In this document: one piece after another, positions 1-41,087 of the stretch
How the letters are laid out: every line of letters begins with the position of its first letter
How positions within the stretch are numbered: position 1 is the stretch's first letter
The notes under the pieces: model-generated
What the model was told of the DNA's origin: nothing
The model's database searches: none
The model's input: only the letters and a program-made list of their open reading frames with translations
Translations under genes and position numbers: made by a program
Virus record (IMG/VR): IMGVR_UViG_3300037470_001281
Coordinates: 1-41,087 of that record
DNA: 41,087 nucleotides
Source of the DNA: a virus
Taxonomy: Duplodnaviria > Caudoviricetes
Direction: 5' to 3' (one strand)

Positions 1-222
1 ATGAAGCGTCGCTTCCGCTACCGCCATCGCCTGGCGGCGGCGAACCCTCGCGCCGCCCTGGTCTCCGAGATCCTGATCGTGAAGATCGAGGGGGAATGGT
101 GGATGCACATCTATGCGCGCGGCGTGCGCGCCGGCTGTCTCCGGGTCCCGCCGATCCTCGGCGCCGAGTTCTTGAACGCTCTGATGCCCGCCGGCGTGCG
201 GACGGAGGTGGAGATTGAATAG
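1..222 (+). CDS. Hypothetical phage protein (73 aa)
   Basis: ORF overlapping the next start; no motif recognised. Confidence 0.5.
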   Translation: MKRRFRYRHRLAAANPRAALVSEILIVKIEGEWWMHIYARGVRAGCLRVPPILGAEFLNALMPAGVRTEVEIE

Positions 223-457
223 CCAGACCCTTTCCGCTCGACTGATCCGGCAGTATTCGGGTGCGCCGGCGGGCTGGCAGGTGGAGCTCTGCGAGAACCA
301 GGCAGGGGTGCGATTTCACCGCGCGGTCCGCGAGCATCCAAACGTGATGCTGCAGGTCAGCCCGGACGGCTCACTTCACGGTCTGCTCTGTGGCCCGACT
401 CCAGCCGAGGTCCAGGCAGTCCTCTCCTTCCTCGACGCGTGTCGGCGGGGCAATTGA
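215..457 (+). CDS. Hypothetical phage protein (80 aa)
   Basis: TTG start after GGAGG; coupled to neighbours. Confidence 0.55.
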   Translation: MNSQTLSARLIRQYSGAPAGWQVELCENQAGVRFHRAVREHPNVMLQVSPDGSLHGLLCGPTPAEVQAVLSFLDACRRGN

Positions 458-561
458 GCCGCCGCCAATGGAACGGCCTGACCCTACTGGCGCTCGTGCT
501 TGGCCTGGTGCTCTGGCTCGGCGCGATCGCCGTGCTCGTGCTCCTGGGGCCGGGACAGTGA
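454..561 (+). CDS. Single-TM micro-protein (35 aa, MSRRQWNGLTLLALVLGLVLWLGAIAVLVLLGPGQ)
   Basis: Translated by hand; TTGA and GTGA 4-bp overlaps at both ends; one hydrophobic helix; below ORF-track cutoff. Confidence 0.6.
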   Translation: MSRRQWNGLTLLALVLGLVLWLGAIAVLVLLGPGQ

Positions 562-920
562 CGAGCCGTGCCGAGGGATCGGACTCGGCGCTGCGGCATG
601 TCCTCGCGCTCATCGACGCCCATTCCTACGACATGGGCACCGGCCTGGGCGGGTGGAGCATCCGCCCGACGGAGCTGCGGGAGCACGTGGCCTCCCGCCT
701 CTCACCCCGCGCCGGTGGACAGGCCGCTCCGCTGGCGGTTGGACCACTGGAGCGCGTCCGGCCCCTCGCCGGCCTCCCCGACCGCTGGTGGGGCTCCTGT
801 CCCTGGTGCGCCCGGGTGGTGGTGCTGAACCCGGAGCAGTTCGCCGGCCGCGCGGAGTGCACCTGCCGGTGCGGGTACGCCGAGGCCCATGACTACAGCA
901 CCCTGCCGGCGTGGAGGTAG
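558..920 (+). CDS. Hypothetical protein with C-terminal Zn-ribbon-like motif
   Basis: CPWC...CTCRCG; GTG start overlapping upstream stop. Confidence 0.55.
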   Translation: MTSRAEGSDSALRHVLALIDAHSYDMGTGLGGWSIRPTELREHVASRLSPRAGGQAAPLAVGPLERVRPLAGLPDRWWGSCPWCARVVVLNPEQFAGRAECTCRCGYAEAHDYSTLPAWR

Positions 921-923
921 AGC

Positions 924-1598
924 ATGACCGCCCCCGCGATCCACCTGTTCACGATTGACCCCGGCCTCGATGAGGTCGCGATCGCCCACTGGACCGTCCC
1001 GGCCCGCCAAGGGCTCACCGGCCAGGCCCTGGTCCGGGATCACCTGAGCTCCATGACGGTGATCACCACGAAGCCCGCCGACCGGACCTCGCGCCGGCTC
1101 GGGATCATCGCGGCAGGGGTGCGCGACTGGGTGTCCGGGCGACTCGAAAGCGTCGGCCCCTCCGTGTCGAGGGCGGACGTCTACGCCGTGCTCGAGATGC
1201 CGGCCCGCGGTGGCCTCTACTGGCGGAAGGAGGCCGCGAAGGTCCCACTCGAGGCGCTGCTGCGCAGCATGCAGGCGCACATGGCGGCCAGTGGGGTTAT
1301 CGCGTCGGTGTTCGATTCCCTGGGGATCGAGGTGTGGTACTGGCCGGCCACCGGCGCGAAAACCCAACGCCAGGATCTCGCCCTCAAGGTCCTCAAGGAC
1401 GTCAAGAACAACGGCTGGGCGAACCGTCGCTATCCCCCGGACCTCCTGGACGCCGTCGCCCAGGGCCTCCAGGTGATGCCCTACTTCGTCGATCTGGCCC
1501 ACGGTCGCCCGCTCCCTGGTCACGGCAGCATCCTCGGCCGAGCGGCGAAGGCCGTCGACGGCCACGGCGGGAGCCGCGGCGGCCGTGGGGCGGCGTGA
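924..1598 (+). CDS. RuvC-like Holliday junction resolvase
   Basis: N-terminal TIDPG, central VLEMP, C-terminal DLLDAVA match the RuvC acidic catalytic pattern. Confidence 0.75.
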   Translation: MTAPAIHLFTIDPGLDEVAIAHWTVPARQGLTGQALVRDHLSSMTVITTKPADRTSRRLGIIAAGVRDWVSGRLESVGPSVSRADVYAVLEMPARGGLYWRKEAAKVPLEALLRSMQAHMAASGVIASVFDSLGIEVWYWPATGAKTQRQDLALKVLKDVKNNGWANRRYPPDLLDAVAQGLQVMPYFVDLAHGRPLPGHGSILGRAAKAVDGHGGSRGGRGAA

Positions 1599-2080
1599 TG
1601 GTGGGACTCAGCCTGACCCAGCCTTGGGCCTCATTGGTGGCGTGCGGTGCGAAGCGCTGGGAGACCCGAAGCTGGCCGACCAGGTACAGGGGGCCTGTCG
1701 CGATCCACGCGGCAAAGAGCTTCCCACCCTGGGCACGGGAGTTTGCGGAGAGCGCCGATGTCCTGGCGGTCCTACCGAGCAGGAAGGAACCACTGGGCGC
1801 GATTGTGGCCGTGGCCTATCTGGCTGACTGCCAGCGCACTGAGGAGCTGGTCGAGGATGGTTCGATCCCGGTCGGTAGCCTCGAGTGGAAGTGCGGCGAC
1901 TATTCGCCCGGCAGATTCGCTTTCTGGCTGCGCGACATCCGGCCGCTGCCGCTCCCGATTGGGTACCGGGGAGCACTTGGCCTCTGGTCTGTTCCCCCAG
2001 AGGTCCAGCATCAGCTCGAAAGTGAGGTTGCAGGCTTGCTACCCCACCCAAACCACCCGAACCGAACGAGGGCCCGATGA
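1598..2080 (+). CDS. ASCH domain protein
   Basis: LSLTQPWASLVACGAKRWETRSWPTRYRGPVAIHAAK and RGALGLW; TGATG-coupled start at 1598. Confidence 0.9.
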   Translation: MVGLSLTQPWASLVACGAKRWETRSWPTRYRGPVAIHAAKSFPPWAREFAESADVLAVLPSRKEPLGAIVAVAYLADCQRTEELVEDGSIPVGSLEWKCGDYSPGRFAFWLRDIRPLPLPIGYRGALGLWSVPPEVQHQLESEVAGLLPHPNHPNRTRAR

Positions 2081-2256
2081 AGCTTTTCGGCCAGTTGGTG
2101 CGCACGGTCGTCAACACCGCGGCCCTGCCGGTGGCGGTGGTGCATGACATGATAACCCTCGGTGGCACGATCGACGAGCACGGGGAGCCCCACACCCTCA
2201 CCGCAGTCAAGCGCCTGAAGCGGGAAGCCGCCCCGGACGCGGGTAAGGAGGGGTGA
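2077..2256 (+). CDS. Small phage protein (59 aa, MKLFGQLVRTVVNTAALPVAVVHDMITLGG...)
   Basis: Hand translation; ATGA/GTGA overlaps at both ends. Confidence 0.7.
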   Translation: MKLFGQLVRTVVNTAALPVAVVHDMITLGGTIDEHGEPHTLTAVKRLKREAAPDAGKEG

Positions 2257-2471
2257 TGGAGAAGACCTACCGCTGCCGCGGCGACCGTGATGCAGTAATC
2301 AGTGCCGTCCGCGTGGAAGCCGGTCTCTCGCACGACTGTGTGACCGTCTGGAACAGGCGGGGCCTCGCCGGCTCGATGATGGTGAACCGGGGTGACGGTG
2401 ATGTCATCGCTCGGCGGTTGCTGCCGGACGATCAGCTCATGAAAACCGCCAACGTTGGGAGGGAGGGGTGA
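2253..2471 (+). CDS. Hypothetical protein (72 aa)
   Basis: RBS AAGGAGG, coupled ORF. Confidence 0.6.
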   Translation: MMEKTYRCRGDRDAVISAVRVEAGLSHDCVTVWNRRGLAGSMMVNRGDGDVIARRLLPDDQLMKTANVGREG

Positions 2472-2734
2472 TGGCTGTTCGAGTGTTCAAGACCTTCGTT
2501 CCACGGAGCACCGACGGCTGGACCCCGGATGCAGTCGGCTTATTCCGCGCCGCCAGCGCATCGAAGGCCCGGTATCTGTGCTACCTGTCCGCCCGTGATG
2601 CCGGGTGGCCAGTCCTGTTGACCGACATTCTGGTGCGCCGGGCCGCTGAGTACGACTCCGCCAGCTTCTCCCAAGGCTCGATGCCCAGCTATGCACGATT
2701 TCCCACCCCGGAGGCCCCCCATGCCGCTCCCTAA
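2468..2734 (+). CDS. Hypothetical protein (88 aa)
   Basis: RBS GGAGG, coupled ORF. Confidence 0.65.
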   Translation: MMAVRVFKTFVPRSTDGWTPDAVGLFRAASASKARYLCYLSARDAGWPVLLTDILVRRAAEYDSASFSQGSMPSYARFPTPEAPHAAP

Positions 2735-3071
2735 GCCCGCGAGCGCCCCCCTCGGCCCCGAGTTCCGCCTTGGCCTGATTGCCGCGACGATCCTGCTCGG
2801 CCGCCGGCTGCATGAAATGAAGGCCGACCACAACGTCGACCAGATGGCGTGGGCGCATCGCCTGGTGCACCCCATCCTGGAGGAGCTCATCGACCCGCCC
2901 GTCGAGGACTGGGAGGCGACGGAGGACGACCTGGTGGCGCGAGGGCTGATCCCCGAGGCCGGCCCTGATCCGTTCCTCGGTCATGTCAGCGCGCGCGGGG
3001 AAATCACCGTCACACGAAACCCGGAGTTTGCGGAGCCGGAGCAGAAGGGAGGGGAACGTGGAAACGGTTGA
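2721..3071 (+). CDS. Hypothetical protein
   Basis: GGAGG RBS before ATG 2721. Confidence 0.6.
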   Translation: MPLPKPASAPLGPEFRLGLIAATILLGRRLHEMKADHNVDQMAWAHRLVHPILEELIDPPVEDWEATEDDLVARGLIPEAGPDPFLGHVSARGEITVTRNPEFAEPEQKGGERGNG

Positions 3072-3612
3072 ACAGGCCGCGCCGGTGCCGACAGCCCGGT
3101 TTACGGTGGATGAGGCGCAGGCGGCGGCCGACGAATGGGGCGCGAATTGTGGCCCCGGCGCCCTGGCCGGCGTCCTGGGGCTGACGCTCTCGGAGGTGCG
3201 GTCCCGCCTGGTCGGCTTCGAGGAGAAGGGGCACACCAACCCCACGATGATATACTCGGCGCTGGAACTGCTCGGCGTGAAGTACCGCCGGGTGCGCAAG
3301 CCCACTGAGTGGCCGCGCTTCGGCCTGGTCAGGATTCAATGGGGCGGCCCGTGGATGGCCCCGAAGGTCCCCGGCTTCGTTCGGTACATGCACACCCACT
3401 GGGTCGGCGCGGCGACGGCCGACTCGGGCGCCGTCCAAGTGTTCGACATCAACTGCATTTGCTCGGGTGGCTGGGTCCCCCTCGATGAGTGGAGCTGGGA
3501 GGTCGTGCCTAGGCTCCTGAAGGAAATCGAGTCCAAGGGCGACGGCACGTGGAGCATCGCCGGCGTCGTGGAAGTCACACCCGCCACCGGCGGGAAGGGG
3601 GAGGGGACATGA
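3058..3612 (+). CDS. Papain-fold C39-like cysteine peptidase domain protein
   Basis: NCGPGAL (Cys), THWV (His), VFD (Asp) in C39 order; GTG start with GGAGG. Confidence 0.6.
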   Translation: METVEQAAPVPTARFTVDEAQAAADEWGANCGPGALAGVLGLTLSEVRSRLVGFEEKGHTNPTMIYSALELLGVKYRRVRKPTEWPRFGLVRIQWGGPWMAPKVPGFVRYMHTHWVGAATADSGAVQVFDINCICSGGWVPLDEWSWEVVPRLLKEIESKGDGTWSIAGVVEVTPATGGKGEGT

Positions 3613-3884
3613 GTCGCACGCTATTCACCGACACCACGCTTTTGTACGCCGCTGCTGCCCGATGCAATTGCGGTGCCGGGCTGGCCTATCCTCTCGACTC
3701 AACCCTCGCTGTCTCGATGGGGGCGTGGGCCTGCTCTCGTGTGTCGCGCGGGAGGGTCTGCGGCTTGAGATGGCGTGCAAGCCACTTCTCGCAGGCCGTC
3801 CGTCCTTTGACGCGTGGATGGAAGTCCTCCACGAGGCTGGCGAACACCGCCGCACGCACTACGCCGCCCTGTGCCGGGCGGTGA
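3609..3884 (+). CDS. Cys-rich hypothetical protein (possibly truncated or chimeric)
   Basis: RCNCGAGLAYP...WACS; 3' part overlaps the next ORF. Confidence 0.4.
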   Translation: MSRTLFTDTTLLYAAAARCNCGAGLAYPLDSTLAVSMGAWACSRVSRGRVCGLRWRASHFSQAVRPLTRGWKSSTRLANTAARTTPPCAGR

Positions 3885-4243
3885 TCGAGATGGGCGAGGA
3901 GCGGGGGGTGGTGGAACTGCCGGAGGGCTGGGCGGTGGAATGGGTGCTGGCGAGCCCCACCTCGCTCCGCCCGCTCCCACCGTACCTCAAAGCCACTTGC
4001 CTGCGCAGCGAGACAACCCGACGCTCGGCAGGGGAGGATGTGGACAGCGTGCATTATGTCCCCGACCTCGACGCGCTGACGGTGGACATCTACCATGACG
4101 ACCTCGCGGATGAGGGGATGGAGCGGGGGAAGCAGTTGCCCGCCGTCATTGACTATGTCCGCGCCTTCGCCGCACGGGCCGCCGCCAGCGAGGCCAAGGC
4201 GCTGGGGAAGAAGGCCCGGCCCGAACAGGGTGGCGGTGCTTGA
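3770..4243 (+). CDS. Hypothetical protein (start uncertain: 3770 or 3881)
   Basis: Protein-like ORF whose stop overlaps the HNH start. Confidence 0.5.
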   Translation: MACKPLLAGRPSFDAWMEVLHEAGEHRRTHYAALCRAVIEMGEERGVVELPEGWAVEWVLASPTSLRPLPPYLKATCLRSETTRRSAGEDVDSVHYVPDLDALTVDIYHDDLADEGMERGKQLPAVIDYVRAFAARAAASEAKALGKKARPEQGGGA

Positions 4244-4605
4244 TGCCGAGTAAAACCCCCAAGCCCTGCAACCGCTTCGGCTGCCCACGCTTGACGAGGG
4301 GGCGATACTGCGAGGAGCACCAGAAGCAGGAGCGCCAGGTGAGCGACCAGGCACGCCGAGGGCAGCGGCACCAGCATGGGGGTGGCAACGACCCGGAGTG
4401 GCGAGCCAAGAGGGCGCGGTGTCTCGCCAGAGATCCCGTCTGCGTGGACTGTCGTGAGGCACCGAGCACGATCGCCGACCATGAGGTTCCGAGGCAGGAC
4501 GGTGGCAGCGACGACGACCAGAACCTAAGAGGGCGGTGCAAACGGTGTCACGACCGGAAGACGGCGCGCGAGCGGATGCGGCGACGCGGGAGGGCTGTCG
4601 GATGA
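4243..4605 (+). CDS. Packaging-associated HNH endonuclease (HK97 gp74-like)
   Basis: PKPCNRFGCP..YCEEH; CVDC..ADH..NLRGRCKRCHDRKT; directly upstream of TerS. Confidence 0.93.
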   Translation: MPSKTPKPCNRFGCPRLTRGRYCEEHQKQERQVSDQARRGQRHQHGGGNDPEWRAKRARCLARDPVCVDCREAPSTIADHEVPRQDGGSDDDQNLRGRCKRCHDRKTARERMRRRGRAVG

Positions 4606-4738
4606 GCGCGGCCAGGGAGGGGGGTGGTCGGAAACTTGTGTCCTCAGGGCGGGAAATCCGTCTGCCCAGGTCTTTTTTTTCGTCCCCGTTTCCCATGTTT
4701 GGGCGGCGGCGAGTTTTGGGGGCCGAGGTGGGCCGCTG
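4606..4738. other. Putative cos/packaging initiation region
   Basis: Non-coding gap between HNH and TerS with a G-run then T-run, the usual cos position in HNH-TerS phages; exact cut site not determinable. Confidence 0.55.
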
Positions 4739-5137
4739 ATGCCGCGCCCCCGCAAGCCGACCACGGTCCTCAAGCTCGTCGGCGCCGGCAAGAAGAACCC
4801 GGCCCGCCTCCGCGAGCGCGCCGACGAGCCCATCGACAACAACCCGCTCGGCGCTCCGCCGAAACGCCTCATGCCGACCGAGCGCAAGATCTGGTCTGAG
4901 CTCCAGGCGGAGCTCGTCGAGGGCGTGGCCCTGGCGAGCGATCGCCAGGCGTTCGAGGTGCTCGTGCGGCTGCTCGGCATGATGCGCACCAACGGGATCG
5001 CGGCCATGGAAGGGGCTCAGCTGAGCCAGATGAACAAGCTCTTCACCCTGTTCGGCATGACGCCGGCCGACCGATCCCGCGTGAAGGCCCCCCCGAAGAA
5101 CACGAAGAAGAACCCGTTTGCCCAGCGCGCCGGCTAA
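4739..5137 (+). CDS. terS: Terminase small subunit (P27 family)
   Basis: MPRPRKPT..LKL.G..NP and FGMTPADRSRV motifs. Confidence 0.92.
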   Translation: MPRPRKPTTVLKLVGAGKKNPARLRERADEPIDNNPLGAPPKRLMPTERKIWSELQAELVEGVALASDRQAFEVLVRLLGMMRTNGIAAMEGAQLSQMNKLFTLFGMTPADRSRVKAPPKNTKKNPFAQRAG

Positions 5138-6884
5138 ACCGAAGCGGCGGAAGGCCGCGAAGCGGGCGCGCCAGCGCAGCCCCGCGAAGTATCCGCACGT
5201 CGCGAAGGGCCTGGCCTACGCCCGCGACATCGTCAAGGGTCGGATCCCCGCCTGCCGGTGGGTACGGTTGGCCTGCCAGCGTCACCTCGACGACCTGAGG
5301 GCATCGAAGGCGACGTGGCGGAAGCGGTCCCCCTGGGTGTTCGACCAGGTGAAGGCGGAGTGGGCGTGCGAGTTCGCCGAGCTGCTCCCGCACGTGAAAG
5401 GACACTGGGCGATCGCCCAGCCGGGCGATCCCAAGTCGAACCGGATCCGGTTGGAGCCCTGGCAGTGCTTCGTGCGGATGGTGCAGTGGGGGTGGGTCGC
5501 ACGGGCGACGGGGCTTCGGCGGTTCGGGCGGAGCTACCTCGAGGTGCCCCGGAAGAACGGCAAGAGCGTGATCGCCGCGGTGGACGGGCTCAAGATGCTG
5601 GCGGACGACGGGGAACACGGCGCCGAAGTCTACAGTGGCGCCACGTCGGAGAAGCAGGCGTGGGAGGTGTTCCGGCCGGCTCGGCTGATGGCGCTGAACT
5701 CCCCGGAGTACCAGGAGCACTACGGCGTCCAGGTGAACGCCCAGAGCCTCACCATCCTGGCGAACGGCAGCCGGTTCGAGCCCGTGATTGGGAAGCCGGG
5801 GGACGGGGCCTCCCCCTCCCATGCGATCGTCGACGAGTACCATGAGCACCCGGACTCCACCCTCTACGACACGATGGTCACGGGGATGGGCGCCCGCCGG
5901 CAGCCGCTCCTCGAGGTGATCACCACGGCGGGCGACAACCTGGCCGGCCCCTGCTACGCGTTCCGCGAAGAGGTCTGCCGGATGCTCGATGGCACCCAGC
6001 CGAACGACCGCCTCTTCGGGATCATCTACACGATCGACGAGGCGGACGACTGGACCAGCGAGGAGGCGCTGATCAAGGCCAACCCCAACTTCGGGGTCTC
6101 GGTCGGCGGGGAGTGGCTGAAGGAGCAGCAGCGGGAAGCGACCCAGGACGCGCGGAAGCAGAACATCTTCAAGACGAAGCACCTGAACCTCTGGGTGGCG
6201 AGCCGCAGTCCGTGGATGAACATGGAGTGGTGGCACCGGCAGAAGGACTCCAACCTCCGCCCGGAGGACTTCTACGGGGAGCCGTGCTTCGGGGCGGGCG
6301 ACTTGGCCAGCAAGATCGACCTGGCCGCCACCACCCGGATCTTCCGGCGGATGATCGAGGGGAAGCCGCACTTCTTCGTTTTCACGCGGCACTACCTGCC
6401 CTCCGAGACGGTTAAGGATCCCGCCAACCGACACTATCAGGCGTGGGAGCACGAGGGCCTCCTGACGGTCACGGACGGGGAGCGCATCGACCAGGACCGG
6501 ATCCGGGACGACCTGGTCGCGGATGGGAAGGCGCACGGGTATGAGGTGCTGGCCTTCGACGAGTGGGGGGCCCAGGGGCTGGCGACGGACCTCGAGGCCG
6601 AGGGCCTGCAGGTCATCTTCGTGCCCATGAACGTGAAGCACCTCAGCAACCCGATGAAGGAAGTCGAGGCGCTGGTGAAGGCGGGACAGTTCCACCATGA
6701 CGGCAACCCGATCCTCGACTGGGAGATCTCCAACGTGACCTGCAAGGAAGACCCGAACGGCAACATCTTCCCCCGCAAAGAGTCGAAGGAGCGGAAGATC
6801 GACGCCGTGATCGCCCTGCTGATGGCAATGAGCCGCGCGATCCTGCCGGCCGAGGACTCCGGTTCCGTGGTGGAGTTCGGATGA
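5118..6884 (+). CDS. terL: Terminase large subunit
   Basis: LEPWQ, Walker A PRKNGKS, Walker B AIVDEYHEH, ITTAG, nuclease GDLASKIDL and KIDAVIALLMA. Confidence 0.98.
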   Translation: MPSAPAKPKRRKAAKRARQRSPAKYPHVAKGLAYARDIVKGRIPACRWVRLACQRHLDDLRASKATWRKRSPWVFDQVKAEWACEFAELLPHVKGHWAIAQPGDPKSNRIRLEPWQCFVRMVQWGWVARATGLRRFGRSYLEVPRKNGKSVIAAVDGLKMLADDGEHGAEVYSGATSEKQAWEVFRPARLMALNSPEYQEHYGVQVNAQSLTILANGSRFEPVIGKPGDGASPSHAIVDEYHEHPDSTLYDTMVTGMGARRQPLLEVITTAGDNLAGPCYAFREEVCRMLDGTQPNDRLFGIIYTIDEADDWTSEEALIKANPNFGVSVGGEWLKEQQREATQDARKQNIFKTKHLNLWVASRSPWMNMEWWHRQKDSNLRPEDFYGEPCFGAGDLASKIDLAATTRIFRRMIEGKPHFFVFTRHYLPSETVKDPANRHYQAWEHEGLLTVTDGERIDQDRIRDDLVADGKAHGYEVLAFDEWGAQGLATDLEAEGLQVIFVPMNVKHLSNPMKEVEALVKAGQFHHDGNPILDWEISNVTCKEDPNGNIFPRKESKERKIDAVIALLMAMSRAILPAEDSGSVVEFG

Positions 6885-7114
6885 GCCGCCTCACTTGGGC
6901 GCGAGAGCGACTCCGCGGGGCCGTGAACGCCCTCGGCTCGATTAGTGCAGCGAACCTGCTGAGAGACCTTCACATCTACGGCGGACTGTTCTTGATCGGC
7001 CTCGCCGGATGGTTCGGACACGTGTGGCCAGCGCCTCGGATGTGGACGGCTATTGCGCTGGGTGCGATATTGACAGTGTTCGGGCTCTTCGCTCCTACCA
7101 GGAGAACCAGGTAA
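6881..7114 (+). CDS. Small two-TM membrane protein between TerL and portal
   Basis: Two hydrophobic segments; ATGA/TAATG coupling. Confidence 0.7.
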   Translation: MSRLTWARERLRGAVNALGSISAANLLRDLHIYGGLFLIGLAGWFGHVWPAPRMWTAIALGAILTVFGLFAPTRRTR

Positions 7115-8748
7115 TGGGCATCTTCGACACGCTGCAGCGCGCCTCCCCGCGGGCCGACGTCACGTGGCGCGAGCTCGACGAGCGCTGGTACTCCGACGAT
7201 CCGGGCGCCGGCTCCACCTTCAGCGGCTTCGCGGTGACCCCCGATTCTGCGAAGCGCACCTCGGCGGTCTTCGCCTGCACCTCCAAGCTCTCGGAGATCG
7301 TCGCCTCGCTGCCCAGGGCGGTCTACCGCCGTCTCGATGACGGGTCGAAGAAGAAGGCGCGCGAGCACCCCCTTTACCGCACGATCCGCCACCAGCCCAA
7401 CCCCTGGCAGACCCCGATGGACTTCTTCGGCGGCGAGCAAATGCGGCTCGGTCTCCGCGGTGGCTCCTTCGCGCGCATCGTCTACAGCGGAAGGCGGGTG
7501 GAGCTGTGGCCCCATCCGCCGAGCCTGGTCACCGTCGAACAGCTCGCCTCGGGACGCCTGCGCTACGAGTTCCACGACCCGAAGGGCGGGCGCGCCACTA
7601 CGCTCTCCCAGGACGAGGTCCTGCACGTGCGGGATCTGCCGAGCGAGGACGGCCTGACGGGGCAGGCGCGGGCCGTCCTGGCGAGGGAGGCGATCGCCCT
7701 GGCCGCGGCGGGCGAGGCGTTCGCGGGTGGGGTGTTCAAGAACGACGCATCCGGCCGGCTGGTCCTGACCTACGATGGGAACACCCCCAACCAGGAAGAG
7801 CGCGACAAGCGCCGCGACAACTTCCAGGCCCAGTACGCCGGCTGGCGGCAGAACCGGAAGGCCCTGCACCTCTACGGGAACGCGAAAGTCTCAGAGGTCG
7901 GCCGCGACGTGGACGGCGGATTCATCGTGGACCCGCGGAAGTACCAGGTCGCCGACGTGGCCCGCTTCTGGGGGGTGCCGGGCTGGCTCATCGGCCTCGA
8001 GGAGAAGAGCACGAGCTGGGGCACGGGGATCGAGCAGCAGTTGATCGCCTTCGTCAACCTCACCGTCAAGGCGTGGACCGACCGGTGGGCCCAGGCGATG
8101 AGCCTGGCGCTCCTGGATGAGAGCGAACAGGACGAGTACTTCATCGAGTTCGACTTCCGCGACCTCCTCCGGGGTGACATCAAGAGCCGCTTCGATGCGT
8201 ACCGGCTCGGCCGAGAGATCGGGATGTACAGCCCGAACGACTTGCTCCGGAAGGAGAATGAAGCCCCGCGGCCCGGTGGCGACGTCTACCAGGATGAGAT
8301 CGCCGGAGCACCCGGGCGTCAGCCCGCCGAAGCAGCGCGCCCCGCGCCGCCGCCGTTCGAGGAGGAGGAGGAGGATGATCCCCGCGCCACCGGGATCCCT
8401 GCCCCGCTCCTGGCGGATGCGGCCCAGCGGCTTGCGGGCGCGGAGCACGGCGCGTTCACCGATCGGCTGCCGGCCTCGGCGAAGGGGCGGGCCGCCTACG
8501 ACGCCTACCGCCTGCAGGTGTTCGACCGCCACCGCGCCTTCGCACTGAAGACCCTCACCCCGCTCGGCCAGGCGTTCGCGCTGGCGGAGTGGCAGGTGGC
8601 GGCCGCAGCCGATCGGGTCGTGGCCACGGGGCTCGTCGCCACGGCGGAGCCCCCCGCCGAGGGCTGGCTGGAGATCCGTCGGGGCGCGATCGAGCAGCTC
8701 CTGGCGGAAACGCTGCAACCCCCGCCGGCAACCGTCCGCGCGGCCTGA
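7114..8748 (+). CDS. HK97-family portal protein with C-terminal extension
   Basis: SAVFAC, PNPWQT, EVLHVR, VARFWGVP, SWGTGIEQQ, LLRGD, SPNDL. Confidence 0.97.
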   Translation: MGIFDTLQRASPRADVTWRELDERWYSDDPGAGSTFSGFAVTPDSAKRTSAVFACTSKLSEIVASLPRAVYRRLDDGSKKKAREHPLYRTIRHQPNPWQTPMDFFGGEQMRLGLRGGSFARIVYSGRRVELWPHPPSLVTVEQLASGRLRYEFHDPKGGRATTLSQDEVLHVRDLPSEDGLTGQARAVLAREAIALAAAGEAFAGGVFKNDASGRLVLTYDGNTPNQEERDKRRDNFQAQYAGWRQNRKALHLYGNAKVSEVGRDVDGGFIVDPRKYQVADVARFWGVPGWLIGLEEKSTSWGTGIEQQLIAFVNLTVKAWTDRWAQAMSLALLDESEQDEYFIEFDFRDLLRGDIKSRFDAYRLGREIGMYSPNDLLRKENEAPRPGGDVYQDEIAGAPGRQPAEAARPAPPPFEEEEEDDPRATGIPAPLLADAAQRLAGAEHGAFTDRLPASAKGRAAYDAYRLQVFDRHRAFALKTLTPLGQAFALAEWQVAAAADRVVATGLVATAEPPAEGWLEIRRGAIEQLLAETLQPPPATVRAA

Positions 8749-8773
8749 AACCACGTCTGACCAAGGAGTTCCG

Positions 8774-9694
8774 ATGCCCAGCCCCCTGACCTACCTCCTG
8801 CAGAGCCTGAGCGGCCCGCTGCTGGTGGATCCGCGCGTGGGCGCTGCGATGGCCCAGATCCTCTCCCGCAAGCTCCTGCAGGGCGAGCAGTTCACCGGTG
8901 GGGAGCTGCACGCCGAGATGGGCGTGGGGGATGCGCGGGAGCAGGCGGCGGCGCGCGCGCCGGCCCAGCGGCAGGCCACCGAGGCGCGGATCGCGCTGAT
9001 CCCGGTCTATGGGATCATCGCCCAGCGGGCGCATTCCTTCGGGTGCTCGACGGAAGCGATCGGCGCTGCCCTGGACGCCGCGATGGCGGACACCCGGGTG
9101 GACGCGGTGCTCTTCGATGTGGATTCCCCGGGCGGGACGGTGCCGGGGGTGCCGGAGCTGGCGGCAAAGATCCGCGCCGCGGCGGCGGTGAAGCCGAGCC
9201 TGGCGCTCTCGAACAGCCTGGCGGCCAGCGCGGGGTACTGGCTGGCGGCCGCGACGGGCGAGACCTGGGTAACGCCGAGCGGTGATGCCGGCTCGATCGG
9301 GGTCTACACGATCCACCAGGACATGCGGGGCTACCTCGAGAAGGAAGGCGTCAAGATCACCGCCGTGAAGGCGGGGACCTACAAGGTCGAGGGGGCGCCC
9401 TGGGAGGAGCTGACGCCGGAGGCCGAGGCGTTCTTGCAGGATCGGGTCAACGAGGTGTACGGCTGGTTCGTGAAGGATGTCGCCGCCTTCCGCCAGGACA
9501 CCCCGGCGAAGGTGCGGGCCGGCTACGGCGAGGGGCGGGTGCTGGGGGCCAAGCAGTCCCTCGAGGCCAACCTGGTCGACCAGGTCGGGACGTTCGAGGA
9601 GGCGGTGGCACGCCTGAGCCAGCGGGTGCAGGGTGGACGTCGCGGCCCGCGGGCAGAGCTGCTCCGCGAGCGCATGGCTCTTGACGCCGCCTGA
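8774..9694 (+). CDS. Prohead maturation protease, S49 (SppA-like)
   Basis: DVDSPGG, AASAGYWLAA, GSIGV, AGTYK motifs. Confidence 0.95.
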   Translation: MPSPLTYLLQSLSGPLLVDPRVGAAMAQILSRKLLQGEQFTGGELHAEMGVGDAREQAAARAPAQRQATEARIALIPVYGIIAQRAHSFGCSTEAIGAALDAAMADTRVDAVLFDVDSPGGTVPGVPELAAKIRAAAAVKPSLALSNSLAASAGYWLAAATGETWVTPSGDAGSIGVYTIHQDMRGYLEKEGVKITAVKAGTYKVEGAPWEELTPEAEAFLQDRVNEVYGWFVKDVAAFRQDTPAKVRAGYGEGRVLGAKQSLEANLVDQVGTFEEAVARLSQRVQGGRRGPRAELLRERMALDAA

Positions 9695-9806
9695 GGAACT
9701 TGCTACTGTAGTGCTTCAAGGTAGGGCGAGCGACTGATCTGAGCAGGGAACGCGGAAGCACCCGGCCTGAGCAGCCCGCAGCGGACAACTGAACCAAGAC
9801 CGTCAC

Positions 9807-9886
9807 TGCCACGCGGAAGCGAGCAGGACATGCGACTGGAGTCTGAGACTCCGGGATCGTGTGCTCTGCTCGCTTTTTGGCGTGCA
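9807..9886 (+). promoter_or_regulatory. Long RNA hairpin upstream of the major capsid gene
   Basis: AAGCGAGCAG(9817-26)/CTGCTCGCTT(9866-75), CATGCGA/TCGTGTG and CTGGAGTC/GACTCCGG around a TGA loop; T-run on the 3' arm. Confidence 0.65.
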
Positions 9887-9947
9887 TCCCACCTGATCTC
9901 CCCCCTCCCGTCGTGTGTCCGGCTCGCTCCCCCCTATGGAGCGGACC

Positions 9948-11357
9948 ATGAACCGACTCGCCAAGTACCAGGCCCAGCGCGCCGAGACGCTGACCAAGAT
10001 CGACGCCCTCCTCGAGGCCGCGTCGGCGACCGATGACGGCCGGATCACGGCTGCGCAGCAGCCGGAGTATGACGCCCTGAAGGCCCGGGTCGCGTCCCTC
10101 GACGTGTCGATCAAGCAGGAGCAGGACCTGATCGAGGCCGAGCGCACCGCCCCCGCGGTCACGCGGGTGGAGGGGGAGGGCGTCCGGGCGCTCGGCCGTG
10201 TCGGTGCGCCGCGCTCCGAGGCGGACCCGCGGAAGGGTTTCGCCACTCACCGGGACTTCGCCGTCGCGGTGATGGAAAACGCGGGTCTTCGCCACCGGTC
10301 CCAGGTCACGGACGAGCGGCTCCAGGCACTCGTGACCTCCGACGACGGGGACAAGGCGGCCGCCGGTGAGCTGGCCTTCATGCTCCCGGCGGCCTTCACG
10401 CCGCGGGGTCTCTCTGCGGCCGCGGGCTCCGATGAGCAGGGCGGCTACAGCGACCCCTACGGCGGGTACGCGGTGCCCACCACGCGGGCGCCGGGACTCC
10501 TTCAGGTCGGCTTTGAGGGCGATCCCACGGCCGGCCGGACCATGGCCATCCCGATGGCCTCCCCCAACGTCGAGATCATGGCGCGCACCGACAAGGACCA
10601 CACCACCAGCGTGGTGGGGGGCTTCACGGTGACCCGCCGGCCGGAGACGGTGGCTTTCGAGTCGAGCCGCATGGCGCTCGAGATGATCACCCTGAAGGCC
10701 GCCAGCCTGGTCGGGCTGGCCTTCGCCACCGAAGAGATCCTGACCGACTCGGCGATCTCCTTCGCGGCGATCATCGCCAACGGCTTCCGAACCCAGATGT
10801 CTGCCCACCTGCTCAACGAGAAGATCCGGGGCGGTGGCGGCAACGAGTTCTTGGGCGTCCTGAACAGCCCCGCCAAGGTGGCGGTGGCCAAGGAGACGGG
10901 CCAGGCGGCTGACACCATCGTGTCCGCCAACGTCATCAAGATGGCGTCGCGGTCCTGGGGCTTCGCTCAGGCGGTCTTCCTGGCCAACCACGACGCCCGG
11001 CCGCAGCTCGCGACCCTCAGCATCCCGATCGGCACGGCGGGGGTGCTCCTCTACCAGCCGAGCCGTGGCGAGGGCTTCCCGGACATGCTCTGGGGCCGCC
11101 CGGTGTTCTACACCGAGTACGCCAGCACCATCGGCGACGAGGGCGACATCATGCTGGTGAACTGGTCCCAGTACCTCGAGGGGACCTACCAGCCGCTGCA
11201 GAGCGCCGAATCGGTGCACGTCCGGTTCGTCAACCACGAGCGGGCCTTCAAGTTCTGGCTCCGCAACGCCGGCGCCCCGTGGTGGAGGTCTGCCCTCACC
11301 CCGGCCAAGTCGGCGGCCACGCTGTCCCCGATCGTCACCCTGGCCGCGCGCGCCTAA
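9948..11357 (+). CDS. Major capsid protein, HK97 fold, with N-terminal delta/scaffold region
   Basis: Coiled-coil N-terminus, GGYAVP, GGGGNEFLGVLN, LWGRPV, GDIMLVNWSQY; GGAG RBS. Confidence 0.96.
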   Translation: MNRLAKYQAQRAETLTKIDALLEAASATDDGRITAAQQPEYDALKARVASLDVSIKQEQDLIEAERTAPAVTRVEGEGVRALGRVGAPRSEADPRKGFATHRDFAVAVMENAGLRHRSQVTDERLQALVTSDDGDKAAAGELAFMLPAAFTPRGLSAAAGSDEQGGYSDPYGGYAVPTTRAPGLLQVGFEGDPTAGRTMAIPMASPNVEIMARTDKDHTTSVVGGFTVTRRPETVAFESSRMALEMITLKAASLVGLAFATEEILTDSAISFAAIIANGFRTQMSAHLLNEKIRGGGGNEFLGVLNSPAKVAVAKETGQAADTIVSANVIKMASRSWGFAQAVFLANHDARPQLATLSIPIGTAGVLLYQPSRGEGFPDMLWGRPVFYTEYASTIGDEGDIMLVNWSQYLEGTYQPLQSAESVHVRFVNHERAFKFWLRNAGAPWWRSALTPAKSAATLSPIVTLAARA

Positions 11358-11374
11358 CACCCGACCCCCTGAAC

Positions 11375-11394
11375 GCGCCCCCTCCGGGGGGCGC
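11375..11394 (+). terminator. GC hairpin with c(UCCG)g tetraloop after the capsid gene (mRNA stabiliser or weak terminator)
   Basis: GCGCCCCC-TCCG-GGGGGCGC; no U-tract. Confidence 0.5.
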
Positions 11395-11410
11395 TGAGGA
11401 GACCTGACCC

Positions 11411-11884
11411 ATGCCCGCAACGTACGCAGCTCAGCACTTCTTCTCGCGGCTTGCGTGGAAGACCGTCGAGTTCGACGTGACCACGACCGACGCGACGGTG
11501 GCCGACCTCGGCACCCCGCAGGCGGGGACCGACAAGCTCCTCTCGCTCACCGCCAACGGGGGGCTGCTCCGCCTCGCGGTGAAGCTGCTCAAGACCGTCG
11601 GCACCGGCAACACCGACGGCTTCGAGATCATCGCCGCCACGAACGCCGCCGGTACCGGCTCGCCGACGGTGGTCGTGGCCCACGCCGCGCCGACCGGCCA
11701 GAACGCGGTCGGGGACTACATGGTCCTCGAGGTCGACATCAACCAGATCCGCGAGGTGCTGGCCACCGCGACCCACGTCGGCGTGCGGCTCGAGCCCGCC
11801 ACCAACACCGATGAGTTCGTGATCAGCGCGATCGCGGAGTACGCTCACAAGTTCCCGGGCCTCACCGCCGACTTCATCTCGTAA
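11411..11884 (+). CDS. Putative capsid decoration/cement protein
   Basis: Position after capsid gene; beta-rich, Thr/Ala-rich. Confidence 0.55.
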   Translation: MPATYAAQHFFSRLAWKTVEFDVTTTDATVADLGTPQAGTDKLLSLTANGGLLRLAVKLLKTVGTGNTDGFEIIAATNAAGTGSPTVVVAHAAPTGQNAVGDYMVLEVDINQIREVLATATHVGVRLEPATNTDEFVISAIAEYAHKFPGLTADFIS

Positions 11885-11894
11885 GGGGGACCCG

Positions 11895-12356
11895 ATGACC
11901 ATCAATCCGGCAACCCAGGACGCCGCGCTCTATCAGGCGCTCCGGGTGGGGTTCGCGGTAGAACGGGCGGCGGCCACGCTGCCGGCCACCGCCGACACCC
12001 CGTACTTCACGGTGGTCGGGGGGCGGGTGCTCGCCTTCTTCCTGGGTGAGGTCACGACCGTCGTCCAGACCCAGGCGTGCAACGCGAAGCTGATCCACAA
12101 CCCCGACGTGGGCACCGACCTCGACCTCTGCGCCGTGCTCAACATCACGGCCGATGAGGTCGGCACCCTCTACACCATCACCGGCACGCCTGCCGATGCG
12201 CTCCTGGGCGCCGGTCAGGCGGGCCGACTGGGCAGCGGGATCGTCCTCAAGCCCGGCACCGTCGACTTCTCGACCTCGGCGACCAACACCGGGGCCACGA
12301 AGTGGACCTGCTACTACATCCCCCTGGATCCCGGGGCCAGCGTGGTGGCGGCGTAA
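11895..12356 (+). CDS. Putative virion structural (head accessory) protein
   Basis: Position; beta-rich 153 aa. Confidence 0.5.
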   Translation: MTINPATQDAALYQALRVGFAVERAAATLPATADTPYFTVVGGRVLAFFLGEVTTVVQTQACNAKLIHNPDVGTDLDLCAVLNITADEVGTLYTITGTPADALLGAGQAGRLGSGIVLKPGTVDFSTSATNTGATKWTCYYIPLDPGASVVAA

Positions 12357-12359
12357 CCC

Positions 12360-12725
12360 ATGGCCGGCACCGTCACCTCCACCGCGGTCACGCACACCAG
12401 CATCCGCAAGCTGGTGTTCGCCTGGACGTCCGCGGCGGGAGGGGAGGCCGACGGGGTGAGCTCCGTGGCGCTGGACGGCCAACTGGTGGGGCTCACCACG
12501 ATCCCCGCCGCCGGGGGGGCCGCGCCGACCGACAACTACGACGTGCGGCTCCTCGACGCCGACGGGCATGACGTCCTCCTCGGCGCCGGCCTCAACCGGG
12601 ATACGGCGGACACCGAGCACGTGAGCGGAGCGAGCCTGGCCGCGGTGGCCGGATCGGCGCTCACCCTCGAGGTGCGAAACGCCGGCGACGCGAAGCAGGG
12701 CACCGTCATCGTCTACGTGCGCTGA
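12360..12725 (+). CDS. Putative virion structural protein
   Basis: Position; beta-rich 121 aa. Confidence 0.5.
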   Translation: MAGTVTSTAVTHTSIRKLVFAWTSAAGGEADGVSSVALDGQLVGLTTIPAAGGAAPTDNYDVRLLDADGHDVLLGAGLNRDTADTEHVSGASLAAVAGSALTLEVRNAGDAKQGTVIVYVR

Positions 12726-12734
12726 GGGGGACCG

Positions 12735-13316
12735 ATGCCCGAACTGTTCGAGATGGGCGAGCTGATGGACTTCCTGGGCGAGGACGCCACGGACACCGAC
12801 CTCACCGCCCAGGTGGAAGACCTGGCCGACCGGGTGGAGGCGTTGCTCAACGCCGAGTGCGGCCGCTCCGACCGCCCCTTCCAGGCGGCGGAGCTGGCTC
12901 GGGAGGAGATCCACGACGGGACGGGCGGGCGCACGCTCTACCTGGACTATCCCGTCACGACACTCACCGCGGTGGCGCTGGGGACGGATCCCGACGAGCC
13001 GGAGGTGGAGCTCGAGGTGGCCGACCCGACGAAGGTGCAGTTCCGGGCGGGCCACCGTCGGATCCGGCGCTTGGACGGCGCCTTCGGCTGCCAAGGGGAT
13101 CCGGGGTTCGTGCACGTGACCTACGACGCCGCGGCCGACATCCCCGCCTTTGCGGGGCTGGCGGTGATGCGGCGGGTGGCGTCGCTCTGGCGCAACCGGG
13201 GCAGCGAGGACGCCACCAGTGAGCGGTACGGTGGCGCCGCGGTGGAGCTGGTCAACGGCGCCCCGGATGAGGTCTGGAAGCGCGTGGTGGCCCCGTTCGC
13301 GTCGGGGGTGGGGTGA
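12735..13316 (+). CDS. Head-tail adaptor (gp6/gp15-like)
   Basis: Synteny; helical termini with E.HDG..TLYL..YPV beta insert and ASLWRNRG. Confidence 0.75.
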   Translation: MPELFEMGELMDFLGEDATDTDLTAQVEDLADRVEALLNAECGRSDRPFQAAELAREEIHDGTGGRTLYLDYPVTTLTAVALGTDPDEPEVELEVADPTKVQFRAGHRRIRRLDGAFGCQGDPGFVHVTYDAAADIPAFAGLAVMRRVASLWRNRGSEDATSERYGGAAVELVNGAPDEVWKRVVAPFASGVG

Positions 13317-13693
13317 GCCTGCTGGGCCGCGCGAAGGTGCACGGCAGCGTGGTGGACATCCTCCGGCCGACCACCGCGAGGAACAACGACGGCAGCGGGA
13401 AGATCCTCAGCACGACGTACCTGGCCGAGGATGAGCCCTGCCTGATCGAGAGCCTGAGTGATGATCTGGTGCAGAAGCTCTACGGCGCGGAGCGGGTGGT
13501 GAAGGACCGATGCCTGTTGCCGAATACGACCGTGGCGCTGCAGGCGGGAGACGTGGTGGTGGTGACGGCGGGCAAGCGGGTGGGTCGGTACTACTGGACG
13601 GAGAAGGGGCTTCGGCTCAATGACCTCCGGACAAACGGCCACTGGGACATGCCGCTGGTGGAACTGAAGGAGGCGGTGCCGTTGCCGGCGTAG
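13313..13693 (+). CDS. Head closure/stopper protein
   Basis: Synteny and size; VDILRP, LQAGDVV. Confidence 0.6.
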   Translation: MSLLGRAKVHGSVVDILRPTTARNNDGSGKILSTTYLAEDEPCLIESLSDDLVQKLYGAERVVKDRCLLPNTTVALQAGDVVVVTAGKRVGRYYWTEKGLRLNDLRTNGHWDMPLVELKEAVPLPA

Positions 13694-13715
13694 CCGGACC
13701 CCGAGGAGGAGACGG

Positions 13716-14177
13716 ATGGGACGGACGTTCGACATCCTGGGTGACCTCCGGCAGGCGAACCGCGGGCTCCGCGATCACCTGGCCACCGTCGGCGGGGCGA
13801 AGAGCCCGGAGATGATCGGCGAGGCCATCGTGCTCCGGAACGCCTGGCGGAAGGTGCTGTCGGTGAAGGGTGGTGGCATTGCCTCCTCACCCGGTGAGGC
13901 CCCGCGCCGGCAGAAGGGTGTGCTGGCACGCAGCCCAGCCCAGGGCATCGTCGGCACGGGGCGGCGGGTCGGATTGACCCGCTTCACGGCCACGATCCTC
14001 GAGGAAGGGGCGGACACGCGGCGGCCCACCGCCAGCGGACGGCGGCGGAGCAAGGCCCGGAAGGGCTACCGCCTCCAGCCCCGCCCCTCGGCAGAGCGGG
14101 CTCTGGACCTCGCCCGGCCGCAGATGGGAACGACGTTCGCCGAACGCTCCGCCGCGCGGATGCCGGCCGCGTTCTGA
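13716..14177 (+). CDS. HK97 gp10-like tail completion protein
   Basis: SSPGEAPRRQKGVL, LEEGA, LQPRP; basic. Confidence 0.7.
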   Translation: MGRTFDILGDLRQANRGLRDHLATVGGAKSPEMIGEAIVLRNAWRKVLSVKGGGIASSPGEAPRRQKGVLARSPAQGIVGTGRRVGLTRFTATILEEGADTRRPTASGRRRSKARKGYRLQPRPSAERALDLARPQMGTTFAERSAARMPAAF

Positions 14178-14626
14178 TGGCCCTGACAGATCTGGAGCAG
14201 ACGTTCCGCGAGGCGCTGGTGACGATCCTCGACGCCGCGGCGGAGGTGAAAGAGGCCACGGGCCGCGCGACCGGGGTGCAGGTGGTGGAGTTCGGGCAGT
14301 GGGCCGAGTCGGATGCTGCCCTGCCCCTCCTGGTCTACGACCTGGTGGGGTTCGACAAGTCGAGCGGGGAGATCAGCCTGGCCCTCTCGGCGGTGGCCAA
14401 CGGAGGGAACGCCGCGCGGGATGCGCGCCGACTCCTCCGCGCCGGTAGCGCCGCCCTGACCTGCGCCGCCTTCCTGGCCCAGAGCCTGGACGTGGCGCGG
14501 TTCGATGGGGCCCGGAACTCCGTGATCCTCGGCGATGAGGACCGGGGGCTGGAGCGACAGGGGACGCCCGACCTGTACCAGGCCGATGAGACGATCGCCA
14601 TGCAACTGCTGACTGTGCCGGATTGA
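14177..14626 (+). CDS. Tail terminator protein
   Basis: Synteny; acidic; LPLLVY motif. Confidence 0.6.
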   Translation: MALTDLEQTFREALVTILDAAAEVKEATGRATGVQVVEFGQWAESDAALPLLVYDLVGFDKSSGEISLALSAVANGGNAARDARRLLRAGSAALTCAAFLAQSLDVARFDGARNSVILGDEDRGLERQGTPDLYQADETIAMQLLTVPD

Positions 14627-14647
14627 CCCGAACCCGAGGACTGAACG

Positions 14648-15376
14648 ATGCCGCGCTCCATCAACGCCACCGAGATCTTCCGCAAGCTGCGCTTCGTCGA
14701 CGTGTACGACCAGGTGGCCGGCGGGGGCTCCACCACGACCGCCGAGGCGATCACCGCCGGCATGGACGAGGTGGACATCACCGCGTCCACATCCTTCACC
14801 ACCGCCGACCCCGTCTTCATCGAGGGCACCGGCGGGCTGGAGCGGACGGCCATCACCGGCACCCTGGCCACCACGCCGTGCCTCCTGAACCGGCCGCTCC
14901 TGCTGGCCCAGGACAACGGCGCCACCTTCATCGAGGCGGTGCGCAAGCAGCTCGGCTACATCGAGCAGGCCGGCGCGAACCTCAACTTCGCCAAGCAGCT
15001 CGAGGACATCCTGGCCGCGAACGCCGACAACCCCGTGGCGTTCATCGAGGGTGCCTTCACCATGGAGTGCAACTTCAGCCTCCTGAGCCAGTCGCCGCTC
15101 AACTGGCAGCTGATGCTGGGCTACGCCGACGCCGAGACCGGGGCCGGCAGCGCTGCCGACCCACACGCGGTCGTGCTCGGCGCCACCGACCAGGCGGCCT
15201 CACCGACCCGGATCTTCAGCCTGAGCGCGCTGCTCCAGGGCGGGAAGTTCTTCGAGCTCGACATGGTCGGGGCCCGGATGACGGTCTCGGGCGGGCCGAC
15301 CTTCGGGCGGAGCGTCTCCAGCATCCCGATCGGGTTCCGGTTCACGCAGGCGATGATCCGCACCTGGGCGGGCTGA
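14648..15376 (+). CDS. Major tail tube protein
   Basis: Synteny, size and beta-rich composition; strong RBS. Confidence 0.7.
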   Translation: MPRSINATEIFRKLRFVDVYDQVAGGGSTTTAEAITAGMDEVDITASTSFTTADPVFIEGTGGLERTAITGTLATTPCLLNRPLLLAQDNGATFIEAVRKQLGYIEQAGANLNFAKQLEDILAANADNPVAFIEGAFTMECNFSLLSQSPLNWQLMLGYADAETGAGSAADPHAVVLGATDQAASPTRIFSLSALLQGGKFFELDMVGARMTVSGGPTFGRSVSSIPIGFRFTQAMIRTWAG

Positions 15377-15386
15377 GCCGGGACGG

Positions 15387-16304
15387 ATGGGACGCCGTGA
15401 TGCATGGGGAGTGTCGGCCCTGCGAGATCGTTGCGCGGCTCTTCGCGACGCGGTCCTGCGGGACGACCTCGCCACGGCCCCCGAACTCGACAGCGTCGCG
15501 CCTGGCGGGGAGGAGAACCCCTACCCCGCCGGCCGCGGCGCCTGGCTGCACTACTTCGCCCAACTGATCCGCTTCACCGAGCGCCTCACCACCCGGGAGA
15601 CGCTCGCCGAAAAAGACCTGGAGGCGGCGCGCAAGGAAGCGTACGCCGGCCTCCGCGAGCAGCCCGTCCAGGTGGAGCTGATCCACCCCGACCCCGCCGG
15701 CAACGCCCAGTCCCTCGCGGTCTACCCCAAGAGCTTCGACGCCCTCTGCCTGGTCGATGAGATCGACATCGGGATCCGCTTCATCCTGAGCCAGGCGGAT
15801 CGCCTCGAAGCCTCCGGCAGCGCCGAGCACACCCTCCGCGCCCAGGAGGCGCGACGGGCCGCGAGTGAGCTGCACCAGGTGGTGTGCTGGATCGCCTGCA
15901 CCAAGGGCCCCAGCGTGCCGTTCGACTCGACGGAGCCCCATCCACCGGCGCCCGGGCCCTACCGCGACCTGGACCCGTTCGACATCCTGCTGATCCTCCA
16001 GGCGTTCCACCGCGTGAACCGCACCCGGTTCGAGGCGGTGGGCCGCCTGATGGGCCGCACCCCACAGGCCGACGACGCCGCCGACCCCTCCCGCGCCTCC
16101 TGGGAGACGCTCGGCCTGGCCGTCGCCGAGCACCAGCGCTGCCCGATCGAGCACCTCCTCCGGGATCGCTCGCTGGTGGCGTGGGTCTCCCAGTCGGCCC
16201 TGACCTGGGATCAGCGGGCCCGGGCCGCCGAAGAAGCCGAACGCCAGAACACCGCCCAGAGTGGATCCGCCCCCGCCTTCGCCGGTATCGGCGGGGAGCG
16301 GTAG
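15387..16304 (+). CDS. Putative tail assembly chaperone (single ORF)
   Basis: Between tail tube and tape measure genes; start uncertain. Confidence 0.55.
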   Translation: MGRRDAWGVSALRDRCAALRDAVLRDDLATAPELDSVAPGGEENPYPAGRGAWLHYFAQLIRFTERLTTRETLAEKDLEAARKEAYAGLREQPVQVELIHPDPAGNAQSLAVYPKSFDALCLVDEIDIGIRFILSQADRLEASGSAEHTLRAQEARRAASELHQVVCWIACTKGPSVPFDSTEPHPPAPGPYRDLDPFDILLILQAFHRVNRTRFEAVGRLMGRTPQADDAADPSRASWETLGLAVAEHQRCPIEHLLRDRSLVAWVSQSALTWDQRARAAEEAERQNTAQSGSAPAFAGIGGER

Positions 16305-16307
16305 GCC

Positions 16308-19300
16308 GTGGCCCGCTCGATCACCGTCGCCCGGCTGTTCTACCAGCTCGAGGCGAACACCAAGGGCCTCGACCGCGAGTTGCAGGGGGCCGAGAAGAGC
16401 CTCGGCCGCACCGCCGCCTTCATCAAGGCCAACCCCGTCGTGGCCCTGGCGGCACTCGGCACGGCCATGGTGGCCGTCGCGGCGAAGGCCGTGGCCATGG
16501 CCTCAGGGTTTGAGAAGAGCATGGCGGAGGTCTCCACCCTGGTCGATACCACCAGCGTGGACATGCGGAAGCTGGCCGACGGCGTGCTCAACCTCTACCG
16601 CAACCTCCCGGTCGAGAACATCGACGATCTCACCAAGGGCCTCTACAACGTCATCTCGGCGGGCGTGCCCGCCGGCGAAGCGATCGAGTTCCTGGACATT
16701 GCCGCCCGCGGCGCCGTCGGTGGTGTCACGGATGTGAACACTGCCGTGGGAGGGCTGACCACCGCGGTGAACGCTTTCAAGACCCAGGGGGTCACGGCCA
16801 CGGAGGCCGCCGACAAGTTCTTCGTGGCGGTGAAGGGCGGAACCACGACCTTCTCGGAGATCTCTGGCTCGATCGGTAACGTGGCAAGCCTGGCGAACTC
16901 CCTCGGCGTCTCCCTGGACGACCTGCTCGCGAACATGGTGGCCCTCACCAAGAACGGTATCAACACCAGCACCGCCTTCAACTCCCTCCGCCAGGTGCTC
17001 GCGAATGTAGCCAAGCCCACCGCCGAGCTCCGCCGGGAGTACCCCGCGCTGGCGAAGGAGTTCAACCTCGCCGCCCTCAAGGCCAAGGGGCTGACGGGGT
17101 TCATGCTCGACCTGGCGCCCGCCCTGAAGGGCAACGACGATGCCGCGGTGAAGATGTTCGGGTCCGTCGAGGCCCTGAATGCGGTCATGGGCCTGACGGC
17201 GGACGGTGGGGAGGAGCTCCGGCGCATTCAGGATGAGATGACAAATTCCGCCGGCGCCAGCGCCGCGGCGTTCGACAAGATGGCCAAGACCAACGCGAAC
17301 CTGAACCAGATCATGAAGAACCAGTTCGCGGCCTCGATGATCGAGCTCGGCGTGTCGATCCTGCCAACCGTGAACTACGCGCTCCAGGCCATGATCGGGT
17401 TCTTCGACACCATCTCCGGCGCGGTCCAGCGGATGAAGACGAACGATGCGGCTCGCAGCATCGAGACCATCGCGACCGCCATGGACAAGCTGAGCCCGGA
17501 GTCCCGGGCCCGGGAGCTGGAGCGGCTGCGCGTGGCGATGTCCCAGGTGGCCGGGATCACGTCCGGCGCCGCCGCGGGCTTTGGCAACTTCGCGGGGATC
17601 GCCCGCCAGCTCGGCACGGAGGCGACCAAGCTCGGCACCCAGGACCTGCAGACGCTCTATCAGGGGTTGAGTGCGGCGGCCACCTCAGGCGAGCTGACCA
17701 CCAAGCAGATGGATGATGTCCGCCGAGCCCTGAACGGGGTGGCCCGCGAGCTCACCAGCCGCGGTGATGCGATCATCCCCGCCTCGGCGGTGAAGAGCCT
17801 GGACGACACCTCCGACGCCGCGAACACCACCACGACCAGCCTCGGCAACACCGGCACGGCCACCGCCGATCTCGCCCAGAAGGCGAAGGCGTCGGCCGAC
17901 AAGTACGCCGCCGGCATGAAGCGCCTCACCGAGACGCTGGCCCAGGCCACCACGACCATGGTGGACGACACCGAGCTCGCGATCGAGCGCCTGAGCGAGG
18001 AGCTCCGCGCCTCCGGGATCGCTGGCGCCGACGCGGCCCGCGGGCTCCGCCCCCTGCAGGACCAGCTCCGGCTGATCAAGCTGAATGAGTCGCTCGAGCT
18101 CCCGGAGATCCTGAAGAAGGCCGCGAAGGCGTGGACCCCGCAGGATGTGCAGCGCCTCCGGGACGCCCAGGTGCAGCTCCGCGCCATGCTCCGCGACACC
18201 ACCCAGCTGGTGCCTGGCACCAAGGCGTGGCAGGACGCCCAGGAGCGGCTCTTCGAGGTGACCCGCCGCCTCAGCGAGGAGAGCGAGTGGAACCTCGGCC
18301 TGACAACCGCCACCACGGCGCAGGTCGAGCGGGCCCTCAAGCCCTCCGCGGAGTGGGTCGCCCGCGCGCGCGCGCTGGGGATCCAGCTCGACGAGAACGG
18401 CCAGATCATCAGCAGCACCACGGAGCGGTCCGTCGAGCTCGGCAGCAAGATCAAGGACATCGCCCAGGGCGCCATCGGTGTGGCCGAAGGGTTCGGGCTC
18501 ATCGACTCCAAGGCGGCCTCCGCCCTGCAGCACGTGGTGGGGATCGCCGACAGCCTGCCCAAGGCGTTCAGCGGAGACCCCAGCGCGATCTTCTCGGTCC
18601 TCGGCGGCCTCACCGGCATCATCGGCTCCCTCTTCAGCGGCAACTCGGCCGAAGAGCGGGCCCGCAAGGAACTGCTGCGGAAGAACACCGAGGCGCTCCA
18701 GGACCTCGAGCGCACCAACGGCCAACTCCTCCGGGTCAGCTCCCCCGGCTTCAAGATCAGCGGCATCCGCGACACCCTGTCGCAGGTCCTCCCGGGGGTG
18801 GAGCCGATCGGCACCGCCAAGGGCAACGCCTCCCGGGCCCTCACCGAGAAGATGCTTCGGGAGCTGCTCGGCCCCGCGCTGCTCAAGGCCGGCCTCAGCG
18901 TCGGGGACCTCGACAAGCTCGCCGAGAACCTTGGGATCAAGATCCGGACCGACAAGGGGGAGTTCAGCTTCCAGGGACTCACCGACCTCCTGAAGGCCCT
19001 GGAGACCGGGCAGTTCACCCGCTTTGCCGACGAGATCAACGAACAGTTCGACCGGATCAAGACCGGCATCGAGCTCGGCGTGATCGATCCCGCCGACGAG
19101 TTGGCGGAGATCCTCAAGATCCTCTCCCGCCCCGAGCTCGGCAAAGGCGTGCCCGCGATCGCGCGCGCGTTTTCGGGGATCGACATCGGCACGGCCGAAG
19201 GCCGGGAACAGGCCCGCGGCAACCTCCGGGGCCTGTTCAGCGACCTGGAACGCGGCACCCTCGACCCCGCCGACTTCGGCGGCCTCAACGGGGCCGAGTT

Positions 19301-19844
19301 TCGGGACATCCTGGTGAAGCTCTTCGGGTTCCTGAAGGAGAACGCCAGCGACACCCCGCCGGGCGGCGAGGTGGACGACGAGCTCCCGGAGCCGCCACCC
19401 GCGGACGACGAGACCCGCACCCCTCCCGTCGAGCCGCCCACGCCCGATGAGGAGGAAGCGCCGATCGTCGCCGGGGTCTCCGCCGGTGTCGACGACAGCG
19501 AGACGTTGGGCCACGTGATTCCCGCCTCCCTGGACAGCCTCCTCGAGACGAACCAGGCGGCCACCCGGTACCTCGGCCTCATCCTGGCGGAGATCGCCCG
19601 CGGCGGCCCCCTCGTGCCCCCTTCCCTTCCTGTCGGGTTCGGGAGCTTCACCACCGCCGCGCCCCAGCGCGGGGCCGTCTCGATCACGATCGGGGATGTG
19701 CACGTGCACGTCGCGGGTTCCGCGGCCAGCCCCCAGGAGATCGGCCAGACCACCGCCGACTCGATCATGCAGCGCGTGGACCGCCACCTCGCCGACGAGA
19801 TGCAGCGTTCCCGGATCGTCCGCGGCGACGGAGGGCTCAGCTGA
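16308..19844 (+). CDS. Tail tape measure protein (TP901-family core)
   Basis: 1178 aa, Ala-rich helical; FEKSMAEV, GLYNVISAG, GTTTFSEI, MFGSVEA. Confidence 0.95.
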   Translation: MARSITVARLFYQLEANTKGLDRELQGAEKSLGRTAAFIKANPVVALAALGTAMVAVAAKAVAMASGFEKSMAEVSTLVDTTSVDMRKLADGVLNLYRNLPVENIDDLTKGLYNVISAGVPAGEAIEFLDIAARGAVGGVTDVNTAVGGLTTAVNAFKTQGVTATEAADKFFVAVKGGTTTFSEISGSIGNVASLANSLGVSLDDLLANMVALTKNGINTSTAFNSLRQVLANVAKPTAELRREYPALAKEFNLAALKAKGLTGFMLDLAPALKGNDDAAVKMFGSVEALNAVMGLTADGGEELRRIQDEMTNSAGASAAAFDKMAKTNANLNQIMKNQFAASMIELGVSILPTVNYALQAMIGFFDTISGAVQRMKTNDAARSIETIATAMDKLSPESRARELERLRVAMSQVAGITSGAAAGFGNFAGIARQLGTEATKLGTQDLQTLYQGLSAAATSGELTTKQMDDVRRALNGVARELTSRGDAIIPASAVKSLDDTSDAANTTTTSLGNTGTATADLAQKAKASADKYAAGMKRLTETLAQATTTMVDDTELAIERLSEELRASGIAGADAARGLRPLQDQLRLIKLNESLELPEILKKAAKAWTPQDVQRLRDAQVQLRAMLRDTTQLVPGTKAWQDAQERLFEVTRRLSEESEWNLGLTTATTAQVERALKPSAEWVARARALGIQLDENGQIISSTTERSVELGSKIKDIAQGAIGVAEGFGLIDSKAASALQHVVGIADSLPKAFSGDPSAIFSVLGGLTGIIGSLFSGNSAEERARKELLRKNTEALQDLERTNGQLLRVSSPGFKISGIRDTLSQVLPGVEPIGTAKGNASRALTEKMLRELLGPALLKAGLSVGDLDKLAENLGIKIRTDKGEFSFQGLTDLLKALETGQFTRFADEINEQFDRIKTGIELGVIDPADELAEILKILSRPELGKGVPAIARAFSGIDIGTAEGREQARGNLRGLFSDLERGTLDPADFGGLNGAEFRDILVKLFGFLKENASDTPPGGEVDDELPEPPPADDETRTPPVEPPTPDEEEAPIVAGVSAGVDDSETLGHVIPASLDSLLETNQAATRYLGLILAEIARGGPLVPPSLPVGFGSFTTAAPQRGAVSITIGDVHVHVAGSAASPQEIGQTTADSIMQRVDRHLADEMQRSRIVRGDGGLS

Positions 19845-20629
19845 TGCCCGTCCCGACGGTCACCCTGAACGGCCTCCCGCTGCACCAGGTGGGCTTCATC
19901 GTCGCGGACGTCCCGCAGTTCCTGCAGATGCCGACCCGCGCCCCTGTGACGGCGCTGCTGCCGGGCCGCTTCGGCGGCCTGGTCCTCGACGCCAGCGGCA
20001 CCCAGCTCCGGGAGATGCTGATCGAGGGCGCCTTCGTCCGCGACACCGTCTCCCTCCGCGAGGCCGCCGAGGACACGCTCAAGGAGCGCCTGCTCGGCCA
20101 CCTCATCGAGGTCCGGGTCCGCCGCGCCGACGGGCAGGTGCGGGTCACCCATGGCGTCCTGAGTGGCGATGCCTCCCACGGCACCGTCGGCCCCCTCTTC
20201 CGCGCCCGCGGCTCGCGCCTGACCCTCCCCCTGGTCTGCCCCGACGCCACCTGGCGCGCGGAGGAGCCGGTGCTCCTCCCCCTCAGCGACACGCCCCAAG
20301 CCGTGCCCGCCTGGGGCGCTCCCACCGACGCGATCATCCGGGTCTACGGGCCCGGCACCGACTGCGCCCTGGAGTTCCGCACCGCCGGCGGCCTGGTGAC
20401 CACCGAGATGGCGCTCGGCTCCCTCGATGCGGACCAGTATCTGGAGATCGACGGCAGCGCGGAGACCCTGCTGGAGGTCACGGCCGGTGTGGTGGCCAAC
20501 GGCCTCTCCCGCCTGGGCGATGACCCCTTCCCCGAGTTCGGCCTCACCCCGCGCGACGGCGAGGGGCAGACCGTGACCCTCGTCGGTGGCGCCACGGGCG
20601 ATCTCTGGGCCTGGCCGAGGTGGACATGA
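19844..20629 (+). CDS. Distal tail (Dit)-like protein
   Basis: Directly after tape measure; VTLNG, LPGRFG, LVCPDA, YLEIDG, W-PRW terminus. Confidence 0.7.
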   Translation: MPVPTVTLNGLPLHQVGFIVADVPQFLQMPTRAPVTALLPGRFGGLVLDASGTQLREMLIEGAFVRDTVSLREAAEDTLKERLLGHLIEVRVRRADGQVRVTHGVLSGDASHGTVGPLFRARGSRLTLPLVCPDATWRAEEPVLLPLSDTPQAVPAWGAPTDAIIRVYGPGTDCALEFRTAGGLVTTEMALGSLDADQYLEIDGSAETLLEVTAGVVANGLSRLGDDPFPEFGLTPRDGEGQTVTLVGGATGDLWAWPRWT

Positions 20630-21396
20630 GCCGGCTCCCGACCAGGGCGGATACCCGGATCGAGCTGATCTCGCCGGCGCTCTTCAGCTGGGATGCGCGC
20701 GACCGCTCGCTCCGCGCCCGCACCGGCCACCTGCTCACCCACACCCGGGCGAGCAACAGCCTGATCACCACTACCGGTGGGGAGACGGTGGAGGTGGTGC
20801 ACTCCGCACCGGCCTGGTCGCTCTCTGGCGGCGCGATCGGGCTCCGCGTGGATCCGGCGGAGGGCAGCGACCTCCTCCCCGGCAGTGACCCCGTCGCCGA
20901 TCGGCTCGGCGACAGCCTCACCGGCACGATCTCCCCGCGCCTGCCCGTGGACGGCTCCGGCCTGGTCCGCTTCCACCGCGCCGGGTGGATGGACGAAGCC
21001 GGCACCCTCGACGCGGCGGTGCTGCTCGGCGTGGGTGGCACCAACCCCCGCCTTGTGCTCCATGCCCTCGCCGCCTCCCGGACGCTGCGGATCTCGCTGT
21101 ACGACAGCCTCGCCAACGAGGTCGGGGCCCAGATCGCCCTCCCCGCCGGCAGCGTCCTCGCCGTCGCGTTCCAGTGGCAGGCGCTCGACTCGGCGGGTGC
21201 GGTGCGCCTCGATGTCGGCGCCGGATACGGGAGCTGGTCCAGTGCCCTCGGCGGGGCGATCGCCGGCCTCGGTGACGGCGTCCTGAGCCTGGGCGATGCC
21301 GCCGATACCGCCGGCAGCCAGGCCGCGACCGCCCTCTGCCAGGTGCACCTCGCCGGCGGCCACCTCACCCGCGACCAACTCCTGGAGGCCGTGTGA
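20626..21396 (+). CDS. Minor tail protein, possibly LamG/ConA-like
   Basis: LTHTRAS N-terminal motif, beta-rich, C-terminal LTRDQL. Confidence 0.5.
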   Translation: MSRLPTRADTRIELISPALFSWDARDRSLRARTGHLLTHTRASNSLITTTGGETVEVVHSAPAWSLSGGAIGLRVDPAEGSDLLPGSDPVADRLGDSLTGTISPRLPVDGSGLVRFHRAGWMDEAGTLDAAVLLGVGGTNPRLVLHALAASRTLRISLYDSLANEVGAQIALPAGSVLAVAFQWQALDSAGAVRLDVGAGYGSWSSALGGAIAGLGDGVLSLGDAADTAGSQAATALCQVHLAGGHLTRDQLLEAV

Positions 21397-21755
21397 GCCC
21401 CTCCTCCCCGATCGCCCGGGTGGAGTGGCCCGGGTGGCAGGGCGCCCTGCGGCGGGCCCTCTGGCCGCACCTCGGCAAACTGGTGGTCGCCTGCGCCGCC
21501 ATGATCGTGGTATCGAGCTGGTCGTTCATGCGCACGATGATCGCCATGCCGCGCCACCAGGTGGAGCTCCGCGCCGACGTGGATTCGGTCCGGGCCCTGG
21601 CCACGCGGACCGCAATGGAAGTGACCGAGATCAGCGAGGCGTTCTGGATCCGGGTCGCGATGGACTGCCTGGCCCTCGATCAGTCGGATTCGGTGTTCGT
21701 GATGACGCGGCTGCCGTGCGGGAAAGCCTACTTCCGCAGCGGGATCCGGCGATGA
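21393..21755 (+). CDS. Single-TM protein (holin/antiholin candidate)
   Basis: One TM helix, coiled-coil-like segment, Cys pair in the C-terminal part; upstream of endolysin. Confidence 0.55.
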   Translation: MSPSSPIARVEWPGWQGALRRALWPHLGKLVVACAAMIVVSSWSFMRTMIAMPRHQVELRADVDSVRALATRTAMEVTEISEAFWIRVAMDCLALDQSDSVFVMTRLPCGKAYFRSGIRR

Positions 21756-21874
21756 GAGCCAAGCGGACGACCCGCCAGGCCCGGACCAACCCGGCGCTGC
21801 GCGAGAAGCGGGCCCAGGACACCAAGCGCGCCACGCGGAACGCCCGCCGGCGCGACCAGCGGAGGAAGCCATGA
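21752..21874 (+). CDS. Highly basic 40-aa peptide (MRAKRTTRQARTNPALREKRAQDTKRATRNARRRDQRRKP)
   Basis: ATGA overlaps at both ends; 13 Arg + 4 Lys versus 3 acidic residues. Confidence 0.6.
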   Translation: MRAKRTTRQARTNPALREKRAQDTKRATRNARRRDQRRKP

Positions 21875-22359
21875 TCGCCCTCACCCCCCAGACGGCTGTG
21901 CTCAACCTGGCCAACGCCCTGCTGTTCATGCGCGAGATCAACGGCTCCAACCGCTCGGAGCTCATTGACGAGATGATCCGCCGCACGGGCCTCGACCCCA
22001 CCCAGCGCCTGCCCTGGTGCGCGGCGGCGGTAGCGTGGATCGGCTACGGCGCCCTGCGGAAGCAGTGGCCGCTCAAGAAGGTGGCCGGCTGCGTCTCGCT
22101 CTTCGATGACGCGCAGGCGAAGGGCCTGGTGCGCACCACCCCGGCGCCGGGCGCGGTGTTCCTCCAGTGGCGCCGCGACAAGGGGCGCTTCGCGCACACC
22201 GGGTTCGTCGTGGGCGAGGCGGCCGGGGTCGGCAGCTGGGAGACGCTGGAGGGGAACACCAACGAAGCGGGCCACCCGGACGGCGTGGGCGCCTTCGCGC
22301 GCACCCGACGGTTCGGACCCCAGGACCGCTTCATCCACTGGTGGGAAGAATCCTCATGA
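21871..22359 (+). CDS. Endolysin, CHAP domain
   Basis: PWCAAAV (Cys), HTGFV (His), LEGNT motifs. Confidence 0.9.
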   Translation: MIALTPQTAVLNLANALLFMREINGSNRSELIDEMIRRTGLDPTQRLPWCAAAVAWIGYGALRKQWPLKKVAGCVSLFDDAQAKGLVRTTPAPGAVFLQWRRDKGRFAHTGFVVGEAAGVGSWETLEGNTNEAGHPDGVGAFARTRRFGPQDRFIHWWEESS

Positions 22360-22931
22360 GCAACCTCCACTGGTGGCATCCATCGGCACGGCTCTGGAAT
22401 ACCCTCTCCAATCTGGCCTACCCCCTGGTGGGGTGGCTGGCCCAGCAGCATGTCGGGTCGATGGAGGCGGTGGTGGTGGCGCTCGCCCTGACGTATCTGG
22501 GTGTCACGTCCGGCGGCTATCACTGGTTCGGGGGCAAGCGCTGGCAGGCGGCGGATTGGTCTGGGATGTACGCGATCTTCGGGGCCCTGGCGCCGTGGCT
22601 CCTGATCGCCCCGTTCGCGGATGAGCTCTCGATTCCCCTCTGGGTCTTCATGGCGCTCTGTAGCGTGGCCGCAGCGACCCTGTTGTCTTGGCGCTTCCGA
22701 CAGGTCGGGACGAACGGGCTTCTGGCGGTCTTGCTCGTGCTGGCACTGGTGCCCGCGTTCGGGAACGGGGACCGGCTGATGGTCGGCGTAGCCCTCGGGT
22801 GGTTCCTGGTGGGGATGGGCGTCTGGCAGCTCGACCAGCGGACCGCGCTGCTGGGGTACTGGGGCCACGCCGCGTGGCACGGCGCGACGGCGTTGGCGTT
22901 CGGGGCGCTCTTTCTCGCGGGGGTTGCATGA
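22356..22931 (+). CDS. CREST-superfamily (alkaline ceramidase-like) multi-TM Zn hydrolase, 191 aa
   Basis: WNTLSNL, SGGYH (SxxxH), AADW (Asp), W..D, HAAWH (HxxxH); about 7 hydrophobic segments. Confidence 0.8.
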   Translation: MSNLHWWHPSARLWNTLSNLAYPLVGWLAQQHVGSMEAVVVALALTYLGVTSGGYHWFGGKRWQAADWSGMYAIFGALAPWLLIAPFADELSIPLWVFMALCSVAAATLLSWRFRQVGTNGLLAVLLVLALVPAFGNGDRLMVGVALGWFLVGMGVWQLDQRTALLGYWGHAAWHGATALAFGALFLAGVA

Positions 22932-22984
22932 TCGGCGCCTTCGTCCGGTTCAATGCGGGCTCAAACCTTTCTCCGAGGTGTCTC

Positions 22985-23410
22985 ATGAGGCTGTCCATTC
23001 CGAATCCGCGGCGGGTCATCGCGGCGCTGACGCTCCTGCTCCCGCTCGTCGCGCTCACGGCGGCCGTGCTGGTGGCGCAGGACACGGTGACGGTCGTGGC
23101 CGAGCAGAGTGTGCCCGGGAGCCTGGCCGAGCTGCTGACCGCCTACCAGCTCGGGATCGCGACGCTGCTCGGCTCGGCGATCGTCTACCTCCTGGCCAAG
23201 CACACGGCGTTTTCGACCAAGAGTGACCGGGTCAAGCGAGGCTCCTACCTGGCTGCGGCACTCCTGGTGACCGTCGCCCTGAAGCTGGCTGGCGGAACGC
23301 TCTCGCCCGACCTCGAGAGCTTCGTCGTGACCGGACTCCAGACCCTCGTGTCCACCGTCACCGGTGCCGGCGTGTACGCGATGGGCAAGAGCCAGCCCGG
23401 TAACGCCTGA
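22985..23410 (+). CDS. Holin-like membrane protein
   Basis: GAGGTG RBS; 3-4 hydrophobic helices, GAGVYAMGK C-terminus; in lysis block. Confidence 0.6.
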   Translation: MRLSIPNPRRVIAALTLLLPLVALTAAVLVAQDTVTVVAEQSVPGSLAELLTAYQLGIATLLGSAIVYLLAKHTAFSTKSDRVKRGSYLAAALLVTVALKLAGGTLSPDLESFVVTGLQTLVSTVTGAGVYAMGKSQPGNA

Positions 23411-23435
23411 TGCTCCCCCGCCCATGGAGGTCCTG

Positions 23436-24872
23436 ATGTTGCTCACGACCGAGCGACGGGTGCGCCCCTCGCTCATCGGCCTGCTCCTGGTCACCATCCT
23501 CGCGCTGCTGAGCAGCTGCCTGCCCACCACCCTGGCGGCGCAGCTGCCGATCTGCGCGTCCGGCACCAGCCCGTTTACGCTGACGGGCGGCGTGGGGTAC
23601 GAGGTTCGCCGGGGCGACGACTCGACCGTGGTGAGCAGCCACACCACCATCCACGTCGCCCTCGGCGTCGCGCTGGTCTGGCAGACGGCGTACCCCGGCA
23701 TTGCGTTCACCGTCTGGCCGCCCGTGACGGCGCACTGGCGTATCACCTGCGTGGTGGGCGCGCCCATCGTCCTGCCGCCGCTCCCGCCACCGCCACCACC
23801 GCCGCCCGTGGACACGACGCCTCCGCCGCCGCCCTTCACGCTGAGCCGGGTGATCACGGAGGCGGATGTGCGGGAGGTCGCGGGCGGGATCCTGTCGGTG
23901 ATGATCCAGGTGCATCGGCTCTCGGGTGAGGTGGTGGCGGGGATCCCGACCACCTGGACCGTCGAGGTGGGCGGCGGCATGGGCGAGCAGGCGGAGCGGT
24001 CGCTGACGCTGATGACCGACGGGGCCGGTCGCGCGCAGACGAGCTGGTCGCTGACCGCGGACGTGGAGAACCGCCTGCGCATCACCGCCGACAGCGCACT
24101 CGACCGCCTGGTGCGCTGGCCAGGGACCCCACCTCCGCCACCGCCCGCTACCCCGGTCTACGAGATCCTGTTGTTTACTGACCCGCCGCCGAGTGGCGAT
24201 GTGCAAACCATCACGATCGCGGTGCAGCGGATCAGTGATGGCCGGCGGGAACTGGATCGCGCGGTACGCTGGCTCAGTGAGTCGGGCAGTGGCATTGGCT
24301 CCCCGCCCCTGCCGGATGTGACGCTGACCACCGGGACGGGTGGGCACATCGTCGCCCCCTGGACCACCGTGCCGGGCGTGGTGAATCGGGTGCGCGCGCG
24401 GACGGACAGCGCGGCCGAGCTGGTGGTGACTCGGGACCGTCGCGTGACGGAGACACCGCCTCCCGCGACATCGATCGCGGCGGTGGATGGCCTGGTGGTG
24501 GCGGTGCGCCTGGTGGCGGATTCGGTCGAGGCCGACATCCGATGGACACCCGCCACGAGCTGGCAGGCGGGCGACAGCGTGCGGATCAGCGGGACTCTTG
24601 GGGCCATTGTGGGCACGCTGGTAGACACCGCCCTGGCACCCGATGCGGAATCGATCCTGATCAGGCGGCCGTTCGATTCCGCGGGTGGACAGTTCATCTG
24701 TGCCCGCTTTATCCAGAGCGTGGCGGCCGTCCGAACCGCGGGGGCGGGGCGGGCGGTCTACGGCGAGGTGGCCGGGTGGCAGGGGTCGCTCCGTGTGCGT
24801 GGTCCTCAGTGGGAGGAGGGCGTGCCGAGTTGCGTCGGCTATGACCTGCCCTCCCCCGGGACCAACGAGTGA
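23436..24872 (+). CDS. Exported/lipoprotein with poly-Pro linkers and two Ig-like (Big_1-like) repeats
   Basis: Signal peptide with LSSC lipobox (or AAQ signal peptidase I site); repeats TLMTDGAGRAQTSWSL..NRLRITADSA and TLTTGTGGHIVAPWTT..NRVRARTDSA. Confidence 0.65.
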   Translation: MLLTTERRVRPSLIGLLLVTILALLSSCLPTTLAAQLPICASGTSPFTLTGGVGYEVRRGDDSTVVSSHTTIHVALGVALVWQTAYPGIAFTVWPPVTAHWRITCVVGAPIVLPPLPPPPPPPPVDTTPPPPPFTLSRVITEADVREVAGGILSVMIQVHRLSGEVVAGIPTTWTVEVGGGMGEQAERSLTLMTDGAGRAQTSWSLTADVENRLRITADSALDRLVRWPGTPPPPPPATPVYEILLFTDPPPSGDVQTITIAVQRISDGRRELDRAVRWLSESGSGIGSPPLPDVTLTTGTGGHIVAPWTTVPGVVNRVRARTDSAAELVVTRDRRVTETPPPATSIAAVDGLVVAVRLVADSVEADIRWTPATSWQAGDSVRISGTLGAIVGTLVDTALAPDAESILIRRPFDSAGGQFICARFIQSVAAVRTAGAGRAVYGEVAGWQGSLRVRGPQWEEGVPSCVGYDLPSPGTNE

Positions 24873-24970
24873 GGGCCCCGCGACGGTGGGTGGTGCCGCT
24901 CCTGGCGCTCCTGATCTTCCTGGCGGGACTGCTGACGGCGGTGTTCGGCCACGCGGGGCACCGGCATTGA
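24869..24970 (+). CDS. Single-TM micro-protein (33 aa, MRAPRRWVVPLLALLIFLAGLLTAVFGHAGHRH)
   Basis: Hand translation; GTGA/TTGA overlaps at both ends. Confidence 0.6.
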   Translation: MRAPRRWVVPLLALLIFLAGLLTAVFGHAGHRH

Positions 24971-25500
24971 CGGACGCCGAGGTCGCGGCGCTCTACCGCG
25001 AGTTGGGGTCCCGGCCCGCCGTGGCCCGGGCGCTGGGTCGGCCGGAAAGCTGGGTCCGGCGCGCCCTGGGCCGGGCAGGGCAGCAACCGTTTCCCAAGTG
25101 TGACGCGCGGGCCCGGCGATACGACGATCTGAACTGGGCGGCGCTGTACCGGGAACACGGTAGCTACCGCCAGGTGGCCCGGGCCGTTCGGTGTGATCCC
25201 GCCACGGCCCTGAACCGACTGATTGCGGCGGGGGTGCACTTGGGCGGCCGAATCCCGCCCCGGTTCGATCCGGCGGCAGCGTCCCGGGTGGCCCGCTTTG
25301 CACGGAGCTACGGGATCAAGGACACCGCACAGACGATGGGGTGCAGTGTCCACGCGGTGCGCACGGCGATACGGCGGGTTGACGGTGCGGTCGGGGAACC
25401 GAGCCAACGGTTACCCCGTCCCGCGGGTGTGATGTCGCGAAAGACCGTGCTGCGGCGTCTCCGCCGGGCGGAACGGGACGCGCGATGGGCGGAGGAATGA
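24967..25500 (+). CDS. Tandem-HTH DNA-binding protein
   Basis: Repeats AALYRELGSRPAVARALG / AALYREHGSYRQVARAVR / ARSYGIKDTAQTMGCS; TTG start coupled to upstream stop. Confidence 0.65.
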   Translation: MTDAEVAALYRELGSRPAVARALGRPESWVRRALGRAGQQPFPKCDARARRYDDLNWAALYREHGSYRQVARAVRCDPATALNRLIAAGVHLGGRIPPRFDPAAASRVARFARSYGIKDTAQTMGCSVHAVRTAIRRVDGAVGEPSQRLPRPAGVMSRKTVLRRLRRAERDARWAEE

Positions 25501-25586
25501 CCGACACGGACCGGGCGGTGGCGCGGAGCCTCCGCCGGCTGCGGCAGCGTGGGATCTACACTGGACCGAAGGAGTCGACGAGATGA
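25497..25586 (+). CDS. Possible 29-aa micro-ORF (MTDTDRAVARSLRRLRQRGIYTGPKESTR)
   Basis: ATGA overlaps at both ends, GGAGG upstream. Confidence 0.4.
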   Translation: MTDTDRAVARSLRRLRQRGIYTGPKESTR

Positions 25587-26977
25587 CCGCACCCCTCCTG
25601 GCCAACCGCGTCGCGGAGATCTGGACCGGCACCGGCACCGGCACCATCGCGCCCGGGGGCGCCCTGACGGGCGGCTACCGCGCCTGGGAGGACGCCTTCG
25701 CCGTGGGGGATGAGGTCCGCTACGTCATCGCGCACCGCAGCGCCCTCGAGTACGAGATCGGGATCGGCACGATCGGCGCCGGCAGCACGCTCAGCCGCGA
25801 CACCATCGTCGAGAGCAGCAACGCCGACGCGCTGGTGTCCTTCTCCGCCGGCGAGAAGGACGTCTTCTGTGCGCTCGACGCGGTGACACTGATGGGGATC
25901 GGGATCCAGCGGCTGGATGTCCAGGTCGTCACCACCCTGCTGGCGATCGGCGACGTCTACGAGGCCGCGGTGACCGACTTCGGCCGCTTCTTCCGGCTGC
26001 TCAAGTTCACCGCCCAGGCCGACCGCGGAGCATGGATCCGCCTCTACGGCTCCGCGGCGGACCGGACGGCGGATGTGCGGACCGACCCCACGGTGGCCGT
26101 GACGACCGAGGCGGTGCTCGCCGAGGCGGTGCTCTATGACACCGACCTGGTGGCCGAGGCGCCCGCCGGCGTGCACGGCATCGGGGTCTTCCTCGACAAC
26201 ACCGAGTCGCCCCAGCTGGGCCGGCTCTTCGTGCGGATCACCCGGCTGGATGAGACGGGGGGCACGACGCCGCCCACCACCCTCTTCGGGGATGACCTGG
26301 CCAACCCGAGCCCCGGCAGCGGGGATGTGGATCTGGACTCCCGCAGTCCTTCCGATCCCGATGATCCGGCGTTCGACTGGGAGTACGAGGGAGTCAGTGA
26401 CGACTGGCAGGTCTGGTCCTTCGGTGGGGCGTTCAAGAACGGGTCCTCCTCTGTGGCCCGAACCGATATCGACATCCTGGGCGACGACTTTGAGCTCCGG
26501 TTCTCGTTGTTCATCCTGGCGGTCCCCACCTCATGCACAGCCGAGGTGCTCTTCAACGTCCCCGACACCGCCCTCGGCTCCTGGAATGGGCGGGACTATC
26601 TCGTGGTGCGGGCCAGCGCCCCCGATCTGGGTGTCGCCCTCCTCTACATCGATGGCAGCGGCGTGACAAACACCCTGGCCACCGACACCCTCACGGGCTG
26701 GGGTCCGTCGGCGGTCCGCTACTTCCGGCTCCGGCGTCAGGGTGGGACGGTGACCGTCTGGGTGGCCACCCAGTCCGACCGCAGCGACGAGACTGTCCTG
26801 TTCGACGCGATCACGGTGCCGGACCTCACCGCCCAGGCGCGCATCGCCCTGGACACGACCGGGTTCATGGGCAGCGGTGGCATGGTGCCGTCCGATGTGT
26901 TCTGGCAAGACCTCGCCGACCCCGCCGCCGTCGACACCCTGACTCTCGCCGTCCTCGGCGATCGCCTCGCGGCGTAA
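25583..26977 (+). CDS. Tail fibre / receptor-binding protein
   Basis: N-terminal phage tail domain pattern (NRVAE..TGTGTI...EIGIGT..TLSRDT..SSN..LVSFSAGEKDVF); C-terminal beta-sandwich-like region. Confidence 0.75.
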   Translation: MTAPLLANRVAEIWTGTGTGTIAPGGALTGGYRAWEDAFAVGDEVRYVIAHRSALEYEIGIGTIGAGSTLSRDTIVESSNADALVSFSAGEKDVFCALDAVTLMGIGIQRLDVQVVTTLLAIGDVYEAAVTDFGRFFRLLKFTAQADRGAWIRLYGSAADRTADVRTDPTVAVTTEAVLAEAVLYDTDLVAEAPAGVHGIGVFLDNTESPQLGRLFVRITRLDETGGTTPPTTLFGDDLANPSPGSGDVDLDSRSPSDPDDPAFDWEYEGVSDDWQVWSFGGAFKNGSSSVARTDIDILGDDFELRFSLFILAVPTSCTAEVLFNVPDTALGSWNGRDYLVVRASAPDLGVALLYIDGSGVTNTLATDTLTGWGPSAVRYFRLRRQGGTVTVWVATQSDRSDETVLFDAITVPDLTAQARIALDTTGFMGSGGMVPSDVFWQDLADPAAVDTLTLAVLGDRLAA

Positions 26978-26986
26978 GGAGCGATC

Positions 26987-27745
26987 ATGAGCGCCGGATG
27001 GAAGTGGCCGCTGGCGGCGGAGGGCGGGGTCGCTGTCCCGGACCCGTCTGCCCTGGCCGACAACAAGTGGCTGAAGACGACGGGCGGGGTGTGGGTGTCC
27101 ACGGACGCGCCGAGCGGGGGGGGGGACCTCGGCCTTCTGGCCGCCGTTGCGCCCCCGTCCTCGCCAGACGCCGAGGACGAGGAGTTCGCGTCCACCGATG
27201 GCCTGACGTGGGTCAACCAGGGCACCTCGACCGTGACCTACGCCGAGAGCTGCATGGTGCTCTCCATTGGCAGCGCCGGTGGGGGGACCGGGCGGTTCAA
27301 GTCGCTCTCGGGGTCCGACTGGACCTATCGGGCGCATCTGTGGCAGCTGGCCCCGAACCTCGACATCACGCGCTTCATGAACCTGGCGCTCCGTGAGTCG
27401 GCGACCGGAAAGCTCACCACGATTGGCCTAGCCCGTCGGGGGGGACCGCTCACGTCGGTCTCTGTGGCGCACTGGACGGACATTACCACCTTCTCCAGCT
27501 ACGCCGCGAACATCGACCTGGTGGAGACGTACGCCCATAATCGCCCGATCTTTGTGGAGGTGCGCAAGAGTGGCTCCACGCTGAGCTTCCACTACCGCTG
27601 GGGCTGGGGCGGTCCGTTTGTGCAGGTGGCCAGCCATGCCCTCACCACGCATTTCACGACCGCGCCTGATCAGATCGGGTTTAGCATGTTTCAGGTCACC
27701 GTGGCGGCGGTCGGGGTGGCGGACTTTCTCCGCAAGATCGCCTAA
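26987..27745 (+). CDS. Minor tail / receptor-binding protein with ConA-like domain
   Basis: DEEF...LTWVN, FVEVRKSGSTLSFHY, PDQIG, ADFLR pattern. Confidence 0.6.
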   Translation: MSAGWKWPLAAEGGVAVPDPSALADNKWLKTTGGVWVSTDAPSGGGDLGLLAAVAPPSSPDAEDEEFASTDGLTWVNQGTSTVTYAESCMVLSIGSAGGGTGRFKSLSGSDWTYRAHLWQLAPNLDITRFMNLALRESATGKLTTIGLARRGGPLTSVSVAHWTDITTFSSYAANIDLVETYAHNRPIFVEVRKSGSTLSFHYRWGWGGPFVQVASHALTTHFTTAPDQIGFSMFQVTVAAVGVADFLRKIA

Positions 27746-27748
27746 CCC

Positions 27749-29761
27749 ATGCCCGCCCTCGGCCCGGTCGCGGGTCTCCCGATCGCCTCGCTCTGGGGCG
27801 CCGCTTCCGCCCCGGTTATTCCGAGCGTCGGCCCCGAGAGCTACGAGCCCGCCTCTCCCGTCCCGCGCGGCTACCCGCACGTGAGCGTCTGGAGCGATCT
27901 CGCCTGCCGAGACGGCGTGCCGATCCGCCGGCTGCCGGCGCTGCTCGACTGGTCCGAGCGCCACCGCCTCGAGGGGTTCCTGGTCACCCACCAGTGGAAC
28001 GGCACGATCCCCACCCAGTGGGAAGGCACCACCGAGCTCCTCGAGGGCCGGGTCCTCCGGGTGGTGCGCCGCCCCGGGGACATCCGCGAGTACATCCTGA
28101 CCACCCTCGACGATGGGATCAACACCGGCGGGATCACCACGCTCATGGCGGAGGGCGTCGAGTCGCTGCTCGCCACCATGGGGCGGGTGGCCGAGTCGCT
28201 GAGCGGGTCCGCGCCCTCGGATGTGTTCACTCGGATCCTCGACGCCGCGGAGTCCTGGCTCCAGCTCGGCGTCATTCAGCCCACCGATCCGCTCGATGTC
28301 GCGGACGCGCCGGCAGGTGGCCAGTCGGTCGGGGCCGCGATCCGCCACACCTGCGCGGCCATCCAGCAGCGCACCAGCACCACCTACGAGGTCGCCCTCG
28401 TCCGCGGCAGTGAGACCACCTACTTCCTCCAGGTGGCCATCTACCGCGAGTTTGCCCCGGTGGTGGATCTCCCGACCGGGGTCGCCACGCTCAGCCTCAC
28501 GCGCCGGCGCACCCTCACCACCCGGATGACCCGCGCCTTCGACCCCTCCGCCGGCATGGCGAACAGCTTCTGGACGGTGCTCGATGTGGACGGCAGTGTG
28601 GTGGACCTGGGCGGGCTCGATGGCGGCATCGGCCTGGCCATCGAGGGCGGGCAGTGGGTCGGCGCCTTCATCCAGGACACCGATGGCGACGCGCATGAGA
28701 TCCTCGACGTCGAGGTCCTCACCCCCCAGGTCACGCGGCTCACCCTCGATGGCGTCGGCAGCCTCGCCGAAGGGGACCTGGTCCGCCTGGTGGCGGATGC
28801 CGACGGCGGGGCCATCACCGAGGCCCTGCTCCCCTCGGCGGAAGCCGCCCTGCCCCGACCGATCCTCCGGCCGGTCTCGAGCGGGGCGAGCCCTGTCACC
28901 AACTTCGTCACCAACCCCGCCTTCCGCGACTGGGTCGGCAACGTCCCGACAGGGTGGACCGTGGTCGCCGGCGGCATGGTGCGCTCGACCACCCCCGGCA
29001 CCTTCCTGACCGGCGGTGGATCCGTCCTGATGACGGAGGACGTCACCAGCACCCTGCGGTGGGAGGGGAGCGCGTATTTCCCCGAGGGTGGCCCAGCGGT
29101 CAAGGTGCAGTACTGGGCTCGGGTGCGGGTCGACCGCTGGGTGAGCGCCCTGGTCGGTGACGACGCCTGGGAGGACGTGCGGCTCAACATGGGGGTCATC
29201 GTCATCTTCACCCCCCCCGGCACCTACCAGGTCGTGCAGGGCCCCGAGAATCAGCCTTTCGGCGAGTGGTTCGAGCTGCGCCACGAGCAGATCCTCCCTG
29301 CGCCGGGCCCGGGGCAGTCCGGGATCCGGCGGTTCGGCATCAACTTCACGAACTACGCCGAGACGGTGCAGCCGGAGCCGTTCAGCCCGCTGCCCTGGCG
29401 GGCCCGGCTGTTCGTCGACGCGGCGATGGTCACGGTGAGCCCGACGCTGCCGGGGTTCTTCATCGGCTCCGGCCCCGCCCGCGCCATCCAGCAGGCCAAC
29501 CTCGACTTCCTCGCCTTCGGCGGCCCCCAGCAGTCGCTCACCGTGGATCCGATCGACCTGGCCCGCCTCGACCCCGAAGGCGCCGGCTACTACCGCACCC
29601 TCCGCCTCGGTGCCCGCACCCGGATCCTCGGCCGCGGGCTCGGCGTCGACCAGGAGCTCCGCGTCCTCGAGCACCTGGAGCCGGGTCGCGGCGCCCGGGC
29701 GCAGCTCACCCTGGACACCCGCCCGGCGCTCCTCTCCCGCACCCTGGCCGCGCGGCTCTGA
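27749..29761 (+). CDS. Tail tip/hub (Tal-like) protein with carbohydrate-binding-like insert
   Basis: 670 aa; NFVTNPAF..W..VPTGW; C-terminal IDLARLD..LRLGARTRI...LRVLE. Confidence 0.6.
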   Translation: MPALGPVAGLPIASLWGAASAPVIPSVGPESYEPASPVPRGYPHVSVWSDLACRDGVPIRRLPALLDWSERHRLEGFLVTHQWNGTIPTQWEGTTELLEGRVLRVVRRPGDIREYILTTLDDGINTGGITTLMAEGVESLLATMGRVAESLSGSAPSDVFTRILDAAESWLQLGVIQPTDPLDVADAPAGGQSVGAAIRHTCAAIQQRTSTTYEVALVRGSETTYFLQVAIYREFAPVVDLPTGVATLSLTRRRTLTTRMTRAFDPSAGMANSFWTVLDVDGSVVDLGGLDGGIGLAIEGGQWVGAFIQDTDGDAHEILDVEVLTPQVTRLTLDGVGSLAEGDLVRLVADADGGAITEALLPSAEAALPRPILRPVSSGASPVTNFVTNPAFRDWVGNVPTGWTVVAGGMVRSTTPGTFLTGGGSVLMTEDVTSTLRWEGSAYFPEGGPAVKVQYWARVRVDRWVSALVGDDAWEDVRLNMGVIVIFTPPGTYQVVQGPENQPFGEWFELRHEQILPAPGPGQSGIRRFGINFTNYAETVQPEPFSPLPWRARLFVDAAMVTVSPTLPGFFIGSGPARAIQQANLDFLAFGGPQQSLTVDPIDLARLDPEGAGYYRTLRLGARTRILGRGLGVDQELRVLEHLEPGRGARAQLTLDTRPALLSRTLAARL

Positions 29762-29982
29762 TGTGCGTCTGGTACGCCCTGAACCCCAAGGGCCAGAAGC
29801 TGGCCGAATGTGAGGCGCCCGGCGTGCGCGAGGCGACGATCGTGTTCCTCACCCAGGGCGTGCCCGACGTGGCGAAGGTGCAGTCGCGGATCGCCTGGGA
29901 GATGGACCGCGAAGAGGAGGCGATCCACCGCCGCAACCGGCGGAACAAGTTTCCCGAAGAGGCAGAGGAGAGTGACACGTGA
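29761..29982 (+). CDS. Hypothetical protein (73 aa)
   Basis: TGATG/GTGA coupling. Confidence 0.6.
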   Translation: MCVWYALNPKGQKLAECEAPGVREATIVFLTQGVPDVAKVQSRIAWEMDREEEAIHRRNRRNKFPEEAEESDT

Positions 29983-30617
29983 AACCATTCGCCGTCGGCG
30001 CGATCGCGCTCGTGATCTGGACCGCGCTGGCCTTCGTCGCGGGCCGGTATACCGTCCCCGACCGCACCCAGGAGGTGAAGGACTGGCGGGACAGCGCCGC
30101 GGTGGCCCTCGAGCGGTCCGAGGCCGCCGACAGCGGCCGGGTGGCCGCGGAGGCCCGCACCGGTGCCCTCATCGAGCGGGTCCTGGTGGCGGAGTCGCGG
30201 TTCACCCAGGCCACCGCCCGATCCGCCGCCGCCAGTGCGGAAGTCGCGGCGCTCACCCAGGAGCTCGTCGAGGCCGCGACCCTGGCCGATACCGCCCGGG
30301 TGCGGGGTGTCATCATCGAGAGGCAGCAGACGCAGATCCTCGACCTCAACGCGAGCCTGGGTGATGCCCAGGAGATCGTGCGGGATCTCCGGATGGACCT
30401 GCAGATGGTCCAGGAGGAGCGGGCCGCCGACCAGGCGGAGCTCCGCGAGCTGAGGGCCACGATCGCCCAGGGGCTCGAGGCGACGAAACCGAGCCGGGGG
30501 CGATCGCTCGGCGCGCTGGACTGCGTTGTCGGGCCCGGCGTGCATCGAGACGGGCTCGACTGGGCCTCTGCCAGCTGTGGCCTGTCCGTGCGGTCGATCC
30601 TCGGCCGGCGTGGGTAG
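29979..30617 (+). CDS. Spanin-like protein (N-terminal TM, long coiled coil)
   Basis: TM at about aa 4-22, long Ala/Glu helical region; last gene of late operon. Confidence 0.6.
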   Translation: MKPFAVGAIALVIWTALAFVAGRYTVPDRTQEVKDWRDSAAVALERSEAADSGRVAAEARTGALIERVLVAESRFTQATARSAAASAEVAALTQELVEAATLADTARVRGVIIERQQTQILDLNASLGDAQEIVRDLRMDLQMVQEERAADQAELRELRATIAQGLEATKPSRGRSLGALDCVVGPGVHRDGLDWASASCGLSVRSILGRRG

Positions 30618-30626
30618 GATCCGGCC

Positions 30627-30664
30627 TGTTCACTTCCCCCTGAACTGTTCACGCAGCCCTGAAC
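30627..30664. repeat. Two abutting 19-bp units, each containing GTTCA-N8-TGAAC
   Basis: TGTTCACTTCCCCCTGAAC followed by TGTTCACGCAGCCCTGAAC. Confidence 0.7.
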
Positions 30665-30694
30665 AAAACCGCCCCGGTGATGAGCCGGGGCGGT
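30661..30694 (-). terminator. Intrinsic terminator of the leftward (immunity) transcript
   Basis: ACCGCCCCGG/CCGGGGCGGT stem followed by TTTGTTC on the minus strand, just after the stop at 30701. Confidence 0.8.
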
Positions 30695-30700
30695 CTGCGA

Positions 30701-30904
30701 TCAGGGGACCAGTCTGCGGAGGAGGCGTTCGACCCGGGCGCGGAGCGGGCCAAAGACCGCCTCCACGAAGTGGGCCCTCGCCTCTACGAACTCCTCGATC
30801 TCCGGGGACAGCGGCCGGCGCTGTCCCCTCATCTCGATCGGGCCGAGCCGGGCGATGCGCTCGGGTGTCGGTGGTGCCGGGTTCGGCTCGCCTAGCTTGT
30901 GCAT
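30701..30904 (-). CDS. Hypothetical protein (about 67 aa)
   Basis: Minus-strand ORF ending just before the terminator. Confidence 0.5.
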   Translation of the reverse strand: MHKLGEPNPAPPTPERIARLGPIEMRGQRRPLSPEIEEFVEARAHFVEAVFGPLRARVERLLRRLVP

Positions 30905-31084
30905 GCATGAATCTACCCGAGTTTGAGCCGACGTTGATCCTCCCCTGCTATCCTGGCGGCTCACTCCCACCAGGAGCCGCCGGTGCCACGCCTTTCCCGA
31001 CTCACCCTGCAGGACCTCCGCGAGGCCGAAGCCTGGGCTCGCACCCTCTACACCGGTGTCATCCCGCGCACCGGGGGGTGGGGG

Positions 31085-32023
31085 TCAGGGCTGTCGCACC
31101 CAGGGCCCGCAGCCGCTCGTCTCGAAGCCGACGTCCGTCGGGGCGATGGTGACCACGCGCGGCTCGGCGCCGAACTGATTCGCCACGATGTCGGTCAGCT
31201 CACCACTAAACCCGCGGAGCCGGGCAGCATAGCACGAGGTTCCTGTCCCCGTCGATGACCAGTTTCCGGGGGTGACCTCGGTCGGAACCATGTACACCCC
31301 CTGGGGGAGCGGCGCGGCGGGGTTCGCCCGGACTCCCCCTACCACTCCTATCCAAGGCGCACATCCGCTGGAGCCGAACGCGAGGTCCGTCGGGGCAATC
31401 GCGACAAGGCGGGGCCCCGCGCCGATGTCGTTCGCGATGATCTCCGCGAGCGTGCCACCCGTCCCATTGAGCCTCTCCCAGTAGCAGAATCCGTTCTGAG
31501 ACGTCAGGCTCCGATAGAGCCCGGGCGGCACCTGCGTGCCCACGTAGCGCGTGCCGTTCCCGAAAGTGAACGGGGTCACGGTGATTGCGGCGAAACCGTC
31601 TACCCCCTCACTGGTGGCGGTGACGGTGGCCACGCCGATGGCCACCCCAGTGACCAAGCCACTGCCTGAGACTGTCGCCTGCCCCTGGGGCGCAACGCTC
31701 CAGGTCACGACGCGGCCGACCAAGGGGGCGCCGAGCGCGTCCCTAGGGGTTGCGGTGAGCTGCCCCGACTGCTGCACGGGGACGCTCAGGTTTGCCGGGC
31801 TTACGAGCACCGACGCGACCGGCGCCGGGGGAGGCGGGGGCGGTGGTGGTGGCGGCGGCACCGGCGGTGGAGGCGGTGGAGGCGGTGGTGGCACCGGTGG
31901 AGGCGGAGGAGGAGGAGGGGTTGGTGGAGGCGTTGCTGGGGGCGGAGTCGGAGGCGCCGGGCCAGCGGGCTCGGCCGGGCAACCCATGAGCAGCCAGACT
32001 GAGAGGAGCATCAGGCGAGCCAT
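31085..32023 (-). CDS. Lipoprotein: poly-Pro stalk, Big_2 Ig domain and two GxYxV..PGxY repeats (lysogeny/superinfection-exclusion candidate)
   Basis: GGAGG RBS; lipobox LMGC; PVASVLVSP...QLTATPRD...VTWS...GLVTGVA.G.ATVTATSEG; repeats PGLYR..CYWERL..IIAN and PGNW..CYAARL..IVAN. Confidence 0.85.
   Translation of the reverse strand: MARLMLLSVWLLMGCPAEPAGPAPPTPPPATPPPTPPPPPPPPVPPPPPPPPPPVPPPPPPPPPPPAPVASVLVSPANLSVPVQQSGQLTATPRDALGAPLVGRVVTWSVAPQGQATVSGSGLVTGVAIGVATVTATSEGVDGFAAITVTPFTFGNGTRYVGTQVPPGLYRSLTSQNGFCYWERLNGTGGTLAEIIANDIGAGPRLVAIAPTDLAFGSSGCAPWIGVVGGVRANPAAPLPQGVYMVPTEVTPGNWSSTGTGTSCYAARLRGFSGELTDIVANQFGAEPRVVTIAPTDVGFETSGCGPWVRQP
31829..31960. repeat. GGN triplet low-complexity repeat encoding poly-proline on the minus strand
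   Basis: Repeated GGTGGAGGC-like units. Confidence 0.8.
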
Positions 32024-32144
32024 CGGCACCCCTCCAAGATTGAGCCCACGTTGACGATCAGGCCGCACCTTCCCCGCCCCCTAGCGGCTGTCAGCCGGCC
32101 GCCGTATACTGACTACTTCGGCATCTCTTCGGGAGCGTCAACCC

Positions 32145-32486
32145 ATGGTCCATCTGTATTTCCGGGTGAAGGGGCCGGTCGCCGGCCTCCCAGGCACCAC
32201 CGCGGGACAAGTCCTCTGCATCTACATCGGCGCCGAAGAGAACGCCGCGATTCGAACGCCCTTTCACATCCCGGAGGGGAAACTGTATGGGCTGATCGGC
32301 CATGCACTTGTTGGCGGCACCCTCGACGACATCACTCCGGACCCGAAGCCCCACGCCGTTTCTGAGGCGTTGCGCCAGGCTGTGGGCGCCCCGAACCCAG
32401 TTTATCAACGTCGACTCGGTCCAGCTGAACCTGCTCCTCCCCTGACGTTTCGCCGCTGGCGCCGGGCTCGACTGTCTCTGGTGTAA
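32145..32486 (+). CDS. Possible antisense gene (113 aa) overlapping the repressor 3' end
   Basis: GGGAG RBS, TATACT at 32105-10, globular-looking N-terminal ~80 aa. Confidence 0.45.
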   Translation: MVHLYFRVKGPVAGLPGTTAGQVLCIYIGAEENAAIRTPFHIPEGKLYGLIGHALVGGTLDDITPDPKPHAVSEALRQAVGAPNPVYQRRLGPAEPAPPLTFRRWRRARLSLV

Positions 32487-32832
32487 GCCCCCGTACCGCG
32501 CGGCCGGCGTCTCTAAGTCCTGCCTGATACCCGACCTCATACTCGCGGACCACCGTTCCCGGCTTCACGTCGGGCGCCTCCATCGGTCCATCCTCGGTCA
32601 GGATCCAGTGCGCCGACCACCCGGAGCGCTTCGCCACCCTCGCGATCTCCTGTGACCCTGGCGTCCGCCACTTCTTCGGATCGGATGACATCGCCCTGCT
32701 CACGGTCGCTTGTGAGATGCCAAGCCGTTGCGCTGCAACGGCTTGCTTGATCTTGTGCTTCTTCAGATAAGCCTGGATCACCACGGCCCAGCGCCGCCGG
32801 ATCTCGGCAACCTCAGAGTTGCCTATTGACAC
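32332..32832 (-). CDS. CI-like immunity repressor, XRE HTH
   Basis: IKQAVAAQRLGISQATVSRAM...TPG..IARVA...SAHWILTEDGPM; divergent from early operon; GTG start inferred; no S24 peptidase domain visible. Confidence 0.85.
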   Translation of the reverse strand: MSIGNSEVAEIRRRWAVVIQAYLKKHKIKQAVAAQRLGISQATVSRAMSSDPKKWRTPGSQEIARVAKRSGWSAHWILTEDGPMEAPDVKPGTVVREYEVGYQAGLRDAGRAVRGLTPETVEPGASGETSGEEQVQLDRVDVDKLGSGRPQPGATPQKRRGASGPE

Positions 32833-32854
32833 GGCTTGCCACGGTGCATAACTT
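32826..32854 (+). promoter_or_regulatory. Sigma70 early lytic promoter (PR-like)
   Basis: TTGACA(32826-31), 17 bp, TAACTT(32849-54) in an AT-rich island. Confidence 0.75.
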
Positions 32855-32887
32855 GGCAATGTGAATTGTTGTGTATCACATAACAAT
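32836..32887. promoter_or_regulatory. Candidate operators
   Basis: TTGCCA-N12-TGGCAA (32836-59) over the -10 box; near-palindrome ATTGTTgTGTatcACAtAACAAT (32865-87). Confidence 0.55.
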
Positions 32888-32902
32888 ATAGGACTTAACG
32901 CC

Positions 32903-33100
32903 ATGCCTGACGAGACCGAGGCCCCCACTTCAGCCCCCGAGACGCGGGTGCATGCCGTCCGGTGGGACGTGGCCGAGCTTGAGCGCTTCGAGGCGGCCGC
33001 CAAGGCCCTGAGTGAGCGCGAGCACTTCCCCGTGACCGTGACCGACATCATCCGCCGCGGCGCTCGGCGCGAAGCCGACGCGATCCTCCAGGCCGCCTGA
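32903..33100 (+). CDS. Cro-position regulator, ribbon-helix-helix-like (65 aa)
   Basis: RVHAVRW strand, ELERFEAAAKAL helix, TVTDIIRRGA helix. Confidence 0.7.
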   Translation: MPDETEAPTSAPETRVHAVRWDVAELERFEAAAKALSEREHFPVTVTDIIRRGARREADAILQAA

Positions 33101-33101
33101 C

Positions 33102-33539
33102 ATGCCGGTCAAGTTTGCGCCGCCCCGCCGTCGGGTCGACTACTGCCACCGGGATCCAGTAGTTCTGGCATTCGCGGACATGGCGCGGATCCGCCGGCCG
33201 GGCGCGGCGCACCAGGTGCTCTGGGGCCCGGCCGGGATCCGTTCCCGGGCGCCGCACGCGATCACCGCCTTCCTCCAGAAAGGTCCTGACCGGCTGGCTC
33301 ACTGGTACGCGCCGATGCGGGTGGCCATGAGTGGGGTCGGCGCCCTGCCGCTAACCCCATGCCTTGAGCTCGACGTCGCGCTCCTCGATGCCTCGGACGA
33401 CGTGGCCCGGATCGAGTACCAGCGCACCCGCACCGACAACGCCGCCCGTCGCCTGGTGGCCGCCATCGATCGCACCATCGAGAAGCTGCTGGCGTACCGT
33501 CGATCGCTCGTGACCAAGCACCGGCTGGAGGGACAGTGA
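33102..33539 (+). CDS. Hypothetical protein (CII position)
   Basis: ORF in early operon. Confidence 0.6.
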   Translation: MPVKFAPPRRRVDYCHRDPVVLAFADMARIRRPGAAHQVLWGPAGIRSRAPHAITAFLQKGPDRLAHWYAPMRVAMSGVGALPLTPCLELDVALLDASDDVARIEYQRTRTDNAARRLVAAIDRTIEKLLAYRRSLVTKHRLEGQ

Positions 33540-33862
33540 GCATCCAACACCTGGCGCTTTACCTGGCGGCCATCCTCGCCATGAACTTCCTCGCGCGACG
33601 GATTGACAGGATCCTGAGCTGCCAGGAGGGGGCCCTTCGCCAGGGGCAGCGGCGTCTCCTGGCGTCCCAGGCGGTCTTCAACCGCCGGCTCGACAAGCTC
33701 CGCGCCCAGGCGGATGCCGAGGAGGAGGAAGACGAGTACGGCTGCCAGGGCGGGCGCCCGGCGCCGCAGCCGATCGGGCTGCAGATCCTGGGCGAGACCG
33801 ATGCGGCGATCGCTGAGGAGCTGATTCGGCAGACCGGGCCGCACCGTGGGAGTAGGGCATGA
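33536..33862 (+). CDS. N-terminal-TM hypothetical protein
   Basis: GTGA coupling; hydrophobic N-terminus. Confidence 0.6.
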   Translation: MSIQHLALYLAAILAMNFLARRIDRILSCQEGALRQGQRRLLASQAVFNRRLDKLRAQADAEEEEDEYGCQGGRPAPQPIGLQILGETDAAIAEELIRQTGPHRGSRA

Positions 33863-34032
33863 TGACCCTGCGGTGGGTTGGGGTGGCCCGTGAGCTCGCC
33901 CCGGGCGCCGAGATCAGCTTCGGCATCATCCTCGGCCTGATCGGGTTCTGCTTTGCGGTGCTGGCGATCCTCCTGGGGCGGCCCTTCGTCGAAGCCTACC
34001 GGCGCTGGCGCTCGATGCCGAGGGCGCGGTGA
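33859..34032 (+). CDS. Single-TM micro-protein (57 aa)
   Basis: Hand translation ...ISFGIILGLIGFCFAVLAILLG...; ATGA/GTGA overlaps. Confidence 0.65.
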   Translation: MMTLRWVGVARELAPGAEISFGIILGLIGFCFAVLAILLGRPFVEAYRRWRSMPRAR

Positions 34033-34184
34033 GTGCGTGGCTGTCGGCCATGGCCTGGCTCCTGGGGATCATGGCGCTCGCCTTCGCGCTGGCCTGGGGG
34101 CTGGTCTCGGTCGTGATCCGCTATCTCGAAGACCGGTCGGGGCTCTGGCCGGACGATCCGACCGCTGGGGGGCCCCGGCCGTGA
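34029..34184 (+). CDS. Single-TM micro-protein (51 aa)
   Basis: MSAWLSAMAWLLGIMALAFALAWGLVSVVIRY...; GTGA overlaps at both ends. Confidence 0.65.
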   Translation: MSAWLSAMAWLLGIMALAFALAWGLVSVVIRYLEDRSGLWPDDPTAGGPRP

Positions 34185-34411
34185 CCGAGCGTCTCTGGAC
34201 GGTGCCCGTCGGCACGACGGCCGAACGCTGTCGCGGCACGGGCTGCGACGCGGTGCTGTATTTCGTCAAGACGAAGAACTCCCGCATGCCCATCGACTGC
34301 AATGGTCCGGAGGGTGTCTCGCCGACCGCGGCCAGCCCCGGGCAGGGAATTCCCCATTTCGCTGTGTGTCCCGACGCCGATCGGTTCCGCTCCAAGCGGG
34401 GGGCCGCGTGA
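34181..34411 (+). CDS. Small Zn-binding phage protein
   Basis: CRGTGC..LYFVKT...MPID...HFAVCP. Confidence 0.75.
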   Translation: MTERLWTVPVGTTAERCRGTGCDAVLYFVKTKNSRMPIDCNGPEGVSPTAASPGQGIPHFAVCPDADRFRSKRGAA

Positions 34412-34647
34412 CCGCCACCGCTCCCCTCACCAACGGCGGGGTCCGCCACCAGCTCGCGACACAGATGCAGGATGGCATCCGCCACGCCGAGGCACGGATC
34501 CGGACCTGTACGGAGGAGATCGGCAAGATGCAGCTGTTGAAGGCCCAACTGGCGACGTCGCTGGTGGCGCTGGGCATTACCTACGAGGCGGCGCCGGAGC
34601 CAGAGCCGGCGCCTGGGACCATCACCGTCCACGATCCGAGGGACTGA
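34408..34647 (+). CDS. Coiled-coil hypothetical protein
   Basis: GTGA coupling. Confidence 0.6.
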   Translation: MTATAPLTNGGVRHQLATQMQDGIRHAEARIRTCTEEIGKMQLLKAQLATSLVALGITYEAAPEPEPAPGTITVHDPRD

Positions 34648-34649
34648 CC

Positions 34650-34865
34650 ATGACCACGGCGACCCTGCTCTCTGCGGATCACCGGAACAAGCTGAAGGCG
34701 CTCCGGGCTGCGGCGGATGATCCCACGGACCCGATCTTCGAGGCCGCCGTGGCGGTGCTGCAGCGGTTCGAGGAGCTGAAGGAGCGGGGATACGACGAGG
34801 AGATCGCGCTCGACAAGGCCTACCGCGAATGCAACCAGACGGTCGGCGACACGGGGGGCGCGTGA
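34650..34865 (+). CDS. Hypothetical protein (71 aa)
   Basis: GAGGG RBS, ATG at 34650. Confidence 0.65.
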   Translation: MTTATLLSADHRNKLKALRAAADDPTDPIFEAAVAVLQRFEELKERGYDEEIALDKAYRECNQTVGDTGGA

Positions 34866-35149
34866 GCGCGGTGACCGCGCCGGTTGCGGGGCCGCTCCTG
34901 GCCGGCGTGCAGCCTCGGCCGGCCTGGCGGATCCGCGCCTTCGTGCCGCGCGCGCGCGGCCGGCCAGGCGGGAGCGGGGCGGCGGTCGCGACCGCCTGCA
35001 TTCGGATCCCGGAGGGGCTGGCCTCGACGCCGGAGGGCGCGATCGCCTTCGCCCGTCAGTCGAAGCGGTTCCGGGAGGCGATCGCCATGTTGCCGCTGAA
35101 CTGTTGGCGGGCGTTTCCCGTGACGGAGCCCGCGCCGCTGGTGTTCTGA
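34862..35149 (+). CDS. Hypothetical protein
   Basis: GTGA coupling. Confidence 0.55.
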   Translation: MSAVTAPVAGPLLAGVQPRPAWRIRAFVPRARGRPGGSGAAVATACIRIPEGLASTPEGAIAFARQSKRFREAIAMLPLNCWRAFPVTEPAPLVF

Positions 35150-35193
35150 GGAGCAGACCGTGTAGGAAGCCCCTCCCCCAGGGGCGATGAGGT

Positions 35194-35288
35194 TCACCAG
35201 TAGCTCAGTCGGTAGAGCGGCCCGTGCCAGGTAGGACAAGCAGCAAGTGGCGCGCGGAGGGTCCCGGGTTCGATGCCCGGCTGGTGCG
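35194..35288 (+). ncRNA. tRNA-like RNA 1 with expanded anticodon arm
   Basis: Acceptor CACCAG/CTGGTG; D arm TAGCTCAGTCGGTAGAGC; T arm CCGGG-TTCGATG-CCCGG; about 9-bp stem plus 18-nt loop in place of the anticodon arm; no encoded CCA. Confidence 0.8.
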
Positions 35289-35359
35289 TGGGTGTGTCGG
35301 GCGAGGATGTAGGCCGTTTGATCAAGCGAAGCGGAGCGGCGAGGGTTCAGCAGGAAGGT

Positions 35360-35458
35360 TCACCAGTGGCGCGATTGGTAGCGCACCCGCAGCCAAGGCC
35401 GCGAGGCCGAGATGCAAGGATGTGCGGGGGGTTCCAGGTTCGAGTCCTGGCTGGTGCG
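35360..35458 (+). ncRNA. tRNA-like RNA 2 with expanded anticodon arm
   Basis: Same acceptor; D arm TGGCGCGATTGGTAGCGC; CCCGCA/TGCGGG stem enclosing 31 nt including GGCC-GCGA-GGCC; T arm CCAGG-TTCGAGT-CCTGG; no encoded CCA. Confidence 0.8.
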
Positions 35459-35571
35459 TGATCGAAACAACGGTGGCGTCGCGGAGTGCTGCTCCTCGTC
35501 AGCTTGGTCGCCGGCGGCTGGTGTCTCCTGCCGGGCGGCGCTGCCCTCACCCTCGGGAGTACTCAGCACCC

Positions 35572-36372
35572 ATGGCCCAGACCGCCTCCACCCTCCACCA
35601 CGAGGAGCGTCTCTGCACCGTCGACGCCCGACGGGCGGCCATGGCCTGGCTGAACGCGTTCCTGGCGAGCGGGCAGGACAAGCAGCGCACGACGCTGTTC
35701 CGCACCCTGTCCCTCGAGTTCCACCCCGAAGGGATCCAGTTCGTGGCCACCAGCGGGATCGCGCTGTTCAGGACCTGGGTGCCGCGGATCGAGCTCCCGG
35801 GTCCGGTGGCGTGGCCGGCCAACACGGAGACGCCGCGGCGGGTGGTGACGGTGATGGACGTGGAGAAGTTCGGGTTGTCGTTCATGAAGACCCTGCACCA
35901 GCTCACCGCCGGCGAGGATCGCCAGGGGGAGCAGATGGCGATCAGCATCGCCCCGATGGATGAGGGGGCGACGCTCTCCCTGGGCGCCGAGTTCACGAAG
36001 GAGCGGGTGGTCATGCGGACCTGTGGCCAGCGCCTCGATCTCCCGGTGATGGATGGCGAGTACCCCAACTGGCGCCGGCTGCAACTGGGCATCGATGCGC
36101 GGGAACGGGTCGAGGGGATGATCCTCGCGCCGGCGCTCATGGGGGCCGTGGGCAAGCTGCTCGGCGTCTCGGCCGTGCGCCTGGTCTTCCACGGCAAGGA
36201 GAAGCAGGTCGGCTTCGAGGCCGCGGAATCGCCGGGAGGCCTGGCGGTGGTGCGCGGAGTCATGATGCCGATGCGCAAGACCGGCCAGGACAGCGCCGAT
36301 GCGGCTGGCGAGAAGCCGGCGAAGAAGAAGGACCCGAAGGCAGAGCGCCCCGGGCACCTGAAGTTGACCTGA
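35572..36372 (+). CDS. Truncated DNA polymerase III beta-clamp-like protein
   Basis: ASGQD..RTTL, IQFVATSG, DGEYPNWRR and GVMMPMR resemble DnaN domains 2-3. Confidence 0.7.
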   Translation: MAQTASTLHHEERLCTVDARRAAMAWLNAFLASGQDKQRTTLFRTLSLEFHPEGIQFVATSGIALFRTWVPRIELPGPVAWPANTETPRRVVTVMDVEKFGLSFMKTLHQLTAGEDRQGEQMAISIAPMDEGATLSLGAEFTKERVVMRTCGQRLDLPVMDGEYPNWRRLQLGIDARERVEGMILAPALMGAVGKLLGVSAVRLVFHGKEKQVGFEAAESPGGLAVVRGVMMPMRKTGQDSADAAGEKPAKKKDPKAERPGHLKLT

Positions 36373-36404
36373 CGAGCCGACGAGACTCCAACCCTGAGAG
36401 ACCT

Positions 36405-36749
36405 ATGACTTCCGTTGCCGCAACACCGGAACCGATCACGAAGGCGGCGATCGACGCGATCGTCGAACTCAGCCTGTCCGACGAAGCGATTGACCTGCTG
36501 AAGTCCGTCCGCACCGGCGCGGACGTCTGGGAACGGTGGGCCGCGAAGGACTGTCGCCACCTGGAGACCCTCGGCCTCGTCCGCATCGTCAAAGCGAGGA
36601 GCGCGCCGAAGGACGGGGCCATGCGCCAGCCGTATTTCGGCTGCGTGGCCACCGCGAGAGGTAAGGCGGTCCTGCAGAGAGGACTCAGGTACCGCCGCCT
36701 CCGCCGGGAGAAGGCATTCGCGGATGCGAGCCGGGGGGTTGCCCGATGA
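36405..36749 (+). CDS. Hypothetical protein (possible winged helix)
   Basis: LETLGLVRI ... TARGKAVL pattern. Confidence 0.55.
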   Translation: MTSVAATPEPITKAAIDAIVELSLSDEAIDLLKSVRTGADVWERWAAKDCRHLETLGLVRIVKARSAPKDGAMRQPYFGCVATARGKAVLQRGLRYRRLRREKAFADASRGVAR

Positions 36750-38515
36750 CCGCCGTAGCCCCCCCGCCGGCCCACGAGCCGAGCCGACAGATCGACAGCG
36801 GCCAGTACTTCGCGGCGTACCCGCTCGCGGCCATTCGCGAGTCTCCCCTGAACCCTCGAGAGCACTACGATACCACGGCGCTGCAGGAGCTGGCCGCCAA
36901 CCTGGCGGCGCAGGGACAGCTGATGCCGGGGCTCGCGCGGGTTATCGAGTCCGAGGCGGAGGTCGAGGTCGGCCGGAACTTGTGGCCGGTGGTCGAGCTC
37001 GCCGCGGGACACCGGCGCCGGCGGGCGCTGCTCCTGGCCGGCCTCCCGACGATGGCCCTGGTGAGTCGGATCATGACCGATGCCGAGTTTGCCGAAGCGC
37101 TGGTGACCGAGAACCCCCAGCACAACGACCTCCACCCCCTGGAACAGGCCCGGGGTTACCGCATGCTGATGGAGCAGGCCGGGTACGATATCGCGCGGGT
37201 CGCTTCCCGCATGGGCAAAGACCGGTCCACCATCTACGATCGAGTGAAGCTGCTGCAGCTGGTGCCGGACGCCCAGGCGCTCTTCATGGCCGGCCGCTTC
37301 GAGCTCGGGCACGCGGTGCTGCTGGCGCGCCTGAGCCCGAGCGACCAGAAACGGGCCATCACGACCGTCCGGAGCAACGACGGGAAGACCGGGGGGCTGT
37401 TCATCCCCGAGGCCTTTGGCCTGTTCGGCGAGGGAAAGGATGAGGCGGCGGGGAAGGATCCGCTCGCGCGCACCCAGGGCATGAAGCCGGTGAGCGTGCG
37501 CGAGTTCCAGAAGTGGATCGACAGGAACATCCGGTTCCGCCCCGAGTCGGAGGACCTCCCGAACCTCTTCCCGGCGACCGCCGAGGCCCTCACCGAGGCC
37601 GCTGAGGCCGAGCTCAAAGTCGTGAAGATCACCCGGGAGTACCGGGTGCCGGACGAGGCGCGCGACGAGAAGGAGCGCACCTACGGCGAGCAGTCGTGGC
37701 GCCGAGCGGATGGCGTGGCAGAACCCTCCCGGTACGGCAGGAAGCCGGCGGCCGGGAAGACGTGCGAGCACGCCGTCATGGGTGTCATTGTCGCCGGGCC
37801 CGGCCGCGGTGACGCATTCAAGGTCTGCATCGCCAAGAAGAAGTGCACCGTCCACTGGGCGAAGGAGATCAGAGAGGCCGCCAAGGCGGCGCTGCTGCCA
37901 AAGCAGCCGAAGTCCCGGGGCTCGAGCACCTACTCCTCGAAGGCTCAATCGAACCCCGGAGCCGACCTGAGGGCGGCGTGGGAGAAGGAGGAGGTTGCCG
38001 CTGCGGCCGAGCGACTCCGGCCCAAGGTCATCGCGACGATCAAGGACATCGCCCTGCCCGACGAGATCGCCTGGAACCTGGCCAACGTGGTTGACAGCAG
38101 CGATGGTTTCGGCGGCTGGGCTGCGGTGGGGAAGGAAGCGTCCTGGTATTACGGGGGGCTTCAGTTTGATCTGACGCAGCAGATCCGGCCGCACCTGCCC
38201 GGTAAGTGGAATCGGGACAACCGATCCCTTCCCGCGGACGCCGACGCGGCCCGGTCAGCGATCGCGCTGGCGGTCTGCCTAGCACGGGACTTCGGCGACA
38301 GGGAGGAGCGGGCGCTGGGCGAACGGGTCCAGGCGCGCTGGAAGGCGCATCTCGCCGGGCTGGAGAAGGAGACCGCGAAGAAGCCCAAGGCCGCCGCCAA
38401 GTCCAAGGCGGCGGATTCATCCAAGGCGCGGAAGAAATCCAAGGGCGCCAAGAGAACTAAGCCCACGAAGAAACTCGCCGGCGACGTGCGGCGGGCCAAG
38501 GCTGTGAAGCGCTGA
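36746..38515 (+). CDS. ParB/Spo0J-like protein with Lys-rich tail
   Basis: SPLNPR, LQELAANL..QGQLMP, AAGHRRRRA, TENPQHNDLHPLEQA, HTH IARVASRMGKDRSTIYDRVKLL. Confidence 0.9.
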   Translation: MTAVAPPPAHEPSRQIDSGQYFAAYPLAAIRESPLNPREHYDTTALQELAANLAAQGQLMPGLARVIESEAEVEVGRNLWPVVELAAGHRRRRALLLAGLPTMALVSRIMTDAEFAEALVTENPQHNDLHPLEQARGYRMLMEQAGYDIARVASRMGKDRSTIYDRVKLLQLVPDAQALFMAGRFELGHAVLLARLSPSDQKRAITTVRSNDGKTGGLFIPEAFGLFGEGKDEAAGKDPLARTQGMKPVSVREFQKWIDRNIRFRPESEDLPNLFPATAEALTEAAEAELKVVKITREYRVPDEARDEKERTYGEQSWRRADGVAEPSRYGRKPAAGKTCEHAVMGVIVAGPGRGDAFKVCIAKKKCTVHWAKEIREAAKAALLPKQPKSRGSSTYSSKAQSNPGADLRAAWEKEEVAAAAERLRPKVIATIKDIALPDEIAWNLANVVDSSDGFGGWAAVGKEASWYYGGLQFDLTQQIRPHLPGKWNRDNRSLPADADAARSAIALAVCLARDFGDREERALGERVQARWKAHLAGLEKETAKKPKAAAKSKAADSSKARKKSKGAKRTKPTKKLAGDVRRAKAVKR

Positions 38516-38554
38516 GCCCGCAGAGCTCTCCCACCCCGTGACCAGGAGCACACC

Positions 38555-38809
38555 GTGACACTGGACGATTCGGCCGCGATACTCGACATCGGAGAGAAGC
38601 ACTGCATGCAGCTTCTCCTGGACGGGAAGCTGATCGGCTGGCAGCGCATCAGCCAGCGCCACGCCCGCCACTTCTCGGGGGAGCCCGGCAGGCGACCGGT
38701 GCATAAGGAGTTGAAGAAGTGCCCGCGCGAGGTCCGCCGTGCCACGATCGGCGCCGTGATCGTGGACGGCAACTCGGTCCGGGCCCGTCGGCGGCGGTTG
38801 GACGCATGA
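38555..38809 (+). CDS. Excisionase-like HTH protein
   Basis: TLDDSAAILDIGEKHCMQLLLDGKL; AGGAG RBS. Confidence 0.55.
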   Translation: MTLDDSAAILDIGEKHCMQLLLDGKLIGWQRISQRHARHFSGEPGRRPVHKELKKCPREVRRATIGAVIVDGNSVRARRRRLDA

Positions 38810-39561
38810 CCCGGATCCTGATCAAGACTGTCGAGATCGAGATCGACCCTGGCCAGCCCCTCGGCCAGCTGCTCCGGGAGGCGCTGCATGGCTACCCGGT
38901 GGGGGGCACCACCACCATCGACGAGGTCGCTGAGCCGGTTCGCGCCCTGCCGGCGAGCCTCGACCCGAAGACCGCGCGCTGCGAGCGGTGCGGCTGTACC
39001 TGGGATGAACCGTGCCCAGAGGGCTGTGCCTGGGATATCGGCGCCTGGCAGCAGGGGCGCGCCCTCTGCACGAGCTGCGTCACCGGGCTTCGGGCGGAGG
39101 TCGACCTCGCGAATCTCGGCGGCGTGTCGCTGGAGGTGCTGCAGATCCGCCACCCCTCGACCACCGGCACTGCCTCCGCCGAGCAGCCCACCCCGAAGCC
39201 CCGCCGGCAGCCGAAGGTCGCGAAGGAGAAGAAGGGGGCCGCCAAGGCGCGCGCGCCGAAGGCCGTGAAGGCGACGGCGCCGAAGGTGGCGAAAAATCGG
39301 GGGGGGGGGGGGGGGGGTAGCCGGAGCGCCCCCTCGGCGGAGATCCAGGAGCGGCTCGGCCGCGGGGAATCACCGACCGTAATCGCCGAGGCGCTGGGCA
39401 TCACCGCGAGCGCGGTCTACGCCCAGCGGAAGAAGTTGAATGGGACGCCGGCGAAGGGGACCCCCAAGGAGGCCCCCGATCGCCCCACCTACCGCTGCCA
39501 GAACTGTGGCCAGCGGGGGTATGATCCGAAACGATGTGACCACTGCCAGGAGAAGCGCTGA
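38806..39561 (+). CDS. Zn-finger, Lys/Ala-rich linker, HTH and Zn-ribbon protein
   Basis: CERCGCT..PC..GCAW...LCTSC; GESPTVIAEALGITASAVY; CQNCG..CDHC. Confidence 0.75.
   Translation: MTRILIKTVEIEIDPGQPLGQLLREALHGYPVGGTTTIDEVAEPVRALPASLDPKTARCERCGCTWDEPCPEGCAWDIGAWQQGRALCTSCVTGLRAEVDLANLGGVSLEVLQIRHPSTTGTASAEQPTPKPRRQPKVAKEKKGAAKARAPKAVKATAPKVAKNRGGGGGGSRSAPSAEIQERLGRGESPTVIAEALGITASAVYAQRKKLNGTPAKGTPKEAPDRPTYRCQNCGQRGYDPKRCDHCQEKR
39299..39317 (+). repeat. G19 homopolymer inside CDS
   Basis: 19 consecutive G followed by TAG. Confidence 0.85.
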
Positions 39562-39564
39562 GCG

Positions 39565-39948
39565 ATGAGTGAGGGGGCAGGGAAGGGGACGACGGCCCGC
39601 TATCTGGCGGACGTGCTGGCGGACTTCGCCGAGCTCGGCCAGTACGCGACCCCGGAGGTGCGGCAGGCGCTCGGCGACCTGATCGCCGAGGTGCGTTGCT
39701 GCGGGCCGGAATTCCTGTTCTGGCACGACCTGCCCGGGGCGGTCCTGCTGAGCGGCAAGCCGCCCGGCTACTTCCGGAGCCGGTTCAAGGGCTGGCAGGC
39801 CCGGGGGCTCGCGCGGAGCAGCCGGCGGGGCCACCACGAGTTCCTCGAGTGCGTCATCCCGAAGCAGGAGGCGATCGCCGACCTGGTGCGGGACGCCCAG
39901 GAGACCGCCGACGCCGACGCGAGGGACCGGAGGGCGGCCGCGGCATGA
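39565..39948 (+). CDS. Hypothetical protein (possible recombination directionality factor)
   Basis: Coupled by ATGA to the integrase; possible winged-helix-like segment. Confidence 0.55.
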   Translation: MSEGAGKGTTARYLADVLADFAELGQYATPEVRQALGDLIAEVRCCGPEFLFWHDLPGAVLLSGKPPGYFRSRFKGWQARGLARSSRRGHHEFLECVIPKQEAIADLVRDAQETADADARDRRAAAA

Positions 39949-41087
39949 CCCCCAAGCGGACAATCGTCAAGGAGTTCGGGTTGCGGAACCACCGGCGCGT
40001 GCTGGTGGTCAAGTACGCCACCGGCACGATCCAGGTGGAGCGCTACGTCGACGCGGGGCGGCCGCGGCGGAAGAACTTCCCCACGCTCGCGGGGGCGGTG
40101 GCGTGGGCGCGGGCCTGGTACGACGCCGGCGAGACCCATGGGGCCGACCTCACTCTGCGCCAGCTCTTCGACCGGTTCTTCGGCAGCGTCCCCAGCCAGC
40201 GGAAGCACCGGGGCTCCACCATCCTCAACGCCCAAGCGCACCGTCGGCGCCTGGAGCAGGTGCTGGGCCCCGACTTCCGGGTGAACCGCCTCACCCTGGC
40301 CCACCTCGACGGGGCCTGGCAGACCCTTCTCGACGCCGGCGTGGCTCCCAACCAGGTGGCGGCCAAGCTCCGCCTCCTGAAGCGGGTGCTCGCCTGGGGG
40401 CACAGCCGTGAGCTGGTGACCCACTCGAAGGCCGCGGGGTGGGACGTGCCGGAGGGCAAGGCGCTGGTGATCGCGGAGTACTCGGCGGAGGAGGCAGGGA
40501 AGATCCTGGCGCAGTGGGACTACCAGCAGGACGGCTGGCAGTGGCGGCCCTGGGCGGTGGCGATGATCGCCTCCAGTCACGGCTTCCGGTTGAACGCGAT
40601 CCTGCATCTGCGCTGGGAGGATGTCGACCTGGCGGCGGGCACGATCCGCCTGCGGGCGGAGACGGACAAGACGAAGCGCGACTGGGACCGGCCCCTCACC
40701 TGGGAGGCCCTGAGCGCGCTGCGGACGGCACGCTACCATGCGGACCGGCTGGACAAGGAGTCGCCCTGGGTCTTCTACGGCAAGGGCGATCGACCCTACA
40801 CGCGCTCGGCGGCCCTGGCGGCGCTGGTGAAGGCGGAGGCCAAGGCCGAGGTGCCCCACCTCCGGTATCGCGGGTTCCATGGGTTCCGGCGTGGGGTGGT
40901 GAACGATGTCCGCCAGCGGACGGGGGATGCGGCGCTGGCGCTGCTGTGGGTCGGAGATCGGGACATTCGGCAGGCGAAGAGCTACGTGCGGGAGCGTCCG
41001 GCGGAGATGGCGGCGATCGCCGACCATACCGGGATCGTACCACCAACAAAAACCCCGCGTGGCGGGGTCCGGGGAGGTCAGGATTGA
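39945..41087 (+). CDS. int: Tyrosine recombinase (phage integrase)
   Basis: HGFRLNAILHLRWEDVDL (R), DKT (K), FHGFRR (HxxR), VGD...KSY (Y). Confidence 0.93.
   Translation: MTPKRTIVKEFGLRNHRRVLVVKYATGTIQVERYVDAGRPRRKNFPTLAGAVAWARAWYDAGETHGADLTLRQLFDRFFGSVPSQRKHRGSTILNAQAHRRRLEQVLGPDFRVNRLTLAHLDGAWQTLLDAGVAPNQVAAKLRLLKRVLAWGHSRELVTHSKAAGWDVPEGKALVIAEYSAEEAGKILAQWDYQQDGWQWRPWAVAMIASSHGFRLNAILHLRWEDVDLAAGTIRLRAETDKTKRDWDRPLTWEALSALRTARYHADRLDKESPWVFYGKGDRPYTRSAALAALVKAEAKAEVPHLRYRGFHGFRRGVVNDVRQRTGDAALALLWVGDRDIRQAKSYVRERPAEMAAIADHTGIVPPTKTPRGGVRGGQD
41048..41068 (-). terminator. Minus-strand intrinsic terminator within the integrase 3' end
   Basis: ACCCCGC-GTG-GCGGGGT hairpin with an A-run on its left side (U-run on the minus strand). 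Confidence 0.55.

Follow-up and report, generated by a model that had tools for sequence, protein, structure and literature searches.

A mostly phage-borne family of ceramidase-branch CREST proteins, encoded in one prophage between an endolysin gene and a holin-like gene

The CREST gene and its neighbours in the prophage

The window, by which we mean the whole 41,087-nucleotide stretch of viral DNA analysed here (IMG/VR record IMGVR_UViG_3300037470_001281), is a siphovirus-type prophage with a GC content of about 70%, in which terminase, portal, protease, capsid, tape measure, ParB and integrase have clear Pfam/PHROG matches. Its CREST protein (22356–22931) is recorded on a 717-kb contig too, which fits an integrated prophage. 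A search of 21300–23600 found no promoter or terminator consensus and is uninformative at 70% GC, and an ARAGORN tRNA at 3127–3217, with undefined anticodon and inside a predicted coding region, is probably spurious. The features that concern us are the following:

21393–21755, plus strand: single-TM gene, 120 aa, upstream of the endolysin gene; by its position a candidate second holin or antiholin
21752–21874, plus strand: Arg/Lys-rich ORF, 40 aa, between the single-TM gene and the endolysin gene
21871–22359, plus strand: CHAP-domain endolysin, 162 aa (Pfam CHAP, PHROG 9589); its stop overlaps the CREST start
22356–22931, plus strand: predicted CREST/alkaline-ceramidase-like seven-helix intramembrane hydrolase, 191 aa (translation, family alignment, AlphaFold model, ACER3 matches)
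22985–23410, plus strand: holin-like membrane protein, 141 aa (size, membrane segments, place behind the endolysin in relatives)
29979–30617, plus strand: spanin-like protein with an N-terminal TM and a long helical region (architecture only), 6.5 kb behind the cassette

Translation of 22356–22931 is stop-free over 191 residues, and its start codon shares the sequence ATGA (22356–22359) with the TGA stop of the 162-aa ORF upstream, just as the original prediction had described. The motifs on which that prediction based an alkaline-ceramidase-like hydrolase were all found: WNTLSNL at residue 14, SGGYH at 52, AADW at 65 (containing D67), W157..D160 and HAAWH at 171. GC3 of the gene is 0.875, against 0.87–0.93 in its neighbours. 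The upstream ORF matched Pfam CHAP with E=6.4e-5, under the gathering score, and the endolysin family PHROG 9589 with E=8.8e-12. The downstream gene that had been described as holin-like is indeed there, starting 53 bp past the CREST stop (an alternative in-frame ATG at 22928 would overlap that stop), but neither Pfam nor PHROGs yielded a holin match for it. Its nearest Pfam-bearing ESM Atlas cluster is Phage_holin_5_2, a lead only at a score of 0.76, and we call it holin-like only for its size and membrane segments and because in relatives it follows the endolysin. The spanin-like protein had no match in PHROG/Pfam; it is separated from the holin-like gene by an HTH gene together with several large genes that look tail-like (23424–30617).

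Relatives of the window were detected in two Gemmatimonadota genomes, G022 and G370, both of which were matched by the holin-like gene (2 of the 401 genomes in the set), while the spanin-like gene matched G022 alone among 301 genomes (46%; 45–46% identity to the G022 prophage protein). Over several genes, the window and the related prophages are 35–50% identical, and from these prophages Gemmatimonadota is the likely host. In both relatives the holin-like and spanin-like genes are split in a similar way, and small N-terminally hydrophobic genes occupy the place that matches the single-TM gene of the window (position only). The order in G370 is a small TM gene, a CHAP endolysin gene (49% identical to the window's), 21 bp and a holin-like gene (44%). 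G022 carries a similar 40-aa basic ORF directly before a probable endolysin of another type, which has no Pfam match, and then the holin-like gene (45%). The G022 and G370 prophage regions contain no CREST family member, so that the gene is absent from both related cassettes found. With endolysin and holin-like genes directly adjacent in both relatives, the CREST gene of the window is either an optional insert in the cassette or was lost from both. Across the Gemmatimonadota set, the CREST family occurs in 9 of 401 genomes.

Family assignment, fold and predicted zinc site

Taken singly, the CREST protein reached 14.8 bits against Pfam Ceramidase (PF05875; E=0.019), below the gathering score of 32.5, and it has no family in PHROGs or NCBIfam. 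Profiles were more informative. A three-sequence profile gave no PDB match and collected 356 representatives at 50% clustering (E<=0.001) among 1.84 billion sequences; an 83-sequence family profile (A3) aligned end to end with ACER3 over profile positions 12–197 with E=4.7e-14, and matched SIDT2 with E=0.004. Among 75 relatives scanned against Pfam, which are part of the profile matches listed, Ceramidase was the nearest family for 63 (E<=0.01) and HlyIII the best for one, and 17 exceeded the Ceramidase gathering score. The nearest ESM Atlas cluster (score 0.95) has 58 members, 94% of them viral, and Ceramidase clusters come next.

The AlphaFold model (pLDDT 95.3, pTM 0.91) consists of seven long helices, corresponding to the seven transmembrane segments that make up the CREST core, with 187 residues aligned to ACER3. 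ACER3 was the top match both in Foldseek (E=3.7e-4, TM 0.70), where AdipoR structures rank far below it, and in VIA-align (Z 17.6, rmsd 3.5), followed there by myomaker (Z 15.0), SID-1 proteins (13.9) and GPCRs (about 11). The profile E-value of 4.7e-14, together with ACER3 as the top fold match, places the motif match beyond chance. CREST proteins are described as having SxxxH where TM2 ends, Asp where TM3 begins and HxxxH where TM7 begins (PMC3146951); correspondingly, S52 and H56 fall in helix 36–58, D67 in helix 61–90, and H171 and H175 in helix 170–190. The zinc site of ACER3 is reported as S77, H81, D92, H217 and H221, with W220 contacting ceramide (PMC6303388), and the 11-residue spacing from His to Asp is the same in the two proteins. 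The alignment equivalence gives a predicted zinc site of S52, H56, D67, H171 and H175, plus W174. No substitution occurs at N15, S52, H56, D67, W174 or H175 in any of the 83 aligned relatives, and 82 of them retain H171.

The ACER calcium site, formed by an N-terminal D19-W-C-E-x-N24 and E33 and needed for ACER3 activity according to the same paper (PMC6303388), has no counterpart here: the region before N15 has a Trp but lacks both Cys and acidic residues, and E or Q stands at the E33 position in 2 of 20 scored phage copies versus 24 of 26 chromosomal copies. Six Lys/Arg residues lie on the N-terminal side versus one on the other, and this charge bias, with the ACER3 precedent, suggests that the N-terminus is inside and the zinc site at the cytoplasmic leaflet.

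Sequence, fold and conserved residues together make the protein a member of the CREST superfamily in its ceramidase branch, as the original prediction had it; judged from its sequence, with the calcium site absent, it falls outside the ACER family proper. The gene is a real one and represents an undescribed ceramidase-branch CREST family that is mostly phage-borne and has its catalytic set intact. In the literature covered, which included few subscription papers, no phage alkaline ceramidase was found.

We considered whether the gene might be a neutral or non-catalytic passenger that brings the phage no benefit. Such a passenger could account for its variable position (see below), its absence from the related prophages and the empty result of a tblastn search with five family members against 50,697 GenBank phage records. 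However, the full predicted catalytic set is intact in all 24 phage loci described below, across very divergent copies, and this conservation together with the 356 representatives argues for long purifying selection, making a passenger very improbable.

Genomic contexts across the family

Pattern and profile scans returned 83 loci; an HMM confirmed a family member in 72, and the other 11 were dropped as chance matches. The 72 loci and the window form 49 clusters at 90% identity, 24 of which we judged to be phage-derived by IMG/VR origin or neighbouring genes. Genes were called with our own script, and 89 of 110 neighbours plus two other proteins were scanned against PHROGs. Many of the 24 loci lie on short contigs, and the sample is without the contexts of the closest relatives, P0002–P0008; a search of viral contigs with the single CREST protein, the window endolysin and a short-N-terminus pattern found nothing.

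The 24 phage loci divide into 4 lysis, 15 replication/middle, 3 structural and 2 unclear contexts. Replication/middle neighbours include RecT, RecE, polymerase, primase, RusA, RuvC and nucleotide enzymes, with a few loci lacking an annotated neighbour. One locus (L061) was left as unclear after its upstream membrane gene, tried as a homologue of the window holin-like gene, gave no BLASTP alignment. Two loci, L018 and L050, have neighbours with the PHROG label "endolysin; inhibits RNA polymerase"; as these proteins match dATP/dGTP pyrophosphohydrolase, we did not score them as lysis. The four lysis loci, whose holin and spanin labels rest on architecture, are arranged as follows:

Window: CHAP endolysin, CREST, holin-like
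L001: holin-like, Amidase_2 endolysin, CREST, spanin-like
L035: CHAP endolysin (47% identical to the window's), CREST, spanin-like
L047: holin-like 77-aa two-helix gene, CREST, spanin-like

All four copies share a 4-base start/stop overlap with the upstream gene. Of the 20 loci outside lysis cassettes, 3 have no upstream neighbour, and in 8 of the other 17 the copy overlaps its upstream gene too; we therefore rejected translational coupling as a specific sign of a lysis role. A single origin of the lysis linkage was rejected as well: grouping the lysis-linked copies as one clade gave AU p=0.0003 and the tree needed four changes, in a test on quick trees of 32 rows with the long-branch L008 and L019 left out. 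If the chance of landing beside a lysis gene is taken as 4–10%, 4 of 24 lysis-adjacent loci correspond to P=0.014–0.21, and 3 of 23, without the window, to P=0.06–0.41.

These contexts bear on the proposal of a true lysis component built into the cassette, that is, a ceramidase recruited in the manner of LysB to weaken the envelope or set the timing of lysis with holin, endolysin and spanin. The position in the window stands, and four separate cassette placements with different partners, each with its 4-base upstream overlap, could reflect selection for a lysis role and so count against an accessory gene. On the other hand, 20 of the 24 phage loci are outside lysis cassettes, which is not the regular position across a family that a LysB-like component would occupy; adjacency without the window is not above the assumed 4–10%; the two related cassettes do without the gene; and a separate spanin-like gene is present. 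The expected association of homologues with endolysin or holin genes was thus borne out in a minority of loci of separate origins, and we regard a true lysis component as unlikely.

The remaining 25 clusters are mostly chromosomal, come from Gemmatimonadota and a few other phyla, and in many cases have an extra N-terminal membrane segment. They include a chromosomal subgroup of 230–255 aa with the extra N-terminal TM and the E33 equivalent retained, which, according to the tree used, is nested in the phage diversity or adjoins it:

Chromosomal subgroup members: L032, L037, L044–L046, L051, L060, L062, L064, L066, L071–L075, L078, L083

One of these, L073, sits in a prophage-like region. Other settings were also seen: a family member within a phage glycosyltransferase/methyltransferase cluster in a structural region (L054:3916–9177), a lone phage-type copy on a Gemmatimonadota chromosome beside toxin-antitoxin-like genes (L093:9022–9642), and a 434-aa protein (P0125) in which the CREST domain (251–431) follows a fused multi-TM region at the N-terminus that weakly matches Phage_holin_3_6 (E=0.002).

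Substrate, proposed role and known systems

The original prediction had suggested looking in the host for serine palmitoyltransferase (SPT). An SPT-like gene (E<=1e-140) was present in 85 of 151 sampled genomes of the probable host phylum, Gemmatimonadota, and, among 14 control genomes, only in Bacteroides. Serine palmitoyltransferase was the best family for the two SPT-like proteins scanned (523–527 bits, more than 120 above BioF/Kbl), but the Gemmatimonadota proteins, at 485–561 bits, score under the 640-bit cut-off of NF047600. In all four loci inspected (G001, G022, G281 and G317) a GNAT gene and an NAD-dependent reductase gene come after the SPT-like gene, and the two longer stretches continue with a PAP2-type gene. 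Clusters of spt-like, GNAT, NAD-dependent reductase and PAP2 genes lie at L102:7291–11475, L103:7137–11294, L104:3–2694 and L096:1471–4162. Genes of the Spt–bCerS–CerR pathway are reported to be often clustered (PMC11334938), and by gene order and families the putative Gemmatimonadota cluster matches this pathway. No paper on serine palmitoyltransferase or ceramide in Gemmatimonadota was found in our literature search. The gene data suggest that many Gemmatimonadota make sphingolipids, and an amide-lipid (ceramide-type) substrate is plausible because the probable host phylum carries ceramide-synthesis-like genes.

The protein could instead be an active CREST hydrolase with a non-ceramide target, either another amide lipid (an ornithine lipid, a glycine lipid or a sulfonolipid) or an ester lipid, and alter membrane potential, fluidity or the display of receptors in a TrhA-like way, for instance for superinfection exclusion or evasion of membrane-based defence. 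CREST proteins are described as having varied substrates or being non-enzymes (PMC3146951), which counts against a ceramidase, and bacterial PAQR homologues affect membrane energetics (PMC9017321). Loss of the calcium site, with E33 not E/Q in 18 of 20 phage copies, hints at altered regulation or substrate; most copies are among early/middle genes and chromosomal relatives occur in several phyla. Nevertheless, the predominance of Ceramidase over HlyIII as nearest Pfam family, the invariant tryptophan equivalent to the ceramide-contacting W220 of ACER3 and the ceramide-synthesis-like genes of the probable host phylum all point the other way, and we consider a non-ceramide target improbable.

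What is known from Caulobacter helps to place a ceramide-cleaving enzyme. There, Spt and bCerS act at the cytoplasmic side and the outer membrane is enriched in ceramide (PMC11087976); phage adsorption rises when ceramide is lost, with burst size unchanged, and ceramides contribute to phage resistance (PMC6445935). The contribution to resistance would favour a lysis component, but the effect on adsorption rather than burst size, and an active site predicted to face the cytoplasm while ceramide is enriched in the outer membrane, speak against it. A cytoplasm-facing inner-membrane amidase would meet new ceramide and not the outer-membrane pool, which fits gradual remodelling of the envelope better than a sudden rupture of the outer membrane.

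The explanation that we favour, at slightly better than an even chance, is a predicted mobile accessory zinc amidase, likely acting on host ceramides as a late, optional helper in envelope remodelling and not as a core part of lysis. Its first step, established computationally, is a minimal seven-helix CREST protein with all the zinc-site residues of alkaline ceramidases. From charge bias and ACER3, the N-terminus would be inside and the zinc site at the cytoplasmic leaflet of the inner membrane, and the related prophages and the spt–GNAT–reductase cluster point to a Gemmatimonadota host making ceramides. The substrate would be newly made (oxo)ceramide, whose acylation in Caulobacter takes place on the cytoplasmic side; cleaving it would leave less ceramide to supply the outer membrane, and fatty acid and a long-chain base would be set free. 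The gene, likely inserted between the endolysin and holin-like genes, would be made late in infection, and its accessory status is apparent from the comparison with relatives.

A bolder version, repeated independent recruitment of an intramembrane ceramidase into lysis cassettes by phages of sphingolipid-making Gram-negatives, seems to us doubtful. If true, it would be a counterpart of LysB, with the outer membrane starved of ceramide and the inner membrane flooded with long-chain bases before holin triggering.

The 356 representatives from the profile search suggest that ceramidase-branch CREST proteins form a widespread phage family that is so far undescribed. The family also points to ceramide metabolism as a bacterial phage–host battleground; ceramides are already known to affect phage sensitivity. 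At 191 aa and without a calcium site, the protein lends itself as a minimal model of CREST catalysis, and it gives an easy way to learn what bacterial CREST proteins cleave. The case for a new lysis component is weak, and a virus-borne ceramidase as such is already known from giant viruses.

LysB has a soluble alpha/beta-hydrolase fold. In mycobacteriophages it is an esterase whose target is the mycolate outer layer (PMC5707550, PMC6116114), and it resembles the CREST protein in being a lipid-cleaving enzyme encoded in a lysis cassette, lipid cleavage by the latter being predicted. In contrast to LysB, the CREST protein is a predicted polytopic inner-membrane zinc enzyme and an irregular member of the cassette. 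The ceramidases of giant viruses (Marseillevirus, Pithovirus and Mimiviridae; BFVD), described previously (PMC5383658), are likewise virus-borne with a CREST fold and provide the top viral fold matches (TM 0.70–0.74), but they have eukaryotic hosts, are mostly longer, share 12–19% identity and are in no lysis cassette. TrhA/hemolysin III of the PAQR branch (PF03006) is also a small bacterial seven-TM protein of the CREST superfamily, whereas the family matches here favour Ceramidase over HlyIII. The bacterial CREST "hypothetical groups 1 and 2" of Pei et al. 2011 (PMC3146951) are similar in being bacterial, of the ceramidase branch and of unknown function there; that paper contains neither "phage" nor "virus", while the present family is phage-centred with a Gemmatimonadota chromosomal subgroup. 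The closest comparison is with ACER3 (PF05875; PDB 6g7o, 6yxh). The phage protein differs from it in being phage-borne, in its length (191 aa versus about 260 profile positions), its 20% identity, its Pfam score (14.8 versus 32.5 bits) and the missing D19/E22/N24/E33 calcium site, yet the two share the seven-TM fold (Z 17.6, TM 0.70), SxxxH, the Asp 11 residues later, HxxWH, NTxSN, the N-terminal Trp and the WxxD before TM7.

What the first reader, a model, noticed from the sequence alone, without database searches (positions are those of the whole stretch)
35190..35460. Tandem pair of tRNA-mimic RNAs with shared acceptor stems and replaced anticodon arms
Seen: two cloverleafs (35194-35288, 35360-35458) share identical 12-nt flanks (AGGTTCACCAGT and GGCTGGTGCGTG). 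Their D and T stems differ in sequence yet stay fully paired (GCTC/GAGC vs GCGC/GCGC; CCGGG/CCCGG vs CCAGG/CCTGG), i.e. compensatory change. The anticodon loop is replaced by 18-nt and 31-nt purine-rich inserts, the second with a GNRA hairpin. Counting from the D arm, both have G33 then CCA at 34-36, and both inserts contain GCAAG. Both have a U1-C72 mismatch and no encoded CCA. Inference: covariation argues against decayed tRNAs and for a selected non-decoding scaffold, processable by tRNA enzymes, that displays a loop. Possible roles: decoy for anticodon nucleases or tRNA-targeting defences, synthetase/ribosome modulator, or Trp-tRNA with a short unusual intron.
Basis: partly seen in the sequence, partly recalled or inferred. 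Interest (0 to 1): 0.82.

Follow-up and report, generated by a model that had tools for sequence, protein, structure and literature searches.

The report
Anticodon-less tRNA mimics in prophage operon
A temperate phage carries two tRNA-shaped elements whose codon-reading arm is replaced by unrelated sequence while the rest of the tRNA shape is kept in two related phages; they likely serve as cutting signals for the host's tRNA-trimming enzymes in the phage's early transcript and would release small non-decoding RNAs.

Summary
Two cloverleafs lie at 35194-35288 and 35360-35458; a strict descriptor finds only these two in the window and none in 200 simulated windows. No Rfam family matches. The window is a lambda-like provirus and the pair sits in its early operon. 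Two relatives carry one copy at the same spot: a soil contig and a prophage in Gemmatimonadota genome G025. They keep all 15 acceptor, D and T pairs, the unusual U1-C72 mismatch, a C-rich 5' hairpin and a 3' domain, while neighbouring genes are 61-64% identical and the arm differs entirely in G025. What is kept is what RNase P, RNase Z and the CCA-adding enzyme read. Most likely role: a tRNA-like processing signal that cuts the early transcript and releases an uncharged scaffold RNA (0.45). Rivals: decoy, ribosome-site regulator. Only three genomes, no expression data. New variant of a known kind; interest 0.5.

The parts
35169..35193 (+). 5' leader: 6-bp hairpin with C-rich loop (motif CTCCCCC) followed by CGATGAGG
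   Evidence: Identical over 35146-35191 in the soil relative. Hairpin and both motifs kept in G025 with changed stem pairs.
35194..35288 (+). tRNA-like body 1 (95 nt): U1-C72 mismatch, 6 acceptor pairs, 4-bp D stem, 5-bp T stem, G73, irregular enlarged arm
   Evidence: First 26 nt identical to a phage tRNA-Asn (that locus was found with a pattern taken from this element). Absent from the soil relative.
35219..35263 (+). Replaced anticodon arm and variable region of body 1 (45 nt; 18-nt purine-rich loop 35230-35247)
   Evidence: canonical register pairs 2 of 5.
35289..35359 (+). 71-nt spacer, present or absent together with body 1 as a 165-nt block; contains GCGAAGCGG, also found upstream of the G025 body
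   Evidence: Joint 35191 to 35357 in run X3.
35360..35458 (+). tRNA-like body 2 (99 nt): same acceptor stem, other D and T stems, tertiary partners 9-12-23, 15-48 and 26-44 changed together; G14 instead of A14
   Evidence: The soil relative has this body with 3 substitutions and 1 insertion.
35385..35433 (+). Replaced anticodon arm and variable region of body 2 (49 nt): 6-bp stem, 31-nt loop, GNRA hairpin 35397-35408
   Evidence: hairpin unchanged in the soil relative.
35473..35544 (+). Conserved 3' domain: 10-bp closing stem, invariant GCTTGGTCGCC (35502-35512), C-rich anti-Shine-Dalgarno-like stretch 35524-35529; inner fold uncertain
   Evidence: 53 of 73 columns identical with G025 and closing stem 10 of 10 pairs in both. 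Of 6 substitutions in the soil relative's 3' region none breaks a predicted pair. The window copy is not more stable than shuffles (z +1.11).
34650..35149 (+). Two small upstream genes (71 and 95 aa) that also precede the G025 element
   Evidence: 47% and 36% protein identity; tblastn.
35572..36372 (+). Downstream gene with a sliding-clamp (DnaN-like) fold; not found in the 40 kb around the G025 element
   Evidence: Model pLDDT 81; Foldseek E 1.5e-7 to clamps; no tblastn match.
36405..36749 (+). 114-aa gene whose homologue directly follows the element in G025
   Evidence: 44% identity.
32332..33051 (-). Divergent repressor gene marking the start of the early operon
   Evidence: PHROG repressor matches, best E 3e-8.
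39696..41087 (+). Integrase at the end of the same run of genes
   Evidence: G025 has the same order: repressor, element, integrase.

Best explanation
These are two tRNA-derived elements that keep the acceptor, D and T arms but have no working anticodon arm, and they likely act as tRNA-like processing signals: host RNase P and RNase Z would cut them out of the phage early transcript, releasing uncharged 95-99 nt scaffold RNAs and giving the downstream message (clamp-like gene, ParB, integrase) a new structured 5' end. Shown: the fold, its conservation in two related phages, free exchange of the arm, the conserved U1-C72 mismatch, the position between repressor and integrase, and RNase P and RNase Z genes in the likely host phylum. 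Inferred: transcription from the early promoter, the two cuts, CCA addition, lack of aminoacylation, and any effect on downstream genes. The tandem pair is one module (5' hairpin, body, 3' domain) with an extra 165-nt body-plus-spacer block that a close relative lacks.
For: Body 49 of 56 identical to G025 with all 7 differences unpaired, against 61-64% for neighbouring genes. 15 of 15 pairs intact in all three bodies. Elbow and core landmarks kept: U8, G18-G19, T-loop, 15-48, 9-12-23, and 26-44 in two of three. The arm is 34, 45 or 49 nt and unrelated between G025 and the window. U1-C72 is in 4 of 4 bodies and in 0 of 117 ordinary-length cloverleafs held. Same operon position in G025. RNase Z and RNase P RNA over cut-off in 5 of 5 Gemmatimonadota genomes tested. 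Host-type tRNA genes lack CCA (1 of 95), so the RNase Z route is the normal one. Precedents: t-elements (PMC1920247, abstract) and RNase P-processed phage C4 RNA (PMC5320573, passages). That these enzymes read the top half and elbow and ignore the anticodon arm is established knowledge, recalled.
Against: No RNA data. Only three genomes, one of them a 520-nt contig at depth 4.65. The same conservation pattern fits a decoy equally well. Body 2 has G14 where 48 of 48 ordinary tRNAs have A14, and body 1 has G26-G44 and an irregular stem. A pure cutting signal does not need a long arm or a second copy. Four phages or contigs with the clamp-like gene lack the element nearby, and the gene that follows it differs between the window and G025, so no particular gene depends on it. 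The host is inferred from relatives, not observed.
Confidence: 0.45

Rival explanations
1. The released RNA is itself the product: an uncharged tRNA look-alike that soaks up host proteins which bind the tRNA acceptor end or elbow (tRNA-targeting toxins or defence enzymes, uncharged-tRNA sensors).
For: Complete top half and elbow kept, with a conserved 1-72 mismatch. A second copy gained or lost as a block suggests dosage or diversity matters. Early-operon position. A similar competitive-inhibitor role was proposed, untested, for YrlA (PMC7790460, passage).
Against: The anticodon loop, which anticodon nucleases read, is the part not conserved. No tRNA repair or Ro60 gene among 73 window proteins scanned. 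The conserved flanks are not explained.
Confidence: 0.2
2. A C4/CI-like regulator: the processed module controls translation or elongation by base pairing, using the C-rich loops (5' hairpin loop, 3' domain) against ribosome-binding sites, or the body's CCA end against the invariant UGGU of the 3' domain.
For: Flanks are conserved beyond the neighbouring genes (53 of 73). CTCCCCC and GCTTGGTCGCC are invariant in three genomes. The anti-Shine-Dalgarno hexamer CCTCCT is exact in G025 and the soil relative and 5 of 6 in the window. C4 loops pair at ribosome-binding sites (PMC5320573, passage).
Against: None of the three arm loops has a partner on the phage's + strand transcripts clearly better than 12 shuffles each. 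The leader-to-3'-domain duplex is not significant (P 0.40 and 0.13). T-box discriminator features fail, and that fold costs 10 and 20 kcal/mol. C-runs are common at 70% G+C.
Confidence: 0.17
3. Relics of once-functional phage tRNA genes, inactivated by insertions in the anticodon loop and now drifting.
For: All parts resemble ordinary tRNA parts (26 of 26 to a phage tRNA-Asn 5' end; 27 of 30 to a tRNA-Arg 3' end). G025 reads like a tRNA-Lys with an insert after the anticodon. Rare: one carrier among the bacterial genomes searched.
Against: No broken stem pair across phages whose genes are 61-64% identical, and the shared odd U1-C72 is retained. Drift would hit the stems; three different arms would need separate insertions.
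Confidence: 0.09
4. A sponge for the RNA-binding regulator CsrA, using GGA motifs in the arms and spacer.
For: AGGA occurs 6 times in 35146-35571 against 2.1 in shuffles (P 0.008), and a CsrB-type motif (consensus recalled) twice (P 0.02). G025 encodes CsrA (1 of 5 genomes).
Against: The G025 module has 0 AGGA and 0 CsrB-type motifs; GGA alone is not enriched in either module.
Confidence: 0.05
5. Functional tRNAs (Trp) interrupted by a short intron.
For: ARAGORN can draw copy 2 as tRNA-Trp with a 26-nt intron; CCA at 34-36 in both window copies.
Against: No U33 in any body, CTT at 34-36 in G025, copy 1 drawn as Ala with another junction, no bulge-helix-bulge. 21-26 nt is far too short for a self-splicing intron (established knowledge).
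Confidence: 0.03

Closest known systems
t-elements of plant mitochondria (Forner et al. 2007, PMC1920247; abstract read) and mascRNA/menRNA (Rfam RF01684)
   Same: tRNA-like structure inside a longer transcript, proposed as a cis signal for RNase P and RNase Z; no decoding. RF01684 gave a weak match to the top half of copy 2 (16.6 bits, gathering 42.5).
   Different: Here in a bacteriophage early operon, with a full D arm and elbow, an enlarged exchangeable arm, a conserved U1-C72 mismatch and conserved flanking domains; processing not shown.
C4 antisense RNA of phages P1 and P7 (Rfam C4; PMC5320573, passages)
   Same: Small structured RNA cut by host RNase P from a temperate-phage transcript, with variable exposed loops.
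   Different: C4 is not a tRNA homologue and has known complementary targets; no Rfam match here and no arm target found.
Bacterial and phage Y RNA YrlA (PMC7790460, passages)
   Same: Non-coding RNA with a tRNA-like domain; a decoy role has been proposed.
   Different: YrlA lies beside Ro60/Rsr and its ends are not in the acceptor stem (recalled); no Rfam match and no Ro60 gene in the window.
Irregular tRNA polycistrons and allo-tRNAs (Mukai et al. 2017, PMC5389517, passages); B. cereus tRNA-Other (PMC3399842, search listing)
   Same: tRNA-derived genes from soil bacteria that appear not to translate.
   Different: Those have 8/4 or 9/3 stems, an extra loop near the D arm, or normal anticodon loops; these are 7/5 with the anticodon arm replaced.
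Ordinary phage tRNA-Asn(GUU) and tRNA-Lys(CUU) with the same acceptor core (loci L002-L008, L013)
   Same: Same six acceptor pairs and D arm; likely ancestors.
   Different: They pair 1-72 and have a 7-nt anticodon loop with U33.

Membership tests
Canonical tRNA (RF00005) | 7/5 acceptor and T stems, D arm, T-loop and core tertiary partners | tested here: met
   15 of 15 pairs apart from 1-72; 15-48 and 9-12-23 canonical; G14 in copy 2 and G26-G44 in copy 1 depart
Canonical tRNA (RF00005) | 5-bp anticodon stem with a 7-nt loop and U33 | tested here: not met
   Loops of 16-31 nt, no U33; no RF00005 match
Canonical tRNA (RF00005) | Aminoacylation and use in translation | not testable with these tools
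   Needs acid gels or charging assays
Intron-containing tRNA | Removing the insert leaves a canonical anticodon loop at a shared junction | tested here: not met
   Junctions 34/35 and 37/38 with different identities, no U33
Intron-containing tRNA | Bulge-helix-bulge motif or self-splicing intron core | tested here: not met
   0 placements in 3 arms; no Rfam intron match
t-element / tRNA-like processing signal | tRNA-like top half embedded in a polycistronic transcript unit | tested here: met
   Intergenic, same strand as the early genes, in the window and G025
t-element / tRNA-like processing signal | RNA ends map to the element's 5' and 3' borders through RNase P and RNase Z | not testable with these tools
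   Enzymes present in 5 of 5 genomes of the likely host phylum; cleavage needs RNA data
C4 / CI antisense RNAs | Family structure (Rfam model) | tested here: not met
   No match at E up to 10
C4 / CI antisense RNAs | Loops complementary to targets in the same operon | tested here: not met
   Best duplexes at shuffle level for 3 of 3 arms on 11-12 kb of + strand; late genes and host genes not searched this way
Y RNA (YrlA) | Rfam model match and an adjacent Ro60/Rsr gene | tested here: not met
T-box riboswitch | 7-nt bulge UGGN-ACC between helices A1 and A2, Stem III flanked by RRRxG and AA, Stem I | tested here: not met
   UGGU present, but followed by CGCC in a 9-nt stretch; no flanking AA; the A1 fold costs 10 and 20 kcal/mol (features from PMC7583486); no Rfam match
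tmRNA | G3-U70 pair, unpaired D region, tag reading frame | tested here: not met
   A3-U70 and a paired D stem; ARAGORN finds no tmRNA
VIPR locus | GGY/NN repeat array next to a vipr gene | tested here: not met
   At most 3 of 10 steps near the element; downstream protein has a clamp fold
CsrB-type sponge | Many conserved GGA motifs in loops | tested here: inconclusive
   Enriched in the window, not in G025

The most novel reading that the evidence does not exclude
A natural tRNA-scaffold display cassette: the phage makes an unchargeable tRNA body (locked by U1-C72) whose anticodon arm is a swappable payload, collects bodies with different payloads in tandem by recombination at the shared acceptor ends, and couples the released RNA back to its own operon through the invariant 3' domain (CCA-end capture by UGGU, or C-rich anti-Shine-Dalgarno loops). 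That would be a diversifying, array-forming small-RNA system built on tRNA processing.
Probability: 0.12. Interest if true: 0.8.

Novelty: new variant of a known kind. Interest (0 to 1): 0.5.

Why it matters
If these elements are processed, temperate phages use anticodon-less tRNA bodies as RNase P/RNase Z handles to cut and reshape early transcripts and to make stable small RNAs. Standard annotation misses them (no Rfam or default ARAGORN call). The natural contrast here (constant body and 1-72 mismatch, three different arms, one or two copies) gives a direct design for separating 'cutting signal' from 'decoy' from 'displayed loop', which bears on the open question of why phages carry tRNA-like genes. 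It is not unique: earlier unchecked notes of this scan describe similar elements in unrelated phages, which lowers surprise but points to a wide, unannotated class.

Tried and rejected
Homologue searches that found nothing further. Metagenome contigs: 59 matches, none a cloverleaf. Cultured phages: 45 records, best coverage 12%. Genomes: searches (50 of 401 matched; only G025 held the element; of the next 29 loci opened, 27 held ordinary tRNAs and 2 none; the other matches were not opened; only 2 candidates per genome were scored; 88 of 401, control level; 3 of 151; 5 of 151), whose weak hits have no tRNA beside them; 2 of 401; 20 of 401; 1 weak hit in 3 virus records. The samples overlap and are drawn from larger groups, so this is 'not found in those searched'. 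A descriptor scan of all 297 loci held found no other member. No RNA holder listed; runs X1 and X2 may be the window's source and were not counted; run X4 did not cover the element. Antisense target in the phage: shuffle level. The 14-of-15 sense match of loop 1 to 35672-35686: P 0.017 for the loop, 0.25 for the arm, one of six tests, not seen for the other arms; treated as likely chance. Leader pairing with the 3' domain: not significant. HDV-like and hammerhead ribozyme readings of the flanks: considered by eye against recalled consensus, key bases not kept in the relatives, no Rfam match. T-box, VIPR, CsrA: see membership tests. The ARAGORN call at 3127-3217 lies inside an ORF and fails the descriptor. 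The 62-aa ORF 35273-35461 has no family match and its start codon is absent in G025. Literature: ten searches listed no paper describing such an element in phages. Two 2026 preprints had no occurrence of the tRNA terms tried; their supplements are closed and could bear on novelty. The library lacks most subscription papers.

Full report
Context. The window is a 41,087-base IMG/VR provirus record of about 70% G+C. It has lambda-like head and tail genes, a repressor on the minus strand at 32332-33051, and a plus-strand run of small early genes ending in a ParB-like gene and an integrase. The finding lies between genes in that run (34862-35149 and 35572-36372). The host is not given. A homologue of the downstream protein lies in a Gemmatimonadaceae genome and the element's homologue lies in a genome of that phylum, so Gemmatimonadota is inferred.

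The observation. A strict descriptor (six acceptor pairs, U8-R9, four D pairs with GG in the loop, five T pairs around TTCRA) hits only 35194 and 35360, and 0 times in 200 Markov copies of the window. ARAGORN misses both at default settings and passes only these two when inserts are allowed. Rfam gives no match at gathering score, three weak matches at E up to 10, none a tRNA, and none for the tRNA family alone. Folding energies do not beat shuffles. For copy 1 the cloverleaf-constrained fold equals the minimum; for copy 2 and G025 it is within 2 kcal/mol.

Relatives. (1) A soil-metagenome contig of 520 nt at depth 4.65 (run X3) joins 35191 to 35357, so it has the leader, one body of the copy-2 type and the 3' region. 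The 46 nt before the joint are identical, while the 275-nt piece that includes the upstream gene has 24 other letters. The body has G33 to C, one change in the loop, one inserted base, and G73 to A. (2) Genome G025 has one 84-nt body with the same flanks. It lies after homologues of the two upstream genes (47% and 36% identical), before a homologue of the 114-aa gene (44%), and between a divergent repressor and an integrase. No further member was found; the searches and their limits are listed under Tried and rejected. All comparative claims therefore rest on four bodies in three genomes.

What is kept. Copy 1 and G025 differ at 7 of 56 body positions, all unpaired (P=0.003), while three neighbouring genes are 61-64% identical. 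All 15 acceptor, D and T pairs form in the three bodies aligned. Copy 2 changes one D pair and one T pair on both sides, and changes the tertiary partners 9-12-23, 15-48 and 26-44 to combinations that occur among 48 ordinary tRNAs from the fetched loci. It also has G14, where 48 of 48 have A. Two covarying pairs in three sequences are not significant (61 of 500 shuffles). They may come from different parent tRNAs: copy 1's first 26 nt equal a phage tRNA-Asn and copy 2's last 30 nt match tRNA-Arg(UCU) at 27 (134 tRNAs compared, from loci found with queries taken from this element). U1-C72 is in all four bodies and in 0 of 117 ordinary-length cloverleafs. The flanks are also kept: a C-rich hairpin before the body, and a 3' domain with a 10-bp closing stem, 53 of 73 columns identical. 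Its inner fold is unsettled, because G025 prefers a long hairpin and the window copy is less stable than shuffles.

What is not kept. The D-to-T region is 45, 49 or 34 nt against 23. Position 33 is G, G, C and C, never U. Positions 34-36 are CCA in the window and CTT in G025. GCAAG is absent from G025, and no arm has bulge-helix-bulge geometry. Base 73 is G or A. Lack of encoded CCA is the norm in the likely host phylum (1 of 95).

Mechanism. The conserved parts are those that RNase P, RNase Z and the CCA-adding enzyme read; the free part is the one that ribosomes and most synthetases read (established knowledge, recalled). RNase Z and RNase P RNA pass their cut-offs in 5 of 5 genomes tested, G025 included. 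I therefore read the module as a processing signal that would cut the early transcript, release an uncharged tRNA-shaped RNA and leave the downstream message with the 3' domain at its 5' end (0.45). The steps from transcription onward are inferred. A decoy role for the released RNA (0.2) fits the same conservation and explains the second copy better, though it points to acceptor-end or elbow binders rather than anticodon nucleases. A base-pairing regulator (0.17) would explain the invariant flanks. Against it, the arms have no partner above shuffle level on 11-12 kb of each phage's early-side + strand, the leader does not pair with the 3' domain beyond chance, and T-box features fail. Drifting relic 0.09; CsrA sponge 0.05 (motifs enriched only in the window; CsrA in 1 of 5 genomes); intron-containing tRNA 0.03.

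Comparison with what is known. It works like the t-elements of plant mitochondria (PMC1920247, abstract and outline) and shares RNase P processing in a temperate phage with C4 RNA (PMC5320573, passages). It is not a member of C4, Y RNA, tmRNA, T-box or VIPR by the features tested. Irregular non-translating tRNAs from soil bacteria are described (PMC5389517, passages; PMC7609411, passages) but with other architectures. PMC7790460 (passages) proposes a decoy role for YrlA. PMC11090510 and PMC7824862 (passages) held nothing on such elements. PMC7583486 (passages) supplied the T-box criteria. Two preprints (10.64898/2026.10.21.760802 and 10.64898/2026.04.26.720920) were only term-searched and had no occurrences; their supplements are closed. 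Ten searches listed no description of this element, within a library that lacks most subscription papers. Earlier notes of this scan describe anticodon-less tRNA look-alikes in early operons of unrelated phages. They are unchecked leads, share no sequence with this element, and made me rate it as one case of a wider class; they are not support for the mechanism.

Verdict. A real, conserved, unannotated tRNA-derived module, here in tandem; non-decoding with high confidence; function inferred. New variant of a known kind, interest 0.5. The boldest reading not excluded, a swappable-payload tRNA scaffold that forms arrays and feeds back on its own operon, has probability 0.12 and would deserve 0.8.

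Noticed in passing
L287 (G257:C2:512238-512320, minus strand): An unrelated tRNA-shaped element with a 54-nt D-to-T region and a branched arm, about 100 nt upstream of a type I-G CRISPR cas7 (Csb1) gene.
   Followed up: partly
L274 (G008:C80, around 2570-2660, minus strand): tRNA-like gene with a 5-nt anticodon loop and a long variable arm, followed by a second T-loop-bearing stretch.
   Followed up: no
L280 (G057:C5:183080-183157): tRNA-Val gene with a 26-nt internal tandem duplication of the anticodon and variable region; may be an assembly error.
   Followed up: no
window 35572-36372: Phage protein without a family match at E 0.001 whose model has a sliding-clamp fold but only 266 aa; 35 homologues found.
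   Followed up: partly
window 35230-35244 and 35672-35686: Loop of body 1 matches the sense strand of the downstream gene at 14 of 15 positions; borderline against shuffles.
   Followed up: yes
window 35146-35571: AGGA motifs are enriched (6 against 2.1) here but not in G025.
   Followed up: yes
window 35224-36372 and L026 1036-1851 (minus): In both phages the frame of the downstream gene stays open through the element, but the start codons are not shared; plausible by chance at 70% G+C.
   Followed up: no
window 31085-32068 (minus): Ig-like (Big_2) protein with a proline-rich linker beside the repressor, a likely lysogenic-conversion gene.
   Followed up: no
whole window: Contigs of 43.4 kb in two runs hold the tested 2.1-kb stretch without differences, so the 41-kb provirus record may be incomplete.
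   Followed up: no
L027-L055: Many Gemmatimonadota genomes carry a conserved cluster of 8-13 tRNA genes without encoded CCA.
   Followed up: no
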